Source: Zootoca vivipara (taxonomy: Eukaryota). From it: a stretch of 64,000 nucleotides of DNA. The notes under the pieces are model-generated. The model had not been told where the DNA came from. It did not search any database and saw only the letters and a list, made by a program, of their open reading frames with translations. This document shows positions 1 through 64,000 of this stretch, one piece after another. The translations under genes and the position numbers were made by a program. The stretch's first letter is position 1. Each line of letters opens with the position of its first letter. The stretch lies in assembly GCF_963506605.1 (NCBI RefSeq), contig NC_083294.1, forward strand, positions 9,610,001 to 9,674,000. Direction: 5' to 3'.

Positions 1-744
1 TGCCTTAGACCTTGTTGGGCCCTTGATGGAGGAACTGAGAGTCTGGCTTGATGCCTCTGCTTAAATGAAGTCATTTTTTCCTATTTCCCTCCTTTGCCAT
101 TGTAGGCTACATCCTTGTCTCATTTCCAATTAGACTTTTTGTTTTTTGTTCCTGCACAAGAAATTTTAACTTGGGAGTTGGCACCACATCAAGTAGGTTC
201 ATGTCAACATCAAAGCGGCATCATCCCTTTCCAGCACCCTCATTCATCTTCCCACTGGCAATTCTGATCTCTCTAGTGCAAGCCCTGCATGCAAATGCAC
301 CACAGGGAATGCCCTCACTGCAGAGTGGATTTCATCCCAGCAGCAGCATTTGTTACAGATCAGAGCAGGGTAGGAAGGCACTACATCAGCTACGTGTTCC
401 CCTAGGTGGTGGTAGCTCCCTATGAGAAAACCGCTTGGGTGGGGTCAGTGTATAAGATGTAGGCCAGTCCTATGGGCAGCTTCAGTGGCTTCGCACCTAG
501 AAGGCTGTTTTACACCGAACTAGTCCATTGATCCCTCTAGTTCAGTATTATCTGCACCGACTAGCAGCAGTCTATGAGGGTTCCAGGCAATGACATTCCC
601 AGCTGCAGACATTCTCGAGTTGCTAGGGTTTGAACTGTGAACATTCTGCATACAAAGTGTGTGTTCTAACAACAGAGCTCCAGCCCCTTAACAGCAAAGT
701 AAGATTCTAGTCCTCATCATTTTGAACAAAGGGCTGAATTTAAT

Positions 745-932
745 AAGAACATCGGAAGCTGCCTTATCCCCAGTCAGCCCATTGGTCTATCTAGCTCACT
801 GTTGTCTACACTGACTGGCAGTGGCTTTCCAGGCTTTCAGGAAGGTGTCCTTCCCAGGCCTGTCTGGAGAGGCCATTGGGGGTTCAACTTGTGTGTAAAG
901 CAGATTCTCTACCACTGAGTGATTATGGCCCT
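745..932 (-). mobile_element. tRNA-derived squamate SINE (Squam2-like). Related copies at ~11605-11795, 11950-12130, 34045-34215, 34980-35140, 42685-42850, 56010-56195.
   Basis: Recurrent ggaagctgccttat...ctacactgactggcag...gggattgaacctggg...ctctaccactgag module with tRNA A/B-box head. Confidence 0.65.
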
Positions 933-1898
933 TTGGGGCTTGGCTTGAAATAGTTGGGGGGCGTTAAAGTTCCTCCTGCATACCCCACTCCTCTGATACA
1001 TTCCATAACTGAACATCTGGCATTTCCTTCTTTGTCTTTATGTAGCTACTGTATTTGTTTAGCATCTATTGCTTTTTCATTTGTTTGGTAACTAGGGAGT
1101 GCTAATGCTAGAATGTTGCTGATGAAACGTCTTTTTTGCTTTCTGGGCCTAGTTATCTATATGGTAGTTATCTATAGTTATCTATATGGTACCTGGAGAT
1201 GGAGACATTTTGGGGGCCACAGCAACTTTTAATTGGAAGGTCACTAGCCTCCTCTAAACACTGTGGCCTCAATACAATCTGTGCATCTCTTCCCACTGCT
1301 CCCCTCCCTCCGAGAGTCAGTTCTCACAAGGACCATGCATTCACCTCTGGTTGCAGCCACTGGCTCACATGGATTTGTCTCTTTGTTTATCCATTTGTGC
1401 TTGAAATGTTTGATCATGCTTATAGGGCTGAGGGGAGAATATTGGTCCGCTTGCTGCTGTCACAACAGCCCCTACTTCCAGCTCGCAAGAAGTTCCAACT
1501 ATTCCTAAGGGGGTGTTATATGTGCAGGTCTCCTACATGTACTCTGTTGCCATCCAATACATCTCATTGTTTTCTGACTACCAGTATATCTTTGTGTTTG
1601 CAAAGCACTCAGGCTTGTTCTCAAACATTAACTAGTGCAGATGATCTATACTTTTCTATCCGGTCTTCCTCCAAAAGAGCTGTCTCCAAAATAAATAAAT
1701 AAAAGGCTGATTACAGTAGGTGCCCAGGTGATGCAACAGCATTAGCTGCCCCCAGACCATCTACTGTTGCCAAATTAAAATAGAAGTCTGTGATCTAATA
1801 GATCTCAAAACAAGGAACATCGTTTGCTAGAATAGTTGGCAAAGTTTGCCTCTTACAACCCAGTCCTTGTGGCACTAAAGGTCCTTGCCATGATTGTA

Positions 1899-1902
<4 letters not shown>

Positions 1903-1965
<63 letters not shown>
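1903..1965. repeat. Compound microsatellite (CT)n(CA)n
   Basis: Direct reading. Confidence 0.95.
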
Positions 1966-1966
<1 letters not shown>

Positions 1967-3559
1967 TTTGCATGTCTGTTCTGTATGTGCCATTTGACAC
2001 TTGATGAACCCGAAGGTCCACACTTCCTTCCCCAACCACAACCCAGTGGCATTCTTGTGTGTCCAAGTGAACAGGATTTTATCTTTCTTTTTTTAAAAAA
2101 AGGGGTGTGTGGGGTGTTACTATTTTCTGCAGGTTTGGACTTCCTAATATTTATTATGTATTTCTCTTGCCAGACGGAAAGCACTCACAAATGCTAACGT
2201 TTGTATAAAAACAAATTTGTTGTCTACCCTGGTTGCTTGTCCCCCTCCCCCTTATAAAAAGCCCTCGAGCAGAATCCAGCACAACTCATGGTTGGCGACA
2301 AACAGCCTTCTTTGGCAAGGGAACTGACTTCTGAGTAAAGCTGCAGTTTTTGTGTGTGCGCGCGTGCACACAAACACCTGGGACCCCCTATCAAGTTATC
2401 GGGGTGGGGGATTCCTTTTTATGATGGGTTTCCTTAACCACTGCTGTTAGGAGACACCTGTGTGTGTAGGAGGGGTGATTTGCCTGAAATTGGGAGGATT
2501 CAATGGAGCTTGAAGATTTCATTAGGCACCCTAATCCCCTATTCTAGCAGTGACTGGGCTTTACTGCCAGGTCAACATGTGTAGGCACAATTAAGTCCGT
2601 CTGAATTCAGTGAAACTGGGCAGATCTGAGGTCTATGCAAGTTTCCTCAGAATTAATGGGAATCAGGCCTTGTTCCCTGGAAAGTGCGTTTCATGAATCC
2701 AGCCTTGCAATAGTCATAGGAAGCTGCCTTGTGCCGGGTCAGACCAGTAGGTCTACCTAGCTCAGTTGTGCCTGCATTTACTAGCAGCAGCAGCAGCCCA
2801 AGATTCTGGACAGGTTGCCTTCCAAGCACTACCTGGAGATGCCAGGCCTTGAGCCTAGCTCCGACCCTGAGCTACAGCCCTTTCCCATCCTCTGCATGTT
2901 TACTTGGAAACCGGTGCAAATGTGTTCCATCGAGCTTAGTCCTTAGGTCATCATCCATAAGGCTGCTGCTTTCGTCGCACCAAACTTTTGCTGGATCCTG
3001 TCCCTTGACTGTTATCTAGTGGGGTTTTGTACTTTTCACTGATTATGTACTGTTGGGCTGTGGCTTCCCCTCTTGTGAGTCTCAAAGTTTAAATTACCAC
3101 CAAGTGTCTTAAACTCGATTGTATCGCCATTGTTTTTAAATGCTAAAGTAATAATGTATTATTTTTATTTTTATTATTGTTTTCCCTTTTTTGTGTTTTC
3201 AAATGTAGCCTGTAAAGAAAGAGAATCACAATACGAATATAATGGCAGAAATCTGTTCTAAAAGTTCCATAGACCACAGCTGTAAAATGAACTGTAGGGT
3301 TTTTCTTTTCTTTACTTCCTTGATATGTAATAAATATTTATGACATTTGGTCTCTTCTTCTACCCCGTTGGGGATGCATGTGTGTAACAAATGAGACAAA
3401 CATAAGATAACAACCTGTGGTGTTGTCTATCACTCATGACACTGATATTTGGGGGGGGGGGGAGAGAAAGCAACCTTGTACACCTGCAAGTCTCATTGAA
3501 TTGTGTGGGACTTGCTTTTGAGTAGACACATTCACAAGATCAGGCAGAAAGACTTAAAA

Positions 3560-3695
3560 CAGGCATCCCCAAACTGCAGCCCTCCAGATGCTTTAGCCTA
3601 CAACTCCCATGATCCCTAGCTAACAGGACCAGTGGTCAGGGAAGATGGGAATTGTAGTCCAAAACATCTGGAGGGCCGAAGTTTGGGGGTGCCTG
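3560..3695. mobile_element. hAT-type MITE
   Basis: TIRs CAGGCATCCCCAAACT / AGTTTGGGGGTGCCTG; 8-bp TSD ACTTAAAA (3552-3559, 3696-3703). Confidence 0.85.
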
Positions 3696-4534
3696 ACTTA
3701 AAACATGCCCCAGGCATGTGTCTGCTAGGTGTTGCTCACTAACAATGCAAGTTGTGGTTCAGCAGCATCTGAAAGGTCAAAAATTCCCCACACTTGACGA
3801 AAGAAAGGAAGGCAGGCTTCTTTGGGTGTATATATTGGGGGGGGGGAATCCTTTGCCACCAAATATTTCTTACTCAGTAGAAACATCTAAACCTCAAAAC
3901 CATTTTCTAAAGTGCACCTTAAAAACAAAACCCCAAGTCATCTCTACTCTGTTTTAAAAGAAATGTAAAAAATAAGCATTATTAAGAAGGCAATTCGTAA
4001 TAAAATACATAATAAATATCACATATTCTGGTTAACAATTTCACTAATGAATTGGTTAGATTGTGTCCAATATTTCAGTTCCTAGATACTGGGTGAGGGG
4101 GAATCCTCCAGTGTGTTCTTTCTACCACAAGCCCACAAAAACAGCCCACACACACACACACAATCATGCACGCCATTCTGCACCTTTCAAATTAAGGATG
4201 GCCAACTCAGTGCACACACAAGTGAAAAATGTGTCTAGAAGGAAATTTAAGAATAGATTTGAAAGTAGAAATTGTAATGAATTCTAACTGGGAGAGGGTA
4301 ATGTGCATGAATCCCCACTCCTGACCAGGAAGCTCCCTCCCTCGCCCCCATAAACTCAACATCCTGGAAAACTAGTTGATGAGCAGAAGTTTACATTCTG
4401 GCCAAAATATGGGACAGTAGACCTCCCTAGTTTTGTCGCTTGGTGTTATTTATGGCACTCAACATTTACTGAACATAAATAAAACAAAGATGATTTGCCC
4501 AAAGAATCAGATGGAATTCAATATACAGTATTGG

Positions 4535-4725
4535 TTTATTCCACATAGCACCATATCCTTGAACCTTTATTCCACAAAACAAGATTAGAAGTCTGGAAAC
4601 GAAGACTTTGGAACCTTACTAGCAGAACTGGGTCCAATCCCTACCCACCCCACCACATGATATTAGATGGAGTCACCTTGGGGCAGAGATTGACATGAAA
4701 TGTAATCATGGGAATGAGATTTATT
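4535..4725 (-). terminator. SLC2A8: Candidate SLC2A8 poly(A) signals
   Basis: Minus-strand AATAAA at 4535-4540, 4566-4571 and 4720-4725, about 1.0-1.2 kb after the stop codon. Confidence 0.4.
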
Positions 4726-5724
4726 ATTTCCCAGTTACAGCACTACTAACCTGAACAGGACTCAAGAACCAGAGAGGGGGAATAGTGGGCAGCAGTATGC
4801 TGAACCCATTCATTTTAAAAAAAATCATCCCGTGTGATTGCCAAAGTTTGACGTTTCATGTGCAAATCAGAACCTTTGGCTGCTTTAAACCCCTCTGCAT
4901 TAAAATCTACACCTATCATGGAAAGAACTGGTAGTATACCACTTCAGACAGCATGGGTGCATCTCATTTTAAAATACTGCTGTTTGTGTGAGAAACCTTG
5001 GGGGTGCAAAATAGTCTGGTGACGTTGGCTAAGCCAAACCCTGTTTCCTCTTTTGCTAGGCTTTTTGTGCACGCTGTGTGCATTGCTCATTGTGCCTTTT
5101 CAGGACTCTCTGACTCACTCCTCTACACCTGTAGAGTAAGCCCAGTTTACACAGAATTAGGAGGTAGTTCCAAGGTGAGAGATTTCTAGACACAGAGAGA
5201 AAGGAAGTGACAGCAGAGAGGGGTGGTGATGGCAGAGAGAGGAAGGGGTTGAGCCCAGGGGAGAGGGCACCCACTTATGGCTCCGGCCCCACCTACTAAC
5301 AGGATGACCCTCCTATCAGGTTACACACACACCCGGAGGTATACAGTCCTCAGCAGAAGAAGAAAAGGCTGGCCACACAGAACATGGCCAACGAACAGAG
5401 AAAAGCAATGTTTTGTTCTAAACCAATTCTTAATCACCTTGTTATAGACGTCAGAAAACCGAACAATGCCTGCCATTCTGTGATACTGTATGTGGTGCTG
5501 TAATATTGAAAAGTAGTAGGTCATTGCCCCACACAAAATGAACCTGCCTTTCATCTTGCCCACACCTTCTGCACCCCATGCAGTTCTCTGGACCCAGTTG
5601 AACCTGGTGAAGACTTTACATTCGTGCAAATCTCTGAAGAATAGTTGGGTCCCACCAGCCATCACCATCCACACCTTCAGTCCAAGACCAAGGGGAAAAG
5701 TTTTCCCACTAAGATTGCAAACAG

Positions 5725-5865
5725 CTAATGTGATCTTTGGAAGTAGGCCTCTATCTCTTCTAGGCTTTTTCCTCTTGTTTCAGGAACGCAGAGTATGGTA
5801 AAAAGTACGTTGGAGAAACACATGGCACAAAACAACCAGAAAGTACCATGAGGCGTCAGGAAGAC
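5725..5865 (-). CDS. SLC2A8: SLC2A8 coding exon 10 (terminal)
   Basis: [12 protein letters not shown]...[20 protein letters not shown]. Confidence 0.96.
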
Positions 5866-8800
5866 CTGGGGCAGAAGAGAAAGAGATGTCTGATTAAGAA
5901 CCAGAAGCAGTACCAAGGTGGTTGAGCTGTACTCTTGGGTTGGCAAATGGAGCAGGTGTGTGGAACCTTTGGCTTCTAGGTGTAGATGAACGACAACTTA
6001 CATTATCCCTGGCCATCAGCCACACTTGCTGGGGCTCATGGGAGTTGTACTTAAGCAACATCCAGAGGGCCAAAGGTTCCCCATGCCCAACATAAGAGAA
6101 TGTTTTCTCGTCCAGAATATTTCTGCATGCAGAAACCTAGCATGTCTGTAGTAACTACAGACACAGTAAGCATGAGAGCTCTGTCACAAAAGCAGCTAAG
6201 ACTACTAGTCCTTCCACTGGCTACGTCACAGCGTGGTTACCGCTTTTCACTCTAGCAGGATCCTTGCATATGGTAGGCAAAAAGAACCCAACAACCCATT
6301 TTTGCCACTGGCATGTGGCCGCCAGAAGGTTGCTGAAAAGGCCACGGTTCCCACTCCTGCTGTAAACCATTCTGGTCCTTGCTTACCATGAGGTCATGAA
6401 ACTCCTTGGTAATCAGAAAAGCCATGAGCCAATTTGTTAAGACACAGGCACCACCGGCTACGCCTCGAGCTCGGAGAGGGAATATTTCAGACATCAACAG
6501 CCATGGGATCGGGCCCCAGCCCAAGGCAAAGCCTGCAGGTTGCAGAGGAAGGAGAAAGCGAACTCATTCACAGCACAGTTAGTAGAGGTTTCCTTGAACT
6601 GAGCAGGGTCAGTAATGAACAGGCAACCCTGATTAGAAACCAGAAAGATACAACTAGTACAAGACTGATAGCAGGGACTGTATTATCGATTTTCATAAGC
6701 TGTCCTGGGAGCCTTTTGGATGAAGAGCATGGTAAACACACTTGAAAATAATAATAATGCAAAGGTTACTTTTAAGAGGTCGACTTGAGTGAGGCAGGAG
6801 TTCTTTGCCCAGGACTGGCATCAGGGGATAGCCATTGCTTGGCAAGTATCTAAGATCACACCCCAGCAGGTATCCAACAACCCCCATAGCCACCCAACCT
6901 TGCTGCTCTCCTTCCTGTTTGCCTCTTCCTGTTTGCCTGCCCTTCTCCAAGTCAGCAAGCAGTGATGGTAAGGAGGAGAGGTGTCCGCCACCACTCACAC
7001 AATATGTTGTCTCATTCTGAGCAGTAGTGCAGCTCAATGCAAGCAAACAGCCAGCAGCAATAGCAACGTGGAGGAGGTTGTGCTACCCAGAGAGAGGGGC
7101 TCCCTCAACAGCATCTTCAAAAGAGCCCCTGTCAGGCCCAGGGGTCAAATGCGGCCCTTCAGGCCCCTCCACCTAGCTTTCAAGACCCCAGGAACCACAC
7201 CCTCCTTGCATACTTTTGCCTGGCTGGAATGTGTCATTGAACTCAGATCATGCCACTTGCTTGCCTGGAAGAAGAGTTTGGATTTGATATCCCACTTTAT
7301 CACTACCCGAAGGACTCTCAAAGTGGCTAACATTCTCCTTTCCCTTCCTCCCCCACAACAAACACTCTGTGAGGTGAGTGGGACTGAGAGACTTCAAAGA
7401 AGTGTGGCTAGCCCAAGGTGACTAGCCCAGCAGCTGCATGTGGAGGAGCAGAGATGCGAACCCGGTTCCCCAGATTATGAGTCTACCACTCGTAACCACT
7501 ACACCACACTGGATGGAGTATAGAGAGGGGTGTCTGAATCTGTGTGTAGAAACCAGCCTATTGTAAAACTGAACATGTGTTGTTCTGGCCCCACCCACCA
7601 CCAGCACATGACCCTTGCAGAACGCTGCCCAAAAAGAAACGTGACCCTCTGATTGAAGAAAGGTTCCCTACCCCTAAGGTCTATGCTCCACAAGCACTAG
7701 GCTACCAATAAGCAGGCCATTAATCTGACCTCAAAAAAGCTGGACTCCAGTGAAGGAGGAGGAATCAAGGGCTTTGTTGTGATCAAACAGGACTCCTCTG
7801 ACATGTGTATTTCCTGTGTCTGCATCACCAGCTGCTACTGCAGCAGAGAGAGCATTCTGGTGTGGGAAGCATCCATGTAGTCAAAGCATACTCGACCTTT
7901 ACTACATGGCTGGGAAACTCCTCAGGGCACCAAAAGGCCCAGGATTCTCTGGGCCTATGGATCTATATAGACCAGCTTTTGTGGGTACAGCAACCACAGC
8001 AAAAGTGCCCACTAACCCATGACGAAGAGGCCCAGGCTCAATACCGCCAACCACGCAAGGTGGTGCTCTTCTTCCACAACAGCAGCACTCAGAGGGGAGC
8101 TTGGTGAGTTGGCGTGGGAGGAGTTGATGGGGACTGGGAGAGCCATTTTGCAATAGATCGCGAAGATGGCAGCACTGACAGCCATAATGAACCCTGGGAA
8201 AGATGAGATAAAAAGTTAACAGAACACCTATTTATACTGTTTGGGAACAAGAGTGTATGTAACAAGAGCTGTGCTGGATCAGACCAATGGACCACCTAGT
8301 CCAGCATCCTTCGCCTCAGAGAGAGACAGTCCTGTCAGGGTATACTGGGGATTGAACCTGGAACCTCCTGCATGCAAAGCAGATAGGCCAGTGGTTGGAT
8401 AAGGCCCTAAGGCTAGCTATTTCAAACACATAAAAGGATACCTTGCTGGACATCCAACACCAGAAAATTTTATCCAGCTGTTCATGGTGTTCCACATTAA
8501 ATTAACTTGCAAAGGCACAGAATCCTACACTTCACACTGGAAGGATAGCTTTTCTGCAATACCTGATACAACCAGAAGGACTTTTCGACCTTTTCTATCA
8601 ATAATAAGAGCAGCCACAGCAGTGAAAAAGACTTGGATGGATCCCACAATGATAGAAGCAGCACCACTCTCCTGAAAACACACAACAGCAAGAAATAAAT
8701 AAAAATCTTAAATATTTGAAAATGTGTGATGCAGCAGCAAAGTAAAGCTAATGCTATTCTAGGCTGCATCAACAGAAGATCAAGGGAAGTCATAGTACCA

Positions 8801-11800
8801 CTCTATTGTGCCTTAGTCAGACCACACTTGGAATACCATGTCCAATTCTGGGCGTTTCACCAAGATATGAATGGGTATGGCTGCATCCAAGGTGTCAAGA
8901 GGACAGAGGAGCCCCCCACCTTGAATTTGGCTTCTTCAAAGATGGTTTCCGCGTAAAACATTATGGCGTTGATCCCCGACACTTGCTGGAAGAACATCAT
9001 GGCGATACCAATGAGGAATGGCTTGTAAATGGCTGGATTCTTAAACTCTGCCAAACTCAGCTCCTCCTGCAAAGGAAGATGTGGACAGTGTTTCAGTGTT
9101 GAGGGGCAACTGTACCCCTCAGGGGTCTGAGGTAGAGATCCCAGCACCCTGGCTGCATATGCCAGGGGCTGAACTAGGAATCCCGGCCCATGAGGAGATC
9201 CAATTTGGCCAGCTGGGCCATTTCCCCAAAAAACCATGCCCACCTGCCCATCAGCTGGTGTCAATCCCGCTGGGTACTGTTTTGCCAGCACGTTCCCTGC
9301 AGGGAAACGTGAGCAAAACAAACCCCTGCAGGATTACACCCTTCACTCATCAGCTGGGGAGCAGAGAGTTCAGCGCTGGCAGTTGCTGCTTCACCACTAT
9401 GTTCCCCGCAGGGAGAAACACGATGACAAAGCAGATCCCTACAAAGAGAAGGGTTGGACCTTCCTCACTCATCAGCTGCTGAGCAGCAAGTTCAATCCTG
9501 CTGGCTGGCCACAGGGAATGCAAAGCGGCAAAGCAGACCTCACCCCAGCCCCAGCCCCCACCCTGCAGATCAGCTGTGACAGGTGGACATGACTGTAAGT
9601 GGCTGTACCAGGCCACCCACTGTTGTATCTGCAAAACGTCTGCTGATTCCCGTGCAGTTCCAGCAAGGGGTTGCCTACTGAGCAGTTCAGCAGCAGAGGA
9701 AGAGAATGTCAGGGGGCAGTTAGTGTCTGCCATATTATACCAGGAGGAGCAGATGGCAAACACTTCAGGCTTCCAACCTCCTCCCCTGAAAAGCCTAAAG
9801 CTGGAAAGAGCTGAGCTAGCAGGGGGAAGTGGCAGGTCCATTCTCCTGCCACCTTTCCCACCCTTGCAACCCAAGAACGTGCCTGGTTTCAGTATGGTTC
9901 CGGTTCCACTTACCTGTCCTTCGGCGTTCACTTCAATCTCCCTGCATTCCCACTCATGGTCCACCAGGGGGCCCCTCAGGAACTGCAGAGCAGCAATGGC
10001 CTCTGGCCGCTGATTCCGGCTCAGCAGGAAGCGAGGCGTTTCGGGCATGAAAGCCACAAGTCCCAGCATAAAGCACGGTGGGACGGAACACAGTACGGCC
10101 AGCCAGCGCCAGTCCAGCCCTGTGCCTGAGGGAGGAGACCCAAAAGCAGAGCCATTCTTAGGGGCAAGGAATAAAGGACACTTGCCAGCTTTTGTAACGC
10201 CCAGAGGGCTAAATGCAAGCTGGTGCACATTATAGCTGCAAACAGCCCCCCCCCCACCATTCAAGTGATGTATTCCGTTAAGACAGAGTGCCTGTTGGTG
10301 CCTGTGTTGGGTGAGGAAAACTTGAGAAATGAATGCAGATATTGCCTTTGTACATTCTCACACACCAACTCTCTACCCATCACCCAGGCAAGCAAGAGGC
10401 ATGATCAGAATTCAAAGACACTTTCCACCCAAGCAAAAATGCTCAAAGGTATGAAGGCAGGCAGTCATGCCCTCTCCTTTCAAGGTATTCCACTCCCTCT
10501 CCCCACTCAATTTGCCACAACATTCTGTGGCAACGCCACCCACAGGTGTTGGTTGGTGAACTTGTATCCCACGATGATGTGTGCAAGAGAAAATGTGCAA
10601 ACCCATGAACACAACAGAGCCACGTGGGTGTACCTGCTATATAAGCTCCCAATATGCCAGTCACCACCATCAGCTGAACGCACGATCCTAGCATCCCTCG
10701 AACTTTGGAGTGGGCTATTTCGGAAATATATACCTACAGCGTGGACAAAGGGGGAAAGGAGTCTTGTTCAAGTCATACAGAGAAAAAGGTTATATTTTAT
10801 TTGTTTTTGCATTTTCAGAATTTTGCATTTTTTTCAATAAAACAAGAAAAAAGAGAGAGGGGCCAATAATGTACCCCTGTTTTTCTTATAGAATCAAGGC
10901 AATCAGAGGCAGATGTATGTAGATACAGGTGACAAAATCAGAATCAAGTACTGAAATTCCCTCATTAGGCCTCTGGGCCTGAAATTCCCCATCCCTGTTA
11001 TTAGATAATACTGAGCTAGATGAGTCAATGGTCTCCAACTCAGCAAAATGCAGCTTCTGGCATTCAGCAGATGGCTCTCTTTCCACCAAACTGCAATGAG
11101 AAAGGACAGTGCAGGCCATCTCTTACCGGGACCACCAAGGATGTTACCCCACTGGCCAAGCCATTCAGTATCCGGCCCACATAAAGCATCCAGACATTTT
11201 GAGCTGAGATTATGATTGTGAAGCCAAAAACGTATGGGATGGCACACAGCATCAGGGTAAGCTTCCGGCCAAATTTATCCACGACATATCCCCCCAGAAT
11301 CCCGCCTGCTGCAGCACCCAACGTTACGACAGACTGCAAAAGAAAAAGAAAAAGGAACTGACTCTCACAGCTGAACCGTTCCTGACTGTAGATTCCTGCC
11401 CCTTTTGAGCACATTAACTAACCCAAGATTTGGTGTATACAATGATGGCACAATATAAATGACATTCATATCTGACCTGTCCTGCAAGGTGTTTGGAGGC
11501 AACACACACCTCTCCCCTGCTCTGTATAAGGTGACTTCCTATGTTACTGTTTGATTCAGCAAGAACTATTGAGGACTAGAATCCTACTTTATTTTTAAGG
11601 GAGGGGGGCCCTAGCTCCATGGTGGGACATCAGCTTTGCATGCTCATGGTCCCACATTCTATCACCAGGCATCTCCAAGTTGGACTGTGAGGGAATTTCT
11701 GCCTAAAACCCTGGAAAGCGGCTGACAGTCAGTGTAGACAGTACTAAGCTAGATGAACCAAGGTACTGATTTGGTAGAAGGCAGTTTCCTATGCACCGCC

Positions 11801-14800
11801 TTCAGGTAGAGATTCTGGAGAGCTGCTGACATTCAAGAGTGCTGGACTAGATGGACGAATGCTCTGACTCAATAAACCTTCCTATGTCTCTATACTCTGG
11901 CACAAGTCAATAAGCATTTATTTTCCACCCCATATTATCAAACCAACAGAAGAACACAGGAAGCTGCCTTATATAAAGTCATTTCACAGGGGTTCATCAG
12001 TGCTGTCAACACTGCCGTGCAGCAGGTCTCCAGGGTATTAGGAAGGGACAATTCCAGCCCTACCTGAAGATGCTGGAGAATGAACCTAGGCTCTTCCTGC
12101 ACGCAAAGGAGATGCTCTGCCACTGAAGTATTGCCCTACCTTTGTTTGTGGAGCAGAAGACTTACCCCAAACCAAGATGCTTGAATGTCTCCCAACCTTA
12201 ATTCCGGGTTGCTAACTTTCTTTAGGCTCGGAATAGCCGGTGAACTGTAGCCAAGAACAAATCCAAAGCTTAGTGGTCCCAGCACAGCAGCAAACGTAGC
12301 CAGGAAGAGATTCTGATTTTGGACCTTGCTGCACAAGAAGCAAAAAATGAAAAATGTGGGGAGGAGACACACACACAAACCACCACCCTTTCTTGCAGGC
12401 CATGCAGCTCAGCAGACACCTGAAAACATCACACGCTTTTGTTTCAGATCTTTCAATTGCAGATGCAGATGTATTAGTGCTTCCGCTGACCCTTCCTTTT
12501 GAAAGAAACTGTTTAAGAACATAAGAACAGTCTGCTGGATCAGGCCAATGGTCCACCTATTCCAGCATCCTGTTCTCACAGCGACCAATCAGATGTCCTT
12601 GGGAAGCACACAAGCAAGACCTGAGTACCACAGTGTTCTCTCTAGCTGTGATTCCCAGCAACTGGCATTCAGAGGCATGTGACAGTGGAGGAAGAACGTA
12701 TAGCTACTGCAGCTGGTAGCCACAGATAGCCACAGCCTTCATGAATTTGTCCGATCCTCTTTTAAAGCCATCCAAGTTGGTGGCCATCACTACTTCTATT
12801 TAGTTCAGCACCCAAACACACAAATATTTAAGCATGCCGGAAACTGCCTTATACCAAGTCAGACCATTACACTGACTGGCAGCTGGCCTCCAGGGATTGA
12901 GATGGGGGACACATCCCAGTTCCACCAAGGGGCATTGCCAGAGTTAAAGGACTAATTCCTACCAGGCAAAAATATTATGGGTGCGAAGCAGGGCTGGGAG
13001 GGGTGGGGGACATATGGCCAGAGAATAGTTCAAGAATAGTTCCAAGGGCCAAATGAAAAGGCCACATTCCCCAGCCCTTGTGCAAGACACTAGAAAGGGA
13101 CGTGCTGTGTGGCTCCCACTCAATTATCAAGGCACAGCTGTGGCAATAAGATGTGATTAGGGAAAACTGATAACTGATAACGTCTTCTCTATTGGTGATA
13201 CTGTCTCCCAGCAGATAAAAAGTTACCACTGTGGCGGGAAGGTAAATGGAGTTTCCATGCGCTCTGGCACTCGTCACGGTCTTCCTTGCATCAGTAGCAG
13301 TTTAGTCATGCTAGCCACATGACCCGGAAATCTGTCTGTGGACAAATGCCAGCTCCCTCGGCCTGAAAAGCAAGATGAGTGCTGCACCCCATAGTCGCCT
13401 TAGACTGGACTTAACCATCCAGAGGTCCTTTACCTTTACCTTTTACTGTCTCCCAATAGGTCCCATTCGTAAAGCTGGTTCAGTAAATGGCTGTAAAGGG
13501 GCCCCTGACCATCAGGTCCAGTCATGTCCGACTCTGGGGTTGTGGCGCTCATCTCGCTCTATAGGCCGAGGGAGCCGACGTTTGTCCGCAGACAGCTTCC
13601 AGGTCATGTGGCCAGCATGACAAAGCTGCTTCTGGCGAACCAGAGTAGCGCACAGAAACGCTGTTTACCTTCCCGCTGGAGCGGTCCCTATTTATCTACT
13701 TGCACTTTGATGTGCTTTCGAACTGCTAGGTGGGCAGGAGCTGGGACCGAGCAACGGGAGCTCACCCTGTTGCAGGGATTCGAACCGCCGACCTTCTGAT
13801 CAGCAAGCCCTAGACTCTGTGGTGTAACCCACAGCGCCACCTGAAATGGCTTTAAAAGCTTAGACAAATTCACAAGCCTATAAATGGCTACTGGCCAAAA
13901 AGACAATGTTCTGCCTCCACTGTCAGAGGCAGTCTGCCTCTGAATACAAGGTGCTGGAAACTGCAGGAGGGGAGAGTTGCTGCTATATTCACATTCAGCT
14001 ATCACACAAAACAATGATAGGGTCTTCAAATGGAGATGACTGACCAGCATCTTGGGATTGTGGTAGAAAACTCAGTGAAAACACCAAAAAAGAAAAACAG
14101 CAACCAGATGTTGCAGCATGGAGTGTTCCAGCCAGACATGCCCTTTTCATGGATTATCCATTCCATTTCCTCACTTCCTGAATCTCTCTCCCAGCAGTCA
14201 GCATTCCACAGATACCAAGCATGCTCAGTCGTCACTGGCCTGCTTTTGAAAGAGTTTCCCTCCCTTGGGACCCTGCCCTTCCCCCCCCCCCCCGGCCACT
14301 AAACACTCCCCCTCCAAGCCTGCTGTTATCTTGTGTACAAATGGTGCCATTTGGGCTGTGCAAGGATAGGCATGCCTGAACATTAGAAATAGCTCAGATT
14401 ATGTATTTAGAAGAAAAGTCCTCTTGTTCCAAGATTCTCAATCAGATTTGGAAAACCTCTCAGGATGATTCTGTTGAGCCAACAATTCAGAATCTGGCAA
14501 GCAGAGACGTCATTCATCCAACTCCATTACAAACAGCTGATACAGTGTGAGGGCAAAGGGGCAGAGGCTGACTATTGGACTTTTAGATAACCAACATGAG
14601 GACCTTTTCTTCTTTGTCCCTCAGTCCATATTTGGCAAAGCCTTATATGCCTGGCCGGCAGTGCATAACTAGAACAATTGTGTTTTGTTTTCCAAAAACA
14701 GGACATTTGCATTTAAAAAAAAAACCAAAAGCAACTGTACAAAAAGCAAGAACCCCAAAGTACATGGTGTAATCTGGAGAGAGTACCAAACTCTCAAAGA

Positions 14801-15306
14801 CTTAAGCACAACTATTAACTGTTTCTTGATGTTGTGCTCATTGGATAGCCACTCCTCACCCTCTCTCTTAGCTTAACCTATCCCCCTAGGGGTTGCTGTG
14901 AGGATAAAATGGGAGGGGCTTTTATGGTGGGGGCAAACCATGGACTGCATGCAGTGTTAGTCCTACTCAGAATACACCAACTGGAAATTAGTGAACATGT
15001 CTAATTTTGCAGGGTCTGCTCTGTGTAGAGTTTAGCTGGGTACAACCGAATGTGGATCACTTTGAGCTTCTTGGAGAAAAGGCAGGGGATAAATGAGATG
15101 AATTGCCCACTGGGTCTGCCCACCCACCTACCCCCTAACTGTTTCACACATGCAGAAAATTTATTCCCCACTCCTCTCTCCCAGAAGTCAGATAAATACA
15201 CATACCTCAGATAGATCTCCAGCTGAGAGGGTCTTTGAGCAGGCAGTTCTGTCTCCACCTCAGTACTCAAAAGGGGTCTGGTTTCTTCAGATGCCATATC
15301 TCCCAT
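5725..15306 (-). CDS. SLC2A8: SLC2A8 / GLUT8 facilitative hexose transporter, complete spliced CDS (10 coding exons, 1503 nt, 500 aa; 497 aa if Met at 15297 is used)
   Basis: Exons 15306-15206, 12328-12166, 11333-11127, 10733-10634, 10125-9914, 9066-8920, 8671-8563, 8193-8017, 6532-6387, 5865-5725 all have GT-AG ends and consistent phase. Motifs: ETRPLL dileucine, [41 protein letters not shown]. Confidence 0.97.
6387..6532 (-). CDS. SLC2A8: SLC2A8 coding exon 9
   Basis: [24 protein letters not shown]...TKEFHDLM; 146 nt. Confidence 0.96.
7268..7513 (-). mobile_element. Squam3-type SINE
   Basis: Minus-strand ccagtgtggtgtagtggtt..gggttcg tRNA head and ...gatatcaaatccaaactcttcttc tail. Confidence 0.8.
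8017..8193 (-). CDS. SLC2A8: SLC2A8 coding exon 8
   Basis: [31 protein letters not shown]...[15 protein letters not shown]; contains the class III GLUT loop-9 N-glycosylation sequon NSS; 177 nt. Confidence 0.93.
8563..8671 (-). CDS. SLC2A8: SLC2A8 coding exon 7
   Basis: [36 protein letters not shown]; 109 nt; translated by hand. Confidence 0.95.
8727..8855 (+). mobile_element. CR1 LINE fragment
   Basis: [37 protein letters not shown]1 RT C-terminal motif. Confidence 0.8.
8920..9066 (-). CDS. SLC2A8: SLC2A8 coding exon 6
   Basis: [49 protein letters not shown]; 147 nt. Confidence 0.95.
9914..10125 (-). CDS. SLC2A8: SLC2A8 coding exon 5
   Basis: [17 protein letters not shown]...MPETPRFLL...NAEGQ; 212 nt. 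Confidence 0.95.
10634..10733 (-). CDS. SLC2A8: SLC2A8 coding exon 4
   Basis: [33 protein letters not shown]; 100 nt. Confidence 0.96.
11127..11333 (-). CDS. SLC2A8: SLC2A8 coding exon 3
   Basis: [24 protein letters not shown]...TSLVVP; 207 nt. Confidence 0.96.
12166..12328 (-). CDS. SLC2A8: SLC2A8 coding exon 2
   Basis: [35 protein letters not shown]...ASWFG; 163 nt. Confidence 0.96.
13210..13445 (+). mobile_element. Sauria SINE 3' portion (older subfamily)
   Basis: gcgggaaggtaaa...cacatgacccggaa...cctttacctttacc tail. Confidence 0.8.
13493..13843 (-). mobile_element. Sauria SINE (Squam1)
   Basis: Reverse complement of the ggtggcgctgtggg...cctttac consensus; close to the copies at 15874 and 54122. 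Confidence 0.92.
15206..15306 (-). CDS. SLC2A8: SLC2A8 coding exon 1 (exon 15360-15206 including 5' UTR)
   Basis: [33 protein letters not shown]; Kozak-like gccaccaATGg; acceptor gtcttcag|15360; donor gtatgt. Confidence 0.88.
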
Positions 15307-15873
15307 TGGTGGCAAAGGAGAATGCAATTCTGCCCAGTAAATGATGTCTGTTCCTTAGCCCTGAAGACTTTAAAATAGAAACAAAAATAGAGAAGGGGGA
15401 GATGAAGATCATAAGCAAGAAGTAGCAAATGAAAGTCTTGTGACCTATTTAGCTTCCTCAACCATACTGTACATTGCTGCCTTCACTTTTGAAAGTGAGA
15501 CCTAACTGCAGCTGGCCAGGAGGGGGAACTGCAACAAAACTTTGTAGCGTGAACTGCTCTTGTTCAGAGTTCCAGCCAGCCAGCCATGCCCTCTTCCAGG
15601 GGACTCCATTTCCTTGCCTCTCATTCCCATGTTTTCCATCTCAACACACTCAGCATTCTATGAATCCTGAGCATGTTCAAGACTTCAGTGGGCTAGGTTT
15701 TGTTACAGGGAGGCCAGGGGGTTCCTCAGAGCCTATAGATACCTCCCTCTTGTATGAGTGGATGGTACCATTTTGGCAATGTAAGGATTGGCACTCTGAG
15801 AACTGAGAACACCATAACCATCAATGATCCAAAAATAACAGTGGGAAACTACTGTTAATAGACACAACGGAAA

Positions 15874-16226
15874 GGGACCCAGGTGGCGCTGTGGTTAAAC
15901 CACAGAGCCTAGGGCTTGCTGATCAGAAGGTCAGCGGTTCAAATCCCTGTGACGGGGTGAGCTCCCGTTGCTTGGTCCCAGCTCCTGCCAACCTAGCAGT
16001 TCGAAAGCACGTCAAAATGCAAGTAGATAAATAGGAACCGCTACAGCAGGAAGGTAAACGGCGTTTCCGTGTGCTGCTCTGGTTTGCCAGAAGCGGCTTT
16101 GTCATGCTGGCCACATGACCCGGAAGCTATACGCCGGCTCCCTCGGCCAATAATGCGAGATGAGCGCGGAAACCCAGAGTCAGTCACGACTGGACCTAAT
16201 GGTCAGGGGTCCCTTTACCTTTACCT
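15874..16226 (+). mobile_element. Full-length Sauria SINE flanked by a 94-bp direct repeat
   Basis: gggacccaggtggcgctgtgg...ccctttacctttacc; duplicated flank 15782-15875 / 16227-16320. Confidence 0.95.
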
Positions 16227-18527
16227 TAAGGATTGGCACTCTGAGAACTGAGAACACCATAACCATCAATGATCCAAAAATAACAGTGGGAAACTACTGT
16301 TAATAGACCCAACGGAAAGGTCTCAAAGAAGCCAGGAAGGCTTTCACTTTATAAAAAGCTCTTTCATCAGGCTGGGTGTGAAGCAAAAAGTATAGGACAC
16401 TGTTGCTGGGCAGGATTGTGGGGCACTGTCCTGACTCCCATCCAACACATGCAAGCAGAGGCTCTTACTTGGCTCAGCAGCAGACGCAAGACTTGGGAGT
16501 CACGATTCAGAAGTTCAGGAGCAGAGCAAGTTATTCAAAACTGGATGGAAGCACCAAAAATGTTCCAAGAAGTTTCTACACTGTGCCTGTCAAACCATTG
16601 TGCCCTCACCTGAGAGACTATCTTGCCTTGTGATGATGTTGGAACTGCAAATGTGCATTCTGTTGGGGTATGTGGATCTGTTACCATTTATAAAGGCAGA
16701 ACCTGATCCTAGAGGGCAAGGCAGCACCCTCCTGCTCAGGGTCTTGTTCAGTCACTGCCATCTCCTGTTCAGCCTCCCTAGCTTTCATTGATGCTTCTTG
16801 TTCTGCAGCAAGGTTGGAAGAAAGAGCTGGAATACCTGCTTCCCCTTCCACAGCAACTGAACTTGGGGTGGAAAGGAAAGGTACTCCTCCTCCTCCAGCC
16901 CAGATTATCCCACTTCAGCCCCCTCCCCCATTTATTCCTACTTCATCAGAACATGCCAACTGAATCCCAGGTCTTATGACATCCTCTCCAGACTGGTACT
17001 TTTTGTTTTGTTTTTGCGGCAGGTGGGTGTATTCTGCAACATGTCATTGAATAGAGCATTAGTGCTGGAATCCATACTAGATTATCCACACACCAGAGCA
17101 TTTCATTAGTTTTCTGCAATGCTTTTTCACTGTTACTACTTTACTGCCATCTATAGGGGAACTACAGCACAATAAAAGCTGCAACTGCAAAAAAGCCCCT
17201 CTCCTCCTGAACATTTGTGGTATGAAAAATTATCAGATTTCAGCAGGAAGCTAGCAGGACATGCACATGCCCAAAACAGTATGGGAAACGGGATCATGTA
17301 TAACTTCTCTCATACCATCATGAGTACAAATCACAAGGAATGCAGAATAAAAAAGGACATCTAGAGGCGCCCCATAATGAGAATACTTGGTACAGTTTCA
17401 GCTGCTCCATCTCAAAAAGGTTATTGAAGAGTATCAAGCAATCCAGAAAGGTTGGAAAAAGTGGCTAGGTGTGATGGCGTCATAGAAAAGGCACTCTGTA
17501 TTTGTTCAATCACATGCTTTCCTGTGCAGCATCAGATTTGAGCCAGAGAAATCTAGGAGCAAATCCATGCTCTGCCAGCAAACTAATGGGGATCACTTTG
17601 TGCCAGCCTCCCTCTAATCTGGGTCATCCAAGAACAACTGGACAGTCACCACCTGCCTGAACACCTTACCCCAAAAGGTAACACTTGTAACTGGCCCTGA
17701 AGCTGGAACAATTTCCAAGATCTAGGGAAATTTATTTGGGAGTGGCCTCACAACCACCATCTTCAAGGCAGTTGGGGTCGCTCCCTCTCGTGACAAGCTA
17801 TGACTCAATTCGTGATCTTTGCTGATCACCACTCTTTTGCATGGGCAGCTTCCCCTCCCCCCCCCACATCAAGTAAAACAATGGAAATAACTGACGAATC
17901 ACGTCGGTTCTGCCCCACCCAACAAAAGCCCTGACTACACCCATGCTCTTCTGCCCTGTAGCCTATTACAGTATTAGGCAAGAGGGATGGGCTGAGTAAA
18001 CAAGCAGCCAGCCTGAAAAGTACTGCAGTTCAAAAACGCAGAGGGAGCATTTGCTGAGGGAGACCGAACAGTCAGAGAACCCCACAAAGGAAGACACACG
18101 TCCCTCACTGGCACAAAAGGGAGTGGTCAAACAGGCACTATTATTTCTCTCTGGCACCACACAGGCGCTATTAACCATATCTGTAGTGCTCTTCTTGGGA
18201 GTCGTCTCACAATCTAACACCACCAACACGCCCAACGCACAAAACTTGTTTCACCAGAGAAGTCGTGGGACAGGTCCCAGGATCAGTCTCCAACTTCTTT
18301 AGTAGCAGGCCTAGGAAGACCCCTCCCCAAGACCCCTGTGGAAGTACAGAATGTGACGCTAGACTGATAAAATAGCCTAGGACGGGAGGACCGGACAGCT
18401 TGGCAAAAAGCGTGCAAAATGAAGGAACTTAGGAGAGAGAATGAATTAAAATCTAGTTGAAGTAGGGTGGAAGCGGGATAATGTAAGGAAAAAAAATTGG
18501 GGGAGGCTTTGGGCGGCGCAAACTCAC

Positions 18528-18720
18528 CTTCCCTTCCCGTCCAAGGACTAAAGCGTCGCTCTTCACCTCCAAATCAAAGCCGGCAACTACAATCTTGAGA
18601 ATCAACTGCAAGGCGGAACTAAACAGTTGGGACCACGTTTTCACGGTAGAGAGGAAAATAACAACGGACCAGAAACTAAAACGATTAAATCCTTTCCCTC
18701 ATGTGATTGTACTTCCGGCT
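18528..18720 (-). other. SLC2A8: Putative non-coding first exon of SLC2A8
   Basis: Strong donor AAG|GTGAGT at 18528/18527 in a CpG-containing region. Coding exon 1 has an acceptor and so needs an upstream exon. The 5' boundary is a guess. Confidence 0.55.
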
Positions 18721-18772
18721 TGGCCTCTCTTTTGCCCTGGAGGGAGAAAGTAAATAACAACTCTTTGACTCT

Positions 18773-19071
18773 AAAAAAAAAAAAATCCTTCCAGTAGCAC
18801 CTTAGAGACCAAATAAGTTTGTCATAGGTATGAGCTTTCGTGTGCATGCACACTTCTTCAGATAGTGTACACTGAAACAGTACACTGAAACAGAAGTCAC
18901 CAGTCCCTTCTGTATAGTCAGAGGGTGGGGAGGGGTATTTACTCAGAAGTAATAAGACAGCTACTTTGAGATCTTGTATAGAATGTCCTGGGAGATTGAA
19001 GTGTTCTACTGGTTTCTCTATCTTGTGATTCCTGATGTCAGATTTATGTCCATTTATCCTTTGGCGTAGGG
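18773..19071 (-). mobile_element. Penelope-like retroelement fragment (GIY-YIG endonuclease remnant plus terminal repeat)
   Basis: Minus-strand QTLRQRINGHKSDIRNHKIEKPVEHFNLPGHSIQDLKVAVL is typical of PLE GIY-YIG C-terminal region. Flanking 9-bp direct repeat TTTGACTCT (18764-18772, 19072-19080). Terminal repeat is shared with 60929-61131. Confidence 0.88.
18828..18865 (-). ncRNA. Minimal type I hammerhead ribozyme motif (Penelope-associated)
   Basis: Minus-strand UAU-CUGAAGA-A-GUGUG(CAUG)CACAC-GAAA-GC-UC|AUA: full catalytic core, stem II, palindromic AGCU stem III, 3-bp stem I. Confidence 0.7.
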
Positions 19072-20160
19072 TTTGACTCTCAGACATAGGAAAATAAGGA
19101 GCCACACATCTCAACAATGTACAATGGCAACTCCCGTTCTCAATTTCAACTGGTTTTCCAATGCTGTAAAGAGACCCAAGAGACGGAGAGCCGTCGGTGT
19201 CTAAATTCGAGAGACTTTGCAGCAGGTGCAAGAGAATCATGTCCAACGGTGTCACCCTTCACATTTTATATCGGTGGTTCAGAAAATGCTCTATATTTCT
19301 ATCTCTATGGGTAACTTAAGATAGATTTTTTTAAAAAAGTTTCCGTTTCTGGACGGAAGTGACCCCGAAATCCGGGGCGGGAAAGAGGCGCGAGGAAGAT
19401 GACGTCAGGTGCTCACGCCGGAAGTGCCTGTGGTAGAGTGTTTGCTGGGACCCGGCGGCGAAAGGTTGGACCCCCGCCCCCGAAAAATAAAGTGTGTGGG
19501 AGGGGGCGAGGAAGAGAAGAGGGGCAGTGCGGTGTGAGGAGGGAGGACGGCTGAGGAGAGCGGCGGGAGGGGGCGGGGCTCAGGTGGGTTGTCATAGAGA
19601 CCGCCTGCAGTGGGGGGGGCTGAGGGGCGGGGCGGGGCTAGTGGAAGGGGAGACGTAGGCCCTTTGGGGTGCAGTTGAGGAGAGGCTTCCGTTGAGGTAG
19701 GTGCAAAAGAAGTCGCGGGAGAGCCGGGATTGAGGAGGGGGTAAGGGGTGGAGAATAATGGGGTCGGGGAGTTGTGGCGTTGTGTTTTAATTATTAGCTG
19801 TTATGTATTATCCTATTTACACCTTCCTTTATTCCTGGGAGCTCAACGTATTCTCCCCTTCCCTGTTTTATCCCCACTGGGCAGCCGGCTTCATGAGCAA
19901 ATGGTTGTTTGAATCCTGGTTTCGCAGGCACGGGTGCGACACTCTAGCCCAGCCTTTCCCAACCTTAGGTCCCTCCCCAGGTGTCTTTGGATGGTCCTGC
20001 TAGCTAGGGATGAGGGGAATTGTAGTCCGGTAACATCTGGAGACCACCCAGCTGATACCACAAGACTCTGCATGTCGCATATGGCAGTTCTTGTTCTCTA
20101 ATACAGTTCTTGTTCTCTAAGGTATTGAACTAGTTAACATGGGTGTTCTCCCCACCCCAG

Positions 20161-20205
20161 GCTTTTCAGAGGCAAATTTCACATGTGAACACTATCCGGT
20201 CACAG
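20161..20205 (+). other. FBXW2: Putative non-coding 5' UTR exon of FBXW2
   Basis: Acceptor ccaccccag|, donor cag|gtgtgt, between the promoter and the first coding exon. Confidence 0.3.
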
Positions 20206-20699
20206 GTGTGTCCTGAGGTGGGATCCCTTGGCCAGCAGCAAATGTAGTTGGACTATATGCTTTGGATGTAGAATGTTCTAGACAGGTTGAATGTTGTCAT
20301 AATTACTTTAAAAGAAAAACAAATCATGTATCAGGTGGTGGAAAGGGTCATCTGCATGCAAAGTAGATGCTCTACGACTGAGCTATGACCCTTCCCCTAT
20401 CCTCCTTCTCCAGATTCAGATCCAGAAACCTAAGATGCATAGGCTGATAAAGAGTGTTTTCCATGCCACATGTGTGTGCTCTTTTATGGGAGACGTATAA
20501 TTATTATTATTTTTACATTTTGACTACACACTAATGCACAATTGTACTGACCCAATCCTTTGAAATAAATGACAAAAGTTCAGTGCAGTTTTACCGATAG
20601 GTGTGCTCAACTCTGTGTTGTATTGTGGCCAAAGTTTATAAAAGTAATCCACTTTTCTGATTCCACATCAAGACCCAACTTGAAAGAAAAAAATACACA

Positions 20700-22160
20700 T
20701 GAGGCAGGCTATCTACTTTATACCTCAACCCCCCCCCCCAATTAACATCACCTGCAGCTTAAAGCTTCAGCAAAATTAACATAACTCTGTCTAAATAGTC
20801 GCATACATAAGGGAAAGGGTTTTTTGAAGGGTTTGGCTTTTTTACAATCAAGTGGTATAATAATCTGGGTATAATACTCATTTTGAAAGCATTCAACCTT
20901 CCCCTAAGGTTAAGGTTTAATGACTCCCCATCTTTCAATATCTAAAAAAGCCTCTTTTATTATTTTGTTTATATGAATTGTAACTAACCAAGTTATGTCT
21001 CTCGGCATTAAACCTAGTTATATAACAGATTTGGAGCAAATCTGGAATTGGTAATTCCTTAACTGAATGAGTAATCAATTTTCACGTATTGGCATCAATT
21101 CCAGTTTGGATCAGTTAATAAAGTATCCTGATGTTTTACCAAAAGCATTTATTGTTTGCATCAATATAGGAATACTAGTTTGATACCACCTGAAAAGAAA
21201 ACCAACTTATGTTCAACTGAATTATGAACCGTTGTGTGAATCTATCAATGTTGTCTAATAGCACAAGCCAGGGGGTTCTAAACAATTATTTAAAAAGCAA
21301 AAGTGAAAGTGGACATCCTTGTCTAGTTCCTCAAGCCAGTGAAAAGGTGGTAGACATGATACCATTCATTTTAACTCTGGATTTAGGTGAATCATACACT
21401 ACTTTAATTCATTTTATAAAAACTAAATGAAAACCAATTTAGTTAAAGCTACCTCTATACTGTACCTGTATACATAAATATTGTTGAAAAGCACTTCATT
21501 GCCTAATGATATAATTAAAAAGTAGTCTTTATTTTTATTTAAATCTAACAAATCCACCACTAATTTAATATTATCTGCTGCCTCATTTTTATAAAGCCAG
21601 TCTGGTCATTCTCCGTAACCACCACTATTACTTGCTCAATTCTATTTGCTATGGTTGCTGTTAAAATCTTTGTATCAACTTTACTCAATTAGACCAATAA
21701 TTTGCCCAGTTTGTGTGGTCTTTGTCTGATTTGGGTATAACTGTAATAAAAGCTTGATTAAATACCTTTATCAGACATCTCTTCATACAGTTGATGAGGT
21801 TTTGTTACTAGTAGATCAATGTATGTCTTGTACCATTCAATAGGAAATCCATCAAATCCTGATGTTTTACCAGCTGTCATTTTAAGAATAGTTTGCTTGA
21901 TTTCTGCTTCTGATATTAGTGAAAAATAACATTTACCTTTGTCAATAATCTAAATAAGGTTATTTTATTTTATTTTTAAAAGCTTCTACATCCTTATAAG
22001 CTACGGCTTTTAGTTTACTGTATAATTCCATTTTTTAAAATGTTCATTAATATCTTTTGAGTTTTTATAAACACCTTTCTCCCCTCTAATACTTGGGATC
22101 ATGGTCTTATCCCACTTTGACAAAACTTTACCTAGTCTTTCGCAAAACAAGTATTAACAC
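20700..22160 (-). mobile_element. Degenerate L1-clade LINE ORF2 (RT) fragment
   Basis: Minus-strand GTRQGCPL motif at ~21310-21330; decayed GKTSGFDGFP; AT-rich. Confidence 0.7.
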
Positions 22161-23194
22161 CTGGATCTTAACACATACTTTGCAAGAACCTTTATTGAAT
22201 TTCAGAACTCCTTAACACATTCTTTGGAGCAAGTCCAGTTGGCATCAATGGGATTTACTCCCAAGACAGCATATGTAGAATTGCAGTCTAAATCCTAGTC
22301 ATTATCACTGAAATATCCCTTGATCAGATGAATTCGGTTGGAAAGTTAAGGTGTGGTCAAAAGTGAGTGGTAACAGTAGTGGGTTTGGGAATCATTAGAG
22401 CACTCTGCAGTGACTGGAGAGAAGGAGAAAATCTGGCCTCAGTGACTTATGTCGTTCTTGTTACACCTACAGAAGAAATGGCCCCAGAGGAATCCCAATC
22501 CCAGTCGGGTTCTGAGGAGCAAGCAGACAATTGGCAGCTACCTTCTAAGCAACTATCTGATAATACAGACAACTACTTAAGGTAAATATGCCCTCTTTCC
22601 CATTGAACTCTGGTGCAGGGATAAAATGCTAGGTAGGGAAGAAAGTTGGGTGGAACCAATATGCATTGTGGTCCAACTCCTTGCCGCTATTCAGCAATTG
22701 TCTTTGAACAGGTCCTCTGATAAATCTAAACCAGTGGTTGGGACCTGGATGGGGCTAGCAGCCCATAGACTTGCCTTCCCCCAAACTTTTTGGACCAAGT
22801 CTGAGAGGAGAGCTTAGAAACCTACCTGTCAGGCACCTGATGTCACATTGATGTTTGGTCCCTTGTTTTTGTTTGATCATGCAGTGTGAAACCAAACGTA
22901 AGGACTAGCAGCTGAAAATCATAGGCTTTCAAAGGCACTGCTATATTTTGCACTGGACAGACAAAAATCCCACAATTTTTGCATGTTGTGCTCAGCACAT
23001 TCAGTTTAACAGGGAGTTCTCCTTCACATTCTCCATTGCTGATTTTTCTTTATTAACTGCCCTGTGCCATGTTGTTTGAAGTGCATCTGAGGTGGAGTGT
23101 GTCATTTTTAATTTTTTAAGATGTTCATATTTGGTTTTTGAGCAGAACTAATACTGTATTTTGATGTCCCACAGGTAAATGTTTCCATAACCTT

Positions 23195-23684
23195 ATGGAG
23201 AGAAAGGACTTTGAAGCATGGCTTGATAATATTTCTGTTACGTTTCTCTCTCTAACGGACTTGCAGAAAAATGAGTCATTGGATCACCTGATTAGCTTGA
23301 GTGGGGCTATCCAGCTCAGGCACCTCTCCAATAACCTAGAGACCCTCCTCAAACGGGACTTCCTCAAACTTCTCCCGTTGGAACTCAGTTTTTATTTGTT
23401 AAAATGGCTTGACCCTCAGACCTTACTCACGTGCTGCCTTGTCTCTAAGCAATGGAACAAGGTCATAAGTGCCTGTATGGAGGTGTGGCAGACTGCCTGT
23501 AGGAAACTGGGCTGGCAGATTGATGACTCTGTCCAAGATGCTTTGCACTGGAAGAAGGTGTACTTGAAGGCCATCTTAAGGATGAAGCAACTAGAGGACC
23601 ACAAAGCCTTTGAGACCTCCTCACTGATTGGACACAGTGCCAGAGTGTACGCACTTTACTATAAAGATGGACTTCTTTGTACAG
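23195..23684 (+). CDS. FBXW2: FBXW2 coding exon 1 (acceptor at 23174/23175)
   Basis: MERKDFEAW...F-box...KDGLLCT; donor G|gtagga. Confidence 0.97.
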
Positions 23685-26600
23685 GTAGGACGGCCCAAAT
23701 GGCTTGGGTGTAGTGGTGTGATGAGAATTAGTGTTGTGTATGTGTGTGAGAGGGCTGTGAGCCAGGAAGTCACCAATTTACTTATTTATTTCACAAAATG
23801 TATACGCTTGGTTTTTTCAAAATACATCAAAAGATAAAACAATAAAATTATACCTAGAAACACGTACAATAGTACAGGCAACTTCCCACTTATGTGGGGC
23901 TTACATCCCCCCCCCCCAAACATAAGTGAAATGTACGTAAGTGGGGAGCTTGAGTGGCTTTGTTTTCTCTTCTCCCCCCCCCCCACACACACATCCACTT
24001 TTGTTTGGAAGGAAAGGAGCAGAACAAGGGCAATCTAAAGGGTAATGAAGACCCCCTTCCTCCCCTCTTCACCTTCAATCTTGGCAGGAAGGATAGGGAA
24101 GCCGCGCAGCTGAGTCCGCTGCAAGGAACAGCTTCCTGCCTTTCAGCTTCCCACACACAATTTTGGAACCTGCAGCCCTTTTGACACATTTAAAAGCTTT
24201 TGTTCTTCATTAGGTGGATATAGAAGGGATTTTTTCCAGGGGAGCCCCCGCCCCTCACCAGAGAGGCTGGGAAAGCCGCACAGACAGGACTTGTGAAGCG
24301 GCTTTCCCGATTCTCAGCTGGTGAGCATGATGGTCTTTTTCAAGCCTTCATAATCTATAGAAAAAAATCATTTTCCAGGGTGGGTCTCCTCTCAAGCCAT
24401 GGGGACTCTCCTGCCATTTCCCGGTTTGAATAGAATTATTTCCAATTTCCCAGTGCGTGTATACGATTTCACATGAGTTGAATACGCGTAAGGGGTGGTG
24501 CCTGTACTTTAAAACACACAAAACTTTGAAATGCTAAAACAAGTTAAAACTCACATCAACTTTCTAAGCATCTGGGTAGGCTTGTCTAAACAAGAATATA
24601 TTTAGCAGGCACCTAAAAGAATACAGTACAGTGAAGGCAGCTGCTTGCTATTAATAGGCAGGGAGTTCCAAAGTGTAAGTGCTGCCACAGTAAATGATTG
24701 AGTTCTTACAAATGCAGAATGGGTATTATGTGGCACCTGTGGTAGTACCAGTTCCTCTGATTGAAACGGTCAAGTGGGCGCACTTGGGGTAAGCTGATCT
24801 CTTAGGTAAACTGGCCCCAAATTATTACTGCCATTATATACTGATGATAACACCTTGAACTTGCCTTGGTCACAAATTGGCAACCAGTGCAGATCACTGA
24901 ACAGGCACTATATGCTGACAATGCCTCACTCCTGTCAGCAATCATGCTGCAGCATTCTGCAGTAACTGCAGCTTCCGGATCAGGTGCAAAGGAAGCCCCC
25001 GCCCCAAAATAGAGCATATTACAATCTTGAAGTAACCAATGCATGATCTAATGTGGCCAGACTTTCCCAGTTCAGGAATGTCTATAGCTGTTGAACCAGT
25101 TACAGTTGGTAAAAGGCACTTCCAACCACTGTATATACCTGAGCCTCCAGTGACAGAGCTGGATCCAGAACACTCCCAAACAGCGAACCTGCTCCGTAAG
25201 GGGGAGTGCAAGCCCGGCAAGGACAGGCAATTAACCATTTGCTGTAGTGAAGATGTTAGTGTGTGGATTCCTAGGAATAGTTAAAAGGGCAAGGGGGATG
25301 GTAACTGTTGGGATCAGTTAATTGAAATCGAATTACTATCAAGTGACTCTAGGTTTAAGATCCTTTCCTGGAACATTGTGGGCTGGAGGAAAAAGGCCAA
25401 TGACCCTGAATTTATTAATTTTATTATATCTTTTGATGTTATTTTACTAGAAGAAACGGGGACTCGTTTCAAAATCAATTTGATGGGATATAAATCACAT
25501 TCTATTTTAGCCCACAAATTCTAACCCTTCTTTCTGCGTGGCAGACTAAACTTAAAATCACCCCCCTCAAGACTTTTGAGGGATTTTGACCACCCTTTGG
25601 AACTTTGTATTGTGAAATAAAAATAGTGAAGAAGAAAAGATTGGTAACAACTGGATTGACTGTCTGTTAAGCATTCGGAAGAGGAAAAAAACTGGAGTTG
25701 GAGGTAATGGAACTGAGGATTGGTAGGATGGACTCCAGGAAGAATAATTTGTTTAGTGGGGAGGATGGAGAGGAGATACAGATTTTGTTGAGATTACATC
25801 AATCCACCCCCTTGAAGCTTAAAGTTGGAAATATTGTAAGAACAGTGAAAGGGACAGGATGGACCATAGTGTATACCATCTTGATGACCTCTGAGACTTT
25901 CAGACAGAAAAGAAGAGATGTGGATTGTGTTCATTTATTAATGATGTGGCTGTATGTAAAATTGAGTATTAAATGTGGTGAAATATGAAGGGTGGGTGAC
26001 GCTGGAAGATTGGCAGTCTTAGAGGTGGGGAATGTATATTATATATTTATATTTTTTATAAAAATTCCAGGGGCTTCATTTTCACCCTCTGCACGTCGCA
26101 CCAGTGAGGCTGAGTTGTTGATTACTGGAGCCAGATGTCAGACAGCAATGTTCAAGGACATGTTAGGGAGGAATGTGCATATGTTGTCTGGGAGGAAGCA
26201 AGATCTGTTTTTCCCAGGCAACGTGTTACTCAAGAGGTATCAGAAGGAAATGTTTGAAAATTGATGAATGACCATTATAGATAAATAAGGATTTACTCTA
26301 CTCAACTATTTTGAGGACAGGTTATAACAATGTATGAAAGTCATAGCAGAAATTTGTAATTATGAACAGGTGATGTGTAGGGAGAAGGGATAAATGTATT
26401 TTGAAATGATAGTTGGAAAAGTTATTTTATTGGGAGCAACAAGGGAGGGAGGAAAATAGAGGGGACATCTGGGGTGGGTGCGAAGTCAGCTTTTAAATTT
26501 GTATTGAATTTGCATTAATTTGGTGACCATTTGTAAAAAATACGGTAAAAAGAATTGGCAAAAAAAGAATCACTCCCCTCAAGACATGTGATAGCATTGT

Positions 26601-29600
26601 GCAGGCTTTTCTACTGAGTTTTTAAATTTTAGTTTTAATCATAATTAATGTATATATTCCTCCCTGCTCTAGCAAGCAAAAACTATTGGGTTATTGGAAC
26701 CATCTTACCCTATTCCTTGAGGAATTAGAATTGCAATTTCCCACTACAGTATATACTTGTCAGTCATGGGTGATTTTAATGCAAGAGTGGGCAAGGATAA
26801 TCTTTTTTTAATAAATATTTTTATTAATTTTATATTATCAAACAACAACAAAAAACACACTCACAAATGTACATAAACTTAACACACTTAACACACTTAC
26901 GAAAAAACAATAAAACAAACAAGGAGAAAAGAATAATTATATAAATCATTACATTATCCATCTCATTACTATGGGACTTCCCTCATCCCCTTTCTCTGAG
27001 TTTCACATTTTAGATTATTACTTAGCAGGTTCATCTTAAAAGTATGATTCATAGCAGTCTCTATCTTTCCTTTCTATCCTAGTTTCTATTTTTCATCTGT
27101 ATTGCCAAAAGTCTATATTTAGCATCCGTAAGGTTTAATTATATCTTACAACAATCCTTTAAGTAGTCTCTAAATTTCTTCCAATCTTCTTTTACCTTCT
27201 CCTTCTGGTCATGGATTCTTCCGGTCATTTCGGCAAGTTCCATAAAGTCCATCATCTTTATCTGCCAGTCATGAACTGTAGGCATATCTTGTAATTTCCA
27301 AAATTTTGCAATCAGTAAGCTAGCTGCGGTTGTGGCATACAAAAAGAAGATTCTATCTTTTTTAGGGATCTCATCACCAACTATTCCAAGCAAAAAGGCT
27401 TCTGGTTTCTTTATGAATGTGTTTTTAAACACCTTTTTAAATTCATTATATATTTTTCCCCAGAAGTCTTTTATCTTGGGGCAAGTCCACCACATATGGT
27501 AAAATGTACCTTCTTTTTCCTTACATTTCCATACATTTTAGCTAATTTAACAGGTGTTAAATACCAACGGTACATCATTTTCAACAAATTCTCTTTCAAT
27601 ACGGTAAAGGTAAAGGGACCCCTGACCATTAGGTCCAGTTGTGACCGACTCTGGGGTTGCGCGCTCATCTTGCATTATTGGCCGAGGGAGCCGGCGTACA
27701 GCTTCCAGGTCATGTGGCCAGCATGACAAAGCCGCTTCTGGCAAACCAGAGCAGCACATGGAAACGCTGTTTACCTTCCCGCTGTAGCGGTTCCTATTTA
27801 TCTACTTGCATTTTGATGTGCTTTCGAACTGCTAGGTTGGCAGGAGCTGGGACCAAGCAACGGGAGCTCACCCCGTCACAGGGATTCGAACTGCCGACCT
27901 TCTGATCAGCAAGCCCTAGGCTCAGTGGTTTAACCACAGCGCCACCATTTCATAGTTTTCTTCCACAATATTTCCCAATCACTTATAATATTATGTCCCA
28001 GGCAAGGATAATCTTCAGCTTGGTGACACCTCACTAGGGCTGGGTGATATCAGCTTTTCAACGTTGTGGTGTATCACAAGCCAAACATCGCAGTCTGGCA
28101 AAATACCACAATGTTGAAAAAACAAGCTGCATTGGCCTCAGCCTGCAAGGCGCTGGGTGAAACTGCCGCAGCTCTCACAGCTCAGCTGGGGCGCAGGTGT
28201 GGGCTCCTGTTCCTCAGCTGACCCAGCCGAGGTGAAATCGCTGCTGCTCCTGAGTCCCTCTGATACCAGCAGCCTAATGTTGAAAGCGGTGCTGGTAGCA
28301 GAGGGACTCAAGAGAGGTGATGGTTTCACCTGTTATATACCACTGGGTGAAGTTGCTGTTTCATATACAGTGCTACCTTGGTTTTAGAACAGCTTAGTTT
28401 ATGAGCAACTTGGAAATGGAGCGCTGCAAACCCGGAAGTAGGTGTTCCGATTTGTGAACTTTGCCTTGGAAGCTCAATATGTCCCACTTCCTGTTGAGTG
28501 TGTTCCATTTGTAAATCAACCCCCCCCCCCTGTTGAGTCTGTCAGCTGCTGAGTCCCAAGCACCCATGCAACACAGAGGTATTATTTGGAGCCTTTGTTT
28601 TTGCTTTAAAAAATGGTGTTTTTGTTTGTGTGGCTTTTTCATTTTTTGACTGTGACCTGTTCTTTGTTTTGTGGGACTGGCTTGTGACTTTGTTTTTGTG
28701 ACTGTGTGGAACCCAGTTCAGCTACTGATTGATTGACTGATTGTGTGACAGCAGAAATGGATAAAAGCCCCCCATCCAAACAATGACTATCATCAGTTCA
28801 CATAAGGGAAAAAATATTTTTAATTTTTATCATCTACAATACTGTCTTATTTATTTTATACTACAGTAAATTGATTATTGCTTTCATTTTATGGATCAAT
28901 GGTCTTGTTAGATAGTAAAATTCATGTTAAATTGCTGTTTTAGGGGTTGTTTTTAAAAGTCTAGAATGGATTAATCCATTTTGCATTACTTTCTATGGGA
29001 AAGCACGCCTTGGTTTTAGAACACTTTGGAACAGACTTCTGGAACGAATTAAGTTTGGGAACCAAGGTACAGTACCACTAAATAGCACAGAAGGCTGAAA
29101 AACACACTCCTAGTGCTATGCGCTGGTCTTGATCCTGAAGATAAGATTGGAACCGCTGTAATAGTGTCCCTGATTCGCATTCCCCGGAGGCAACCAAGAA
29201 GGATACTATGCTCAGCGCTTTCAAAAGCTGATGAGAGATCAAAAAGCAGGAGTAACGTTGCACTCCCTTGTCCCATTCGCTACAAAGAAGGCAACCTATA
29301 TTCTAAGTTCTACGTAGATTAAACCCTTTGAAATTAATATACCTAAGTTAATTGCAGCCATGAATTTCAGTTGGTCTACTATGAGTAGCACTAATGGCTC
29401 CCAGTCTGTTGCTAGTTAACATTCTACCTGTTTGCATAGAATTGTTGAGTTGGAAGGTACCCCAAGGGTCATCTAGTCCAATCCACTGCATTGCAGAAAT
29501 CTCAACTAAAGCTTCCATGGAAGATGACCATCCAACCTCTGCTTAAAAACCTCCACCTTCTGCGAAGCGCACAGAATGCTTCTGCACATGCACGCGCAGC

Positions 29601-32600
29601 GGAACCCGGAAGTAAACACTTCCAGGTCCGCCTTGTTCGCAACCCGCAGCGCACGCAACCCAAGGTATGACTGTATTGTGAATCTTTTCCTCCATGAATT
29701 TGTCTGCTGCTCATTTAAAAGCATCCAAGTTGCCACTGCTTCCTGTGGGAGCAAGTGCCATAGTTCAACTATTCACCATATGAAATAGTACTTTTTAAAT
29801 CTGTCCTGGATCTTCCAATATTCAGCTTCATTGAGTGGGCTGAGGCTGGGAGGCTTGTCTAAAGCTGCTTAGTGACATTATAGCAAGACCAAGATCTGAA
29901 TAGAAGATTTGGTGATTCACAGCTCCCCATAGGCCATGGTAATGGTCAGGCTCTGCTCCATGGATCCCAGACCTTGTTCTAGCCACAAGCTTTCACTAAC
30001 GTTGTAGAAATGTATTTGATAAAAGCATGCAGTATCTGTATTTGGACACTACAATAAGCTATGGTTTGTTGTGATAGGAACAGGCCTGGTCCCCCTTGAC
30101 AGATGCAAGGACAAGCTTTGAAGCTTTTGCTTCTATTTAACTGCAGCTTGCCATCTTGCAGAAACCCAATACATTGTGATTCATTTTTACTATGTTGCAA
30201 CAAACCAGCATCAGACCACTGTTTATAAAGTTGGCTTATTTCCACAGATTGTAATTATGTGTAGAGACACTTTACAGTTCATGTGTCCTACTAAACTGTG
30301 GCTAATAAGAAGCAAAAGTTTCCAATTTCCTTGCACCAGAGTGCAGAGGAGTAGTCTAATCTTGTTGCTATAGTTTATTGTGATGTTTGTACACAGCCAA
30401 TGTGTGCTAATATTAAAGAAAATCCTCTTCGCCATTCTAAAACCTACAGCACATTCTGAGGAGGAGGCTGCTCCTTCGGCTTCACACCAGTCTTCCATAC
30501 AAATTCTCCTACCCTGCCTTGGATCTGCTGTGGAGTGTGGATCTCCCTGTGAGGGTGGCTTTTCCCACCTTTTTTTGCCTTAAAACCAAATGTTCAAATT
30601 ATCCATTAATGAAAGGGCAGCAAGGGGACAGGCAGCATTGATTTGGTTATACAAAAAGCAGCTGACCTAATATAAATAATCATTTCTGTTTTGAAAAGTG
30701 GAGGATTTATTTGCAAGCCAAAGTTCTTAATCCTTTGAGATTTCCTACTAGCGAGAGAGTTAATTGTCACAGATCCTATCGTGTGTGACCAAAAGCTTCA
30801 TCTTCCACTATTGAAGGCTAATGATTTTGCATGACTAGGACTTTCTGTTCTGCACCAATCACCTTACTTCCCAAATCAAAATTCTCGTTTGCTTAATTGT
30901 GCTCACTTGTTCTGCATCATAAACTCAGGCTTGGAAATCTTTGTCGATGACAGGAAGGGCATGGATATATTTCTGAGTTTTCCCCCGCATGCATGAGAAC
31001 TAGAAACTTGTTATATTTTTAAATGCCAAGCAGAGGTCCCCCCACAAGATATTCAATATAGTTTTAAAGCAGGAGTGTCTTTCCTTCTTGGGTCGAGGGC
31101 TGCATTGATCTGTGTGCATTCCTCCAGGGGCCACTTATCAAAGTGAGCACAGCACAGAAATAATAAATGACCAATTTTGAGGGATCTTGGAGGAGATCAC
31201 AGAAAATTTTCAGCAGAACAATATCATGGTGGGGTACTTTTGGGAGCAGAGAGCAGTCAGCAGGGTTAACTTCTTCATTGTAAAATTGGGATGGGGGGGT
31301 TCTTAGATACCTTTTTAAGAAAGTTTGACATCACAACTTTAAAGCTCTCTTGTTCCAATAATTCCCGAATTAAATGGTATAGAAGAACAGCTAAAGTGCC
31401 AATTCCCATGTGCCCAATAACTTGCCTGAATAGTGTCTCTGTGTGTCTCTGTGTGTGATTGAGTGCTCAACTTTCCCTCCTTCCATTCAGCCCCTGGGTA
31501 GGTAATTTCGCACTGTGGTTTTAGGGATGATCAAATTATTCAAGGCACTCTTTTGTGGCGGACTTGCTCTCTGCACCCAATTTGCCCTGTTGCACTTACG
31601 TATGACCCATTGGTCTAGGCATGCCTTGGGATCAGAGTGGAATAAGTACTAATACAGAAACACTAAGGCCACTCCTCTTTGACTGGGTTATTTTTCTTTT
31701 CATTTGTTATGAAAGTAAAACAGTTTTAGGTGTTAAAAAAAGGCCTCCAAATTTTGATCAGATGTTTGGAAAACAGTGAGACAGACCCTAACCAGTGACT
31801 GTTTCTGGATGGGTCACTGAGAAGCTTAAGTAGTACCGGTAGCTGGCCAAGTAGTGAAACTATGGCTGATCTGAACACAATTCTCCCAGGTCCTGGTTGG
31901 ATGCCATTGTTTTGTGGATTATGTTGGATGCTTTCTGAACCTTCTGACTTCTCAGCCACTAAACGACACTTCATTTCTTCCTTTCCGACTGCAGGTTCAG
32001 ATGACTTGTCTGCAAAGCTGTGGGATGTGAGCACAGGGCAATGCATCTATGGGATTCAGACCCACACCTGTGCAGCAGTGAAGTTTGATGAACAAAAGCT
32101 GGTCACGGGCTCCTTTGACAACACAGTAGCCTGCTGGGAGTGGAGCTCAGGAACTAAGACCCAGCACTTCAGAGGCCACACGGGGGCAGGTGTGTCGGGG
32201 TCCTCAGGAATACCTGAAGCCCTTTAGATCATTTCAAGCAATATCTGTCTGCAAGCTAGCCCTGCTAAACATCTTCCCTAGTTTAGCAGCTACCCTACTC
32301 ACTCTCCTTGTTGGATCAGGCTAGTTGCCCATCTAGTCCAGCATATTGTTCTCACTGGCAAACCAGATGCAAGCAGGACCTGAGCACAAGAGCACTCTCC
32401 CTTCCTATGGCTACTGGTATTCAGAAGCTTTGCTGCCTCTGACTGTAGAGGCAGAGAATAGTCATCATGGCTACTCACCATTGATAGCATTTTCCTCCAT
32501 GAATTTGTCTAATCCTCTTTCAAAGTCATCCAAATTGGTGGCCATCACTGTCCACAGCAGGTGCAACTTCCTGTTATGAGAGAGGGAGAAAAACTTCTCT

Positions 32601-35600
32601 TATCTACTTTGTCCACCCCAAGCATAATTTTGTAAACTTCTATAAGGTCTTACTTGCCTTTTCTCTAAACTAAAATGTTCCAAATGTTGCACCTTTCCTC
32701 ATGGGAGTTACTCCATCCCCTTGATCATTTTGGTTGCCCTTGGAGGCCATGCTTTCCATCAAGTCCCGAGTGGCCCATTGTAAGGTGTCAGCATGGATGT
32801 TAAAGTCCCCTAGGACAACCAAACTAGGTGTCTCCAGGAAAACATCCACCATGACCTGAAGCAGCTTGGGCAGGGAATCCTTGGCGCAGCGGGGAGGTCG
32901 GTACTCCAAAAGGAATCCTGTACTGCCCCTATTGCCCAACTTCCAGAACATGCACTCAGAAAACTGGGTCTTCCCAATAGGACACCTGGTGTAAGCTAAT
33001 GACTTCCTAAAAATCACTACAACCCCCCCCCACCCCACCCCATATGACCTGGATTGCTGCGCATAAGAGAAACCTGGTGGACAAGCAGTGGCAAGAATAG
33101 ACCCATCTGCCTCATCCAACCAAGTGCCTGTTACACATGCCAGATATGGCTGGGAGAGACTCCCTGTTTGAAACCCTCGAGAGCCGCTGCCAACTCATGC
33201 AGACAGTCCTGAGCTACATGAACCAATAGCCTGGCCCAGAATAAGACAGCTTCCTAGGCAAGGGATCCCCCTCCCCTGGCTGTAGTTCTCTAGCTCTAAT
33301 CATTGGGTAGGCATTGCCTAAGTATCTAAGTATTACCTGGCTATCCTTCCAAACTTGTAAATTCTGCACCCCTATTACATGGAAGGGGAAACACTAAATT
33401 TCAAGGAAGCCAAATCAATACAACTGCAGTGTGTGTGCAATTGACTCACAATTGCACACACACACATCCCAAAATAACTGCATGGTTACTTTGATCTGAC
33501 TCGGTATAGAGACCAGCATGGCCAATCTTTTTTAAAGTTCCCTTTTCTTTTTTGGCTTTTGTAGTTTTCAGTGTTGATTACAATGACGAGCTCGACATCC
33601 TGGTCAGTGGCTCAGCGGATTTCACTGTGAAGGTCTGGGCCTTATCAACGGGAGTGTGTCTCAATACACTAACAGGGCACACGGAATGGGTCACAAAGGT
33701 AGGCTGGGTTAGCTCCCTTCCTGTTTCGCAGTGGGTGTCATTTATTTATAGTTGCATTTATATCCCACCTTTCCTCAAAAAGCTCAAGGTGGCATACGTA
33801 GTTCTCTCCTTTTGTCCAATTTTATCCTCATAACAACCCTGTGAGGTAGGTAGGTTAGGTTGTAAGATAGCAGTTGGCCCAATGTCATCTGAGTGGGGAT
33901 TTGAATTCTAATTTCCCACGTCCAGTGCTCTATCTGCTACACCACAGTGGCTAAAATTTAACTACAAACCATTTGAGGTCCAAACTTATTTGCCAGCTTT
34001 GCATATCTGGTGGTAGAGGGCAAGCCTACCACAGGCAGGAATATAGGTAATTGCTTTTTGCTGAGTCAGACCACTGGGTCCATCTAGCTTGCCTACACTG
34101 ACAGGCAGTGGCTCACCAGGGTTTCAGACCTTGTGTCTCTCCCAGGCCTACCTGGAGATGGCAGGGATTGAACTTGGGACGTTCTGCATGCAAAGGAAGA
34201 ACTCAGAGCTACAGTTGCTGGTTCCCAACATGTGGAGGAAACCATGATGTGCATGCAGCATTCTATATTTTTTCTTTATGTAATACCATTAGTACACATG
34301 ATGGTTTATAGAGCACAAGAGGATCAATCCCTGCTCTTAAGAAGCTTACAAAAATTCAACATAGGGAAACAAGGAAAAAGAAGGAGGCGGAAACAGAAAG
34401 TGAAGCAGTGTGTGGTTGTTTCAGTTACATCCTTAAAGCAGGGTTGTGCAATAAGCTTTACAGGAAAAAGTGGGTTTCAATACAGCATAAATCAGTTTGT
34501 GTAAGAATGTGTAACAACAGAGATCATTCTGAAGTAAGAACAAGAAAATCTGTTCCAGCTGCACAGTGGGTTAGTTGGATACAGTGCACAGCCTCCATTG
34601 TGGCTTCTCTTTCTCGGACATAATAGAGCAGGATCTGGCATTTCTTATAGTGAGATAAGATTTCTACCTCCCAGGACATAAATGTATCTGAACAATCATT
34701 ACAGTGCTTTTTTAGTGACCTGTCTGACATTTTGCCTCAAGCCTTAGACAAACTTTGTTCCTACTGCAGGTGGTCTTGCAGAAGTGCAAAGTCAAATCTC
34801 TCATGCACAGCCCTGGGGATTACATCTTGTTAAGCGCAGATAAATACGAAATCAAGGTATGTATAGTCTCAGCTTCATGGAGCTCCAGAAATCAGGGGAA
34901 ATTGCAGATGTAAATAAATTCTGGAAAGTCACAAGCCCTTGCTGGATCAGACTAGATATGTACAAATCTGAATCTGACTAGGAAGCTGCCTTATGTTGAC
35001 TATCAGTATTGTCCACACTGACTGGCAGCAGTTCTCCAGGGTTTCAGGTAGTGGACATTACTAGCCCTACCTAGAGATGCCAGAGGATTGAACATGAGAA
35101 GTTCTGCCTGCAAAGCACATGCTCTGTGGTCCTTCTCCCTAATGGATCCTAAGGGGTGAATTATTCTGTCCATTGTCTACCAGCTGCTTGGTAGGTAGAA
35201 GGTTTTTTCATAAGCATGTCAAGAGGCAGGTTTTAGAGGATGAGGCTTCCCTTCTGTAGAAAACAGAAGGAGGAAAATAATATTTATTGCAGCCATAGGC
35301 CAACATAAGGTAAAAGCACCTACTTCGCATGACTAACGTGGGTACATTAATTTCAGTGGGTCTACTCCAAGTAGAATGTTGTTGCATACAGCCCAATGCT
35401 GGGTGCCTATTAATAAAAAATGGTTTTACCATGAAGGCATCCAAGCGAAATTTACCCTCAGAGAATGTTTTAGGGCCTTCCATCAAAACCCTAATCCAAC
35501 CACCAAAATTGAACTACAATCCAAAAAAAAGAACTATAAAGAGCTGTTAAAAATATAAAAAAGAGCTGCAGACTCCCTTATTTGGCAGGCCCTCATTAAA

Positions 35601-38600
35601 GCCTCCATAGAAAAAGATAATATTAATTACTGGAAGATTATCTCTAGCCGAACCAAAGTGTACAATGCGCCTATAACAATCCCTGCAGATGTATGGGAAG
35701 AGCACTATAGTGCATTGTTTAGGGATCACGAGCACCCCGCGCCGTTTGCTATCTCTTTGGATAACTCACCATTGTGGCCCCCAATTTCTGAATCTGAAGT
35801 CTCTTCTCTAATATTACAAATGAAATCTGGTAAAGCTCCAGGAAGTGATTTCATTGTTGCTGAAATTCTAATATCGCAAATAAATTGGTGGGCTCCGGTC
35901 CTTGCAAATCTGTTCGCATATATAGACGCCTCAGCCCATATCCCTAAAGATTGGGGGTTGGCCATAATTGTTCCTATATTTAAAAAGGGTAACCCCTCTG
36001 ATCCATCTAATTATAGACCAATTAGTCTCTTGAACGTGATCTGCAAATTATACAGAAAACACCTGGGCCTAAAATTGTGTGAATGGTTGGACCATAATGA
36101 CTTATTAGAAACACTGGAAAAAGTCACTGTATGTGGGCTTTGTGGACCTAAAGGCAGCATTTGATTCCGTGTCTAGGTGAAGGCTTTGGGCTAAACTGGC
36201 AGATATGGGCATCAACAGAAGGCTATTACTTCTGTTAATTAAATTACATGAAAATAATACCCTTCAGATAAGACTTGCACAGGATGGCAGACTTTCCAAT
36301 GGAATTCCAGTTCAAAAAGAGGTCAGACAAGGATGCTTACTGGCTCCATTTTTATTTAACATCTATGCTAATTCCTTAATCACATGTAATTGATACTCCC
36401 CCACCTGTGTTTTCCAGTGGCAGAAAAGTTCCAATTTTAATGTACGCAGATGACGCTGTACTTCTTTCTCAAACCAAAGTTGGCTTGAAACAAGCGTTAG
36501 AGAAATTTAGTGATCAATGTAACACCGAACTGCTAACAATTAATTTTGCTAAAATTAAATTGTCCGCTTTGGCCGCTCTTTTAGGAAACACAATTTGAAT
36601 ATGAAGGGAAATGCCATAGATCAAACTAAGAACTTCCAATATTTAGGCATCACCTTCTCTTACAACGTCAAATTCTCAGCACATTTGACCGCATCCACCA
36701 CCTCAGCAGAAAGAAGTGCTAACGCCATATTTAGAAGGAAAGGTGCTGGTTTCCTTCCTATGGCCTTAAAAGTCTTTCAGGAAAAATCTCTGGCCCAACT
36801 TCTATACGGTTCACAAATTGGACTCTCTGCCAATCTTAAGATTCTTGAAACAGTTCAATCAAAGTTTCTTAGATCCCTATTCGGCACCCCTAAGAGCACA
36901 TCTAATGTAATATTAAGAAAAGAGGCAGGAATGCCCAGAGTTGAATTAAAAGTCGGGGAACAAGCAGTATCCCTCTGTTTGAAAATTCATTATAACCCAA
37001 AGGGAATGTTATCTCATTTCCTGGCCGCAGCCCCTTTTATCCACCTTGGCTTACGCAAATTGCTAACAAGATCAAACAAATTGGCCTAAACCCAGAATAT
37101 CTCTTTAATGGTACTCTGAATAAGGCAAAAACAATCATTACTCAGAGGCTTTTCAATATTGAACTGCAAAAAGAAGATGCCTTACTTCCTAAGAACTACA
37201 AGTGTCTAAAATATTGGCCTAATCTGGCAGCTGCCCCGTATCTAACCAATATTTTTTATGAATCTCATAGATGGGCCTTTTCCAAAGCCCGATTTGATGC
37301 GATGCCTTCAGCTGTGTTACATGGCAAATTCTTGTGTATACCAATCGAAGAGCGCTTTTGTCCATGCATGTCCAACAAGGTGGAATCTGTTATTCACATT
37401 CTATTATTCTGTGAATTCTATAGTGAAGAACGATCGTGACTCATTTTACCCCTATTATCAAAATTCACACCCTTGCAATATTATCTGGAATTTCCCCCCG
37501 AAACATTACGCAAATTCCTTCTGGAAGATTCTTTGAGCTCAGTATCCTACAGCAGGCATGTCCAACAGGTAGATCGTGATCTACCGGTAGATCACTGGAC
37601 GTCTGTGGTAGATCACCGGTAGATCAGTGGCTCCCCCCAAACAAGCTAGAAAACTTTGGCTGCCCTAAAAAAAGTTCAACATCTTTTCCCTGCACCCCTA
37701 AAATGACCTGAACCACAAAAAACAGGGCTTTCCTTCCAAATAAAAAAGCTCAACATCGCTTTCTTCCCTAAAGGAGCTCAACAACAAAACAGGACTTTCC
37801 TTCTTAAAAAAAAGCTCAACAACTTTGACTTGAACCCCAAAAAGGAGGGTAGATCACTTCCAGTTTTTAACTCTTTGAGTAGATCGCTGTCTCTTGGACG
37901 TTGGCCAGCCCTGTCCTACAGTGTGGCCAAATTTCGCACCCTATCTATTAAAAAACGTAAATCTCTTTTATTGAATAACATATTATAACAATTTGTCCTG
38001 CCCTCCGATGATGATATTGCTACTACAGTTCTTAGTTGAATCTCTTATTCTTTTATGGTGTTTTATTCCACTGGACCTGTATTTTAAGTATGTATATTCA
38101 ATTAGTATATTGACTGTTAAAACCCCATATCGGTCGTTTTTATTGTTTATGTAGAGAATTATGCAGAATTTCTGGTTTGATATGCTGGCTGTTAGCCGTA
38201 ATAAACATTGACTGACTGCATACAGCCCAATAGTAATAATGGGTTATCTCAAACTAAGTTTGTCTAGCAGTAGACCTATTGAAATCAATGGATCTAAAAT
38301 AACCACGCCCATTATTTTCAATGGGCCTTTTCTGGGTAGAACCAGCATGGGATACAATCCAGTTTTATCATCATCAGTATGCATGGTACTTTGCAGTGTA
38401 ACATAAGCAAAAAAATAAAAGTACAGGTCTCTGCCCTGAGAAATTTATAAACTAGACGGGGAGGAAAGGGCTTAATTGCAAGGCTCAAAGGCAGTTACAC
38501 AAACTTTTCCCATAACGACTGTGGGTTAAAAAGAGCTGCACCCATGAGGCTTTGCAGATGTTGAAGTGGGAGAGCTTTCCTTCAAGAGAGAGGCAGGGTT

Positions 38601-40244
38601 CTAGGAGGGAGTTCTTGGCTTGAAGGCCTGCAAGGGAGACTTCAAGTGAAGCAAAGTATACCCCCTTTATCCTTCCTTGTTGCCACAATCATTGGTTGAT
38701 TGTATTGTTACAGATCTGGCCCATTGGGAGAGAGATCAACTGCAAGTGCTTAAAAACCCTTACCGTCTCAGAAGACCGCAGCATCTCCCTCCAGCCTCGG
38801 CTTCATTTTGATGGCAAATACATTGTCTGCAGTTCAGCTATTGGGTTGTATCAGTGGGACTTCGCCAGCTACGATATCCACAGGTAAACATTCTGGATTT
38901 GAGGCCAACATATGCAGAGGTNNNNNNNNNNNNNNNNNNNNNNNNNNNNNNNNNNNNNNNNNNNNNNNNNNNNNNNNNNNNNNNNNNNNNNNNNNNNNNN
39001 NNNNNNNNNNNNNNNNNNNNNNNNNNNNNNNNNNNNNNNNNNNNNNNNNNNNNNNNNNNNNNNTGTATGTGCCACAGAAGCTTCAGTAAAGCAGTTAAAC
39101 ACACCAACATGAAATAGTTGTTTTTAACAGAGTTGTTCTAGTTGGCACACACAAAACACTCACACTATTTACACACACACTATATAGAAAACCTTCTTTC
39201 TCGCTGGTCCCAGAGAGGGTTCTGTACTTCAGAGTCCTTGCTGAAACAAAGTCCATTAGCAAGTTCTAACTCTGGTTGCTCAGAATCCTGCAACTGACTG
39301 AGTTCTCTTGAGTTCCGTAGTCTGGCAGTTCTCCTTTTCAGATGATTTTTTTCAAAAACTCTTCACACAAATCTACAGTTCAACAGATGGCGTTCAACAA
39401 TTCCTGCAATCTCTTATCACAACCCACACTTTATGCTTTAAAGTGAACCCTTTTACTGTATACACAAAGTTGCTTGCCAAATCTGCCCAATAACATAGAT
39501 AAGAAGGTTACCACATTCAGCCAGGTGCATTGTGAGGCATGAGCCACTATTTCCAGCTCGTGTGGAATTAACCCAGTAAACACTTTTCTTAATAGAGGAA
39601 ACTTAAGTGTTGATGCTTCCTGGGTCATGTTCCCGGAGTGTGCTGTGGAGGTCTGGCCAAGAGGTCTAAAGTGGGCAAGCTAAGCCGAATACCCGGACAA
39701 TGTCAGCGATAACTTGTAAGAGTCAGGTTTTGAATGACTGGTGCCATTCCAAATGGGATTCCTTTGGTATCTTGCATTTACATGGCAAGACACCAGGATG
39801 CCAGGTTCGTAAAGTAGCAGCAGACTGCAATCTAGATCATATCAACACCATTAAAAATATCATTTAAAAAATCAGCTTCTGGAAACCAGCTATCCATTCC
39901 ATGCAGCATTTTCTTCTGATATTTGTGGTGGTCTGTTTCTTCTCTCCCCTTGCAGGGTTATCAAACCTCCCGAATTTGCGAACTTGTCCTTGCTGGGCTT
40001 CGGTGACATTTTTGCCCTCCTGTTTGATAACCACTACCTGTACATAATGGACTTGAGGACAGAGAAACTGATCAGCCGCTGGCCACTGCCGGAATACAGG
40101 AAGTCAAAGAGGGGCTCGAGCTTCCTGGCCGGGGAAATGGATTGGCTGGACGGTTTGGATGGTCAAAATGACATGGGCCTGGTCTTTGCCACCAGCATGC
40201 CAGACCACAGTATTCACCTGGTTTTGTGGAAGGAGCATGGCTGA
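23195..40244 (+). CDS. FBXW2: FBXW2 F-box/WD repeat protein 2, complete spliced CDS (6 coding exons, 1365 nt, 454 aa)
   Basis: Exons 23195-23684, 31995-32189, 33565-33698, 34770-34856, 38714-38883, 39956-40244; GT-AG, phase-consistent. [13 protein letters not shown] start, F-box [17 protein letters not shown]40 repeats, LVLWKEHG* end. Confidence 0.98.
23875..24504. mobile_element. Tc1/mariner-type MITE inserted in an L2 3' end
   Basis: Imperfect TIRs CAGGCAACTTCCCACTTA / TAAGGGGTGGTGCCTG; TA flanks. Confidence 0.6.
24505..25250 (-). mobile_element. L2 LINE fragment (further piece ~29075-29280)
   Basis: [15 protein letters not shown] and [11 protein letters not shown] motifs on the minus strand. 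Confidence 0.7.
25320..26804 (+). mobile_element. LINE APE-endonuclease remnant, split by two L1 insertions
   Basis: [20 protein letters not shown] (~25350-25460) and [17 protein letters not shown] (~26640-26795). Confidence 0.7.
25574..26567 (+). mobile_element. 5'-truncated L1-like LINE
   Basis: A-rich tail; 18-bp TSD AATCAC(C/T)CCCCTCAAGAC at 25556-25573 / 26568-26585. Confidence 0.75.
26805..28000 (-). mobile_element. 5'-truncated L1-clade LINE (ORF2 C-terminus plus 3' UTR)
   Basis: [22 protein letters not shown]; [10 protein letters not shown]; poly(A)/AATAAA at the left end; 15-bp TSD GGCAAGGATAATCTT 26790-26804 / 28001-28015. Confidence 0.88.
27603..27946 (-). mobile_element. Sauria SINE nested in L1
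   Basis: Consensus match; interrupts the L1 ORF2 frame. Confidence 0.92.
28368..29073. mobile_element. Tigger/pogo-type MITE (related pieces ~29545-29672, 50355-50580)
   Basis: TA-CAGTGCTACCTTGG ... CCAAGGTACAGTA termini. Confidence 0.6.
31995..32189 (+). CDS. FBXW2: FBXW2 coding exon 2
   Basis: [17 protein letters not shown]...HFRGHTGA; 195 nt. Confidence 0.96.
32740..33140 (-). mobile_element. L2 LINE endonuclease fragment next to a CR1 remnant
   Basis: [26 protein letters not shown] motifs. Confidence 0.75.
33565..33698 (+). CDS. FBXW2: FBXW2 coding exon 3
   Basis: [25 protein letters not shown]...GHTEWVTK; 134 nt. Confidence 0.96.
34770..34856 (+). CDS. FBXW2: FBXW2 coding exon 4
   Basis: [29 protein letters not shown]; 87 nt; translated by hand. 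Confidence 0.95.
35398..38216 (+). mobile_element. 5'-truncated non-LTR retrotransposon (RT-bearing LINE, clade not resolved) in FBXW2 intron
   Basis: [46 protein letters not shown] with frameshifts; AATAAA plus (TGAC)n tail; 15-bp TSD TGCATACAGCCCAAT 35383-35397 / 38217-38231. Confidence 0.9.
37553..37913. mobile_element. hAT MITE nested in the LINE
   Basis: TIRs CAGGCATGTCCAAC / GTTGGCCAGCCCTG; 8-bp TSD TCCTACAG. Confidence 0.85.
38714..38883 (+). CDS. FBXW2: FBXW2 coding exon 5
   Basis: [16 protein letters not shown]...WDFASYDIH; 170 nt. Confidence 0.96.
38922..39063. other. Assembly gap (142 N) in the last FBXW2 intron
   Basis: Run of N. Confidence 1.
39956..40244 (+). CDS. FBXW2: FBXW2 coding exon 6 (terminal)
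   Basis: [19 protein letters not shown]...[16 protein letters not shown]. Confidence 0.96.
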
Positions 40245-42092
40245 AGCAAGCCAGCAGGACTACGTGACAAACAAAACCACACAATTGGGCCAGCCAGCGA
40301 TGAGCCAGCCAGAGGAGACTGTGCATGAACCAAAGCAGCTCACCTTAACAGATATCATCATGCAATGCACAATCATTTTGCCTTCATTTTTTCTCTCTCT
40401 GTCATGACAATAGGCAGGGGAGTCGCAAACAGTTGCAGAGAAGAGGGGGTGTTTGTTTTCACTTTGTTTAAGCATAATGCACCATACAGCATGCGACTAT
40501 CCCCCCCACCTCTGGCTCATGTATTCTCATACATTTGAGCACATTCTTAACTATGATTTTAGTTTCCCTTTTTTTTTTTTTTTGAGAGGGGGTGGAGGCA
40601 GAAGCGGGTTGGAAATGTATTCATAAGAAAGGATATTATATGTCAGACACCTCCTTCCCACACCCATATTTCTTTATGAAAGGAAGAAAAAGAAATGAGG
40701 ATGTTAATCACACACCCACATCTTATTCACAGCCAGTGTGAAAGATATGATGGCTCTGTAAAAGGGGACCATGCTGGTCAATTAATTTCTTTAGGGCTGG
40801 TGTTACTTTTTTTTATTTGCCATGCATGGAAGGGATGGACACTTGAGCCTGGAGAACTTGCAAGTTTATGAATGTGGGTATTGAACCTGTGTGTGGTTTA
40901 CTGGCTTCAACATCCAGGGTTTCTGGAGTCAGGTCTTGGGACTGTGATGGTGGTGGGGAGAAACCCACAAACCTGAACTCCACTCTTGATATAGAAACAA
41001 GCAGGCAAGATCAACAGCCAAATGGCTGCCTCAGGAGGGATGCTTTTTCTCATTAAAGCATATTCTTTGGTCAAAGATGAATTGTGCAGGCTGGTGGGCT
41101 TCTGTTCAAAGGACAGCTCATGTTCATTAGAGGTTCAGGCAGCTGGTATACCTCTTTTTAGCCCTCTTTGCAAGAGCTCTTGCAGCCCCTGCTTCTAGTG
41201 AGATAAAGCAAGGGCGTTAACAAGGACAGTGAGTAGATTGCAACAGCAGGCAAGCCACACTTTCCTCAAGAAGAGAGTGGGGAAAGGAAATGTTGAAAGT
41301 TTTATAGCAGTGTCTGCCTGCAGTGCAGAGGCAGCTACCTCCACAGGCATACTGAGGCTTCTGTTTCAATGATGGCTCATTTTAAAACATGTCATCCTGG
41401 ACAATATGTTCCCCACACTTAAAAGGGCAAAACTGAGTCTGCTCCAAACCCTGGCAAATCCATTTGAAAACCTAGCTGAATTGAGTTTGAAACTTTAAAA
41501 GTGGAGGTAAGGGGATGCAGCAGGGATGTGATGATGGCCTTCCCATCTTCCTGTGCTGCTGAGAAGGGAGCTGAGGCAGAGGTGGTAAGTCTTCCGGCAC
41601 GTGCTATAAAAGTTTACACAACAATTTTAATTTAAAAAAAATCTGCCTGTGTTAATTATTGTCCCAATGTGAAGTTTTTGGAAATGAATGCATTTGGACT
41701 TCTTGGGCATCTGTGGTGCATTTTCTCTTGCTAGCAGCTGATAATGTATACTACCATACTTTGTAGAGCATCATCTGAGAATTTCTGCAAAGTTAAGGTG
41801 CTGTCAAAGGCAGGGAAGCATAGCATACTAGTCTCAGTTTGTGTTTCCTAAGCTATTGAGATCCCAGGAGGAAGTGTAGAGCAAGCATGCAAAGCATAAA
41901 TATCCAATGACCCACCACCAACAACTTATATCAGACTAGGATAGAAGTTTTTCTGATCCCCGTCTCCCCCATCCCAGATCAAGTACAAGATTTCCTTAAA
42001 ATAAAAAAAAGTTAGAAATCAAAGGAAAGACTAAATAATAAAGCACCACAGTGCTGAAGGCCCATCTAGTCCAACATCCAGTTCTCACCATG

Positions 42093-42463
42093 GATGAGTG
42101 CTGTGATCTAAACCACTGAGCCTCTTGGGCTTGCCAGTCGGAAGATCAGTGGTTCAAATCCGTGCGATGAGGTGAGCTCCCATTGCTCTGTCCCAACTCC
42201 TGTCAACCTAGCAGTTTGAAAGCACACCACTGCAAGTAGATAAATGGGTACCGCTGCAGCGGGAAGGTAAACGGCGTTTCTGTGTACTCTGGCACTCGTC
42301 ACGGTCCTCCGTGCACCAGTCACAGTCATGCTGGCCACATGACCTGGAAAGCTGTCTTGTGGACAAACACCGGCTCTCCTGGCCTGAAGAGCGAGATGAG
42401 CACCGCAACCCTATAGTCACCTTTGACTGGACTTAACCGTCCAGGGGTCCTTTACCTTTACCT
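42093..42463 (+). mobile_element. Sauria SINE downstream of the FBXW2 stop
   Basis: aaaccactgagcc...cctttacctttacc. Confidence 0.88.
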
Positions 42464-43247
42464 CTCACAGTGGCCAACCAGATGCCCCAATGGGAATCCA
42501 ACAAGCAAGACAGGAATGCAACGCAGTATTGTACATGCCACCCTAGGCTCCTTCGGAAGGACATAAATTGAATGAATAAAATAAATAAATAAATCTGTTT
42601 CAGAGTCAAGCATTATTTACCAGCATAAAGGCAATGTGTTTGGTGGGCCATCATCCCCTGACTGACATTACGAGACCAACTGTTCAGTATAAAGTATTTG
42701 CTCTACACGCAAAAGGAGCTAGATTCAATCCCTGGCATCTCCAGGTAGGTCTGGAGGTGTCCCCTGCCTGATACTCTGGGAAGAACTTCTGCCAGTTGAT
42801 GTAAACCCTCAACTAGTTGGACCATTTGTCTGACTCAGAATAAGGCAGAGTCTTGCATTTTGCATTGTTTAGGCCACAGGTGAGAGGAACCCTTTTCAGC
42901 TTGAGGGCTGCATTATCTTCTGGGCAACCTTCTAAGGGGTACATGCCAGTGGTGAGCAGAGCCAGTGATAAAAACATGGAGAGAAACAAATGCAGCTGTC
43001 ACCTTTAGTACAGTAGGCTGTTTTCTGCGCACTTGCGCACGCGCACAGACATATCCATCTTCCATCCAGATAGTATTAGCAGGTGCTTAAGGACATTTCA
43101 ACCATGCGAAAGCACTTGCGCTGTAAAGGTGTGGCCTGGGGAATGTTTTAAGCTATGACTTCCATCATTCCAGGCTGATGGGAGTTTAACAACAACATCT
43201 GGCGCGCCAGAGTTTCCCCAGTCCCTGAGACAACCATTGCATGTCCA

Positions 43248-43253
43248 AATAAA
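43248..43253 (+). terminator. FBXW2: Candidate FBXW2 poly(A) signal (another at ~43347)
   Basis: AATAAA about 3 kb after the stop; earlier AATAAA copies also exist. Confidence 0.3.
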
Positions 43254-46105
43254 GCTGTTCCACCACAGGATTAGAAATTACAATTATTTTTTAAAACATT
43301 CCTCTCTTGTTTTGCACATCACATTAACAACCTTCAGAAGTGACACAATAAAGAAAAAAAAACCTGTTCTTGGGTGTCATGGTACAAGAGAGCATTCATG
43401 ATAGGTTGAAAACAGGCTTATGTTTAATCGCAAACAAGCCACATTATTAAGTACTTTCCATTTAATCTAGGGGTTTAACTGTGGAACTCACTGTCACAGT
43501 ATAAAGAGAAATGGAATCAGGCACACTTACTGTACATTAGTAACTTTTTATGGCAATAACATACCATAATAGTAATAATGAATAAATAATAATACCCCAC
43601 AGCAGCCATTTTGTGTTATGCCATACACCCCATAACACCGATTTGTGATTGCCACCCACAGAAAACTTTCCAATTGTGCCAACAGGCTGCTGGGGAACCC
43701 TGAGTTATGTGATCCCTGAGTTTGAGGTCTCCCTTCATAACTTAATAACTGAAGAAGAGCTTCCTGGATCAGGGCAGTGGCCCATCTAGTCCAGCATCCA
43801 GTTCTCACAGTGGCCAACCAGATGCCTGTAGGAAACCCACAAGCAGGATTCAAACACAAGAGCACTCTCCTGCCCTATGGTTTCCAGCAACTGGTATTTA
43901 GAAGTATTGCTGCTTCAGACTGTGCAGGCAGAGCATAGCCATCATTTCTTGCATCAAACAAGACCCCCTCCAACTCTATGGTACCAAATAAGATGTCAGT
44001 CCCACCTTAATGATGTTAAGATTGCTAAAATAGGTCAACCATGCACCTCAAAAGCAGAATTCAAAAGCCAAACAACGTAGTTTTATGGTATGCAATTCAG
44101 AGAGTCCACTGAACTGCATTCAGCTTTAGGAAATCCTCTCTTGATTTTCTTATTTCTTGCAGCAACTGCAAAAAAATTGCCACATTGATTGGCTCTAATC
44201 TTCATCCTGAAGTTCTCACTTCTCTAGCTAACAGGAAATTTAAAAGAAATCATCAATACTTAGGATGGATGGAATGGAAGGTACAGTATCTACCAGTATA
44301 TGAGTGGGAACACAATCCCTAAAAGACTTGCTAGACAGTAAGCCACCTTGAACACAATGGCTCTTATTTTCAAATAGACACAAGTAGGATTGTATTTTAA
44401 TCAACTGCATTACAAAAAGGCAGACTCCAGTTAAAATGTGGCTTGGGGCTGGCTGAGGGACCTGTGGCAAAAAAAAAAAAACATCTGGAGGGCATCAGGT
44501 TGGAGAAGGCTGGAAGCAGGGGCAAAGTGGGGTGTGTGTGTAGGGAAGCCATAGCCTCAGGTGCATGATTTTGAAGGGGTGCAAAACAGGGATCCCTGTA
44601 CCCCCACCCCACCTGTCATGGGGAGACTCTGGGCCACGAAGCCTGACCTGGCCTCACTCCACACACCCAGCCCCCTCATTGGGGGGGATTCACATGCCAA
44701 GGGCACGTTGGCTGGCTGCCACCGGTGGACCCTGCGCGGGTGGGGGGGCACAATGCGGCCTCGTGAACTCTCCATGCCGTGCGCATGTCCCTACTCTTGC
44801 CCTATGCAAGGTTTCAAGGGGAAACTGAAACTGAAGGTCATAAATATGCATTCATTTCCATGGGTCTACTATGACTAGAAAACAGCTGGATACAGTGTGT
44901 AATGTTGAGCTGAGGAAGTCTGTGGTAGAACAGAACCACATTACTGGGTCCGGAAAGCAGCTGCCTCTGAATCTCTACTGTTGTTTGTTTGAGAATAAAT
45001 ATGTTTCTAGCCCCCAGTAGTTTAAAGGATTTGCATGGCAGGGGGTGTGGAGGTGTTGCCAATGCCTACAAAAATAGGGGAGCAACTGATTAAGATGCTC
45101 AGTAGGTCTTGACACAAGGTTCCAGAATAGTATCATGCTGCTTCCTTAACAGGTCAAACTGGAATTAATTGTGTAATTAATATAATATCAAACCTGCAAA
45201 TCTGCTCAATTTGCAGGTGACAATTTTTCTACAACTATGTATTATCCTGATTGTAGAACTCCTCTAAGTGGTAGAGAGTGAGCATCACCTATTTCTTTGT
45301 GTGTTAGATGTTTTGTTCTTTCTATTTCCATAATTCAGCCTGTGCATGTCATTTCTTATGTGGCCAAGATTTTCACACATGGGAGATAGCAGCTCAGTTG
45401 GGGGAACCACAAGGACTGTGTATTTATGGACCATGGAATACTGGGAAGATGGACATAATGGAATAACCTAGAAAAGGGCACGATCGGCCGGAATTTTGAA
45501 CAAAAGCATTCATATGATATGCACATATGACACTGATATTTATATCTATATCGGATATATTTATATACAGACTACACACAGTTAAACAGATCCTTAATCA
45601 AGGATGGGTTGTATTCAACTAAGTTGCACTTGGAGGAGACCCATTAAAATTAATGGACCTCACTTAGTCATGTTCATTCATTACAATGGGTCTATTCTGA
45701 GGAGAACTAACAGTGAATATAACCCTAATCCTTACAATTGTTGCTAGGATCGCAGTGCAAAAAGGATGTTGCCCTTGATGGATACTCTTGACTTTGGTCC
45801 ATGACCTCAGAAGAATCTTGCTGCAATTATAGATGGGATGCTGACACAAATCGGACCACTGGGTCTCTGACCCATCATTTCCCATATCTAGTGCACTTTT
45901 GCAATGCATGACAAATTATGCCATCACTTTTTCTGTAGCTCCATGAGTCACATTCTAAAGAAAGTCAAGAGCAAACATGTTCTTTTTTAATTCATGATAA
46001 TCCTCTCTTGAACATGCATTGGAAATTCATCCTGTACAACTTGCTCCCAAATATCTTTTTGGATGAGCCTCCAAAGAGAAATATCAGTAATGTTTCCTGT
46101 GTTTA

Positions 46106-47428
46106 CTACTTCACCACTTCTAATAGTATATTCTGTAGCACTTTGTTAACTCTGTCTATTAGTGACGTGTTATATCTCCAGAGTGTTGTGTCCTTGATCA
46201 GGGATTCCCTGGGCAAATCCGGTTGAAAAGGAGACCGACAGTGGAAGACAATTGCAACATCAGCAGGGACTTCCACACTGCCTCCGATCCCCTGAAGGAC
46301 AGAGTGAACAGACGTCTGAACCACTTTCCTCGGATCAACAATCATTTTCCTTGGGTTTATGACCTCTTTCCTGTCTGGTTCTCGGAGGACATGCTGCAGG
46401 ATGTTGACTCCAGGTACCATATTCCAAGAATGTGGAACATGATCAGGGGGGAAGGTGAAGACATTATTTGGGAAAATGTGGTTCTCAAAGAGGAAGATAC
46501 CAATCTCCGGATTTTGTTTCTCAAGTTTTTGCATCAAGGTTTTCCAATCCAAATGTTGAATGGGAAGAATAATTTCATCAATGTCATTCAGCAGAACGTA
46601 CCTGCTCCTGTACATATTCCGGTAGACACAGTCATTCAGAGCAGCGATTTGTCCATAGTAGCCAATTTCGGTCCCGTCGTCCGTGAAATGCCATTTATTA
46701 GAAACACTCAGGTAGGATGTGATTGGCCAGGGCACCACCTCCACGGTCCCTTCCACCACATAGAATTGAAGGACTTTCTCCATCAACTGGCTGCAGCTGT
46801 TCTTATAGATCACCACCTTCTGCATTCCAAGGAGTTTATACATTTCAATGCTCTGCACGAACTGGAGGACATTGTTATAGTCTCCAAACATGGTGGAGAT
46901 GCACACTGTGAAGTCCACCAGAGTGCTCTGTCGCTGGCGATTTTTTATTTCAAACTGTGGTGACATGCCACTGTCAGATCCTTCACCAGATGACTGCAAT
47001 GCCATGTAACGAGGCTCACAGTGTGAGGGTTCCAAACAAATCAAGTCTGCAACCACATAGGGAAATCCAAAACGATCCAAGTGGATATCTATTGCAGCCT
47101 TAGAGATAAAGGCCACATCATCAGCTGGGCAACAGAACCAGCAATAGTGGTCCTTCACTTCCTTGTGATGTACAATTCCAATCACTCGAGTCTGCTTTTC
47201 CACCCTGTCATCAAAGTATGGAGTGATGATAAAAGATCTGTTGTCACTCAAAGCAGAGATTGAGTTATTGGTGACCCATCCTTTGCAGAGGTCTTTTCCT
47301 TTCTGTGCAACAAGTTTTGGTAGTAAAGAGTATTTCCGTATCCGGTAGTAGGAAAGTGTCAGCATAGAGGCAAGAGCCACCAGACATACCACTGTAGCTA
47401 AAAAAGTTCTTCTTCGAAAATGGAACAT
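46106..47428 (-). CDS. Glycosyltransferase family 92 (DUF23) protein, beta-1,4-galactosyltransferase (galt-1 / avian beta4GalT(Gal))-like, ~440 aa, single coding exon
   Basis: Long uninterrupted ORF with type II topology: MFHFRRR then hydrophobic TFLATVVCLVALASMLTLSYY. GT92 motifs CWFCC, FTVCISTMFGDY, YYGQIAALNDCVYR, DxD in LNDIDE, NPRKMIVDP..VHSV. Acceptor ttctctctgttgcag|47474; first in-frame ATG at 47428. Confidence 0.9.
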   Translation of the reverse strand: MFHFRRRTFLATVVCLVALASMLTLSYYRIRKYSLLPKLVAQKGKDLCKGWVTNNSISALSDNRSFIITPYFDDRVEKQTRVIGIVHHKEVKDHYCWFCCPADDVAFISKAAIDIHLDRFGFPYVVADLICLEPSHCEPRYMALQSSGEGSDSGMSPQFEIKNRQRQSTLVDFTVCISTMFGDYNNVLQFVQSIEMYKLLGMQKVVIYKNSCSQLMEKVLQFYVVEGTVEVVPWPITSYLSVSNKWHFTDDGTEIGYYGQIAALNDCVYRNMYRSRYVLLNDIDEIILPIQHLDWKTLMQKLEKQNPEIGIFLFENHIFPNNVFTFPPDHVPHSWNMVPGVNILQHVLREPDRKEVINPRKMIVDPRKVVQTSVHSVLQGIGGSVEVPADVAIVFHCRSPFQPDLPRESLIKDTTLWRYNTSLIDRVNKVLQNILLEVVK

Positions 47429-48525
47429 GATCTCCAGCTTGAGATCCACACCAGCATCTGTTCCACTGCTGAGCCTGCAACAGAGAGAAGGTTGTTGAAG
47501 ATATTTACCGTGTTACATAAAATAGTAATTGCATTGTATTTTAAGTTACTGTGAAAAATCTATGAACACATGATGAAAGCTTGTATTTTTCTGTTGCAAT
47601 ATATGCCGTGGGCTAGAATTGGGACTGAGTCATGGATATTTGGATAGAATTTCATAATGTTTGTTTAGGTTTATGAAGTAGCCCATTCAGAGTCATAGAG
47701 CTGTTGCAAGCTGGCACAGATCTTCTCTGGGTGTTGCCGAAGATGCAAGCAAGCAGGAAACAAAGCGGGACAAAGCTCCTTTATTTTTAGCTGGAAAACC
47801 TGGTTTGAGATGTTCTAGAGCCTTATACACTGGGACCAGTATATGAAAGGAGGGAAATGTATAAGTGAGACAATGTATCAATTACTGTTCTCGTAACATT
47901 TAAATCAGGTTTCTGAAGTAAAGCTTTAATACTTAATTATTGTGATGGAAATTTTTTTTCTATACAAAAGACCAGAACAGAGAGAAATATGCAAATATGA
48001 ATAATTCACTGCAAATATAACTAATTCACAAAGGTGAGGCAGGGAGATCTGTTTGTGGTTATTGACACAGCTCCATTTAATTTCATACTACGACAAAAGG
48101 CATCAAACAATCTGATAGTAAATAAATATATTGCCAATTCTTAAATATGTGTATGTCAAAACATGCATTCTTCAAATACAGTGTCACATATGGAACAAGA
48201 ATATATGCTGCATCGTCTGCATAACTAGGTGTATATGAATTGAGCTCAGTATTTAAAAAATAACTTCTAAAGCTCTATAGCAGGGGTGGAGAACCTGAAG
48301 CCCAGAGGCTGAATGCAGACCTCCAAGCCTCTCTGTTCTCCCTTAAGATTCTCACCATCTGTTTTTTTTTTTTTTTTTTTTTGCTGCTGAGCAGCAATGC
48401 CAGATGGATGCAGTTGGGAAAGCTTCTCTTGTGGCAGAGCTGGGGGTGAGTTTTTTTTAAGGGGGGGTAGGCCAGACACCCATAAAAGGTGCACTGAGGT
48501 GTGGAATTCTTGACTAGCTCCTCAG

Positions 48526-49461
48526 ATTGTCAGCTCTCCCCTGAGATTTTCCTCAGTAAGTGAACACAAATCTTACAGAGCAAGACTGTGCCCAGTTAGC
48601 CAATGGAAAGCCTATGGTCTCAATAACTATCCAGGGTTTATATTTATCCCAGATCCCTTCATTCCAGGCTGCCAGCATCACTGGGTGAAGCAGTGCCTGA
48701 AGATGTACACCCAGAAGCCTAATGCATGCAATTTGGATATGCGCTTGTCTTCTACGGAGACCACTGATCTGTGGGGGAAGAAGAGTCAGCATCAGTTGCG
48801 AAACAAAAGTTCCAGCAAATGGACCTCAAAAACTTTACTGGAAAAGCTCTGCTGGGTGATTTTGGGTTACCATTATAACTGGAATACAAATAAATATTTA
48901 GCCAACCCACTACACCCCCTTTCCACCTGACTTGGCTTTCCTCTCAGAGCAAGCGGCTAAAGCTTGTGGTTTTCCACATTTCCATGGGGAAGCAGGGATC
49001 CTGAACTACCATCACTTTGATTCATCTCTGGGGATTCATGTGGATGAGTCCAAATTGGACTGTTTTCAGCCACTTCTATCATTCAGTTTTGGACAGCCAC
49101 CCATATTTTTGGTAGGGGGGCTGAAATGAGATGAAGCCCCTGTATCCATGTTCATGCACAGTGGGGACATGATGATCATGTCCGGTCCGGCTACAGCTGC
49201 CTGCTGTACCACATATTCCCCAGGATTCTGCCCAACCTGGAGGGGAAGCTTTTGCCTTCCTGTCTGGAGCTGCCTTTCCCAGCTGACCTTCTTGAAGACT
49301 CTGTATCTGTTATGGAGCCCTGCTCTCAAGAGGACAGGCAAGTCTGTGCCAAATACCTGCAAACATCCCTTATCAACATGACTGTCAGGCAGGTGCTAGC
49401 TGAAGGTCAGAGCTTCCCAAGTGAAACCAGGACAGAGAGAGACCTGGATGTAGCAAAATAA
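48526..49461 (+). pseudogene. ALKBH1: ALKBH1 processed (retro)pseudogene, 5'-truncated
   Basis: Intronless [100 protein letters not shown]. Frameshift near 48905, TGA at 49127-49129, further frameshift(s) near 49190-49250. Confidence 0.93.
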
Positions 49462-51369
49462 AAAAGCACAAGTCTGATAAAGACAGCTGAAACCTGCACT
49501 TTCCCTTTCCTTTCAACATAGACTGTGTTGGCAATAACCCAGGAGCAGCCTGGCCATATGGAGCAGCAAATAAAACAGCAACATACTAAGTGGATGTATA
49601 ACAAAATGTTTTGAACTTTGTGGGCAAAGTACATGGCTCGGGCCAAAAGACCACTTGTGTGGTGTTTTCTCCTAAGGTCACACAACCAAAGAATGCCACT
49701 CCAGTGCTTTGGTTAACACTGTCTGAATATAATATACATTCCCTGGGGAAAGAAAAGATTATCATCATTTCACACCCACTCCCCTGCCACACACAGGGGA
49801 GACGTTCACAGTGTTGTTGAATGTCTTTGCCAGGCTCAAATGTGTGCTGGAAACTCCGGCAATGCCTCTTACTAGACTGAGTGGAGAGGAATGGGTGAGT
49901 GTGAAGATGTTAGCCTGTTATACAAAGGCAACATTTACATCAATTGCTCCACCTGCTTTTGCTTCTGGCTCTGCCCACCACTGGCATGTGGCCCCCACCA
50001 CTGGCAAGTGGCTCAGTAGGAAGTGTGGCCCTTGGGCTGGGAAGGGTTCTACACATGCCTGCTATATCAGTGCATTACTGGGTGCACATGACAAAGCCGT
50101 GTTGGTGCTGTTTCCTGACAAGGTGGACTCAAACTGTATTCCAAAAAAATGCTCTATACATTAAGCAAGCAATAAAAATAAAATGTAAAAGTATACAACA
50201 TCTAGTGCAGCACATTGCTACAGCAGGCAGAAAACAATTAGGTGGTCTGCCAAGACCCCCAGCAGTTTTCAAGTGGCCCATCGCAGGCGGTGGGGAGCTT
50301 GGAAAGCTATGTTGTAATGTAAACCGCCCTGTGGTCTTTTGATGAAGGGCATTACAGTGGTACCTCGGGTTACATATGCCTCAGGTTACAAACTCCACTA
50401 ACCTGGAAGAGTTACCTCGAGTTGAGAACTTTGCCCCAGGATGAGAACGGAAATCGTGTGCCAGTGGCGCAGCAGCAGCAAGAGGCCCCATTAATGAAAG
50501 CGTGCCTCTAGTTAAGAACAGTTTCAGGTTAAGAATGGACCTCCAGAACGAATTAAGTTTGTAACTAGAGGTACCAGCATATGTCAAGGCAATAAGAAAC
50601 TATTTTACTTTTAAAAGACAACTGAAGGTGGCCCTGTATAGGGAGGTTTTTAATGTTTGATGCTGTATTGTTTTTAATATTCGGTTGGAAGCTGTCCAGA
50701 GTGGCTGGGGAAACCCAGCCAGATGGGCGGGGTATAAATAATAATTATAATTATAATTATAACTACCTCTCTCTCCACCCCACCCCACCCCACCCCCGCC
50801 CTTCTTGGAAAAGTGTCTCAGCAGGCTTCCAAGGGCTCCAAAGCAGGGTTCACTGGAGTAGATGAAAGCAAACCTCGTGCTATAGGGAAAGGCTCTACTG
50901 GACAGTTACTTGAGGATTTCATGAAAGCAGCAAAGTAGGCCTTCTTTGTCACCATAGCAGGCACAATCATATGGTCTTACATATGTTTGGGCACTCACTC
51001 CTATAACAGATATTGTACCCCTTGCACTCCAGCTGTTTCCTAGCCTTTATCCTTGCCTGGAGCTCCCCAATAAACAAGAGAGCTGCCAGAACTCCACAGA
51101 ACCATAGAATGCACTCAGGTGCAATTGTGTCAATGGCTCACTGTGCCCTGCTATTCCATAGTACAGGTGTGAGTCTTCCTTAAAAAAAACCAGCAAGAGA
51201 GCTTTAATCTAACATTTTTAGGGAAGTAATTTGTTTCAGCATTGGTAATTTGTTCTGCAATTTATGACTTTTATACTTTTCATAAAGTTTAACTATATTA
51301 TTGTATATATTATAGCATGCACACACAAATTATATAATTAAACTCCTCCTTTAAAAACCCTATTTGGAC

Positions 51370-51739
51370 CAGTGGTGGACCATATGCCCACGCTGCCCAG
51401 GGCGGGCACACTCCCGAAAGGGGCGGGGTGCTGAGGGTGCCCTCCCAGGCGCAGGATAGCCGCTCGGGTGCATGGAGCGGCACGCATGCCCTGCATCCAG
51501 GGGCAGAGCAAGGCACCCATTCGGCGCACCGCCCACCGCAACTCCCAAGCCTCCCTCAAGGTGTCAAAACAAAGGGGGAAGGAGGGAATGCCGCTGGCAA
51601 AGTGGCGCAGCTGCCCCCTTCCCCCAACGGCTCAGGGTAGGCTTGGGAGTCGTGGTTGGGCGGCGTGCCAAATGTCACCCCCCCCTCAGCGAAGACACCC
51701 TGGGCGGTACGACTCCATCGCCCCCCTTCTTCCGCCCCG
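51370..51739. mobile_element. GC-rich hAT-type MITE
   Basis: 8-bp TSD ATTTGGAC (51362-51369 / 51740-51747); short imperfect TIRs. Confidence 0.75.
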
Positions 51740-51747
51740 ATTTGGAC

Positions 51748-53460
51748 CTGGCCATTATGGCCAATTATTGCTCAGTCTCAAATCTTCCATTTCTGGGCAA
51801 GGTGACTGAGCAGATGGTCACAGAACAACTCCAGGCACATCTGAGGGATGTGGACCATTTGGATCCCTTCCAATCAGTATTCAGGCCCCATCATGGGACT
51901 GAAACCGCCTAGTCAATTATCTCCAGCAGGCTAGGGACAAAGGTGGAAGCTGTTTCCCAGTTCTGCTGGATCTCAGCACCTTTTGATACCATCAACCTAG
52001 GCTCCTTCGTTCTGGGCCATGTCTAGAAAGTGGTGTTGGGGGGTGAGTGTTTGGACCCCTGGGCACTCACTAGTGGGGTGCCTCAGGGCTCCGTCCTCTC
52101 TCCCAAGCTTTTCAACATCTATATGAAACCACTGAGGGAAACCACATCAGGGGTTTGGACTGGGTATTTACCAATATGTGGATGGTACCCAGCTCTACCT
52201 CTCGTTTAAATCGGAACCAGTGAGGGCAGTGAACATCATGTGTGAATGACTGGATGCAGTTGGAGGATGGATGGTGGGACTGTTTCTGGGGGACATGGGA
52301 TGGGTAGGTGTGGGGGACTCCCCGGTCCTGAATGGGATAACTGTGCACAGCCTTGGGTCCTTCTGGACTTAGCTGTCCATGGGTGTAGCCAGGATTTTTG
52401 TTGGGGAGACAGGAATTAGTTAAGGGGGACGTGATTGGTCAGTTGGATTGTTTTACTTGATCTGAGGGAGTGGCTGCCCCCTGCACCCCCTTAGTTACAC
52501 CCATGTAGCTGTCCATGGAAGCTCAGGTTTATTCTGTGTCCAGGGTAGCTGTCTACCCTGGTACAATGGCTGAGACCCTACCTGCCTGCACCATGCCTCA
52601 CCAGAGTGGTACATGCTCTGGTTATCGAACTACTGCAATGTGCTCTATGTGGGGCTACCTTTGAAGGCGGCTTGGAAGCTACAATCCAGAATGCAGCAGC
52701 TAGACTGGTGACTGGGAGCAGCTGCCAGGACCATAGAACAAAAATCCTAAAGGATCTACATTGGCTCCCAGTACATTCAGACCCTCCAAGTGTCCCTATT
52801 TTCCAGGGACGTCCCTGATTTAGAGAAGCCATCCTGATTTCTGATTTGATCTTGGAATGTCCCGCTTTTCTTTAGGATGTCCCTATTTTCACTGGAGAAA
52901 TGTTGGAGGCTCTGGAGTTATCCACCCCCCCCCCAAGCTGTCTGAAGGTAATCCTGTGTTGGGAAGGTTTTTAATTTTTAATGTTTTATTATGTTTTTAT
53001 ATATGTTGGAAGCTGCCCAGAGTGCTGGGGCAACCCAATAAGATGTGTGGGGTATAAATAGTAAAATTATTGTTATGGAATGGGATGTCCTTATTTTCAT
53101 CAGAGAAATGCTGGAGCATATGTACATTTCTGAACACAATTCAAAATGTTGGTACTGACCTTTAAAGCCCTAAACAGCCTTGGCCCCATTTACCTGAAGG
53201 TGTATCTGCACCCCCATTGTTCAGCCCAGACACTGAGATACAGCTCTAAGGGCCTTCTGGTGGTTCCCTCACTGCGAGAAGTGAAGCTAAAGGCAGAGGG
53301 CCTTCTCGGTGGTGGCACCCACCCTGTGGAACACCGTCCCATCAGATGTGAAGGAGATAAAGTATTACATAACTTTTAGAAGACATCTGAAGGCAACCAC
53401 TGGTACAGGGAAGTTTTTAATGTTTGAGCTTTTACTGTGTTTTTATATATTTTGTTGGAG
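51748..53460 (+). mobile_element. L2 LINE 3' half with nested insertions
   Basis: ANYCSVSNLPFLGKV..DPFQSVFRPHHGTETA; GVPQGSVLSP; IQNAAARLVTG; LVLTFKALN. Confidence 0.85.
52378..52505. mobile_element. hAT MITE nested in L2
   Basis: TIR CATGGGTGTA / TACACCCATG; 8-bp TSD TAGCTGTC. Confidence 0.85.
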
Positions 53461-53625
53461 TAAATAATAGAAATACATTTTTTTTCTATAATCTATCTAC
53501 AGTATCATCTATCTACACACACACTCACACACGGACAGGTAGATCTTCTATGAAACTAATGAAGCTTAAGCTTCAGAGCTCCTAATCTGGGGCGGGGGGG
53601 GGCAGAAGCAACTTTAGTCCACATT

Positions 53626-53772
53626 CAGGGCCAGCCCTAAGGCAAGGCTGGGTGGCGCAATGCGCCAGGGCACCGGGCCGCCAGACAGCTGCGCTGGGAA
53701 ACACGGGGGGGGGCGCCGAAGGGATATTCACACCATGGCGCCACGGTGCCAGATATGCTTAAGACAGCCCTG
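53626..53772. mobile_element. hAT MITE
   Basis: CAGGGC...GCCCTG termini; 8-bp TSD TCCACATT. Confidence 0.8.
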
Positions 53773-54121
53773 TCCACATTGCTTTTAAAAATTGGGTCTA
53801 GTGGCATGACTCAGATAGATTAATTTTTGTTGTATATATTTGTATATATTTCAACAATCCCAAAGTTTGAGAATCAGTAGCATAGAGGTTGTAAAGGATC
53901 ACATTTATACTAAATAAGTAAGCAGATGAGACACACACAAAGACCTCAAATCTATAATAAATGCATAGTAGCAGGACATAAGCAAAATTAATTAATTAAC
54001 AAAAAATATCAGTAAAAACAGCAATTACCAGAAAAGAGAAAAGTCATCAGCCAAAAATAAAATCCTCCAAACAGCTTCAACTAACTCCTAATGTCTTCTG
54101 AAAGATCCAGGTTTATGTGCT

Positions 54122-54483
54122 TCCAGGTGGCGCTGTGGGTTAATAACCACAGAGTCTAGGGCTTGCTGATCAGAAGGTCAGCGGTTCGAATCCCTGCAAC
54201 GGGGTGAGCTGCCATTGCTTGGTCCCGGCTCCTGCCCACCTAGCAGTTCGAAAGCATGTCAAGTGCAAGTAGATAAATAGGGACCGCTCCGGCGGGAAGG
54301 TAAACGGCGTTTCCGTGCGCTGCTCTGGTTCGCCAGAAGCAGCTTTGTCATGCTGGCCACATGACCCGGAAGCTGTCTGCGGACAAACGCCGGCTCCCTT
54401 GGCCTATAGAGCGAGATGAGCGCCGCAACCCCAGAGTCGGAAACGACTGGACCTGATGGTCAGGGGCCCCTTTACCTTTACCT
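54122..54483 (+). mobile_element. Sauria SINE
   Basis: caggtggcgctgtggg...ccctttacctttacc. Confidence 0.92.
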
Positions 54484-54617
54484 AAAATGTTACTACCATT
54501 AAACGAAGCACATTTTTTATGTTTTTCAGCCACCACCAGCGGACAGAGACCATCAAGGAGTGTACAGTAATTAACACATTTAGCACAGCAAGACAAAGGT
54601 AAAATGGGACACAGTAC

Positions 54618-54680
54618 CTGCTTTTGTCTTCAGGTCACACAGGAAAGTGCTAATCATCTATTTCTCGCCTCCTTTTCACC
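54618..54680 (-). other. Putative upstream (5' UTR) exon of the GT92 gene
   Basis: 63-nt segment with acceptor ttttttatttgtag| and donor gcag|gtactg. Confidence 0.3.
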
Positions 54681-56484
54681 CTACAAATAAAAAACCAGAA
54701 AATCCCCCAGAGCAAGCATGTTTCAAAAACATTTTCTGGATCAGAAAAGTTAATGCAAAGTATCCCCAGCTCTTCCAATCTATCTCAAAAATATGTATAA
54801 GACCACCAGCCAATAGTCTGATGCCTTGTCTTGTTCATCCCAGGAGAAAAGTAGGATGTCTGATGAGAAGACCCAGAGACGCATCAGAGTATGCAAATAT
54901 TTTAGCAGGAACAGCTAGCATGACGTAAAATTTGAGTTTAGCGGAAAAACAAGCTTAACAAGTGCCTGAGGAAAGTAGATCATAATCTGCTGTTCTTTGA
55001 AGGAAAGACTGGCTGAGATTCCCCATCTGATTGCAATGTTGACCCAGAAAAAAGTGAGAGAAGAGACATCATGAATTGAATTAGAGGGGAGAGCTTTCCA
55101 TATGCAGTTCACATCCTCCTGATCTGTCCCTCTCTCCTTTTCATCTAATCCAGGTGTCCTGAGCAGCTGTTTGGAACCAGTAATGAGCTCAATTTGGGTG
55201 AATGAACTGAAGCTTGATCCAGGCAAATAAGAAGTGGTGTTAGATAATAACATATTCAAAGGATGGAAGTGGTACTCATGTTCTGGAAACCCACAGATTA
55301 AATGACTGCAACATGCCAGATTCAGGTCTGCCACTGATTCAAATTACATTTTGGGCAAGGTGCGGTTTATAAATATTATTTATAAATAAACAAGGAGGAG
55401 ACTTCAAGCCACTCAGAAGCATCCACACAGATGATAGATTGTTGACTGGGACCAGCTGAATGGGGGTCATGTTTTCAGTTCTTGGGGTTCTTCCAGATGG
55501 TCTGTTTACGGAGCATTTGTTCTGATTTGTTTGCAGGGTGTGTTAAGGATAAGGTTCTTTGTTCTTGCAAAATACAGGACAGGGTGTGGGAGAGGGGTGG
55601 GACGATTTTTATCCAACCTGGTGCTGAATGACTTTTAAGCTACACAATACAATCCACACACACACACACACACACACGTAAATCTGTACATGCAGGGGGA
55701 AATAAATAAATAAATAAATAAAGGGGCATATTCTGATGAGAGGGTGAGCTTTGTTCCACATGTTAAATTTCTGAAAAAAGAGAAAATAAAAGACAGACTT
55801 GGGGGGGGGAACACCTTGTGGGGAGCTACTTCTCTCCCATCCTCTTTTCTCAAATATTATGCAGATAACTATTATCAGAACTGGAACGTCTGGGCTACAT
55901 TGAGACAAAACCTTTTGTTTCTAGAGACTCGGACCCTGCTGCTTTCAGAGGGTCATGGCCTGATGACTGGAGAAATAATCTATTCGGTGGTGGTATCCCC
56001 ACTGATGGAACATAGGAAGCTGTCCTATCCTGAGTCCATCTAGCTTAGCTGAGTCCATCTAGCTTACACTGACTGGCAGAAGCTCTCCAGGGTTTCAGAC
56101 AGGGGGCATTATCAGCCCTCCCTAGAGATGGCAGAGATTGAAACTGGGACATTTTACATGCAAAGCACATGCTCTACTAATGGGCTATGCCTCTTCCCCA
56201 ATGGAAATGTACCTGACTTTGATTCATGTGCCCCCAGAACTTTAACCTGGGTCTTTAAGTATGGCAATAAAGGATACATTCTACTATTGATACTATTGTA
56301 GCACAATCCCTCCTCCTCTTCCAATCTTCCCCATCCAGACTGACCTAGGGGCAACCAGTCAGTTCCATTCCATGGAATTATTGTCATTGTCCCAATTTTC
56401 CAAGGACAGTCCCGGAATTACAGAAGCTTCTCATTTGATCCCAGAATGTCCTGGTTTTCCCTTTTCTCCCCCTCCATGTCTCGG

Positions 56485-56936
56485 CAGGGGCGTAGCAAGG
56501 GGGGGCGATAGGGGTGGTTTGCCCCAGGTTCCACTCTGGGGGGGGAGGGTGACAGTCAGCACCCCACCCCGTGACTCCCAAGCCGAGCTCCTCCAGCCTC
56601 CTGGTAAAAAGCCCGCTTGGCGCGCCATGCGGGCTTTTTACCTGGCGGCTGGGCTTGGGAGTAGGGGGACACTGACTGTCACCCCCCCTCCAGCTCCAGG
56701 GTGGCACCTGCCTGTCGCGCTGAGCAAGGCTTTCTACTGGGGGGGGGCTGGAGGCTCTGTTTTGAAGTTGCTGGGGGAGGGCGCAAGCCCCCTCTATGTA
56801 TCACGTACGCGCAGCTTTGTTACGTAGCGATGCATGTGTCATTACGTAGCGACACATGCACGCTACGAGCGATCCCCTCCCCCTGGTGCATGACAATTTG
56901 CCACCCCGGGTGACGCAGCATGTTCCTCCACCAGTG
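56485..56936. mobile_element. GC-rich hAT-type MITE
   Basis: CAGGGGCGTAG start; 8-bp TSD TG(T/C)CTCGG. Confidence 0.7.
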
Positions 56937-57153
56937 TGCCTCGGGGAACTATTAAAAGTGAAAGGGGGTGTGGAGGAATAGATTTATGATTATTACGGAA
57001 ATAAAATACCTGTGCCAAATTAAGGCACACAAAGTCCTTCCTACAATTTCAAAGGAAAATATCACCAATCCACTATAAATTATTTAATTGCAATGCTTCA
57101 ACTGCCAGCCATTTCTTAGGAAACATGTGACGTGTTTATTCCTTTATTGTAAA

Positions 57154-59458
57154 CTAGCTGACCCGGCCACGCGTTGCTGTGGTTCTTTCCTGTGATCCCC
57201 ACCCACCCTGTCCCGATCCATGACGTATCCTGCCCCTCCTCCCTCCACCCCGGCTCATCCCTGTGTTTTGGTAGGATACCCTTTCCTCTGTTGTCCCTGG
57301 GGAGTGTTGGCCCTCCCCCATGTATCTCCATACCTTGGCCCCCACCCTTGGAGAAGGAACTGTTAGGTTCTGGGTTTTATTTCCCAGCATGCACTTCTGT
57401 CTGAGCCCTCTGTTGTCCCTGGGGAGTGTTGGCCCCTACCCCCGGTATCTTCCTACATTGGCCCCCAGCCTTGGAGAAGGAGCTGTCAGTTTCTGGGTTC
57501 CATTTCCCAGTATTTACTTTTGTCTGAGCCCTCTGTTGTCCCCTCCCCCCTGTATCTCCATACATTGGCCCCTGTGCACGCATCGTGAGAATTTCTATAT
57601 ATTTAGATTAAGGATCGTGGGTGATGATGTGCCCTGGGAGGCAGGGAACTACTTAAAAAATCCCGAGGGGGGGTGTCAAATAGCGAAGCCTCATAGCCCC
57701 ATAGCAACAGACAGGCCCAGACAGATGGAGGGGGGTCATATGGGCCACTTGGTGCGGGCCTCCAAATCTAAAGGGGGTCTCGGTCTGCATATTCACAACC
57801 AGTAAAATGGAAAAAGTAACAAAAGGGTTAAAAACAGGGCCACATTATCTTATCTACCTGGCCCAGGCCTCTGTCTAGCCCTGCAAGGGTCTGGCAGCAG
57901 AAGGCGCGTTCTGAAGTACCTGAGTTGTTCAGTTCCATAAAAAACCCAGGAAGTGGCAAGGGGAAGATAGGGGAATGTAAATGGGGGGGGGAGTGGCCAC
58001 TGGAAATATCCAAGGACTTAAACTGGGGAGAGAAAGTGCATGGTTGTTGGGTTTTTTTTAAAGACACAGAGGCTTACAATCAGTTGTTTCTCCTAAAATA
58101 AGACATACCCATAAAATAAGCCATAGCAGGATTTTTAAGCATTTGCGCAATATAAGCCATACCCCAAAAACAAGACATAGTGATAGGCGCAGTTCTCGAG
58201 GGCCCCAAGGAAGAGGCAAGGCTGGAAGCGTAATACAAAATAAGACATCCCATGAAAATAAGCCAATGTGGGTTTTTTTTTTTTAAGGAATAATAAATAT
58301 AAGACAGTTTCTTATTTTCGGAGAAACACGGTAAAGCCTAGGTTAAAAGAGGCACGACTGCCCTTACTTAAAATGGCCGCCGTAGCCTCGCATATGACAC
58401 AACGGTCACTAAATTATAAAGCGAAAACCCCTCGCTGTGCCCCCAAGTGCGTGTTAGGAGAAATGATGAACGACTGCCTAATGCTGTCAGGCGTTTATTA
58501 ATGCAGCCGCCAGGACAGGCTTTGGTTGGGCTTGGGGTGGAATGGCTGTTTTAGTGGCTGTTGGACAGTTGCTCCCCCACCCTACGTCAGCCCATGACCT
58601 ATTTGGGCTCCTCCTCCCCCCCCCACCTCCCACCCAGGGCTGCTTTCGGGATAGTATTTAAAGGGTTATAGAGCTGAGGCCTAGTCTGTAAAATGGAGCC
58701 TAGGCCTAGTCTTTAGGCTGTAAAGTAGAAGCGAGGCCTTGGCTTGGGCTAATATTTAAATGTGACCCGAGGCCTCCGCCCTGTATCTCCATTCCTTGGC
58801 CCTGGCCTGACTGTGGGTTGACTGGTAATAGACCCCCTTCAGATCCCCCTGAGCCTCAGAGTCCCCCTGTTTTACAGGATCTTGTGGCGGAGGCGGGGTT
58901 TGTGGGTGTGTTGCATTGTTGTGGCTAATCCCTGTGACTGGCCCCACGTGTCCTGATCCATGATCTATTCTGTTTCTCCCCCCCCTCCGTGACCAGCGTA
59001 TCTCATGACGTTTTGAAGGTTGGTATTTATTTGCTAAATTGTAAAGTAAAAACCCCTTGCCGTGCCCCCAAGTGCGTTGCTGTGGGTTATCCACCACCCC
59101 CCGGGCCTAGTGGGGGCCTACATAAACAGAGGCCGTGCTGCGACCTGTGATAATGGCTGCCTTGCTGATTTCAGTTGCTTGGTTGATGATGATGTCATTT
59201 GGTTTGTGGGTGTGGCTTATATTTCACAGGAAGGGAGGGGGTGGAGGAGGATATTACGCCACTTGAGGGCGCTGTTTTAGTTGGTGGAAAAGCAGGTCTG
59301 TACCTGCGCAGGTGTGCGATTGGAGGTTTTTTTGCCCCCAACAACGCTCTGGGAGTGGCCTGGATCGTTGTGTCAAAATTTCAGGACGATCGGTCAAGCG
59401 GTTACGGAGAAAAGTGTCAAACGCAGTTTCACGATTTTTACATTTTTATATATATAGA
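57154..59458 (-). mobile_element. Non-autonomous Helitron (2305 bp)
   Basis: Minus strand begins A|TCTATATATATAAAAATG and ends CACAGCAACGCGTGGCCGGGTCAGCTAG|T: TC and CTAG termini, GC-rich subterminal hairpin-like motif, A-T target, no TSD. Confidence 0.85.
58081..58332. mobile_element. Tc1/pogo-type MITE nested in the Helitron
   Basis: TGTTTCTCCTAAAATAAGAC ... TCTTATTTTCGGAGAAACAC inverted ends; internal AAAATAAG(A/C)C repeats. Confidence 0.65.
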
Positions 59459-60451
59459 TGGAGCCTTACACTGTCTACTCAGAAGTCCCACTATATTAAA
59501 TGGAGCTTACTCCTTGGTGACTCGGTAAAGACTGGGCAGCCTTACACTGCAATCCAAAGCATTTCTATGTGGGTGGCGCTGTGGTCTAAAGGGTATTCAG
59601 AAGGAATCGTGGAAGGGGGGGTTGTTTAATTCAATGTTTTGCTTTATTTGTGTGATCATGAAAAAATATAAATAAAACTTTAAAAATAAAATAAAATTTT
59701 GTTTCATTCCATTTATCTGTGGAAGGTGATATAATTGCCTCAAGGGGACCAATGTAGGTAGGTGTGTATATGACATCTATGTATGTAGTGAGATCAAATG
59801 TGGGAAAAGCCATCTGATGTATAATTAGATGTTCCTATTTTCATTGGAGAAATGTTGGAGTGTGGGCACTCGGATCTCTTAAGTGTTTATACTCTCTCTC
59901 ACAGGCCAGACCGGCAAAACTTGTTATGGGTTTCAACCATGTGGGCAAAGATGTGAATCAACAGGGCCCTTCAGCTACTCTTACCTGTTTTGGATGCTAT
60001 TGCTTAAAGACAGCAATATTAAGCAACAACTAAAAGCAGCAGAGAACTCACTGGCAATGACTCACATGGATCTGGGGCGCGAATTTCCATGCTTCATTTC
60101 CCCTCTGCAAGCTTTCCACACAAATGCACACTCCCAAACCTCTGGTGCAGACACTAGGCTTGGATTATTGCATAGATTATTGCATCCTTGGCAGATAACC
60201 CTGCCTATGCAGGAATATGTCAAATGAAAAGAGATATTCACTCTCTCTCAATATACGTGTATCACCTTACCAGATCCACTCCACTTTGCAATGCAACTGC
60301 AGAAATACACGGAAGCAATGTAGCAAGTGGCAACAGTTTGGATTGACCAATTTCTCCTTCCTGTAGAGGCACTAGGAATGCCTGGAAAAGAAGAGCCCTG
60401 CTGGATCAGACCGATGACCCATCTGGTCCTGCATCCTGTTCTCATAGCGGC

Positions 60452-61189
60452 CAGAGATTCCCCCCCCCCTAAAAAAAAAAGTTTAGGGGTACTCTCATTT
60501 CCCTACTCACAGGGGCGTCTTACCCATAGAGGCTAGTGGCGCCACAGCACCAAGTTCTGGAGGGCGCCAGGGAAGAGGCGGAGGCTGGACGCAGCACCTC
60601 CCGGCATCAGCTCGCCGCCCTCACCCACCTCAGCCATGCCACACCAAAGCAGCACTGCATCCGGAGCCTCCGTCTTCCATGGCCACCACGGCATGAAGCA
60701 GCCAGCTGAGCTGGGAGACACTGCGTCCAGCCTCCACCTCTTCCCCACTGGAGGAGCTGCCCTCCAGCCACTGACCGCCTTCTCTAGTCCTGCTGGCAGT
60801 GCCATCCTCCCTAAAAAAGGTCGACAACTCTGGGAAACGGGGGGGGGGCAGGAGGAAGCTTTGCACAACAGCCCTGCCTACTCATATTGAAATACTGCCC
60901 CCAATGAGGCCAAACAAATTCACAAAATAAAATAAAAAAAATTCCTTCCAGTAGCACCTTAGAGACCAACTAAGTTTGTCATTGGTATGAGTTTTCGTGT
61001 GCATGCACACTTCTGTTTCTGTATCTGTTTCAGTGTATCTGAAGAAGTGGTCTCTAAGGTGCTACTGGAAGGATTTTTTCAAATTTTGTTTCGACTACGT
61101 CAGACCAACACGGCTACCTACCTGTAACTAGATTCACAAAATGTTTAGGGGTATGCGCACCTTTGCGATCCCCCAGAAAAAAAACATTG
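60452..61189. mobile_element. hAT MITE containing a second hAT MITE (60510-60876, TSD CCTACTCA) and a Penelope fragment
   Basis: 8-bp TSD ATAG(C/T)GGC at 60444-60451 / 61190-61197. Confidence 0.7.
60929..61131. mobile_element. Penelope-like element remnant with inverted terminal repeats
   Basis: TCCTTCCAGTAGCACCTTAGAGACCA inverted against TGGTCTCTAAGGTGCTACTGGAAGGA; 11-bp flanking repeat ATTCACAAAAT; same family as 18773-19071. Confidence 0.85.
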
Positions 61190-61239
61190 ATAGTGGCCAT
61201 CCAGATGCCCAAATGGGAAGCCTGAAAGTACGACTGACC

Positions 61240-63437
61240 GGACTTCCACCCGATCGCGAGGCAATGGCAGGCGCTGTTCTCCTCAGCTGAGGAGGACGGG
61301 TGCCTTCGAGGCAAGGGGGGAGTGCTACAGCACAGCAACCCCCCAAAAAACCCATAATCGAGCGTTTAGGGGGCATGGAACCGGCCAACGCCAGGAGCGT
61401 GACCCCTCTCCATCAGTTGCGGAGCAAAGCTATCTCGGAGGCACGAAGCTGCAACCTTGCCAGCAACAGCGATTGGCTCTTTCTAAATTTGGAACTAAAA
61501 AGGACTGTACCGTGAGTACTGAAAAAAACAACACTGAACAGGTAAATTAATAAAAATTGGGCCACGGGAAGGGGTGGAAAATAGGAAGTCAGCCCCTGAC
61601 CACTGTGGGACAGAAAAGGCAATAATATTGTCCTGAGCCCAAAGTTGCATTTGAATTTAAGAAGCTAAGAACTGCCTAAAAGGGAAAAATTAGCCATAAC
61701 TTACTTTGGAAGAGAGCCCTCTAAGCGGCTGGCGAAAGGCTATTGTGATTCATTCTAAAGCAAAGTACTTTCGATTTTGAATTCCTGAATTGCCACGAGC
61801 TCTACTGAATATAAGGACTGGATTTATAAGAGAATTGGATTGGATCTTGAAGAAAATAAAGAAAATGGAGTAATACTTTTGACTTTTGATTTCGGATGAG
61901 TTATGGCTACCATTTCCTGTTCTGCAAACACTGACTGTCCTTGGAGAAGGAAACCAGATAGCCAAAACCTGTTTGACTTTATATAGTTTGTGCTGGCACA
62001 GCTATTGGAAATTAAAAATGACTTGGTACAGTGCAATCTGGAGATTAGAAAAATCAAAGATTGCGATGATCAGAAAGAACTGAACAGCAGGAGTGAGAGT
62101 CCAACTGTCCAGTCAAAATTGGAGGAGAAAATTCAACAAGAAGGACTGGGGAAGGGTGAGAGCACCCCAGTCCATATAGAAGAAATTGAGTGGTACAGAA
62201 GGAGTGAGAGTCCATCTGTGCACGAAAAACTAGCTGAGAAAACCCAGTATGAACTGAAAAATATCTCCTCTCGACAGATGAAGACATCGGACCAAGGAGT
62301 CGAGATGACAAAAGAAAACAGAAAAGGGGTGCTTAGAATTACAGGATTGAATAAAGATGCAGGGCAGCAGGGGAAGGTTAAAGGAATGAGGGTAGAAAGA
62401 AAGGTGAGGAAGGGGGTGGGATAAAGGTAGTTTATAATTGGCTATGTAATAGGGTAACCCGGATCAAAATAGGACTGTTTATATCAGGGGTCCCCAGACT
62501 ACGGCCCCCGGGCCGGATGCGGCCCAATTGGCCTCCCAATCCGGCCCGCGACGACCCCCGCCACCCGCTGCCGCCGCCCGCTCTTACAGCGCGCGGTGCG
62601 GCGGCGATCTTCAAAAAATTTTTCGATGCACTTCCGGGGCGGGGGAGGCCCATACGCATGCGCACAAGCGATTTTCAGCAATTTTTCCCCCGACCGTGTG
62701 CGTGTGCGCATGCGCACGGGCGCGCCCTCCCCCGCCCTCCGGCCCGCTGCGCGCACACTCCCCTGCCCTCTGGCCCGTCGCGCGGTCGGCACGGCGGGCA
62801 CCGGCCCGAAGCCCGGTAAGTCTGGGGACCCCTGGTTTATATAGACTTGCCGACCGTAAAAGGGGACGTGATTAGAAGGGTTAACAATAGAGATATGGTT
62901 TTGACTGAGATGGGGAGTTCTTAGAAGAGGGGCGTGGGTGTAAGGAAGAGAATTTTTAGTTTAGTATAGTATAAAAGTAGATAAAGAATTTTATAATATG
63001 AATTAAATGAAGAAGTATGTTTAAGGCAGAAATATAATATGTAAGGAAAGAGGAGTATGATGTTGTCATAGATGATAAATATGTAATCTATAATGAAAAG
63101 GATAATTATAGAATTTTGGTGTAAAATTTAAAAGGTATAAACATGTTTAAGATAGAAAGAAACAATGTTAAGATGATGATTATGAAATTGCCAAAGAGAG
63201 TATAAGATGAACCACAGTAAGGGGGGCTGAGGAGGTCAACCTACAATGTCAGAAAAGATGAATGGTTTTTGAACTATATATGTATGTTTTTGTTTTTATT
63301 ATGTTTAGATATGTTAATGTTTTTATTTGTGTTTCTTGTTTTTTATTTTAGGTAATGCCGGGGTTGGTGTGTGGGTGATGTATGTTTTGTTGTTATATGT
63401 CAAAAAATCAATAAAAATTATTTTTTTAAAAAAAAAA
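61240..63437 (+). mobile_element. Non-autonomous L1-derived (HAL1-like, ORF1-only) retroelement
   Basis: GGACTTCC 5' end, CpG-rich 5' UTR, coiled-coil-like ORF 61903-62424 with one TAG, AATAAA plus poly(A), ~17-bp TSD TGAAAGTA(C/T)GACTG(A/C)CC at 61223-61239 / 63438-63454; no RT motifs. Confidence 0.7.
62485..62834. mobile_element. Young CpG-rich hAT (Charlie-type) MITE
   Basis: Perfect 16-bp TIR CAGGGGTCCCCAGACT; perfect 8-bp TSD GTTTATAT. Confidence 0.92.
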
Positions 63438-63748
63438 TGAAAGTATGACTGCCCTGCATGTCTACAGTGAGTGTTAGTTCACACAGAAGCATTTGCTCTT
63501 TTAAAACAAACAGACATAACCTGAGGAATAACCTAAGGCACACCAGACCCAGGTGCTCTTGGGAGAAGCAGATTCAGGGTTCAGGCCTGGTTTTGGCACA
63601 GAAACTGCTTTGGTCGTCTTGCATGATGACATTTGTCAGGAAAGAATCAGAGGAAGTATGTGCTTGGGTGGCAACATGAGAATAGGTCTTTTCTGCAGTG
63701 ACTCCCCAGCTTGGTGCCTTTGGATGATTAATATTCTACAGCCTTTTA

Positions 63749-63749
<1 letters not shown>

Positions 63750-63787
<38 letters not shown>

Positions 63788-64000
63788 TTGTACCCCATCA
63801 ATCTGTCTGGGTTTCCCCAGCTGGGCAGCTTCCAACAAATATTAAAATACATTAAAATGTCACACATTAAAAACTTCCCTAAACAGGGCTGCCTTCAGAT
63901 GTTTTCTAAATGTCAGGTAGTTGTTTATCTCTTTGACATCTGATGGGAGCGCATTCCACAGGGCAGGCGCCACTACTGAGAAGGCCCTCTGCCTGGTTCC
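63750..64000 (-). mobile_element. L2-family 3' end with (TAA)n tail
   Basis: (TAA)n at 63750-63787 then gtttccccag..gggctgccttcagatg; the same end occurs on the plus strand at 50600-50760. Confidence 0.7.

Follow-up and report, generated by a model that had tools for sequence, protein, structure and literature searches.

Genes and repeats of the window

The window analysed here is a 64-kb stretch of DNA from Zootoca vivipara, in which sugar-porter exons were found on the minus strand (7 of the 121 frames scanned) and F-box and WD40 exons on the plus strand (3 of 122). An EXXXLL signal in the first coding exon (15360–15206) of the transporter leads us to take this gene for SLC2A8, and the F-box/WD40 gene, judged by its N-terminal sequence, is presumably FBXW2. 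An earlier, sequence-only reading had set the locus between two genes of these names; the exons on the two strands are as it described, while the names are without a named database match, the PDB and Atlas searches having yielded no name for either host gene. According to the available part of PMC2730553, an EXXXLL signal is known for GLUT8. Two papers were found that name SLC2A8 along with FBXW2, and of the 222 papers matched in the search that gave PMC2730553, none of the 10 listed contains the term 'hammerhead ribozyme'.

A 1189-nt contig from run X2 (presumed RNA) ends at 18589 and departs from the genome at 18528, exactly at a GT donor (18527). It contains a spliced, non-coding first exon as far as this was observed (18528–18589, minus strand), which probably belongs to the sugar-porter (SLC2A8-like) gene through a join to the coding exon 15360–15206. 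The contig end at 18589 is a lower bound for the transcription start. A motif at 18711–18718 resembles an ETS site, and this presumed ETS-like motif suggests that transcription of the sugar-porter gene starts near 18700. On the plus strand, the F-box/WD40 (FBXW2-like) gene has a CpG-rich putative promoter at 19340–19750, which includes motifs that we take to be ETS-like and CRE-like.

Several other features were observed in the window. Fragments of a reverse transcriptase (RVT_1, below the cut-off) at 36181–36595 on the plus strand belong to another retroelement, and a glycosyltransferase family 92 domain is encoded in an open frame of 468 aa at 46109–47512 on the minus strand. A tRNA-like match just over the Rfam cut-off (20343–20392, minus strand) is probably the head of a SINE. 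A MITE-like hairpin repeat with sub-threshold microRNA matches occupies 3579–3676, and a similar-looking repeat is located at about 19950–20050. The transporter introns harbor related repeats at 15880–16240, 13490–13840 and 13230–13440, which, as we assume, resemble Sauria SINEs; the repeat at 15880–16240 is bordered by a long direct duplication.

The 299-bp insertion and its hammerhead motif

The segment 18773–19071 (minus strand, 299 bp) derives from the 3' end of a Neptune-like Penelope-like element (PLE), with a 5' truncation and an internal deletion. Three pieces of the locus, 18787–18870, 18873–18950 and 18949–19080, match dispersed loci (765, 1088 and 1007 candidates, respectively, with 40 scored for each), and in longer copies these pieces keep their order and orientation, spaced 238 bp wider. 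A perfect 9-bp direct repeat, with identical left (18764–18772) and right (19072–19080) copies, sits exactly at both limits of homology to other copies. Thus, 18773–19071 is one retrotransposition product, flanked by its target-site duplication. The hammerhead motif, previously placed inside the bidirectional promoter with no report of a 299-bp transposon insertion, is located in the end repeat (pLTR) of this single insertion and does not belong to a host promoter.

The upstream part of the insertion (18950–19071, minus strand) is, by its translation, a coding fragment of a GIY-YIG endonuclease, and it differs from the nearest longer copies by 0–1 mismatches and one gap. The longer copies L067 and L070 match PF01541, whereas the 42-aa piece of the window alone does not; it aligns to the EN region of the 925-aa ORF of the long copy L084. 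Comparison with L064 and L067 placed the junction of a 238-bp internal deletion at 18949–18950 (minus strand), and this deletion took the end of the ORF together with its stop codon, as well as the upstream pLTR portion, in which there is a box that we take to be CCAAT-like. The remnant of the pLTR (18773–18949, minus strand) retains a presumably TATA-like stretch (18907–18917), the hammerhead and a T-rich end, and is devoid of the optional 'tail' extension. Its last 76 nt are identical (76/76) to those of L006 and L010, two loci picked for closeness. Because the target-site duplication is intact and the sequence nearly identical to that of other copies, the insertion is likely recent.

The motif spans 18829–18864 on the minus strand and is a minimal type I hammerhead with a 3-bp stem I, the core, a 5-bp stem II and a loop-less palindromic stem III (AGCU), as judged from its letters and from 14,756 exact genomic copies. 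It starts with UAU (18864–18862), CUGAAGA (18861–18855) and an extra A (18854), continues with stem II, in which GUGUG (18853–18849) and CACAC (18844–18840) enclose the loop CAUG, and ends with GAAA (18839–18836), GC (18835–18834), UC (18833–18832) and AUA (18831–18829). Cleavage is predicted after C17, that is, between 18832 and 18831. Both the letters and this cut site are those given in the sequence-only reading. The predicted cut site lies 242 nt upstream of the observed end of the first exon; it would be about 110 nt beyond the likely transcription start, and so outside the mRNA unless the start is in or upstream of the insertion.

All parts of the minimal hammerhead (min-HHR) core, CUGANGA, GAAA and UH, are present, as are the extra base before stem II and the G10.1–C11.1 pair, and stem I, which has 4–5 bp in min-HHRs, is 3 bp long in the window copy. 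Stem III consists of the palindrome AGCU at 18836–18833 without a loop, so that one RNA is unable to close it and a partner RNA is required. Together with the PLE copies described below, this bears out the earlier view of a Penelope-type minimal hammerhead that needs a dimer. An alternative long stem III was not seen for the family, as judged by eye only. The previously proposed Rfam/Infernal search was run and gave no hammerhead family among the 16 matches in the window at E ≤ 10; this result is not counted against the hammerhead, since a single copy of the motif is without a stem III. A loose core pattern was found in the window at chance level (7 occurrences vs. 5.5 expected).

Stem I is disrupted by a private lesion (18863–18892, minus strand) composed of a 13-bp tandem duplication (18867–18892) and 5 extra nt. 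The 18-nt addition lies just 5' of the core and replaces the stem I G of the family, which shortens the stem from 4 to 3 bp, and it is predicted to give rise to a competing hairpin; the local duplication earlier said to weaken the motif is thus real, the whole lesion being larger than the duplication itself. The 22-mer across the lesion junction has a single occurrence in the genome. Stem II and its loop (18840–18853) form a perfect 14-nt palindrome throughout the family, and several inverted genomic junctions are found at or near it.

The parent family and its distribution

In the 1.44-Gb genome, the exact 36-mer of the motif has 14,756 occurrences (one copy per 98 kb), while its reversed control has none (0). 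The stem I G is present in 13,376 of the 14,756 exact copies and missing from 1380, the window copy among them. The native stem I is therefore 4 bp long, as had been stated, although the copy at about 61030 that had been used as an intact comparator has GTAT on the plus strand, ATAC on the minus strand and the whole core on neither. That site belongs to a second insertion of the same family (60929–61131), which is two-armed and inverted. Its inverted arms are 44 nt long, its target-site duplication measures 11 bp, and it contains no intact hammerhead. It is also the source of a sub-threshold mir-559 match. The two-armed inverted layout is known for PLEs (PMC8557442). Upstream queries recovered 34 pLTR copies from 38 loci, 26 of them with an intact core and 21 with a 4-bp stem I, and 40 arbitrary 3-kb stretches contained six copies with up to three mismatches (in 5 of the 40 stretches).

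A protein search gave 113 scored stop-free matches among 9412 candidates, and many of these are found in open frames of about 925 aa. In each of the three long copies fetched, a 925-aa ORF is flanked by hammerheads about 3.03 kb apart, one in each direct-repeat pLTR. The ORF of L084, the one long copy scanned, contains RVT_1 (E-value, 5e-12) and GIY-YIG (E-value, 7e-5) domains, and P0002 shows a further feature of EN+ Penelope-like elements as defined in PMC8557442. By every structural test run, the parent family is an EN+ Penelope-like element. The CX4CxxC of P0002 corresponds to the Neptune-type CX2-5CxxC linker upstream of GIY-YIG, and from this linker, which is common to Neptune and Nematis (PMC8557442), the family was classed as Neptune-like. 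The many uninterrupted 925-aa frames suggest that the element was recently active. A literature search returned no paper on Neptune, Penelope and lacertids together, and in that search the family was unreported for the genome.

The full-length copies L083–L085 have the hammerhead core in common with the subfamily of the window and differ from it in the flanks. Four exact hammerhead copies with a 598-bp period are located at G000:C1:2777822–2779651, and such a tandem array could permit dimers in cis, in the manner of retrozymes.

The density of one exact copy per 98 kb makes a location near promoters unsurprising. A 64-kb window would by chance hold 0.66 exact copies, and with an assumed 20,000 start sites, some 200 genes would have one within 1 kb upstream. 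Other copies of the family also sit near CpG islands. After three of the 59 loci L002–L060 had been dropped as self or overlapping, CpG-island-like neighbours were found for 8 of 56 family loci and 3 of 40 arbitrary stretches (p = 0.35), or for 12 of 56 and 11 of 40 at a lenient threshold (p = 0.63), so that there is no significant enrichment.

In the RNA data, the family is plentiful on both strands, and nearly all of its reads carry flanks from elsewhere. Most raw reads from three runs fit the locus only in part (2116 of 2121, 1287 of 1299 and 1928 of 1931), as expected from other copies of the family. In this sample, which comprises about 6 in 100 reads of each run, the depth is zero on the unique flanks 18006–18712 and 19117–19924, first exon included, and thus the raw reads are uninformative on transcription here. 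No pile-up of read ends was detected anywhere in the stretch, which is a weak test with fragmented libraries.

Predicted activity, rival explanations and known hammerheads

The folding energies are secondary-structure predictions that leave Mg2+, tertiary contacts and protein out of account, and a linker served to emulate the dimers. In the monomer fold, the predicted probability of stem II is 0.19 for the window copy vs. 0.70 for a native copy, and that of the first stem I pair is 0.0001 vs. 0.17. The native copy is predicted to have an extended, interrupted stem I, whereas the window copy favours a hairpin that absorbs the core and stem II. The predicted cost of forming the active homodimer, relative to the monomer ensembles, is 20.5 kcal/mol for the window copy and 10.0 kcal/mol for the native pair. 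With one core active, the modelled gap is 8.3 kcal/mol for a native core cutting window RNA, 7.5 kcal/mol for a native core cutting native RNA, and 13 kcal/mol for the window core. These values suggest that the window copy is a poor enzyme, yet a possible substrate; in principle, a native partner RNA could cut it about as well as it cuts native RNA. In the predicted tandem folds, stem II palindromes pair between molecules, in competition with the active dimer.

Taken together, the results make it highly probable that the motif, which a single and likely recent insertion brought to this site, is the end-repeat hammerhead of a Neptune-type PLE and, for the neighbouring genes, likely an inert passenger. 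With its endonuclease and reverse transcriptase, the element would have placed a truncated copy in an AT-rich stretch separating the two promoters. This copy would have acquired its 238-bp deletion and its 18-nt duplication in the course of that event or later. A single RNA of the window copy would have no stem III and would prefer the competing hairpin; it would undergo cleavage only through pairing with another RNA of the family, and the element's protein would probably assist. The ribozyme likely serves the RNA of the parent element, in tandem or protein-bound form, and the solo damaged copy is likely silent.

Of the other explanations, the one in which the insertion acts on its neighbours as DNA (a spacer, a TATA-like remnant or a silencing target) rather than as a ribozyme appears unlikely. 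It could, for example, let the sugar-porter gene start weakly from further upstream, or shift the balance of the two promoters. The insertion adds 308 bp to the gap of about 700 bp between the putative promoters and is oriented as the sugar-porter gene with its TATA-like stretch kept, but the upstream half of the pLTR, CCAAT-like box included, has been deleted. According to the available part of PMC6765202, the pLTRs of PLEs usually contain promoters; here, however, no read or listed contig links the element to its unique flanks, in a test of low power. Still less probable is the cutting at the motif, in trans with family RNA, of a minus-strand RNA, either a sugar-porter transcript started upstream or an antisense transcript from the F-box promoter. 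The core and cut site are intact, family RNA is plentiful (2121, 1299 and 1931 reads in three runs), and the modelled gap for a native core on window RNA (8.3 kcal/mol) is near that of the native pair (7.5 kcal/mol). For such cleavage, however, two RNA molecules would have to find each other with a 4-bp helix as the nucleus, and cutting is slow even in tandem dimers in the data available from PMC4209133. The absence of read-end pile-ups throughout the stretch also speaks against it, weak as that test is, as does the stem I lesion, which argues against selection for catalysis, and the window copy is not distinguished from thousands of others.

The sequence-only reading had proposed that the motif could cut or trim transcripts of the SLC2A8/FBXW2 promoter region. 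This proposal fits poorly with a probably young, private and damaged copy. The copy is not joined in cis by a partner hammerhead, it is located upstream of the one piece of the first exon that was observed, and its active fold is predicted to be far worse than that of its family. We give as little credence to the wider idea that RNAs of intact family copies, with the element's protein, cut host transcripts crossing solo copies throughout the genome and would here trim antisense or upstream-started RNA. Least credible of all is a domesticated, conserved host ribozyme akin to the intronic hammerheads of amniotes. Amniotes do have domesticated hammerheads, according to the accessible part of PMC6155905, and in the window the location near two genes alone points this way; the motif, however, is found within a transposon fragment with an intact target-site duplication, and is minimal rather than full, damaged, and identical to thousands of copies.

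The reading of the motif as a passenger PLE hammerhead has little consequence as found, since it adds one more remnant of this kind, and high-copy repeats reach promoters by chance. If PLE hammerheads did cleave host RNAs in trans, the tens of thousands of solo minimal hammerheads of reptile genomes would thereby acquire a function; as a test case, an undamaged copy within an abundant mRNA would be more suitable than the window copy.

As described in the accessible part of PMC6155905, domesticated amniote hammerheads (introns of RECK, CTCL and DTNB, and the Clec2 3' UTR) resemble the window motif in being near or in a host gene; they differ in their conservation between species and, in the case of the intronic ones, in the conserved tertiary contacts with which they are depicted. 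Unlike them, the window motif is a high-copy, minimal and damaged repeat fragment outside the observed transcript. Another related system is PAc, a Poseidon element of Anolis carolinensis (Frangieh et al. 2024, PMC11167929), likewise a lizard PLE with a pLTR hammerhead, an AT-rich target and an optional tail. PAc belongs to the Poseidon clade and its ORF starts inside stem II, as the available text has it, whereas the family described here is Neptune-like and has its first ATG some 100 nt past the hammerhead. The same part of that paper presents the anole hammerhead as apparently protein-assisted and dispensable for insertion in vitro, and records no RNA-seq reads beginning or ending at its cut site.

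In its design, the motif is akin to the min-HHRs. According to the available part of PMC4209133 (Cervera and de la Pena 2014), these are established in the pLTRs of metazoan PLEs, including Neptune of fish, and motifs resembling them occur in turtle and snakes. In that paper, an S. mansoni min-HHR on its own was not cleaved, and its dimers were cleaved only at a low level; among Xenopus retrozyme dimers, 1 of 9 was cleaved according to the accessible part of bioRxiv 10.64898/2026.07.22.740005. The window copy differs from the min-HHRs of PMC4209133, with their stem I of 4–5 bp, in its 3-bp stem I (4 bp in its own family) and its 5-bp stem II. It shares with them the type I core, the extra base before stem II, the G10.1–C11.1 pair and the palindromic positions 15.2–16.2, as well as the loop-less stem III, the location in a pLTR, and the occurrence mostly as dispersed, single, truncated copies.
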